Program-made: the position numbers and the translations under genes
In this document: one piece after another, positions 1-17,758 of the stretch
Position numbering within the stretch: the first letter of the stretch is position 1
Layout of the letters: the number at the start of each line of letters is the position of its first letter
IMG/VR virus record: IMGVR_UViG_3300027902_000035
Strand: one strand, 5' to 3'
From: a virus
DNA: 17,758 nt
The notes under the pieces: generated by a model
Seen by the model: the letters and a program-made list of their open reading frames with translations, nothing else
Told to the model about the DNA's origin: nothing
Database searches by the model: none

Positions 1-8145: not shown

Positions 8146-8283
8146 TCATTTACACGTGCATTTATCTTCATTTTTACATTTACATTTTCTTCCTAAAAGT
8201 CGAAGTAACGGTCTAATGAACGGGATAAACGAGATCAGTCCTAAAATAGCTAAAGCTAGACAATGTGGGCATATGCCGAACAT
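8146..8283 (-). CDS. candidate small membrane peptide, 45 aa (MFGICPHCLALAILGLISFIPFIRPLLRLLGRKCKCKNEDKCTCK)
   Basis: Not in the ORF track because it is under 60 aa. GGAG lies 5 nt upstream of the ATG. It starts 25 bp downstream of the stop of 8309..8503. It has one hydrophobic helix and a Cys/Lys-rich tail. Confidence 0.3.
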   Translation of the reverse strand: MFGICPHCLALAILGLISFIPFIRPLLRLLGRKCKCKNEDKCTCK

Positions 8284-8308
8284 GACGTCTCCAGAGAAGT
8301 TAAGAGAA

Positions 8309-8503
8309 TTAACTTAAAAAAACGATCAAAGCAATGATTGCTAATAACAAAATAGCTTGAAGACCTACGGTTAAATCGCTAGCTGATTTTTTTCCTTTAC
8401 TGATACAGTCATCACAACGATAATCGTTTTTCGTATAATTTATCCAATTGATTGGTTTCGTTCTTCCACAAGCTGTGCAGGAACAACCATATACTTTAGG
8501 CAT
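8309..8503 (-). CDS. small Zn-ribbon protein with C-terminal transmembrane anchor, 64 aa
   Basis: CSCTAC at residues 7-12 and C30..C33 form CxC/CxxC pairs. The C-terminal LQAILLLAIIALIVFLS is a TM helix, giving a tail-anchored layout. Confidence 0.45.
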   Translation of the reverse strand: MPKVYGCSCTACGRTKPINWINYTKNDYRCDDCISKGKKSASDLTVGLQAILLLAIIALIVFLS

Positions 8504-8518
8504 TTTGAAGTAAACCTC

Positions 8519-9295
8519 TTATAGTTCTGGTAAGTATAGCATTTCTTTATCCCAAGCTCCGAGGATATAGTAATAGAATCCGAACGGTGATTGTACGAGC
8601 AGTATGGGGTCGCGTTTTTCATAATTCTTTTTGAAACTGTCTCTTGTCGCTATGACGAAGAATCTCGGCTTCCTCTCGGTGAGCTCTTGAAACTTTTTAG
8701 CAAATTCACTCATAGTCTCGGATGCGGCCGCAGGGAGTTCAGGTATGAAAATGTCAGCTGATTCCATGACGAGCTCATATTTGTCGAGTAGTTTTTTTAT
8801 TAGACCATCATGAGTGGTATCAAATTGTGCAAAATATTCCCAGAAGATTTTACCGTCGTCGGCTTTTTTATAATATTTCTTTCTGTTTTTTAGTAGTTCA
8901 AGTAATACTTCTGCTTCGTTTCTAGTGTTGTTCTGACCGATCATCGATATTTTGTCTTTCATCATCGTGATTTTTTCGTCTAGTCCTTCGAGTGAGTATT
9001 TTGTCGGCATGCGTTCAAGTTCTTTTAAAACATCAATGGGTTTGACAGTAATTTTGATAGTTTTTGATTTCTTTTGACGAAAATCTTCATCTTCACTACT
9101 ATCTGCTTCGGCATCCATAGCTGCAAATCTTCCAGGTCTAAAATCGACCATGTATCTCGTATTATCATCTTTGAATAGTTCTTCTCCTAATAATGATATT
9201 AAATTTGTATCTGCATGAAAAAATACTGCAGCAGCTGCTTTGATTCTTTTAACCAGAGATTGTTTTCGACGGCTTGCTTTTTTATGCATGTTCAT
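8519..9295 (-). CDS. hypothetical protein, 258 aa, with an acidic D/E/S stretch
   Basis: A strong AGGAGG RBS lies 4 nt upstream of the ATG. The last 30 nt of the gene are duplicated at 10429..10458. Confidence 0.6.
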   Translation of the reverse strand: MNMHKKASRRKQSLVKRIKAAAAVFFHADTNLISLLGEELFKDDNTRYMVDFRPGRFAAMDAEADSSEDEDFRQKKSKTIKITVKPIDVLKELERMPTKYSLEGLDEKITMMKDKISMIGQNNTRNEAEVLLELLKNRKKYYKKADDGKIFWEYFAQFDTTHDGLIKKLLDKYELVMESADIFIPELPAAASETMSEFAKKFQELTERKPRFFVIATRDSFKKNYEKRDPILLVQSPFGFYYYILGAWDKEMLYLPEL

Positions 9296-9314
9296 AAATC
9301 CTCCTGTTTAATAA

Positions 9315-9509
9315 TTAAAAACCTTCCCAGGCTGCAGCCAAATGAGCACGCACTGTCTCTTTGTCTTCTGAGTGCTTCCTGTTGTCACTATTTTCAGGAT
9401 TATCATTTGCCCAGTTGAAGAGGTTTTCGACCTTGTTTACAAAAGATAGTAGTTCTTTTTCAGATTTGAGTCGTTTAATCAATTCTGTTTTAGTCGTTTT
9501 CAATTTCAT
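9315..9509 (-). CDS. hypothetical protein, 64 aa (MKLKTTKTELIKRLKSEKELL...)
   Basis: The track ORF 9315..9560 begins at a TTG inside the upstream gene. An internal ATG at 9509 has a GGGAGG RBS, and its start overlaps the stop of gene 9509..9928 (TAATG). Confidence 0.5.
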   Translation of the reverse strand: MKLKTTKTELIKRLKSEKELLSFVNKVENLFNWANDNPENSDNRKHSEDKETVRAHLAAAWEGF

Positions 9510-9928
9510 TATGATCCTCCCTTCGTCATTGTGAAATCTAATAAATCGTATAAAAAGCAAATCTCTGCTTTTACGGCAAGATATAATTGACGATATCGTT
9601 CTGCAGTCATTATCGTATATTCAGTGCTAAAAGGATGACTGAGTTTAGAAGCGACTTTACTCCAAGGATTCTTTTGAGAATTGCATGATGATTTATTACC
9701 GAACTTAGTGATGGGACAGCTGGCACAATTAGTCGTACGATACTTGACGATAGGAGTATGTATAAGACATAATGGACAAGCTTTCCAATCAATTTCGATA
9801 TTGTACCATTCGTCTACAGGTATTTTTGCAGCGTAGTATAACATGACTAATTGTATATTTTGCCACCAATGTTCGATGCTTTCTTCTATGGCTTTAATGT
9901 TTTGTTGTTTTGTAATAGGTGAAGTCAT
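9509..9928 (-). CDS. Cys-rich HWWQNIQL-motif family protein, paralog A, 139 aa
   Basis: It shares about 55-60% identity (by eye) with the product of 10878..11303. The shared blocks are KAIEESIEHWWQNIQL, WKACPLC, CASCPIT, NPWSKVA and ICFLYDLLDF. It has CPLC...C..CP Cys pairs. Confidence 0.6.
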   Translation of the reverse strand: MTSPITKQQNIKAIEESIEHWWQNIQLVMLYYAAKIPVDEWYNIEIDWKACPLCLIHTPIVKYRTTNCASCPITKFGNKSSCNSQKNPWSKVASKLSHPFSTEYTIMTAERYRQLYLAVKAEICFLYDLLDFTMTKGGS

Positions 9929-10131
9929 AAATTCTCTTTAGTAAATGGTGTCGTCGTGTCAAAGTACCATAAATCAGCGCCACATGCATCTTTTGTTTTA
10001 CTATGTAACACTTGCATTTCTACAGAGAGTACATAATGGATATTGTCGTCCAAATATACGTCTCCTTCTTCTTCCTTAGATCGTGCAGCGCATACGATAG
10101 TTTTTCTGTCTTTACGAATACGGATAGCCAT
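9925..10131 (-). CDS. hypothetical protein, 68 aa
   Basis: ATGA overlap with the upstream gene at 9925-9928 and a 1-bp gap to the downstream gene. Confidence 0.4.
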   Translation of the reverse strand: MAIRIRKDRKTIVCAARSKEEEGDVYLDDNIHYVLSVEMQVLHSKTKDACGADLWYFDTTTPFTKENL

Positions 10132-10132
10132 G

Positions 10133-10426
10133 TCATACTCTTTTCATTTCGTCGACTTCGTACTTAGATAGTTTTTTTAATTTTTGAGCAATGATTTTTT
10201 GGCGTGTTTTGAATTCTTTGGGAGTTTCAACGTGTTGGATAGATTTTAATTCTGGAATTTCACCGCCAAAGACGGGATCGAGTTTGAAGTATCTGAAACC
10301 GTTTCTGATAGTACATTTTCTTTTGCAGGAATAATGATCAGGTTTATCTAGACTTATAGTAAAAGAACGACAGTTGTAGCAGCAACGGTACGAGATATTA
10401 ACTAGATTTTGTTTTATAGTTTTCAT
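10133..10426 (-). CDS. Cys-rich hypothetical protein, 97 aa (CCYNC...C...C)
   Basis: ORF from the track. The ATG immediately follows the 30-bp duplicated fragment. No SD. Confidence 0.4.
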   Translation of the reverse strand: MKTIKQNLVNISYRCCYNCRSFTISLDKPDHYSCKRKCTIRNGFRYFKLDPVFGGEIPELKSIQHVETPKEFKTRQKIIAQKLKKLSKYEVDEMKRV

Positions 10427-10428
10427 TT

Positions 10429-10458
10429 TTATAGTTCTGGTAAATATAGCATTTCTTT
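10429..10458. repeat. 30-bp duplicated fragment (29 of 30 identical to 8519..8548), a fossil of the 3' end of the 258-aa gene
   Basis: Plus-strand ttatagttctggtaaatatagcatttcttt matches ttatagttctggtaagtatagcatttcttt at 8519-8548. On the minus strand it encodes KEMLYLPEL-stop, but here it is intergenic. Flanks on both sides diverge. Confidence 0.6.
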
Positions 10459-10472
10459 TTCACAGACAATCA

Positions 10473-10838
10473 TTATTTATCTGCTTCTGCAGTATTACCT
10501 GCTATTTCTTTTTTCATCTCATCGTCTAAAACAACTTCGCAATCAAATTGTTCTGAATTTTCATCATAATAAATAAGTGAATAACCATCATATGAGTCTG
10601 AATAACCCATTCCATTATGATACCATCCTTCTTGTACTAAACTCCAATAGGGTCCTACATAGTTATCGCCGCCACCACGACCGTTCGGATAAGACTTTGC
10701 TAATATTTCGCAAGCGACGATGTAATTTCTGAGTTCATCTGTTTCATCTACTAGGGTATCTCTTAAGTTCATTAAAAATGAATATCGTCTCGTGGAAGTC
10801 ATCGGCGTCACCTTCCATAGTTCTAATAGTGAGCTCAT
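10473..10838 (-). CDS. hypothetical protein, 121 aa (or 109 aa from ATG 10802)
   Basis: The first ATG at 10838 has no SD. The internal ATG at 10802 (MTSTRRY) is preceded by GGAAGGTGA with 5-nt spacing. It occupies the slot equivalent to 9315..9509 in the duplicated block but is unrelated in sequence. Confidence 0.45.
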   Translation of the reverse strand: MSSLLELWKVTPMTSTRRYSFLMNLRDTLVDETDELRNYIVACEILAKSYPNGRGGGDNYVGPYWSLVQEGWYHNGMGYSDSYDGYSLIYYDENSEQFDCEVVLDDEMKKEIAGNTAEADK

Positions 10839-10877
10839 ATAAATTTTTTTTCAATTCTAATTTTTTAGGCTTTTTTA

Positions 10878-11303
10878 TTATTTCCATGATTTTTCTTTTT
10901 GGATTCTCTTGATGATAGTTATTTTTTTTACGAAGTCTAGTAAGTCGTATAGGAAACATATTTCATTTTTCATGGCAAGATATAATTGATTATATTGTTG
11001 TATAGTTATAGGAAAGTAAGGAAAAGAGCTAAGTTCATCAGCTACTTTAGACCAGGGATTAGTCGAAGAGTCGCACATGCTGTTAAACTCGGTGATAGGG
11101 CAAATGCTGCAGGTAGTATGATGTTCCTTGTTAGTGTACAGGTGACATAATGGGCAAGTTTTCCAGCTTATTTCAATGTCGTGCCATTCGTGTCGTGGTA
11201 TTTTTGCCATGTAGTATAGCATAGTTAGTTGAATATTTTGCCACCAATGTTCGATGCTTTTTTCGATAGCCTTGACGTTTTGTTTTAGTGTGAGCCTGTT
11301 CAT
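10878..11303 (-). CDS. Cys-rich HWWQNIQL-motif family protein, paralog B, 141 aa
   Basis: Same evidence as paralog A. The conserved C-terminus (ggcaagatataattga at the DNA level) is also shared. Confidence 0.6.
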   Translation of the reverse strand: MNRLTLKQNVKAIEKSIEHWWQNIQLTMLYYMAKIPRHEWHDIEISWKTCPLCHLYTNKEHHTTCSICPITEFNSMCDSSTNPWSKVADELSSFPYFPITIQQYNQLYLAMKNEICFLYDLLDFVKKITIIKRIQKEKSWK

Positions 11304-11542
11304 ATTTTTCTGTCATGATTGTTAAGGTTATTTTTGTATTGGTCTTTTGCGACTTGTTGAGAACGGTCAATAAGATTAAATCTTTCTTTCGATAATTCAG
11401 TTAAGGGTATCGTTGGATTTTTGGGTATATCATATAGTGGCATCTCATATTTTTTTAAAGGAATACCAATCTTTATTAAATAATCAATAAAAGATGAAGG
11501 AACCGTTATTGTAAAAAATTTATATTTAAATTGTTTTTTCAT
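11300..11542 (-). CDS. hypothetical protein, 80 aa
   Basis: ATGA overlap at both ends (11300-11303 and 11539-11542). Confidence 0.4.
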   Translation of the reverse strand: MKKQFKYKFFTITVPSSFIDYLIKIGIPLKKYEMPLYDIPKNPTIPLTELSKERFNLIDRSQQVAKDQYKNNLNNHDRKI

Positions 11543-11868
11543 ATTCTACGCTGACTGCAAATTTTATCTGTACATTTTCCACTATGTTGAGAGACGCAAT
11601 TAGAGAAACACGTTTCATTTAACTTCTGTTTGATTTCTTTCATTTTTTTCTTTAGCATTTTAGAGTGTTTTGATTTGAAGACCATTGGAGTTAGCATAGG
11701 AGATTTTGTCTTCTTGAGATGTATCATGATGTCTGGAGAAAGTGAGAATCCGATCATGTCCTTTATTTCATATTCTTGTTTACCACAGAAGATCTGTATT
11801 TGTGCTTTTTTCCTGTCTTTTGAGTCTACTTCTTTGGTGAGGCAATCGATCAATTTTTTTACATTCAT
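11539..11868 (-). CDS. hypothetical basic protein, 109 aa, with a C-terminal Cys cluster (CFSNC...C..C)
   Basis: An AAGGA lies upstream. Coupled to the downstream gene. Confidence 0.45.
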   Translation of the reverse strand: MNVKKLIDCLTKEVDSKDRKKAQIQIFCGKQEYEIKDMIGFSLSPDIMIHLKKTKSPMLTPMVFKSKHSKMLKKKMKEIKQKLNETCFSNCVSQHSGKCTDKICSQRRI

Positions 11869-11881
11869 AAGTTTGATGTCC

Positions 11882-12196
11882 TTATTTTACTTTGAATTTT
11901 TTGAATAAGTTTATATTTGCGAGGACTTTATCGATGTCTTTTTGAATGTCCCACCAACAGATCATGAACATCCGTGAGTCCTTCGTCACTCCGAGGATGA
12001 CAGGGTCGAGCTTGAAATTGGGTGAGTAAGATCTTCGTTCGATCTTGAATTGAGGATGCGCAATCGTAAAGGCTTCAATATCGGAATGCTCGAACATAAT
12101 AACAAATTGTCTCTGAGTGACATCGTAAGTAATTTTGATGTCTTTCTTTATCTTATTACTATATTCAAGGATATTTAAAATACGTTTTTTTGCCAT
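11882..12196 (-). CDS. hypothetical protein, 104 aa
   Basis: AGGA 7 nt upstream. It starts about 20 bp downstream of the tRNA-like gene. Confidence 0.5.
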   Translation of the reverse strand: MAKKRILNILEYSNKIKKDIKITYDVTQRQFVIMFEHSDIEAFTIAHPQFKIERRSYSPNFKLDPVILGVTKDSRMFMICWWDIQKDIDKVLANINLFKKFKVK

Positions 12197-12215
12197 GAAG
12201 AATCCTGTGAAAATA

Positions 12216-12294
12216 TCAGCAGGGATGGATTCGAACCACCGACCCCTCTCATGTTTTGAGAGTGCTCTATTTGACCCAGCTGAGCTACCTGCTG
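12216..12294 (-). tRNA. tRNA-like gene with a tRNA-Val-like backbone and atypical anticodon loop (apparent anticodon AAC, no U33); CCA not encoded
   Basis: Minus-strand reading: CAGCAGG TA GCTC AGCTGGGTCAAATA GAGC A CTCTC AAAACAT GAGAG GGGTC GGTGG TTCGAAT CCATC CCTGCTG A. The acceptor stem is a perfect 7 bp (C1:G72). D-stem and T-arm (GGTTCGAATCC) are canonical. The D-loop is 14 nt. Body similarity to the E. coli tRNA-Val sequence recalled from memory (TAGCTCAGCTGGG...GGGTCGGCGGTTCGATCC) is high. Confidence 0.55.
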
Positions 12295-12326
12295 TTAATA
12301 GATATAATCATGTAAAATAGCGTAGA

Positions 12327-12689
12327 CTATGTATTTTTAAACTTATTTGCTAATGTCTCTAATGTCTCCCAAAGTCCTTTCAAATATTCTTCGTATTTGC
12401 TGTCGACAATTGCGTTACACACGTCTAAATCTTTTTTATCAATGCCGACTAATGTATTAGCTAGTAAATTTTTAAAGAGGTCTCTAGCCGGAATCATCAG
12501 GTCGTTAGTCACAAATTCACGCGTTTTCTCTCTGTCTGAGTTGAAAGCTGTTTTAGATAATAAGTAGATGCTCAGTGCACTGCCGATAATAGAAAACATC
12601 TTGGTGAAAAACTCTTCAGTTCCTTCCGATAATTTTCCTCTAAATTCATCATCAAGTAATTCATCATTGAGAGCATCGATGAGGTTCAT
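12327..12689 (-). CDS. hypothetical protein, 120 aa
   Basis: A strong AAGGAG RBS lies 7 nt upstream of ATG 12689. Confidence 0.55.
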   Translation of the reverse strand: MNLIDALNDELLDDEFRGKLSEGTEEFFTKMFSIIGSALSIYLLSKTAFNSDREKTREFVTNDLMIPARDLFKNLLANTLVGIDKKDLDVCNAIVDSKYEEYLKGLWETLETLANKFKNT

Positions 12690-12891
12690 AAATGTCTCCT
12701 TTTAAATTTTCTTTTTGCTGTTGATCTTTTTGTTCAAAATATTCACAGATACATTTCATTTTAGCCGCAGTTATACTCATAGTCTCATGTAATTTTTGTA
12801 CACGCTCTAATGGAGCAATTTTTTTTGGTATTTTACTAACTATACCTATCAACAATTCAATACGTAAAATTCGATCTTCTAATGATAACAT
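12664..12891 (-). CDS. hypothetical protein, 75 aa
   Basis: Its ATG directly abuts the upstream stop (TAAATG). Its 3' end overlaps the next gene's RBS by 26 nt. Confidence 0.4.
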   Translation of the reverse strand: MLSLEDRILRIELLIGIVSKIPKKIAPLERVQKLHETMSITAAKMKCICEYFEQKDQQQKENLKGDIYEPHRCSQ

Positions 12892-13569
12892 TTATTTTTT
12901 CCAAGGCATTATGACTATTTCTTCTTTAGAGTCAGTGTCGTCCTTTTCTACAGCCGTTTCTCTCTCTTCTTCTGTTAGATCACGGAACAATTTACCATCA
13001 GACTTTCTAATATCAATCTCATTCTCGACTTCAAGATTGTCTTCATCATGCCAACGTTTAAGTCCGAAAAAACCCTCATCAATGTCACTTAATAATTTAT
13101 AAGGAAGCACGTCTGGCTCAGAAAAATCAAAGATCAGAATCTCATATGGACATGCCCAAACGCATCCTTCAACTGCTAATAATTTTCCTGAGGGTGATGG
13201 AGTCGCTGTTATCCAACAAAAGCCAGATCCTTTGAAGCCTTCTTCAGGGAAGTAAAATTTATACGTACCATCTGTGAGATTAACGATAGAGTAACCTTGA
13301 TAATCTTCTCCACACAGCATATATTTTTTGCCATTTGGATGATTTATCCACGTATGCCAAAAAGTAGAATAATTTCTTTTGATGTCTACAACGATATGAT
13401 TATCTGAAATTTGTGTTACAATACCTTGCGTATAATTCCAGCATCCTTTTTTTGTCTCATGACTTGAGACAGTCAGACGAAAGCCTTCAAATTCAGAAGA
13501 CTCAATCACCTTGCCTGATTTTTTGAAATATTTTTTTAGATGTTTTCGCTGTTTTGCGTATTTATCCAT
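12892..13569 (-). CDS. hypothetical protein, 225 aa, W/Y/G-rich with an acidic C-terminal tail
   Basis: AAAGGTGAT RBS. TGATATG junction with the upstream gene. Confidence 0.55.
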   Translation of the reverse strand: MDKYAKQRKHLKKYFKKSGKVIESSEFEGFRLTVSSHETKKGCWNYTQGIVTQISDNHIVVDIKRNYSTFWHTWINHPNGKKYMLCGEDYQGYSIVNLTDGTYKFYFPEEGFKGSGFCWITATPSPSGKLLAVEGCVWACPYEILIFDFSEPDVLPYKLLSDIDEGFFGLKRWHDEDNLEVENEIDIRKSDGKLFRDLTEEERETAVEKDDTDSKEEIVIMPWKK

Positions 13570-13570
13570 A

Positions 13571-13909
13571 TCACCTTTCAGACGGTTTTTTGATTATCGG
13601 AACGTAAGAAAATGAGATTGGGTATGGTATTCTTTTAATTGTAAACACAGCGGAGTCTTTTAGTTTAAGAGCTAACACTGGGACAGAATATTTAAGTAGT
13701 GGCATCAATCCCGTCCCTAATAGTAAGAAGCCGACGATTCTTTCTTCGACTTGATCTGACGGTGTGATGAATTCTATTCGAGATATAGCTATAGGTCTAG
13801 AAGTTTGAGCATTTAATATCAGACACACATCGCCGCTTTTTAAATATTCACGATCTGGTATGTCAAATACATTAGGAAAATCAAAAAGTCTGTCTAATGG
13901 AATGTCCAT
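13571..13909 (-). CDS. hypothetical protein, 112 aa
   Basis: ORF from the track. 12-bp gap to the upstream gene. Confidence 0.45.
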   Translation of the reverse strand: MDIPLDRLFDFPNVFDIPDREYLKSGDVCLILNAQTSRPIAISRIEFITPSDQVEERIVGFLLLGTGLMPLLKYSVPVLALKLKDSAVFTIKRIPYPISFSYVPIIKKPSER

Positions 13910-13921
13910 AGTGTCTTGTAG

Positions 13922-14344
13922 TCATTTTTTTAGTCGTGGATGTTGTTTGGTCAAGACTGTATTTAACTTTCTTTTGAGAGATCGGATTTGTTTACTGCGA
14001 TAGATAGCTTCGGCAACAGTATAACGTATATTATACTCATTTGAGTCCTCGTCCGGCGACCATGCCCCGCCGTGCGTGAAAAGCCAGTTTATGAAATCAT
14101 TACATTCATTAAGTAGGATTATATCTGCATTACGCGGAAGTTTGAGTTTTTGATTTTTTAACTTGAATTTTCCTAGTTGTGCAAGATGCCATGAAGCTAC
14201 AAGATACCACGTGTGTTTTTGGAGTTTAGTGAGTTCATCAAACGTATAGGGATGACGATCGAGGCCTTGTTTTTTACACCATATCGCTTGTTGTGGTTGT
14301 ACTACTCCGAATATCTTACGAGCTATCGACCGTATTTTCGTCAT
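13922..14344 (-). CDS. hypothetical protein, about 140 aa (ATG at 14344; the track start 14362 is GTG)
   Basis: Its ATG overlaps the stop of the Zn-finger gene (TGATG), a classic coupling junction. Confidence 0.5.
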   Translation of the reverse strand: MTKIRSIARKIFGVVQPQQAIWCKKQGLDRHPYTFDELTKLQKHTWYLVASWHLAQLGKFKLKNQKLKLPRNADIILLNECNDFINWLFTHGGAWSPDEDSNEYNIRYTVAEAIYRSKQIRSLKRKLNTVLTKQHPRLKK

Positions 14345-14529
14345 CAAGAGCAGCTTTTGCACAGGTCTTTACCTAGTTTACTCCAGCATGTGTGACACAT
14401 GGGTTTGTCACATTTTCTACACTCAAATATGTGGCCGGCACATAATCCAGCACCGCATTCAACACAGTGTGTCTTAATAGGAGCATTAACAGATTGTGGA
14501 CAAGAAATACAGTGTTCTATTTTTTCCAT
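14344..14529 (-). CDS. small multi-zinc-finger protein, 61 aa, with 11 Cys in CxxC pairs
   Basis: Sequence: MEKIEHCISCPQ...CVECGAGLCAGHIFECRKCDKPMCHTCWSK...CKSC. It has five CxxC pairs plus His, an interleaved treble-clef/B-box/RING-like arrangement. Confidence 0.55.
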   Translation of the reverse strand: MEKIEHCISCPQSVNAPIKTHCVECGAGLCAGHIFECRKCDKPMCHTCWSKLGKDLCKSCS

Positions 14530-14546
14530 TTTAATACCTCTAAAAT

Positions 14547-14717
14547 TTAATATGGAGTAATGGCACAGAACGCAGTGCTATGCATGCTACTACCGCATAT
14601 CTCACACGGCGGTTGTTTTGTTCTTCTACACATTTCGTTACAAGCATCTAATCTTTTATTGTCTGCTTCAAGTTCACGAATCAGATTTTCGGAAAGTGGA
14701 ACTTCTGTACTTGTCAT
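14547..14717 (-). CDS. small Cys-rich protein, about 56 aa (the track ORF extends to 14816, giving 89 aa)
   Basis: The C-terminal CNEMC-x8-CEIC-x8-C is Zn-ribbon-like. The internal ATG at 14717 has AAAGGG upstream and sits 27 bp past the upstream stop. The longer form would overlap the upstream gene by 73 bp. Confidence 0.4.
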   Translation of the reverse strand: MTSTEVPLSENLIRELEADNKRLDACNEMCRRTKQPPCEICGSSMHSTAFCAITPY

Positions 14718-14743
14718 AAAAGAAACCCTTTCTATAGAATTAT

Positions 14744-15055
14744 TCAATTCTTTTTCTTTCTTTTTGATGGTGTTGGCTTGAATTTGATTATTTTGCCTTT
14801 CTTTTCTTCGTAACATATAGGACCCATTCCGTCATCACGAACGCCAAACATTCCATTGAGAAGCCCAAGAAATCCAACCTTTGATACGATGTGTGGCTCG
14901 TGGTGATCAACTTGGATTGTCGGATGTCTTTCGACAGATTTACAACAATTCTCTCTCTGTTTTATCAGTTCGTTAGCACATTCCGGATCGAGTCTTAAAA
15001 ATTCGTTTAATAAGTCACATGCATCTTGAACAGTGATACTTTCTTTAACAGTCAT
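14744..15055 (-). CDS. hypothetical protein, 103 aa (C..C...C)
   Basis: AAGGAAG RBS. Confidence 0.5.
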   Translation of the reverse strand: MTVKESITVQDACDLLNEFLRLDPECANELIKQRENCCKSVERHPTIQVDHHEPHIVSKVGFLGLLNGMFGVRDDGMGPICYEEKKGKIIKFKPTPSKRKKKN

Positions 15056-15065
15056 AATTCTTCCT

Positions 15066-15371
15066 TTATTTTAATAACATTATGGTGATAAAGCCAATTG
15101 ATATTCCAATAGTCTGTTGCAATGATATGGATTCTTTAAAAAATAATACGCTGACGACCAATAGTGATATGATATTGACGTCGACGATAAGCATCGATGC
15201 AATAGCGATATTTTTAAATTTAAAACTCCATGCGAGAAAAATCAATCCTAACAACCACGTTAAAATACCGAATAAACACCATCGTATATTCGATGATGAT
15301 AGCCATTTTTTCATCAAAATATCGCCTAATGTTAAAATAAGACCACTAATAATTGTAAGTGATAATCCCAT
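15066..15371 (-). CDS. small 4-TM membrane protein, SMR/DMT-superfamily-like, 101 aa
   Basis: It has four hydrophobic segments of about 20 aa, a size of about 100 aa, and a charged residue in TM1 (LTLGDILMKKW) placed like the EmrE E14 region. AGGA 6 nt upstream. The overlapping plus-strand ORF 15082..15381 has no RBS. Confidence 0.45.
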   Translation of the reverse strand: MGLSLTIISGLILTLGDILMKKWLSSSNIRWCLFGILTWLLGLIFLAWSFKFKNIAIASMLIVDVNIISLLVVSVLFFKESISLQQTIGISIGFITIMLLK

Positions 15372-16050
15372 TTTATCCTAATTTTTAAAAAGGTTGCTCT
15401 TAGAAGAATTGGACTCTCTCTATGCACCTGGGCTACGTGTATAGCCATGATTCACTGTCTATTAATAGCTTATAGATCATCGTAGATTTCCCAGGTAGAG
15501 CCGTCATGCTTTTTGTGCCGATACATGAACATGGCTACATATCGTTGCAATCAATTCTTGCATAAAAGCAACCTTCATAAATTTTTCTCTGTCATAAAAG
15601 CGATAACTACTAATATAGAAAGCAAAGTTAAGAATATTGTCAAAAATCGAGACTTACACGCAACACAGAAAATTATCGATATTGCAACAAACACGAATGA
15701 CGGTAAAAATCTTTTCGGAAGGAAATCGTTAAGAAATTTGTCAAAAAATGACTGTTTTTGGATCTGAAATTGTTGAAAACTTGAGTCTTTATAAACTGAA
15801 GTTGACGTTGCTGTTGACGATAAAGCAGAAAAAAATACTAAAAAACAAATTGTTTTCATATCGAAAAGTATAAAGTAAATTTGAGACACACGGGTGTTTT
15901 TTCGGATAAAATCTTTTTAATTTTATTTTTATACCACAAAAATCGTAACCTCTGTTTAATAAAAAATATTCTAATACAGAAAATTTCATTTTTTTCATCT
16001 ATAACAAAACTGTCTTGTAAAAAACCAAAATAAACCATTAAATATTTAAT

Positions 16051-16125
16051 GTCGTTTAAAGTTATTATTTGTGAATTCATATATTCAACGTCTTTTAAAG
16101 TTATTTGCGAATTCATATTTATTCT
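16051..16125. repeat. imperfect tandem repeat, 2 units of about 36-39 bp (GTCKTTTAAAGTTATT(ATT)TGYGAATTCATATWTTC)
   Basis: Plus-strand gtcgtttaaagttattatttgtgaattcatatattcaac is followed directly by gtcttttaaagttatttgcgaattcatatttattc. Confidence 0.5.
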
Positions 16126-16276
16126 TTCTTTTGTGCGTAACCAGTGGCACAGATACCGACGATACAAATATCAACGAGCATTGCTATACCTATCCATAAA
16201 GGAGATAGACCTAATCCATGAACCATGCCCCAAATAATCGAGAACGTGATCATTTTGTTTTTTTACCTATTCATTC

Positions 16277-16783
16277 TTAAATAGCATAAAGGTCAAGTTT
16301 AATATGCGGTATTTTACCCAACTCATAAATAAATGTTATTTTTGAATAATTTGTGATTTTATTACCGTTATGATTAACATCGGTTTTATTATTGCAAGTG
16401 ACAATATTGAATTCGTTTGATGCTATATTTACAACAAATTCAACATTATGGCTTAAATATGACTGTACATCAAATGAACTATATATATTTAAAATGTGAG
16501 TCTCTGTGATTTCATCTTTGATCTTGCTATGTGAACTACGCGCAGCAGAGTAAGACAATAATTTTACATCTTGCAAACCTATATCATTCTTTGATACGTA
16601 AATGTCTGTAGAATTCGGCAGTTTTGTTATTTTAAAGACTATTTTTTCTATTTTTTCAATGGTTGCTATATGACCACATCTAAGACATCTGTAAGAGGTA
16701 GCACCATTAATAGGCCCTCGTTTGTGGGACGCGCCGCAGATGCAGTGAAAAGTTCCGGTGTCATCTACAAAAGCTGTTTCCAT
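16277..16783 (-). CDS. hypothetical protein, 168 aa, with N-terminal Zn-ribbon (HCICG...CLRCGH)
   Basis: GAGGAA RBS 6 nt upstream. CxC...CxxC in the first 40 aa. Confidence 0.5.
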   Translation of the reverse strand: METAFVDDTGTFHCICGASHKRGPINGATSYRCLRCGHIATIEKIEKIVFKITKLPNSTDIYVSKNDIGLQDVKLLSYSAARSSHSKIKDEITETHILNIYSSFDVQSYLSHNVEFVVNIASNEFNIVTCNNKTDVNHNGNKITNYSKITFIYELGKIPHIKLDLYAI

Positions 16784-16792
16784 AAAAATTCC

Positions 16793-17278
16793 TCACTCGG
16801 CTTTAGCTACACATAAAAAATCTTTGTTCATGTTAATAAAAATACGTTTCTTCAAATAATTTACCTGAAATGTGATGTTTGGTTTATTTTTGATTAACCA
16901 ATCGACAAATTGACCGATCGTCTTATCTTCTGTCATCACATAAGAAGTACTCGGAAAAGCTCTACTGCCTATAAGTTTTATATTAAAAACATGATCTGGT
17001 TGCTTAGAATGATTATGGCACGTAAAGATCTGATCGCGTAAATCTGCAATAATGTGTCCGTAATCATCACATACATACACACCACGACCAGCTGCACCAT
17101 CTTTTAAGAAGAAGGTCATATAATTTTTACAATCTTTATGGCTGCAGTTTATTTTAAGTTTTGGGGCATAAGTACCGTCTCTCATCCGCATTATTTTAGC
17201 CGGGCCATGATATGTTTTGATAGAGAGGCCAAGATGTTTTTTAGTAAATTGTAAAGGCATGTCATCAATATGTTTCAT
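16793..17278 (-). CDS. hypothetical protein, 161 aa (several Cys/His)
   Basis: ORF from the track, 9 bp from the downstream gene. It is the first gene of the minus-strand array, read from the 127-bp divergent region. Confidence 0.5.
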   Translation of the reverse strand: MKHIDDMPLQFTKKHLGLSIKTYHGPAKIMRMRDGTYAPKLKINCSHKDCKNYMTFFLKDGAAGRGVYVCDDYGHIIADLRDQIFTCHNHSKQPDHVFNIKLIGSRAFPSTSYVMTEDKTIGQFVDWLIKNKPNITFQVNYLKKRIFINMNKDFLCVAKAE

Positions 17279-17414
17279 AAATTATCTTTCAAACAAATTA
17301 TTTTTTATTTTAAACATACATAGAAATCTTAGTAATCTTCATAATTTATAATCACAAAAATAATCATAGACCTATTAATCTTTTTATAATCCTGATTTAT
17401 AAATAGGATAAAAT

Positions 17415-17758
17415 ATGGATGAAGAAACAAAACAAAAAATAAAGCAAACATTAAAAGAAACTAAATTAAAGCGTAGATCACAGAAATGTAAAGTATTTAC
17501 TATTAAAATAGATGAATCTAGACTAAATAAAGAAAAAGAACAACTTAAAATGTTCTTTGTTGAGGCTAAATGGTTATATAACAACATAATAGCCAGTAAA
17601 GATCCATTTCATTATAAATATAAAAATAATGTTGTAACTATTTTTAATAAAGACAAGCAGCCAGAACAAAGAAAATTAAAATTTTTAACAACAACTACCA
17701 GATATTATCTTATGAAATCTATACGACAAAGTATAATTAATCTATCTAAAGCAAGCAA
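17415..17758 (+). mobile_element. tnpB: TnpB-like (IS200/IS605 OrfB / RNA-guided nuclease family) gene, N-terminal 114 codons, truncated by the window end
   Basis: Plus-strand ATG at 17415 with AGGA 7 nt upstream. The product MDEETKQKIKQTLKETKLKRRSQKCKVFTIKIDESRLNKEKEQLKMFFVEAKWLYNNIIA fits the OrfB_IS605 N-terminal pattern (K-A/V-Y/F-K-F/I-K-L ... KEQ..L......R.VYN..L). The ORF is open to the end of the window. Confidence 0.55.

Follow-up and report, generated by a model that had tools for sequence, protein, structure and literature searches.

An old paralog pair and a younger gene remnant, probably two separate histories, in an accessory-gene stretch of an uncultivated huge phage

Two related genes for Cys-rich proteins lie close together in IMG/VR virus record IMGVR_UViG_3300027902_000035, of which a stretch of 17,758 nucleotides (the window) was analyzed here, and the 3' end of a neighboring gene occurs there twice. 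Does this arrangement record one event or several? The initial annotation read it as a single ancient duplication of a block consisting of a 258-aa gene, a small gene and a family gene. Our analysis leads to a different answer: the paralog pair and the gene remnant are products of ordinary genome churn by distinct events rather than of one ancient block duplication. We regard 8.1-12.3 kb as part of a hyperplastic stretch of accessory genes in an uncultivated huge phage, with two separate histories superimposed on it, and assign this explanation as a whole a probability of roughly 0.6. The features on which the question turns are the following.

9509..9928, minus strand: famA, 139 aa, of an unannotated Cys-rich helical family (SIEHW...CPLC...CxxCP...C...FLxxLL; family HMM 3e-39)
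10878..11303, minus strand: famB, a 141-aa paralog of famA (BLASTP), at the 3' edge of a 3.9-kb segment that is deleted in a 416-kb relative
8519..9295, minus strand: the 258-aa gene, of a large unannotated huge-phage family with the near-invariant C-terminus ...RDPILLxQSPFGFYxxILGAWDxEMLxLxEL*
8519..8554, minus strand: repeat copy 1, the last 11 codons and stop of the 258-aa gene (36-nt repeat alignment)
10429..10473, minus strand: a 14-codon ORF, MIVCEKEMLYLPEL*, which contains repeat copy 2 (10429-10464) and whose ATG overlaps the upstream stop codon (TAATG)

Apart from the family diagonals (offsets 1378, 1390 and 1399) and the repeat diagonal (offset 1910), a dot plot of 8.2-11.7 kb showed no signal, and all-against-all BLASTP of the window ORFs returned no further related gene pair besides famA and famB. 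The relatedness of these two proteins, first proposed from the letters of the sequence, was confirmed at 79 of 129 identical residues (61%, E 1e-53), well above a limit of 25% identity. They are mutual closest relatives, since identity to 39 other family representatives from a 1.84-billion-protein library and to the members in the fetched loci reaches at most 40%. Judging from these comparisons, famA and famB are in-lineage paralogs that stem from an old duplication within this phage lineage. Their synonymous sites are saturated (pS 0.72, dS ~2.4; nucleotide identity 65.4%), and the low overall dN/dS of 0.13 indicates purifying selection. The pair had been described as part of a diversifying array, a term that does not suit it: dN/dS is not near or above 1, and regional pN/pS values, coarse since pS is saturated, are 0.26 in the N-helix, 0.46 in the central loops and 0.33 in the C-helix. 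Both genes would have been kept under purifying selection since the old duplication. The famA ortholog in the 416-kb contig is 93% identical at the amino acid level, with an ortholog-pair pS of 0.26.

The family comprises 40 representative clusters in the 1.84-billion-protein library. Its members are helical proteins of ~110-140 aa encoded within arrays of small ORFan genes, and phage-like metagenomic contigs are the sole source found. It expands repeatedly into arrays of 2-4 copies, with three copies in L008, four tandem copies of 32-43% identity in L093 and two copies in L090. A family motif scan of 185,579 species-representative genomes gave no member, and a word-indexed protein search returned famA alone for a famA query and 9 proteins for a family-profile query. 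As the initial annotation already noted, the family is an unfamiliar one: profile searches of Pfam-A, PHROGs v4, NCBIfam 20, PADLOC 2 and PDB sequences gave no match for famA or famB, and no library family was matched by more than one of the 41-42 family members. The AF2 model of famA is a helical bundle (pLDDT 86.6), and structure and fold searches with the family returned generic helical bundles and nothing more.

C51, C54 and C71 occur in every one of 42 members, and C68, C82, H20 and W21 in at least 90% of them. This conserved ligand pattern makes the previously suggested zinc binding plausible, with a putative Cys4(+Cys/His) metal site; metal binding itself is a prediction. A structural zinc site would hold a variable loop that is flanked by two long, conserved helices, and this small protein, expressed from an early or accessory operon, would act in binding or regulation. 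With small Cys4 zinc-binding proteins (zinc ribbons, DksA/TraR fingers, ZAS) it has in common two CxxC pairs plus a conserved His/Cys, small size and a helical scaffold; unlike them, it has no Pfam, NCBIfam or PHROG zinc-finger match, and its Cys spacing is variable. The HxxxCxxC motif that characterizes ZAS anti-sigma domains is missing from this family. The anti-defense or host-takeover role suggested for such loci is hypothetical for this family, as PADLOC, Pfam, PHROG, NCBIfam and PDB gave no evidence for it. A reading as a DNA mimic or strongly acidic protein was rejected, as the family pI ranges from 4.2 to 9.7.

The second element of the locus, the repeated occurrence of the 30 nt that end the 258-aa gene, holds as well. 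Positions 8519-8548 and 10429-10458 agree with one mismatch (29/30; 0 expected in 200 shuffles), and the match extends to 36 nt (8519-8554 and 10429-10464, 33/36, 92%). The copies differ by one synonymous change in 10 codons, with ~5.7 synonymous sites by hand count. The 30-mer had been taken for a non-dispersed sequence, and this is what we found, with two copies in the window, one in the 416-kb relative and none elsewhere in IMG/VR or the JGI metagenomes; a dispersed repeat is ruled out by this total of three. The second copy is not intergenic, as first described, and instead forms the 3' part of the 14-codon ORF, the stop codon of which lies 2 nt before the ATG of the next gene (TAA-AA-ATG). 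In a six-frame HMM scan, the remnant matched positions 254-265 of the 258-aa profile alone, and no other 258-aa fragment is present.

The 258-aa family has more than 650 members, of which the C-terminus is the most conserved part. It occurs on huge-phage contigs of up to 675 kb and is absent from all cultured phage genomes searched; in megablast and tblastn searches against 50,697 GenBank phage records, the region, the 258-aa protein and the Cys-rich family were all without a match. The nearest database homolog of the window protein is 67% identical at the amino acid level. In a homolog of 52% identity the C-terminal GAWDKEMLYLPEL is unchanged, yet the last 10 codons contain 6 synonymous differences. 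The C-terminus is therefore conserved as protein and not as DNA, and with the constraint acting on the protein, the near-identity of the two copies in the window reflects shared descent rather than convergence on a DNA site; the second copy is homologous to the 258-aa 3' end. At 70-odd other IMG/VR loci fetched with the 258-aa profile, no member of the Cys-rich family lies within 4 kb of the 258-aa gene. In the metagenomic contig L083, a Cys-rich family member is found 4 kb downstream of a 258-aa-family gene.

How old are the two similarities? At the paralogs' identity of 65.4%, the probability of at least 29 matches in 30 is 5e-5 (5e-5 to 3e-4 for the 30-nt and 36-nt repeats), and at the 78% of the paralogs' best-conserved block it is 0.005-0.03. 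Saturated paralogs beside a near-identical remnant therefore imply very different ages, or a remnant constrained at the nucleotide level. The proposal of a single ancient duplication is disfavored by this mismatch (pS 0.72 for the paralogs against 29/30 for the remnant). Alternatively, gene conversion from the intact 258-aa gene could keep an old remnant looking young.

The order of the surrounding genes bears on the same point.

10473..10887, minus strand: phrog_8562-family gene, split by one extra base (GGG 10754-10756) and recognized by a profile match after repair
10133..10426, minus strand: a Cys-rich gene of 97 aa that immediately follows the remnant, lacks a Shine-Dalgarno (SD) site (anti-SD duplex dG +0.2 kcal/mol) and is separated from the mini-ORF stop by 2 nt
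9925..10131, minus strand: an ORFan of 68 aa, located between famA and the 97-aa gene and not present in the 416-kb relative
9315..9509, minus strand: small64, a 64-aa gene downstream of famA in the window and upstream of famA in the 416-kb relative
8309..8503, minus strand: a Cys-rich gene of 64 aa that lies downstream of the intact 258-aa gene, carries a GAGG Shine-Dalgarno site of its own and is missing from the 416-kb relative

An ancient tandem duplication of family gene, small gene and 258-aa gene, followed by deletion of the second 258-aa gene and replacement of the middle cassette, would account for two directly adjacent, colinear units (family gene, one gene, 258-aa 3' end). Colinearity carries little weight because the relative shows freely changing gene order. 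A weak in-register match of 21/30 (9099-9129 and 10477-10507; p ~0.01, estimated) does lie on the family diagonal 1378 inside the 258-aa gene; as a trace of a larger or older duplication it was judged not significant. Beyond the family gene, the two units have just 36 nt of the 258-aa gene in common, and their middle and downstream genes are unrelated; for the middle genes, this agrees with the earlier note, and BLASTP detected no relation. With no second 258-aa fragment and with ages as discordant as a pS of 0.72 and a 97% identical remnant, we consider this block duplication quite improbable. A kinship of the 64-aa and 97-aa Cys-rich genes, each of which follows a repeat copy, was unsupported in the all-against-all BLASTP.

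The middle slot between famB and the remnant had been given to a gene of its own at 10473..10838. This 121-aa ORF makes up the 3' part of a longer gene of the phrog_8562 family, with its start at 10887: by itself it covers profile positions 42-135 (30.2 bits), and the repaired 137-aa protein covers positions 5-135 (45.6 bits). The extra base was judged relative to the 416-kb contig, and the frameshift may be an assembly error of the metagenome contig.

Comparison with the 416-kb relative (L001), which is 89-99% identical to the window in shared blocks, places the remnant in a wider context.

10838..14708, minus strand: 3.9-kb segment that the 416-kb relative has lost by deletion (BLAST blocks); it contains 11 ORFs, of which famB is the last, together with a tRNA and a promoter-like motif
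12303..12325, minus strand: promoter-like motif CTAYG-N4-T-N5-TGATTATA, at which the transcription unit comprising all elements of this finding probably starts
8105..8127, minus strand: next motif copy, the probable start of the following transcription unit, with an orthologous copy in L001

Segment 10838-14708 and the genes for the 258-aa, the 64-aa Cys-rich and the 68-aa proteins are missing from the relative, which has two extra genes, of 172 and 73 aa. At the junction of the largest difference (L001 8559), MTS, encoded by the three opening codons of the window gene with its start at 14717, is fused in-frame to the ELIIRT of the phrog_8562 gene, of which the window retains the native N-terminus. 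The 3.9-kb difference is therefore a deletion in the relative, which makes the two-paralog state ancestral, and a junction microhomology of at most 1 nt points to illegitimate recombination. Gene-sized indels, replacement and reordering of small ORFans, between flanks of about at least 95% identity, define the stretch as hyperplastic, and gene-sized deletions, replacements and transpositions would accumulate in it. The promoter-like motif has four minus-strand copies, all in intergenic gaps, against 0.03 expected.

We propose that the remnant formed much later than the paralogs, about when the two sampled phages diverged. A 258-aa copy ending at 10429 would have lost all but its last ~12 codons, and the upstream junction at the stop codon of the phrog_8562 gene would have created TAATG, so that the leftover became a 14-codon ORF. 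Two 258-aa copies would thus have coexisted at some time.

Such coexistence would be dispensable if the original 258-aa gene lay between the phrog_8562 and 97-aa genes and was deleted before the phages split, the copy at 8519..9295 and the 64-aa Cys gene being re-acquired or transposed later, in the window lineage, through recombination with a close relative. The 416-kb relative does have the remnant and no intact 258-aa-family member detectable by two near-invariant C-terminal motifs, and the window block of small64, 258-aa gene and 64-aa Cys gene is absent from it. A crossover inside small64 would fit the mosaic identity of that gene, which is 88.8% identical to the relative's copy overall, visibly more diverged in its 5' part and near-identical in its 3' part; the downstream neighbors of 258-aa homologs are also highly variable in other huge phages. 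However, the donor would have to nearly match the last 36 nt, and the closest database homolog is only 67% identical in amino acids. The 416-kb contig may also be incomplete, and loss of the intact copy there explains the data equally well. We therefore regard re-acquisition as unlikely and favor reduction of a second 258-aa copy.

Why would so short a leftover persist? The 14-codon ORF is identical in the 416-kb contig (L001 8920-8971). The conservation in related genomes that had been put forward as a mark of a functional site is thus present, and it says little about function because the flanks are 97% identical too, the relatives available being these two genomes. The shared 30-mer contains no hairpin or structured RNA (folding z -1.3 to +0.9, shared part unpaired), no promoter or terminator site was called in it, and an Rfam scan of the window gave one match, a tRNA elsewhere. 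Its reading as a terminator, operator or structured-RNA site was rejected on these grounds.

The geometry of the ORF suggests another role. In the operons of phages and bacteria, translation is coupled by termination-reinitiation where a stop codon overlaps or abuts the following start codon (ATGA, TAATG). Window genes whose start overlaps the preceding stop, or follows it by at most 2 nt, mostly lack an SD site (dG ~0 to -4), and most of those with longer gaps carry one. The mini-ORF has the corresponding layout: its start overlaps the upstream stop codon, its own stop adjoins the start of the next gene, and that gene has no SD site. The mini-ORF might persist as a termination-reinitiation relay from the phrog_8562 gene to the 97-aa gene. 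TAATG at its start and TAA-AA-ATG at its end resemble known translational coupling systems; it differs from these in that the relay ORF is the leftover of another gene, with a function proposed from its position. The phrog_8562 frameshift, if real, would cut the ribosome flow into the proposed relay.

It is very improbable, by contrast, that selection acts on the 14-codon ORF or on the 36 nt as such, either as a cis-acting DNA or RNA site or as a micropeptide that mimics KEMLYLPEL, the invariant tail of the 258-aa protein, and competes, as a decoy, for the partner that this tail binds. The retained residues do belong to the most conserved part of the >650-member family, the ORF is complete from start to stop codon and persists in a phage without the full gene, and two other phage contigs (L077 and L078) carry C-terminal fragments, 33 and 40 codons long. 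Yet the mini-ORF departs from the family at the invariant W248 (to C) and at D249 (to E), the fragments in L077 and L078 have no start codons, and that in L078 is substituted at near-invariant positions. Detection is biased as well, because the search motifs are located at the C-terminus and reveal 3' fragments alone. Against a nucleotide site stand the missing RNA structure, the missing promoter or terminator match and the lack of an extra copy in 416 kb. If the micropeptide were true, the 416-kb phage would have kept the tail of a protein common to hundreds of huge phages without the full gene, and the fragments in other huge phages would represent independent reductions from gene to peptide.

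The preferred reading, two events of distinct age, has parallels in other phages. Mosaicism by illegitimate recombination, with remnants at module borders, is reportedly found in lambdoid phages and mycobacteriophages. The present locus resembles it in that short near-identical segments (the 36-nt remnant and the 3' half of small64) stand in unrelated flanks and in that breakpoints lie at or near gene borders; it differs in its setting, a huge phage of ~400 kb, and in that the remnant is now a start/stop-coupled mini-ORF. Hyperplastic regions with modular shuffling mediated by PeSLs are described for T4-type phages (Arbiol et al., 2010, PMC2839356; Comeau et al., 2014, PMC4122927). There too, related large phages differ by clustered insertion or deletion, replacement and reordering of small non-essential ORFans, and a promoter-like motif recurs. 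In contrast to the T4-type PeSLs, no promoter-plus-stem-loop cassette flanks the breakpoints here, the promoter-like copies lying elsewhere, and terminator-like hairpins are not enriched (1 site against 2.5 expected).

The main value of these findings is a correction: what appeared to be the scar of a single duplication is two events of very different ages. They also flag two protein families that curated libraries do not cover, the Cys4 helical family and the ~250-aa protein. Neither alters current understanding, and it would be reasonable to curate both families and to include them in studies of gene function in huge phages.

The window is a complete JGI metagenome contig (17,758 bp, GC ~35%) whose plausible genes are closely spaced, nearly all of them encoded on the minus strand. 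A nucleotide search of GenBank phages returned no match to it, and it has blocks in common, at 89-99% identity, with the 416,029-bp IMG/VR contig IMGVR_UViG_3300027896_005002 (Ga0209777_10000009; hereafter the 416-kb relative), indicating that it comes from an uncultivated huge phage. The genes of the region studied are as follows.

8309..8503, minus strand, 64-aa Cys gene
8519..9295, minus strand, 258-aa gene, with the first repeat copy at its 3' end
9315..9509, minus strand, small64
9509..9928, minus strand, famA, Cys-rich, 139 aa
9925..10131, minus strand, 68-aa gene
10133..10426, minus strand, 97-aa Cys-rich gene
10429..10473, minus strand, mini-ORF with the second repeat copy
10473..10887, minus strand, phrog_8562 gene
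10878..11303, minus strand, famB, Cys-rich, 141 aa

The initial annotation regarded famA and famB as paralogs that had been duplicated in one block with their neighbors, the second copy of the 258-aa gene having been deleted down to its 3' end. The paralogy was borne out by pairwise alignment (61% identity across 129 residues, E 1e-53), and the last 30 nt of the 258-aa gene (8519-8548) do recur with one mismatch at 10429-10458, where chance predicts no such copy; the repeat extends to 36 nt at 92% identity. Outside the window, a search of IMG/VR and the JGI metagenome collection found a single further copy of the 30-mer, in the 416-kb relative, so that a dispersed repeat was rejected. No further related pair was detected by all-against-all BLASTP of the window. 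A dot plot of the region displayed only the family diagonals at offsets 1378, 1390, and 1399, the repeat diagonal at offset 1910, and one weak 21/30 match (9099-9129 vs. 10477-10507) on the family diagonal at offset 1378. This AEAD-coding match joins the interior of the 258-aa gene with the 3' end of the phrog_8562 gene; with an estimated p of ~0.01 and a strength not above that of six background matches, it is probably due to chance.

While paralogy and homology of the 30-mer thus stand, a single shared event is not supported, since the paralogs are saturated and the remnant still matches at 29 of 30 positions.

Divergence of the compared sequences
famA vs. famB: nucleotide identity 65%; pS 0.72 (saturated, dS ~2.4); dN/dS 0.13
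famA vs. its ortholog in the 416-kb relative: pS 0.26
Remnant vs. 3' end of the 258-aa gene: 29/30 nt; pS ~0.18 (1 of ~5.7 sites, hand count)

By region, pN/pS between famA and famB was 0.26, 0.46, and 0.33. At the identity level of this pair, the probability of at least 29/30 matches is 5e-5 and that of at least 33/36 is 3e-4. Had the remnant arisen together with famA and famB and evolved neutrally, it would now be unrecognizable. The truncation is therefore far younger than the famA/famB split and dates roughly to the time when the two sampled phages diverged; the remnant is present in both. Alternatively, the 36 nt could be old and held constant by constraint at the nucleotide level, but no sign of this was found, as they contain no hairpin and match no promoter or terminator. 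The 258-aa family also bears on this point. Its most conserved part is the C-terminus, RDPILLxQSPFGFYxxILGAWDxEMLxLxEL, and a homolog in contig locus L003 (52% identical to the 258-aa protein) has the same last 13 residues, yet six synonymous differences in the final ten codons, placing the constraint at the protein rather than the DNA level. The near-identity of the two copies in the window is due to common descent.

The family comprises more than 650 homologs of 43-68% identity, all lacking Pfam domains, at 72 IMG/VR loci on contigs of up to 675 kb; homologs are absent from GenBank phages. A structural model of the 258-aa protein (pLDDT 73.7) gave nothing informative in a neighbor search. 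Start-less C-terminal fragments occur in two other phage contigs, at L077 3998-4099 (33 codons) and L078 4001-4123 (40 codons), where no intact copy was seen; as the search motifs sit at the C-terminus and detect only 3' fragments, this recurrence should not be over-read. Family genes split into two overlapping ORFs (138+124 aa and 160+116 aa) on other huge-phage contigs (L046 3899-4655; L049-L051 3860-4629) reflect either frameshifts or sequencing errors. Three contigs carry an AAA+ ATPase gene downstream of the homolog: directly after it in L003 (1374-2495), beyond one small gene in L082 (4721-6418), and ~4.4 kb (some 12 genes) away in L083 (10541-12124), next after that contig's Cys-rich family member. 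The window has no such gene.

The second repeat copy is the 3'-terminal portion of an ORF of 14 codons, MIVCEKEMLYLPEL, and the C-terminal end of the 258-aa protein reads LGAWDKEMLYLPEL. The coding strand here is GATAAA TAATG ATT GTC TGT GAA AAA GAA ATG CTA TAT TTA CCA GAA CTA TAA AA ATG: the ATG of the mini-ORF overlaps the TAA of the phrog_8562 gene, and its stop lies 2 nt ahead of the ATG of the 97-aa gene. A six-frame HMM scan matched only positions 254-265 of the 258-aa family profile at this site and detected no other fragment of the family in the window or the fetched parts of the 416-kb relative. Within the window, most genes that follow a longer gap carry a Shine-Dalgarno (SD) site, and those overlapping or abutting the preceding stop mostly do not; no site precedes the 97-aa gene (dG +0.2). 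Its translation would depend on termination 2 nt upstream, i.e., on the mini-ORF. Given these spacings and the missing SD site, a termination-reinitiation relay through the mini-ORF is the simplest functional reading, and may explain why the remnant has persisted. At the mini-ORF the window and the 416-kb relative are too alike for a test of selection.

Gene order differs between the two phages.

Gene order in the direction of transcription
Window: famB, phrog_8562 gene, mini-ORF, 97-aa, 68-aa, famA, small64, 258-aa, 64-aa Cys
416-kb relative: phrog_8562 gene, mini-ORF, 97-aa, 172-aa gene, small64, famA, 73-aa gene

Window positions 10838-14708 (3,871 bp; 11 ORFs, a tRNA, and famB) are missing from the relative. 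The junction (L001, the relative's fetched locus, 8551-8559 vs. window 14709-14717 and 10837) is clean, with microhomology of at most 1 nt, and joins the SD and first three codons (MTS) of the gene starting at window 14717 in frame to ELIIRT of phrog_8562. In the window, the phrog_8562 gene is split (ORFs 10744..10887 and 10473..10838, minus strand; the latter was the annotation's "middle-slot" gene) by one extra base (GGG 10754-10756) compared with the 416-kb contig; either the gene is a true pseudogene or the base stems from an error in assembly. The repaired protein covers PHROG profile positions 5-135 (45.6 bits), whereas the relative's version covers only 19-135 (38.4 bits). The window's N-terminus is thus native, so that the deletion took place in the relative, and the presence of two paralogs is ancestral. 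The order of small64 and famA is reversed between the phages. Homology of small64 (9315..9509 vs. L001 9776..9970; 88.8% identity) runs from 1 nt before the ATG to 1 nt past the stop and is mosaic, the 5' part being visibly more diverged and the 3' part near-identical. The famA ortholog (L001 9992..10534; 180 aa) has an additional 45-aa Cys-rich C-terminal extension, and in the window the end of famA coincides with the SD and ATG of small64. The C-terminus of the 97-aa gene product also differs, and a search with two near-invariant motifs found no intact 258-aa family member in the relative. The pattern fits that of the hyperplastic regions of T4-type phages (PMC2839356), although the breakpoints lack PeSL-like cassettes.

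Searching 1.84 billion proteins with a profile of famA and famB yielded 40 representative clusters, with the consensus SIEHWxxNL..LxLNxLS...CPLC...CxxCPI...C..TPW..V...EIxFLxSLL; C51, C54, and C71 are invariant, and conservation reaches at least 90% at C68, C82, H20, and W21. AlphaFold modeled famA as a bundle of helices (pLDDT 86.6), the two terminal ones being long. No match was obtained among curated families, defense/anti-defense models, or solved structures, nor by a motif scan across 185,579 species genomes. Members are surrounded by small ORFan genes, and their contigs (12-213 kb) are phage-like; one member adjoins an S24 repressor and RecT. Multi-copy arrays recur.

L008, three copies
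L093 777-2279, four head-to-tail copies, 32-43% identity, stops and starts overlapping or abutting
L090, two copies

Paralog expansion is therefore a trait of the family. Two of the three L008 copies (1850-2200 and 5848-6225) are 52% identical overall but have identical final 23 residues (GVYEQGVEVITKQIEFLKSLRNN), which suggests recombination or conversion between paralogs. Our best guess is that the family represents small, zinc-stabilized binding proteins in which the central loop is variable.

Few genes of the window are recognizable, namely an HD-domain protein, the phrog_8562 member, and a major-vault-protein (MVP) homolog. Further features are:

2062..4527, minus strand, 821-aa MVP homolog (Pfam MVP_shoulder 6e-21, Vault_3 1.7e-9)
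12216..12294, minus strand, tRNA gene (Rfam 40.9 bits)
490-512, 8105-8127, 12303-12325, 17347-17369, minus strand, promoter-like motif, all on the coding strand in intergenic gaps

The motif, CTAYG-N4-T-N5-TGATTATA of the extended -10 type, has four copies in the window (0.03 expected) and two orthologous copies in L001. The tRNA, not called by ARAGORN, lies directly 3' of one motif copy and within the segment deleted from the 416-kb relative. The 821-aa ORF is colinear with eukaryotic MVP (aa 461-687 vs. MVP 460-693, E 3e-12) and has no match in a PHROG search; its DNA is 93% conserved in the relative. That a huge phage encodes a homolog of the vault-shell protein may be of greater interest than the paralogs and the remnant, whose region displays the plasticity ordinary for huge-phage genomes, here involving two protein families that lack annotation.

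What the first reader, a model, noticed from the sequence alone, without database searches (positions are those of the whole stretch)
12216..12294. Atypical tRNA-Val-like gene with no U33, anticodon AAC, an expanded D-loop and a C1:G72 acceptor pair
The body is clearly a tRNA (perfect 7-bp acceptor, GCTC/GAGC D-stem, GGTTCGAATCC T-arm) and closely resembles bacterial tRNA-Val. The 7-nt anticodon loop reads AAAACAT, so the near-universal U33 is replaced by A. The apparent anticodon AAC is not used by bacterial Val tRNAs, which use UAC or GAC; A34 tRNAs are essentially Arg-ACG only. The D-loop is 14 nt. It could be a phage tRNA with unusual decoding, a tRNA-derived pseudogene, or an attachment/regulatory tRNA-like element. 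It sits alone in a 130-bp gap in the middle of the gene array.
Basis: seen in the sequence. Interest (0 to 1): 0.55.

Follow-up and report, generated by a model that had tools for sequence, protein, structure and literature searches.

The report
Odd phage tRNA lacking U33
A well-folded but rule-breaking transfer RNA gene (valine anticodon AAC, adenine where the near-universal U33 should be, over-long D-loop) sits in an accessory block of an uncultured giant-phage-like genome; similar A33 "AAAC"-loop tRNAs turned up in other phages, but its function is untested.

Summary
Rfam's tRNA model scores it 40.9 bits (threshold 29), and it is the only RNA-family hit in the window. All 21 stem pairs and all canonical tertiary positions are intact. 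The anomalies are real: loop A32-A33-A34-A35-C36-A37-U38, a 14-nt D-loop, C1:G72 with A73, and no encoded CCA. ARAGORN misses it only because of the D-loop length.

The contig is phage-like. Its closest relative, a 416-kb viral contig, lacks a clean 3,871-bp block that contains the tRNA. I found no homologue of this tRNA anywhere.

The body is generic (closest to Phe and Arg tRNAs), yet it carries the full E. coli valine identity set. Two other viral lineages carry A33-A34 tRNAs. One, also with AAC, is far better conserved than its flanks.

A33 plus A34 plus C1:G72/A73 recalls the Streptomyces mistranslating tRNA-ProX family, but A15:A48, G21 and a ProRSx neighbour are absent.

Best reading (about 0.4): a processed, valine-accepting, non-canonical phage tRNA. 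Rivals are a non-decoding tRNA-like element and a recent pseudogene. The att-site idea is not supported.

The parts
12216..12294 (-). Whole tRNA-fold gene, 79 nt (nt 1 = 12294; discriminator A73 = 12216); no encoded CCA
   Evidence: Rfam RF00005 40.9 bits, E 8.8e-6; sequence read; relaxed ARAGORN calls Val(aac)
12288..12294 (-). Acceptor stem 5' strand CAGCAGG (C1)
   Evidence: Pairs perfectly (7/7 Watson-Crick) with 12217-12223
12217..12223 (-). Acceptor stem 3' strand CCUGCUG (G72 = 12217)
12268..12281 (-). 14-nt D-loop AGCUGGGUCAAAUA, with A14, G15, G18-G19 and A21 retained
   Evidence: cmscan alignment. The anticodon starts at position 40, against 33-37 in 92 reference tRNAs.
12269..12274 (-). 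UCAAAU, the extra nucleotides between G20 and A21 relative to the E. coli tRNA-Val D-loop AGCUGGGA
   Evidence: Comparison with valU. Deleting 3-6 nt here restores default ARAGORN detection. No viral tRNA matches TAGCTCAGCTGGG-N4-9-AGAGCA.
12246..12262 (-). Anticodon arm CUCUC-AAAACAU-GAGAG
   Evidence: Folding slightly prefers closing A32-U38 into a 6-bp stem with a 5-nt loop (-27.8 versus -26.6 kcal/mol for the whole cloverleaf).
12251..12257 (-). Anticodon loop: A32 (12257), A33 (12256), A34-A35-C36 (12255-12253, anticodon AAC), A37 (12252), U38 (12251)
   Evidence: Direct reading of + strand 12251-12257 = atgtttt
12224..12240 (-). T-arm GGUGG-UUCGAAU-CCAUC (canonical T-loop; G53-C61, U54-A58, U55, C56)
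   Evidence: identical to the T-arm of the L017 A33 tRNA
12241..12245 (-). Variable loop GGGUC (G44, G45, G46, C48)
   Evidence: Supplies G45 (a minor Val determinant), G46, and C48 for the G15:C48 Levitt pair.
12327..12689 (-). Upstream co-oriented ORF (120 aa, orphan); its stop codon lies 32 nt before tRNA nt 1
   Evidence: Only a self-hit among 5.8 billion proteins.
11882..12196 (-). Downstream co-oriented ORF (104 aa). Its ATG lies 19 nt after A73 and is preceded by AGGA. Only the C-terminal ~65 aa are homologous to relatives, which have a different upstream gene and no tRNA.
10838..14708 (.). 3,871-bp accessory block that contains the tRNA and is precisely absent from the 416-kb relative (L001)
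   Evidence: blastn map; junction sequences

Best explanation
It is a genuine tRNA-fold gene carried in an accessory gene block of an uncultured giant-phage-like genome that infects a bacterium.

Most likely course of events:
1. It is transcribed as part of the minus-strand gene array.
2. It is cut out by RNase P at the 5' end and by an RNase Z-type cleavage after A73 (U74 follows; no CCA is encoded).
3. It receives CCA.
4. It is charged with valine, because it has every known E. coli ValRS determinant: A35, C36, A73, G20, G45 and an all-Watson-Crick acceptor helix.
5. It works as a non-canonical, probably low-efficiency reader of GUU (possibly more GUN codons) through an unmodified A34.

The U33/N34 to A33/A34 loop and the bulged D-loop are tolerated or selected variations. 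A plausible advantage is insensitivity to host enzymes that recognise or cut U33-U34 in anticodon loops.

Shown: the fold, the intact tertiary positions, the identity nucleotides, co-orientation, the phage-like context, the existence of other conserved viral A33-AAC tRNAs, and published proof that A33/A34 tRNAs can be charged and can decode in E. coli.

Inferred: transcription, processing, valylation, decoding, lack of inosine formation, and any anti-nuclease benefit.
For: Fold:
- RF00005 scores 40.9 bits and is the only RNA hit.
- 21 of 21 stem pairs are intact.
- All canonical tertiary positions can be read directly from the sequence: U8-A14, G15-C48, G18G19/U55C56, U54-A58, G53-C61, A9/U12-A23, G10-C25-G45, C13-G22-G46, A26-G44, A21.
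- The sequence is at most 76% identical to any typed tRNA compared, so the fold has been kept through long divergence.

Identity: the Val set A35/C36/A73 (major), G20/G45 (minor) plus a regular acceptor helix, as listed in PMC9976931, is fully present.

Context:
- The element is co-oriented in a tight gene array with Shine-Dalgarno sites.
- It fits the phage-like contig.

Precedent that A33/A34 tRNAs function: tRNA-ProX members are aminoacylated and decode in E. coli (PMC10404621; PMC11415595).

Recurrence in phages:
- L018/L019 carry tRNA-Val(AAC) with A33 (50.5-53.6 bits).
- L017 carries a tRNA with A33 and anticodon AAU inside a 12-tRNA cluster.
- In the L018 lineage the tRNA is 87-92% identical between contigs whose flanks are 15-65% identical and whose neighbouring protein is 49% identical. 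That points to purifying selection on such a tRNA.

No inosine expected: the TadA motif is UACG (PMC10027721), and here the same positions read AAAC.
Against: - No homologue of this particular tRNA was found by six exact-pattern scans of viral, metagenome and genome collections (patterns validated), or through either flanking protein. So there is no conservation or covariation evidence for this copy.
- It is dispensable: a 93-98% identical relative lacks the whole block.
- It combines three deviations, and its model score (40.9 bits) is below the 45-65 bits of ordinary phage tRNAs seen here.
- Loss of U33 is expected to weaken the U-turn and decoding (PMC11415595).
- GUU is only the third most used Val codon in the window (47 of 228).
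- In the sister lineage four contigs have a 6-nt loop (CAAACA). This suggests that normal triplet decoding may not be what selection preserves in such elements.
- The anti-nuclease benefit is pure inference. The host and its defences are unknown.
Confidence: 0.4

Rival explanations
1. Recently disabled tRNA gene (pseudogene). A phage tRNA picked up a U33 substitution and a 6-nt D-loop insertion and no longer works. The stems are intact only because the damage is recent.
For: - It is a singleton with no relatives.
- It lies in an accessory block missing from a near-identical relative.
- It lies at a mosaic junction where the downstream ORF has a replaced N-terminus.
- It has three anomalies at once, its score is low for a tRNA (40.9 bits), and default ARAGORN misses it.
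- With only about 2-3 mutational events, their all falling in loops is not statistically remarkable (inference).
- Annotated phage genomes do contain pseudo-tRNAs, e.g. tRNA-Pseudo-GTG in EFDG1.
Against: - Every stem pair, every tertiary nucleotide, the T-loop and the complete Val identity set are intact, even though the sequence is at most 76% identical to any typed tRNA compared.
- The same kind of loop (A33-A34-A35-C36-A37) is maintained under purifying selection in another phage lineage.
- A33/A34 tRNAs are proven functional in the ProX family.
Confidence: 0.28
2. Non-decoding tRNA-like element. The RNA keeps what RNase P, RNase Z, the CCA-adding enzyme and perhaps ValRS need, but it is not used on the ribosome. 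It would act as a processing or punctuation signal separating the upstream mRNA from the downstream ORF, or as a decoy or sponge for host tRNA-targeting defence enzymes.
For: - The acceptor/T-arm and elbow are perfect, whereas the two regions that matter less for processing (the anticodon loop and the variable pocket of the D-loop) are the deviant ones.
- Folding favours a closed 6-bp stem with a 5-nt AAACA loop.
- The next ORF starts only 19 nt after A73.
- In the sister lineage the loop length varies between 7 and 6 nt while the body is conserved and its stems become better paired.
- Valylatable viral tRNA-like structures that do not decode are a known concept, e.g. TYMV TLS-Val (PMC9976931).
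Against: - Retention of A35, C36, A37 and the full Val set is not needed for a mere processing signal.
- No second such element occurs in the other 100-240-nt gaps of the window.
- There is no direct evidence for any decoy target.
Confidence: 0.25
3. ProX-like deliberate mistranslator. The tRNA is charged with proline through C1:G72/A73/G15:C48 by the host ProRS or by a phage ProRS encoded elsewhere, and it inserts Pro at GUU valine codons.
For: - It shares the four rarest hallmarks of tRNA-ProX: C1:G72, A73, A33 and A34.
- It also has the G15:C48 Pro determinant.
- E. coli ProRS charges ProX tRNAs that lack Pro anticodons.
- Huge phages often encode synthetases (general knowledge, not tested here).
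Against: - A15:A48 and G21 are absent (G15:C48 and A21 here).
- None of the 37 window ORFs has an aaRS domain.
- G35, G36 and G37 are all missing, and a G36C change alone lowers E. coli ProRS charging 164-fold.
- The anticodon itself is the main ValRS determinant, so ValRS should win. ProX tRNAs, by contrast, lack the determinants of the synthetase matching their anticodon.
- C1:G72 is not Pro-specific among phage tRNAs: EFDG1 Arg-ACG and Ser-TGA also start with C1.
- The organism and GC content are completely different.
Confidence: 0.05
4. Remnant of a tRNA attachment site left by integration of a mobile element.
For: The element lies inside a 3.9-kb block that is present or absent between close relatives.
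Against: - The tRNA is complete, not a 3' fragment, and lies 1.4-2.4 kb from either edge of the block.
- The block edges carry no direct repeat, and there is no partial tRNA copy in the window or in L001.
- No integrase or recombinase domain is present.
- The exact 3' half is absent from 185,579 species genomes.
Confidence: 0.02

Closest known systems
tRNA-ProX family (tRNA-ProA/ProN/ProT) of Streptomyces and Kitasatospora, the deliberate mistranslators (Vargas-Rodriguez 2021, cited in PMC10404621; Schuntermann 2023, PMC10404621; review PMC11415595)
   Same: A33 in place of U33. A34 outside tRNA-Arg. C1:G72 with A73. An anticodon that does not fit the acceptor-end identity. Automated tools would name it by the anticodon only. 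It is also the only described natural bacterial precedent, as far as my searches show, that A33/A34 tRNAs are charged and decode.
   Different: It has G15:C48 and A21 instead of A15:A48 and G21. The anticodon AAC (Val) is not among AGC/AUU/AGU. No ProRSx neighbour is present. It has a 14-nt D-loop. It sits in an AT-rich phage-like contig rather than a GC-rich actinomycete chromosome. It retains the full determinant set of the synthetase that matches its anticodon (ValRS), which ProX tRNAs do not. The three published 17-nt probe targets have no counterpart in the element by direct reading.
Canonical bacterial tRNA-Val (UAC/GAC), e.g. E. coli valU
   Same: A35, C36, A37, A73, G20 and G45. The D-arm UAGCUCAGCUGGG...AGAGCA and the V-loop GGGUC are identical to valU. 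Class-I size.
   Different: It has A33 and A34 instead of U33 and U/G34. It has a 6-nt insert in the D-loop. It has C1:G72 instead of G1:C72. Overall it matches only 50-53 of 79 positions, less than its matches to Arg-ACG or phage Phe. No CCA is encoded.
Phage-encoded tRNAs with anticodon-loop substitutions, proposed to escape host anticodon nucleases (van den Berg 2023, PMC10264068; see also PMC11555353)
   Same: It is a phage-borne tRNA whose deviations are concentrated in the anticodon loop while the body is intact.
   Different: The published cases keep U33 and normal anticodons, and they differ from a known host tRNA at known cleavage sites. Here the host, the host tRNA and any nuclease are unknown, and the change removes U33 itself and alters the wobble base.
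Other viral A33-A34 tRNAs found here: L018/L019 (Val-AAC, loop CAAACAA), L020-L023 (6-nt loop CAAACA) and L017 (AAU, loop AAAAUAC)
   Same: They share A33-A34-A35 and A37 and a good tRNA body. They are co-oriented in phage gene arrays and encode no CCA. L017 has the identical T-arm.
   Different: The bodies are not homologous to the window element: the acceptor and anticodon stems are unrelated and the discriminators are U73 and C73. Their D-loops are normal at 8 nt. They come from different phage groups; the L018 lineage comes from ENA and Logan metagenome assemblies and has DUF6353 and Hydrolase_2 genes nearby.
Valylatable viral tRNA-like structures (e.g. TYMV TLS-Val)
   Same: It is a viral RNA with a tRNA shape and Val determinants (A35, C36) that need not decode.
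   Different: TLSs are 3'-terminal pseudoknotted domains of plant RNA-virus genomes. This element is a free-standing canonical cloverleaf gene in a DNA phage-like contig.

Membership tests
tRNA (Rfam RF00005 / canonical cloverleaf) | Covariance-model score above the curated threshold over the full model | tested here: met
   40.9 bits against a gathering score of 29, model 1-71, E 8.8e-6
tRNA (Rfam RF00005 / canonical cloverleaf) | Four stems of 7/4/5/5 bp and the conserved tertiary nucleotides (U8, A14, G18G19, A21, G53, U54U55C56, A58, C61, R15:Y48) | tested here: met
   21 of 21 pairs, one of them G.U; all listed nucleotides are present in the sequence
tRNA (Rfam RF00005 / canonical cloverleaf) | U33 preceding the anticodon in a 7-nt loop | tested here: not met
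   The loop is 7 nt but position 33 is A (12256). In the baseline, 87 of 88 non-targeted tRNAs have U33.
tRNA (Rfam RF00005 / canonical cloverleaf) | D-loop within the usual 7-11 nt | tested here: not met
   14 nt. The anticodon starts at position 40, against 33-37 in 92 tRNAs. ARAGORN fails until at least 3 nt are removed.
Bacterial tRNA-Val | ValRS determinants A35, C36, A73 (major), G20 and G45 (minor), with a regular acceptor helix lacking G.U at pairs 3 and 4 (PMC9976931) | tested here: met
   All are present. G20 is assigned as the third G of GGG, as in the E. coli valU D-loop. Charging itself was not tested.
Bacterial tRNA-Val | Anticodon UAC or GAC | tested here: not met
   The anticodon is AAC
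Bacterial tRNA-Val | Body more similar to Val tRNAs than to other isoacceptor types | tested here: not met
   Best matches are phage Phe-GAA (60/79) and E. coli Arg-ACG (59-60/79). Val tRNAs score 47-53/79.
tRNA-ProX (mistranslating Pro tRNAs) | C1:G72 pair and A73 | tested here: met
   C at 12294, G at 12217, A at 12216
tRNA-ProX (mistranslating Pro tRNAs) | A33 and A34 with a non-Pro anticodon | tested here: met
   A33-A34-A35-C36. However, AAC is not one of the described anticodons AGC/AUU/AGU.
tRNA-ProX (mistranslating Pro tRNAs) | A15:A48 tertiary pair | tested here: not met
   G15 and C48, the ordinary Levitt pair
tRNA-ProX (mistranslating Pro tRNAs) | G21 (some ProT members have A21) | tested here: not met
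   A21
tRNA-ProX (mistranslating Pro tRNAs) | Encoded next to a ProRSx (full-length or truncated ProRS isoform) | tested here: not met
   None of the 37 ORFs of the 17.7-kb contig has an aaRS domain by Pfam. The rest of the genome is unknown.
tRNA-ProX (mistranslating Pro tRNAs) | Lacks the determinants of the synthetase that matches its anticodon | tested here: not met
   It carries the complete Val determinant set
tRNA-ProX (mistranslating Pro tRNAs) | Sequence homology to S. turgidiscabies tRNA-ProA | not testable with these tools
   ProX sequences are not held. Only 17-nt probe sequences are available, and these have no match in the element by direct reading.
tRNA-gene attachment site of an integrative element | Duplicated tRNA 3' segment at the element borders, plus an integrase | tested here: not met
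   There is no partial copy and no repeat at the block edges, and no integrase domain
Anticodon-nuclease-evading phage tRNAs (hypothesis of PMC10264068) | Loop differs from the host's cognate tRNA at the cleavage site of a host nuclease | not testable with these tools
   The host and its tRNAs and nucleases are unknown. The viral context is supported.

The most novel reading that the evidence does not exclude
Phages carry a previously unrecognised class of tRNAs in which U33-U34 is replaced by A33-A34, giving loops xAAAC(A)x or xAAAU(A)x. The window element, with its C1:G72/A73 acceptor end and extended D-loop, would be one member. These RNAs are maintained by selection. They would act either as nuclease-proof decoders that keep translation going when host defences cut U-containing anticodon loops, or as dual-identity (Pro/Val) mistranslators analogous to tRNA-ProX.
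Probability: 0.12. Interest if true: 0.8.

Novelty: new variant of a known kind. Interest (0 to 1): 0.45.

Why it matters
U33 is one of the most conserved nucleotides in biology, and A34 outside tRNA-Arg is almost unknown in bacterial systems. As far as my searches show, the only described natural bacterial tRNAs that combine A33 and A34 are the tRNA-ProX mistranslators, and the role of their A33 is explicitly unexplained.

Finding the same loop signature on intact tRNA bodies in several unrelated phage lineages suggests that the A33/A34 design may be a recurrent solution rather than a curiosity of Streptomyces. One of those lineages shows clear purifying selection.

If these RNAs work, they would bear on three questions:
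- how phages keep translating under tRNA-targeted host defence
- how far the ribosome tolerates loss of the U-turn
- how many unusual tRNAs standard finders miss or mislabel

If the window copy is only a decaying gene, the matter is routine.

Tried and rejected
**Searches for homologues of this tRNA — all empty**
- Viral contigs.
- Metagenome contigs.
- 185,579 species genomes.
- The patterns were confirmed to match the window, so the null results are real, within the limits of exact matching.

**Searches through neighbouring genes**
- Both flanking ORFs found nothing in IMG/VR.
- In the 5.8-billion-protein set, the downstream ORF has only two partial relatives, on short contigs without the tRNA.
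- The upstream ORF has only a self-hit.

**Cultured phages**
- No megablast or blastn relative of the window.

**More distant neighbours**
- Homologues of the 225-aa neighbour in other huge-phage contigs (L002-L005) are too distant.
- The tRNA-Leu at a roughly similar position in L004 is on a high-GC contig and is unrelated.

**Readings considered and rejected**
- ARAGORN's intron-allowing parse, Leu(caa) with a 4-nt intron, gives a poor D-arm and a mismatched anticodon stem. Rejected as an artefact.
- A mirror tRNA on the + strand would have the loop AUGUUUU, which has U33 and anticodon GUU. Rejected because Rfam hits only the minus strand, the D and T features would be swapped, and all genes are on the minus strand.
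- A eukaryotic-virus origin, where Val-AAC is standard, was considered because of the major-vault-protein homologue. Rejected because of the operon-like overlaps and AGGAG ribosome-binding sites.

**Tests that did not discriminate**
- Thermodynamic folding cannot decide between the 5-bp/7-nt and 6-bp/5-nt forms; the difference is 1.2 kcal/mol.
- Covariation in the sister family is uninformative, with only 3 distinct sequences.

**Unavailable**
- The primary PNAS paper on tRNA-ProA and the ProX sequences could not be obtained.
Full report
**1. What is there**

The 79 nt at 12216-12294 form a tRNA cloverleaf when read on the minus strand:

CAGCAGG-UA-GCUC-AGCUGGGUCAAAUA-GAGC-A-CUCUC-AAAACAU-GAGAG-GGGUC-GGUGG-UUCGAAU-CCAUC-CCUGCUG-A

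- Rfam's tRNA model matches end to end at 40.9 bits (threshold 29, E = 8.8e-6). It is the only RNA-family match in the window, even at E <= 5.
- All 21 stem pairs form, with one G.U.
- Every nucleotide involved in the classical tertiary contacts is present in the sequence: U8-A14, G15-C48, G18G19 with U55C56, U54-A58, G53-C61, A9/U12-A23, G10-C25-G45, C13-G22-G46, A26-G44 and A21.
Position 33 is A, the anticodon is AAC, the D-loop is 14 nt, and pair 1:72 is C:G with A73.
- No CCA is encoded; U follows the discriminator.

ARAGORN finds nothing at default settings. In-silico edits show the reason is the D-loop length. Removing 3 nt gives a default tRNA-Val(aac) call with A33 still in place, while A33U alone does not rescue detection.

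Of the 88 that I had not fetched deliberately for their A33, 87 have U33.

Folding energies barely distinguish the alternatives:

| Structure | kcal/mol |
|---|---|
| Canonical cloverleaf, 5-bp stem / 7-nt loop | -26.6 |
| Cloverleaf with A32-U38 closed, 6-bp stem / 5-nt loop | -27.8 |
| Unconstrained optimum | -29.1 |

**2. Context**

- The window is a complete 17,758-bp JGI metagenome contig.
- All credible ORFs are on the minus strand, often with 4-nt overlaps. Several have AGGAG-type ribosome-binding sites. This is prokaryotic-virus organisation.
- Ten of ten ORFs tested have no PHROG match. Pfam recognises only an HD domain, weak EamA/SMR hits, and a major-vault-protein-like 821-aa protein.
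- No synthetase, integrase or tRNA enzyme is encoded.
- The only close relative is a 416-kb IMG/VR contig, 93-98% identical where alignable. It lacks a clean 3,871-bp block (10838-14708) with the tRNA in its middle.
- The block edges carry no repeat, and there is no partial tRNA copy. So the attachment-site idea fails.
- The ORF just downstream (ATG 19 nt after A73) is conserved only in its C-terminal two thirds. In its relatives it follows a different gene and no tRNA.
- The ORF just upstream is an orphan.

The tRNA is therefore accessory and sits at a mosaic junction.

**3. Relatives of the tRNA itself**

- Six exact-pattern scans found nothing in viral contigs, metagenome contigs or 185,579 species genomes.
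- The scans left the D-loop and anticodon loop free in various ways, and the patterns were validated on the window.
- No viral tRNA with this D-arm has 4-9 extra D-loop nucleotides.

**4. What type of tRNA is it**

- By overall similarity the body is generic class I. The best typed matches are phage tRNA-Phe (60/79) and E. coli tRNA-Arg(ACG) (59-60/79). Val tRNAs reach 47-53/79.
- The D-arm and V-loop are identical to E. coli tRNA-Val(UAC), apart from a UCAAAU insert between G20 and A21.
- The element carries every determinant listed for E. coli ValRS (PMC9976931): A35, C36 and A73 as major elements, G20 and G45 as minor ones, and a regular acceptor helix.
- It also has the acceptor-end and core Pro determinants (C1:G72, A73, G15:C48). 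It lacks G35, G36 and G37.
- TadA edits A within UACG loops (PMC10027721). The same positions here read AAAC, so A34 probably stays unmodified. This is an inference.

**5. The A33/A34 precedent**

The literature search turned up the tRNA-ProX family of Streptomyces and Kitasatospora. These are Pro-identity tRNAs with anticodons AGC, AUU or AGU. Their 'unique' features are C1:G72, A73, A33, A34, A15:A48 and G21, and they are usually encoded next to a ProRS isoform. They are aminoacylated and decode in E. coli (PMC10404621; PMC11415595).

The window element shares four of these rare features. It fails on A15:A48, on G21, on the ProRSx neighbour, and on the property of lacking the anticodon-matched synthetase's determinants. 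It is therefore not a member. The family does prove, however, that an A33/A34 loop is compatible with charging and decoding.

**6. Other phage A33-A34 tRNAs**

A scan of viral contigs for tRNA frames with A33, A34 and A37 gave two hits. Both are good tRNAs.

- L018 has the loop CAAACAA, again anticodon AAC (53.6 bits; default ARAGORN calls it Val-aac).
- L017 has the loop AAAAUAC, anticodon AAU (49.8 bits). It lies inside a 12-tRNA cluster and has a T-arm identical to the window's.

Through its neighbouring protein, the L018 tRNA was traced to five more contigs.

- A 98% relative (L019) keeps CAAACAA.
- Four contigs (L020-L023), whose neighbouring protein is only 49% identical, keep the same tRNA with a 6-nt loop, CAAACA.
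- In those four contigs two mismatches seen in L018 are repaired: U27.U43 becomes C-G, and A5.C68 becomes A-U.
- The tRNA is 87-92% identical between these contigs, while the flanks are 15-65% identical.
- With only three distinct sequences there is no formal covariation. The contrast with the flanks nevertheless indicates purifying selection on a tRNA that lacks U33.

Relative to the loops of U34 isoacceptors (xUUACAx, xUUAUAx), all three lineages look like U33U34 changed to A33A34. Why this should be so is unexplained.

**7. Interpretation**

| Reading | Probability | Main basis |
|---|---|---|
| Processed, valine-accepting, non-canonical phage tRNA reading GUU (perhaps GUN) through unmodified A34 | about 0.40 | intact fold, full Val set, ProX precedent, conserved sister lineage |
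| Recent pseudogene | about 0.28 | singleton, dispensable, three anomalies, modest score |
| Non-decoding tRNA-like element (processing signal or decoy) | about 0.25 | deviations confined to the loops irrelevant for RNase P/Z; variable loop length in the sister lineage; ORF start 19 nt downstream |
| ProX-like Val-to-Pro mistranslator | about 0.05 | shared hallmarks, but several defining features fail |
| Attachment-site remnant | about 0.02 | effectively refuted |

For the favoured reading, the odd loop might be an adaptation against host enzymes that recognise U33/U34. That last point is speculation.

None of the functional steps (transcription, processing, charging, decoding) is shown. All are inferred from sequence and from published behaviour of related systems.

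**8. Verdict**

This is a real, correctly described and unusual tRNA gene in a phage-like accessory block. It is a new variant of known kinds (phage tRNAs; A33/A34 non-canonical tRNAs). It gains moderate interest from the ProX parallel and from the recurrence of the loop type in other phages. It is limited by being a singleton with no expression or conservation evidence.

Noticed in passing
window 2062-4527 (-): An 821-aa ORF is a co-linear homologue of eukaryotic major vault protein. Pfam hits are MVP_shoulder (6e-21) and Vault_3 (1.7e-9). PDB major vault protein chains match at E about 1e-11 to 1e-12, with residues ~461-687 aligning to ~460-692 of 861-893-aa chains. It is conserved at 93-97% in a 416-kb IMG/VR contig. 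A vault-like protein in a huge-phage-like genome may deserve its own look.
   Followed up: partly
L020 1561-1633; L021 2804-2876; L022 474-546; L023 462-534: A phage tRNA has a 6-nt anticodon loop, CAAACA (ARAGORN reports a 2-nt anticodon 'aa'; Rfam 57.1 bits). It is syntenic and 87-92% identical to the 7-nt-loop Val(AAC)/A33 tRNA of L018/L019, although the flanks have diverged to 15-65% identity.
   Followed up: partly
L017 3124-3196 (+): A tRNA with loop AAAAUAC (A33, anticodon AAU, C73; the D-loop lacks GG) lies inside a cluster of 12 otherwise ordinary tRNAs on a 114.6-kb viral contig. Its T-arm is identical to that of the window element.
   Followed up: partly
L002 15662-15736 (-): A well-scoring tRNA (55.4 bits) with anticodon UUA, a potential UAA-reading suppressor, lies on a 529-kb IMG/VR contig that shares a distant homologue of the window's 225-aa ORF. 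This may indicate stop-codon recoding in that huge phage.
   Followed up: no
window 10838-14708: A 3,871-bp block of about ten small orphan ORFs plus the tRNA is a clean presence/absence difference from the 416-kb relative. It has no flanking repeat; the junction is ...gagctca|TATAAA...CTTCTGT|acttgtc....
   Followed up: yes
window 10919-11273 and 9529-9900: Both segments align to the same stretch of L001 (6624-7004), at 69% and 95% identity respectively. ORF 10878-11303, at the start of the accessory block, therefore looks like a diverged paralogue of ORF 9509-9928.
   Followed up: no
window 7007-7621 (-) and 15066-15371 (-): A 204-aa HD-domain protein (PF01966, 5e-10) and a 101-aa small membrane protein with sub-threshold EamA/SMR hits. 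These are the only other ORFs of 37 with a Pfam signal at E < 0.001; one further ORF has a marginal IBD hit at E = 0.007. All ten ORFs tested against PHROGs had no match.
   Followed up: no
L017 8717-8764 and 14290-14338 (+): Two matches to the Rfam gut-2 RNA family (RF02990; 49.4 and 41.1 bits) lie downstream of the tRNA cluster on this viral contig.
   Followed up: no
L004 11359-11431 (+): A tRNA-Leu(UAA) on a high-GC 251-kb viral contig has two non-standard pairs in its anticodon stem and one in its acceptor stem (Rfam 47.3 bits). It lies about 950 nt downstream of the 225-aa-ORF homologue.
   Followed up: no
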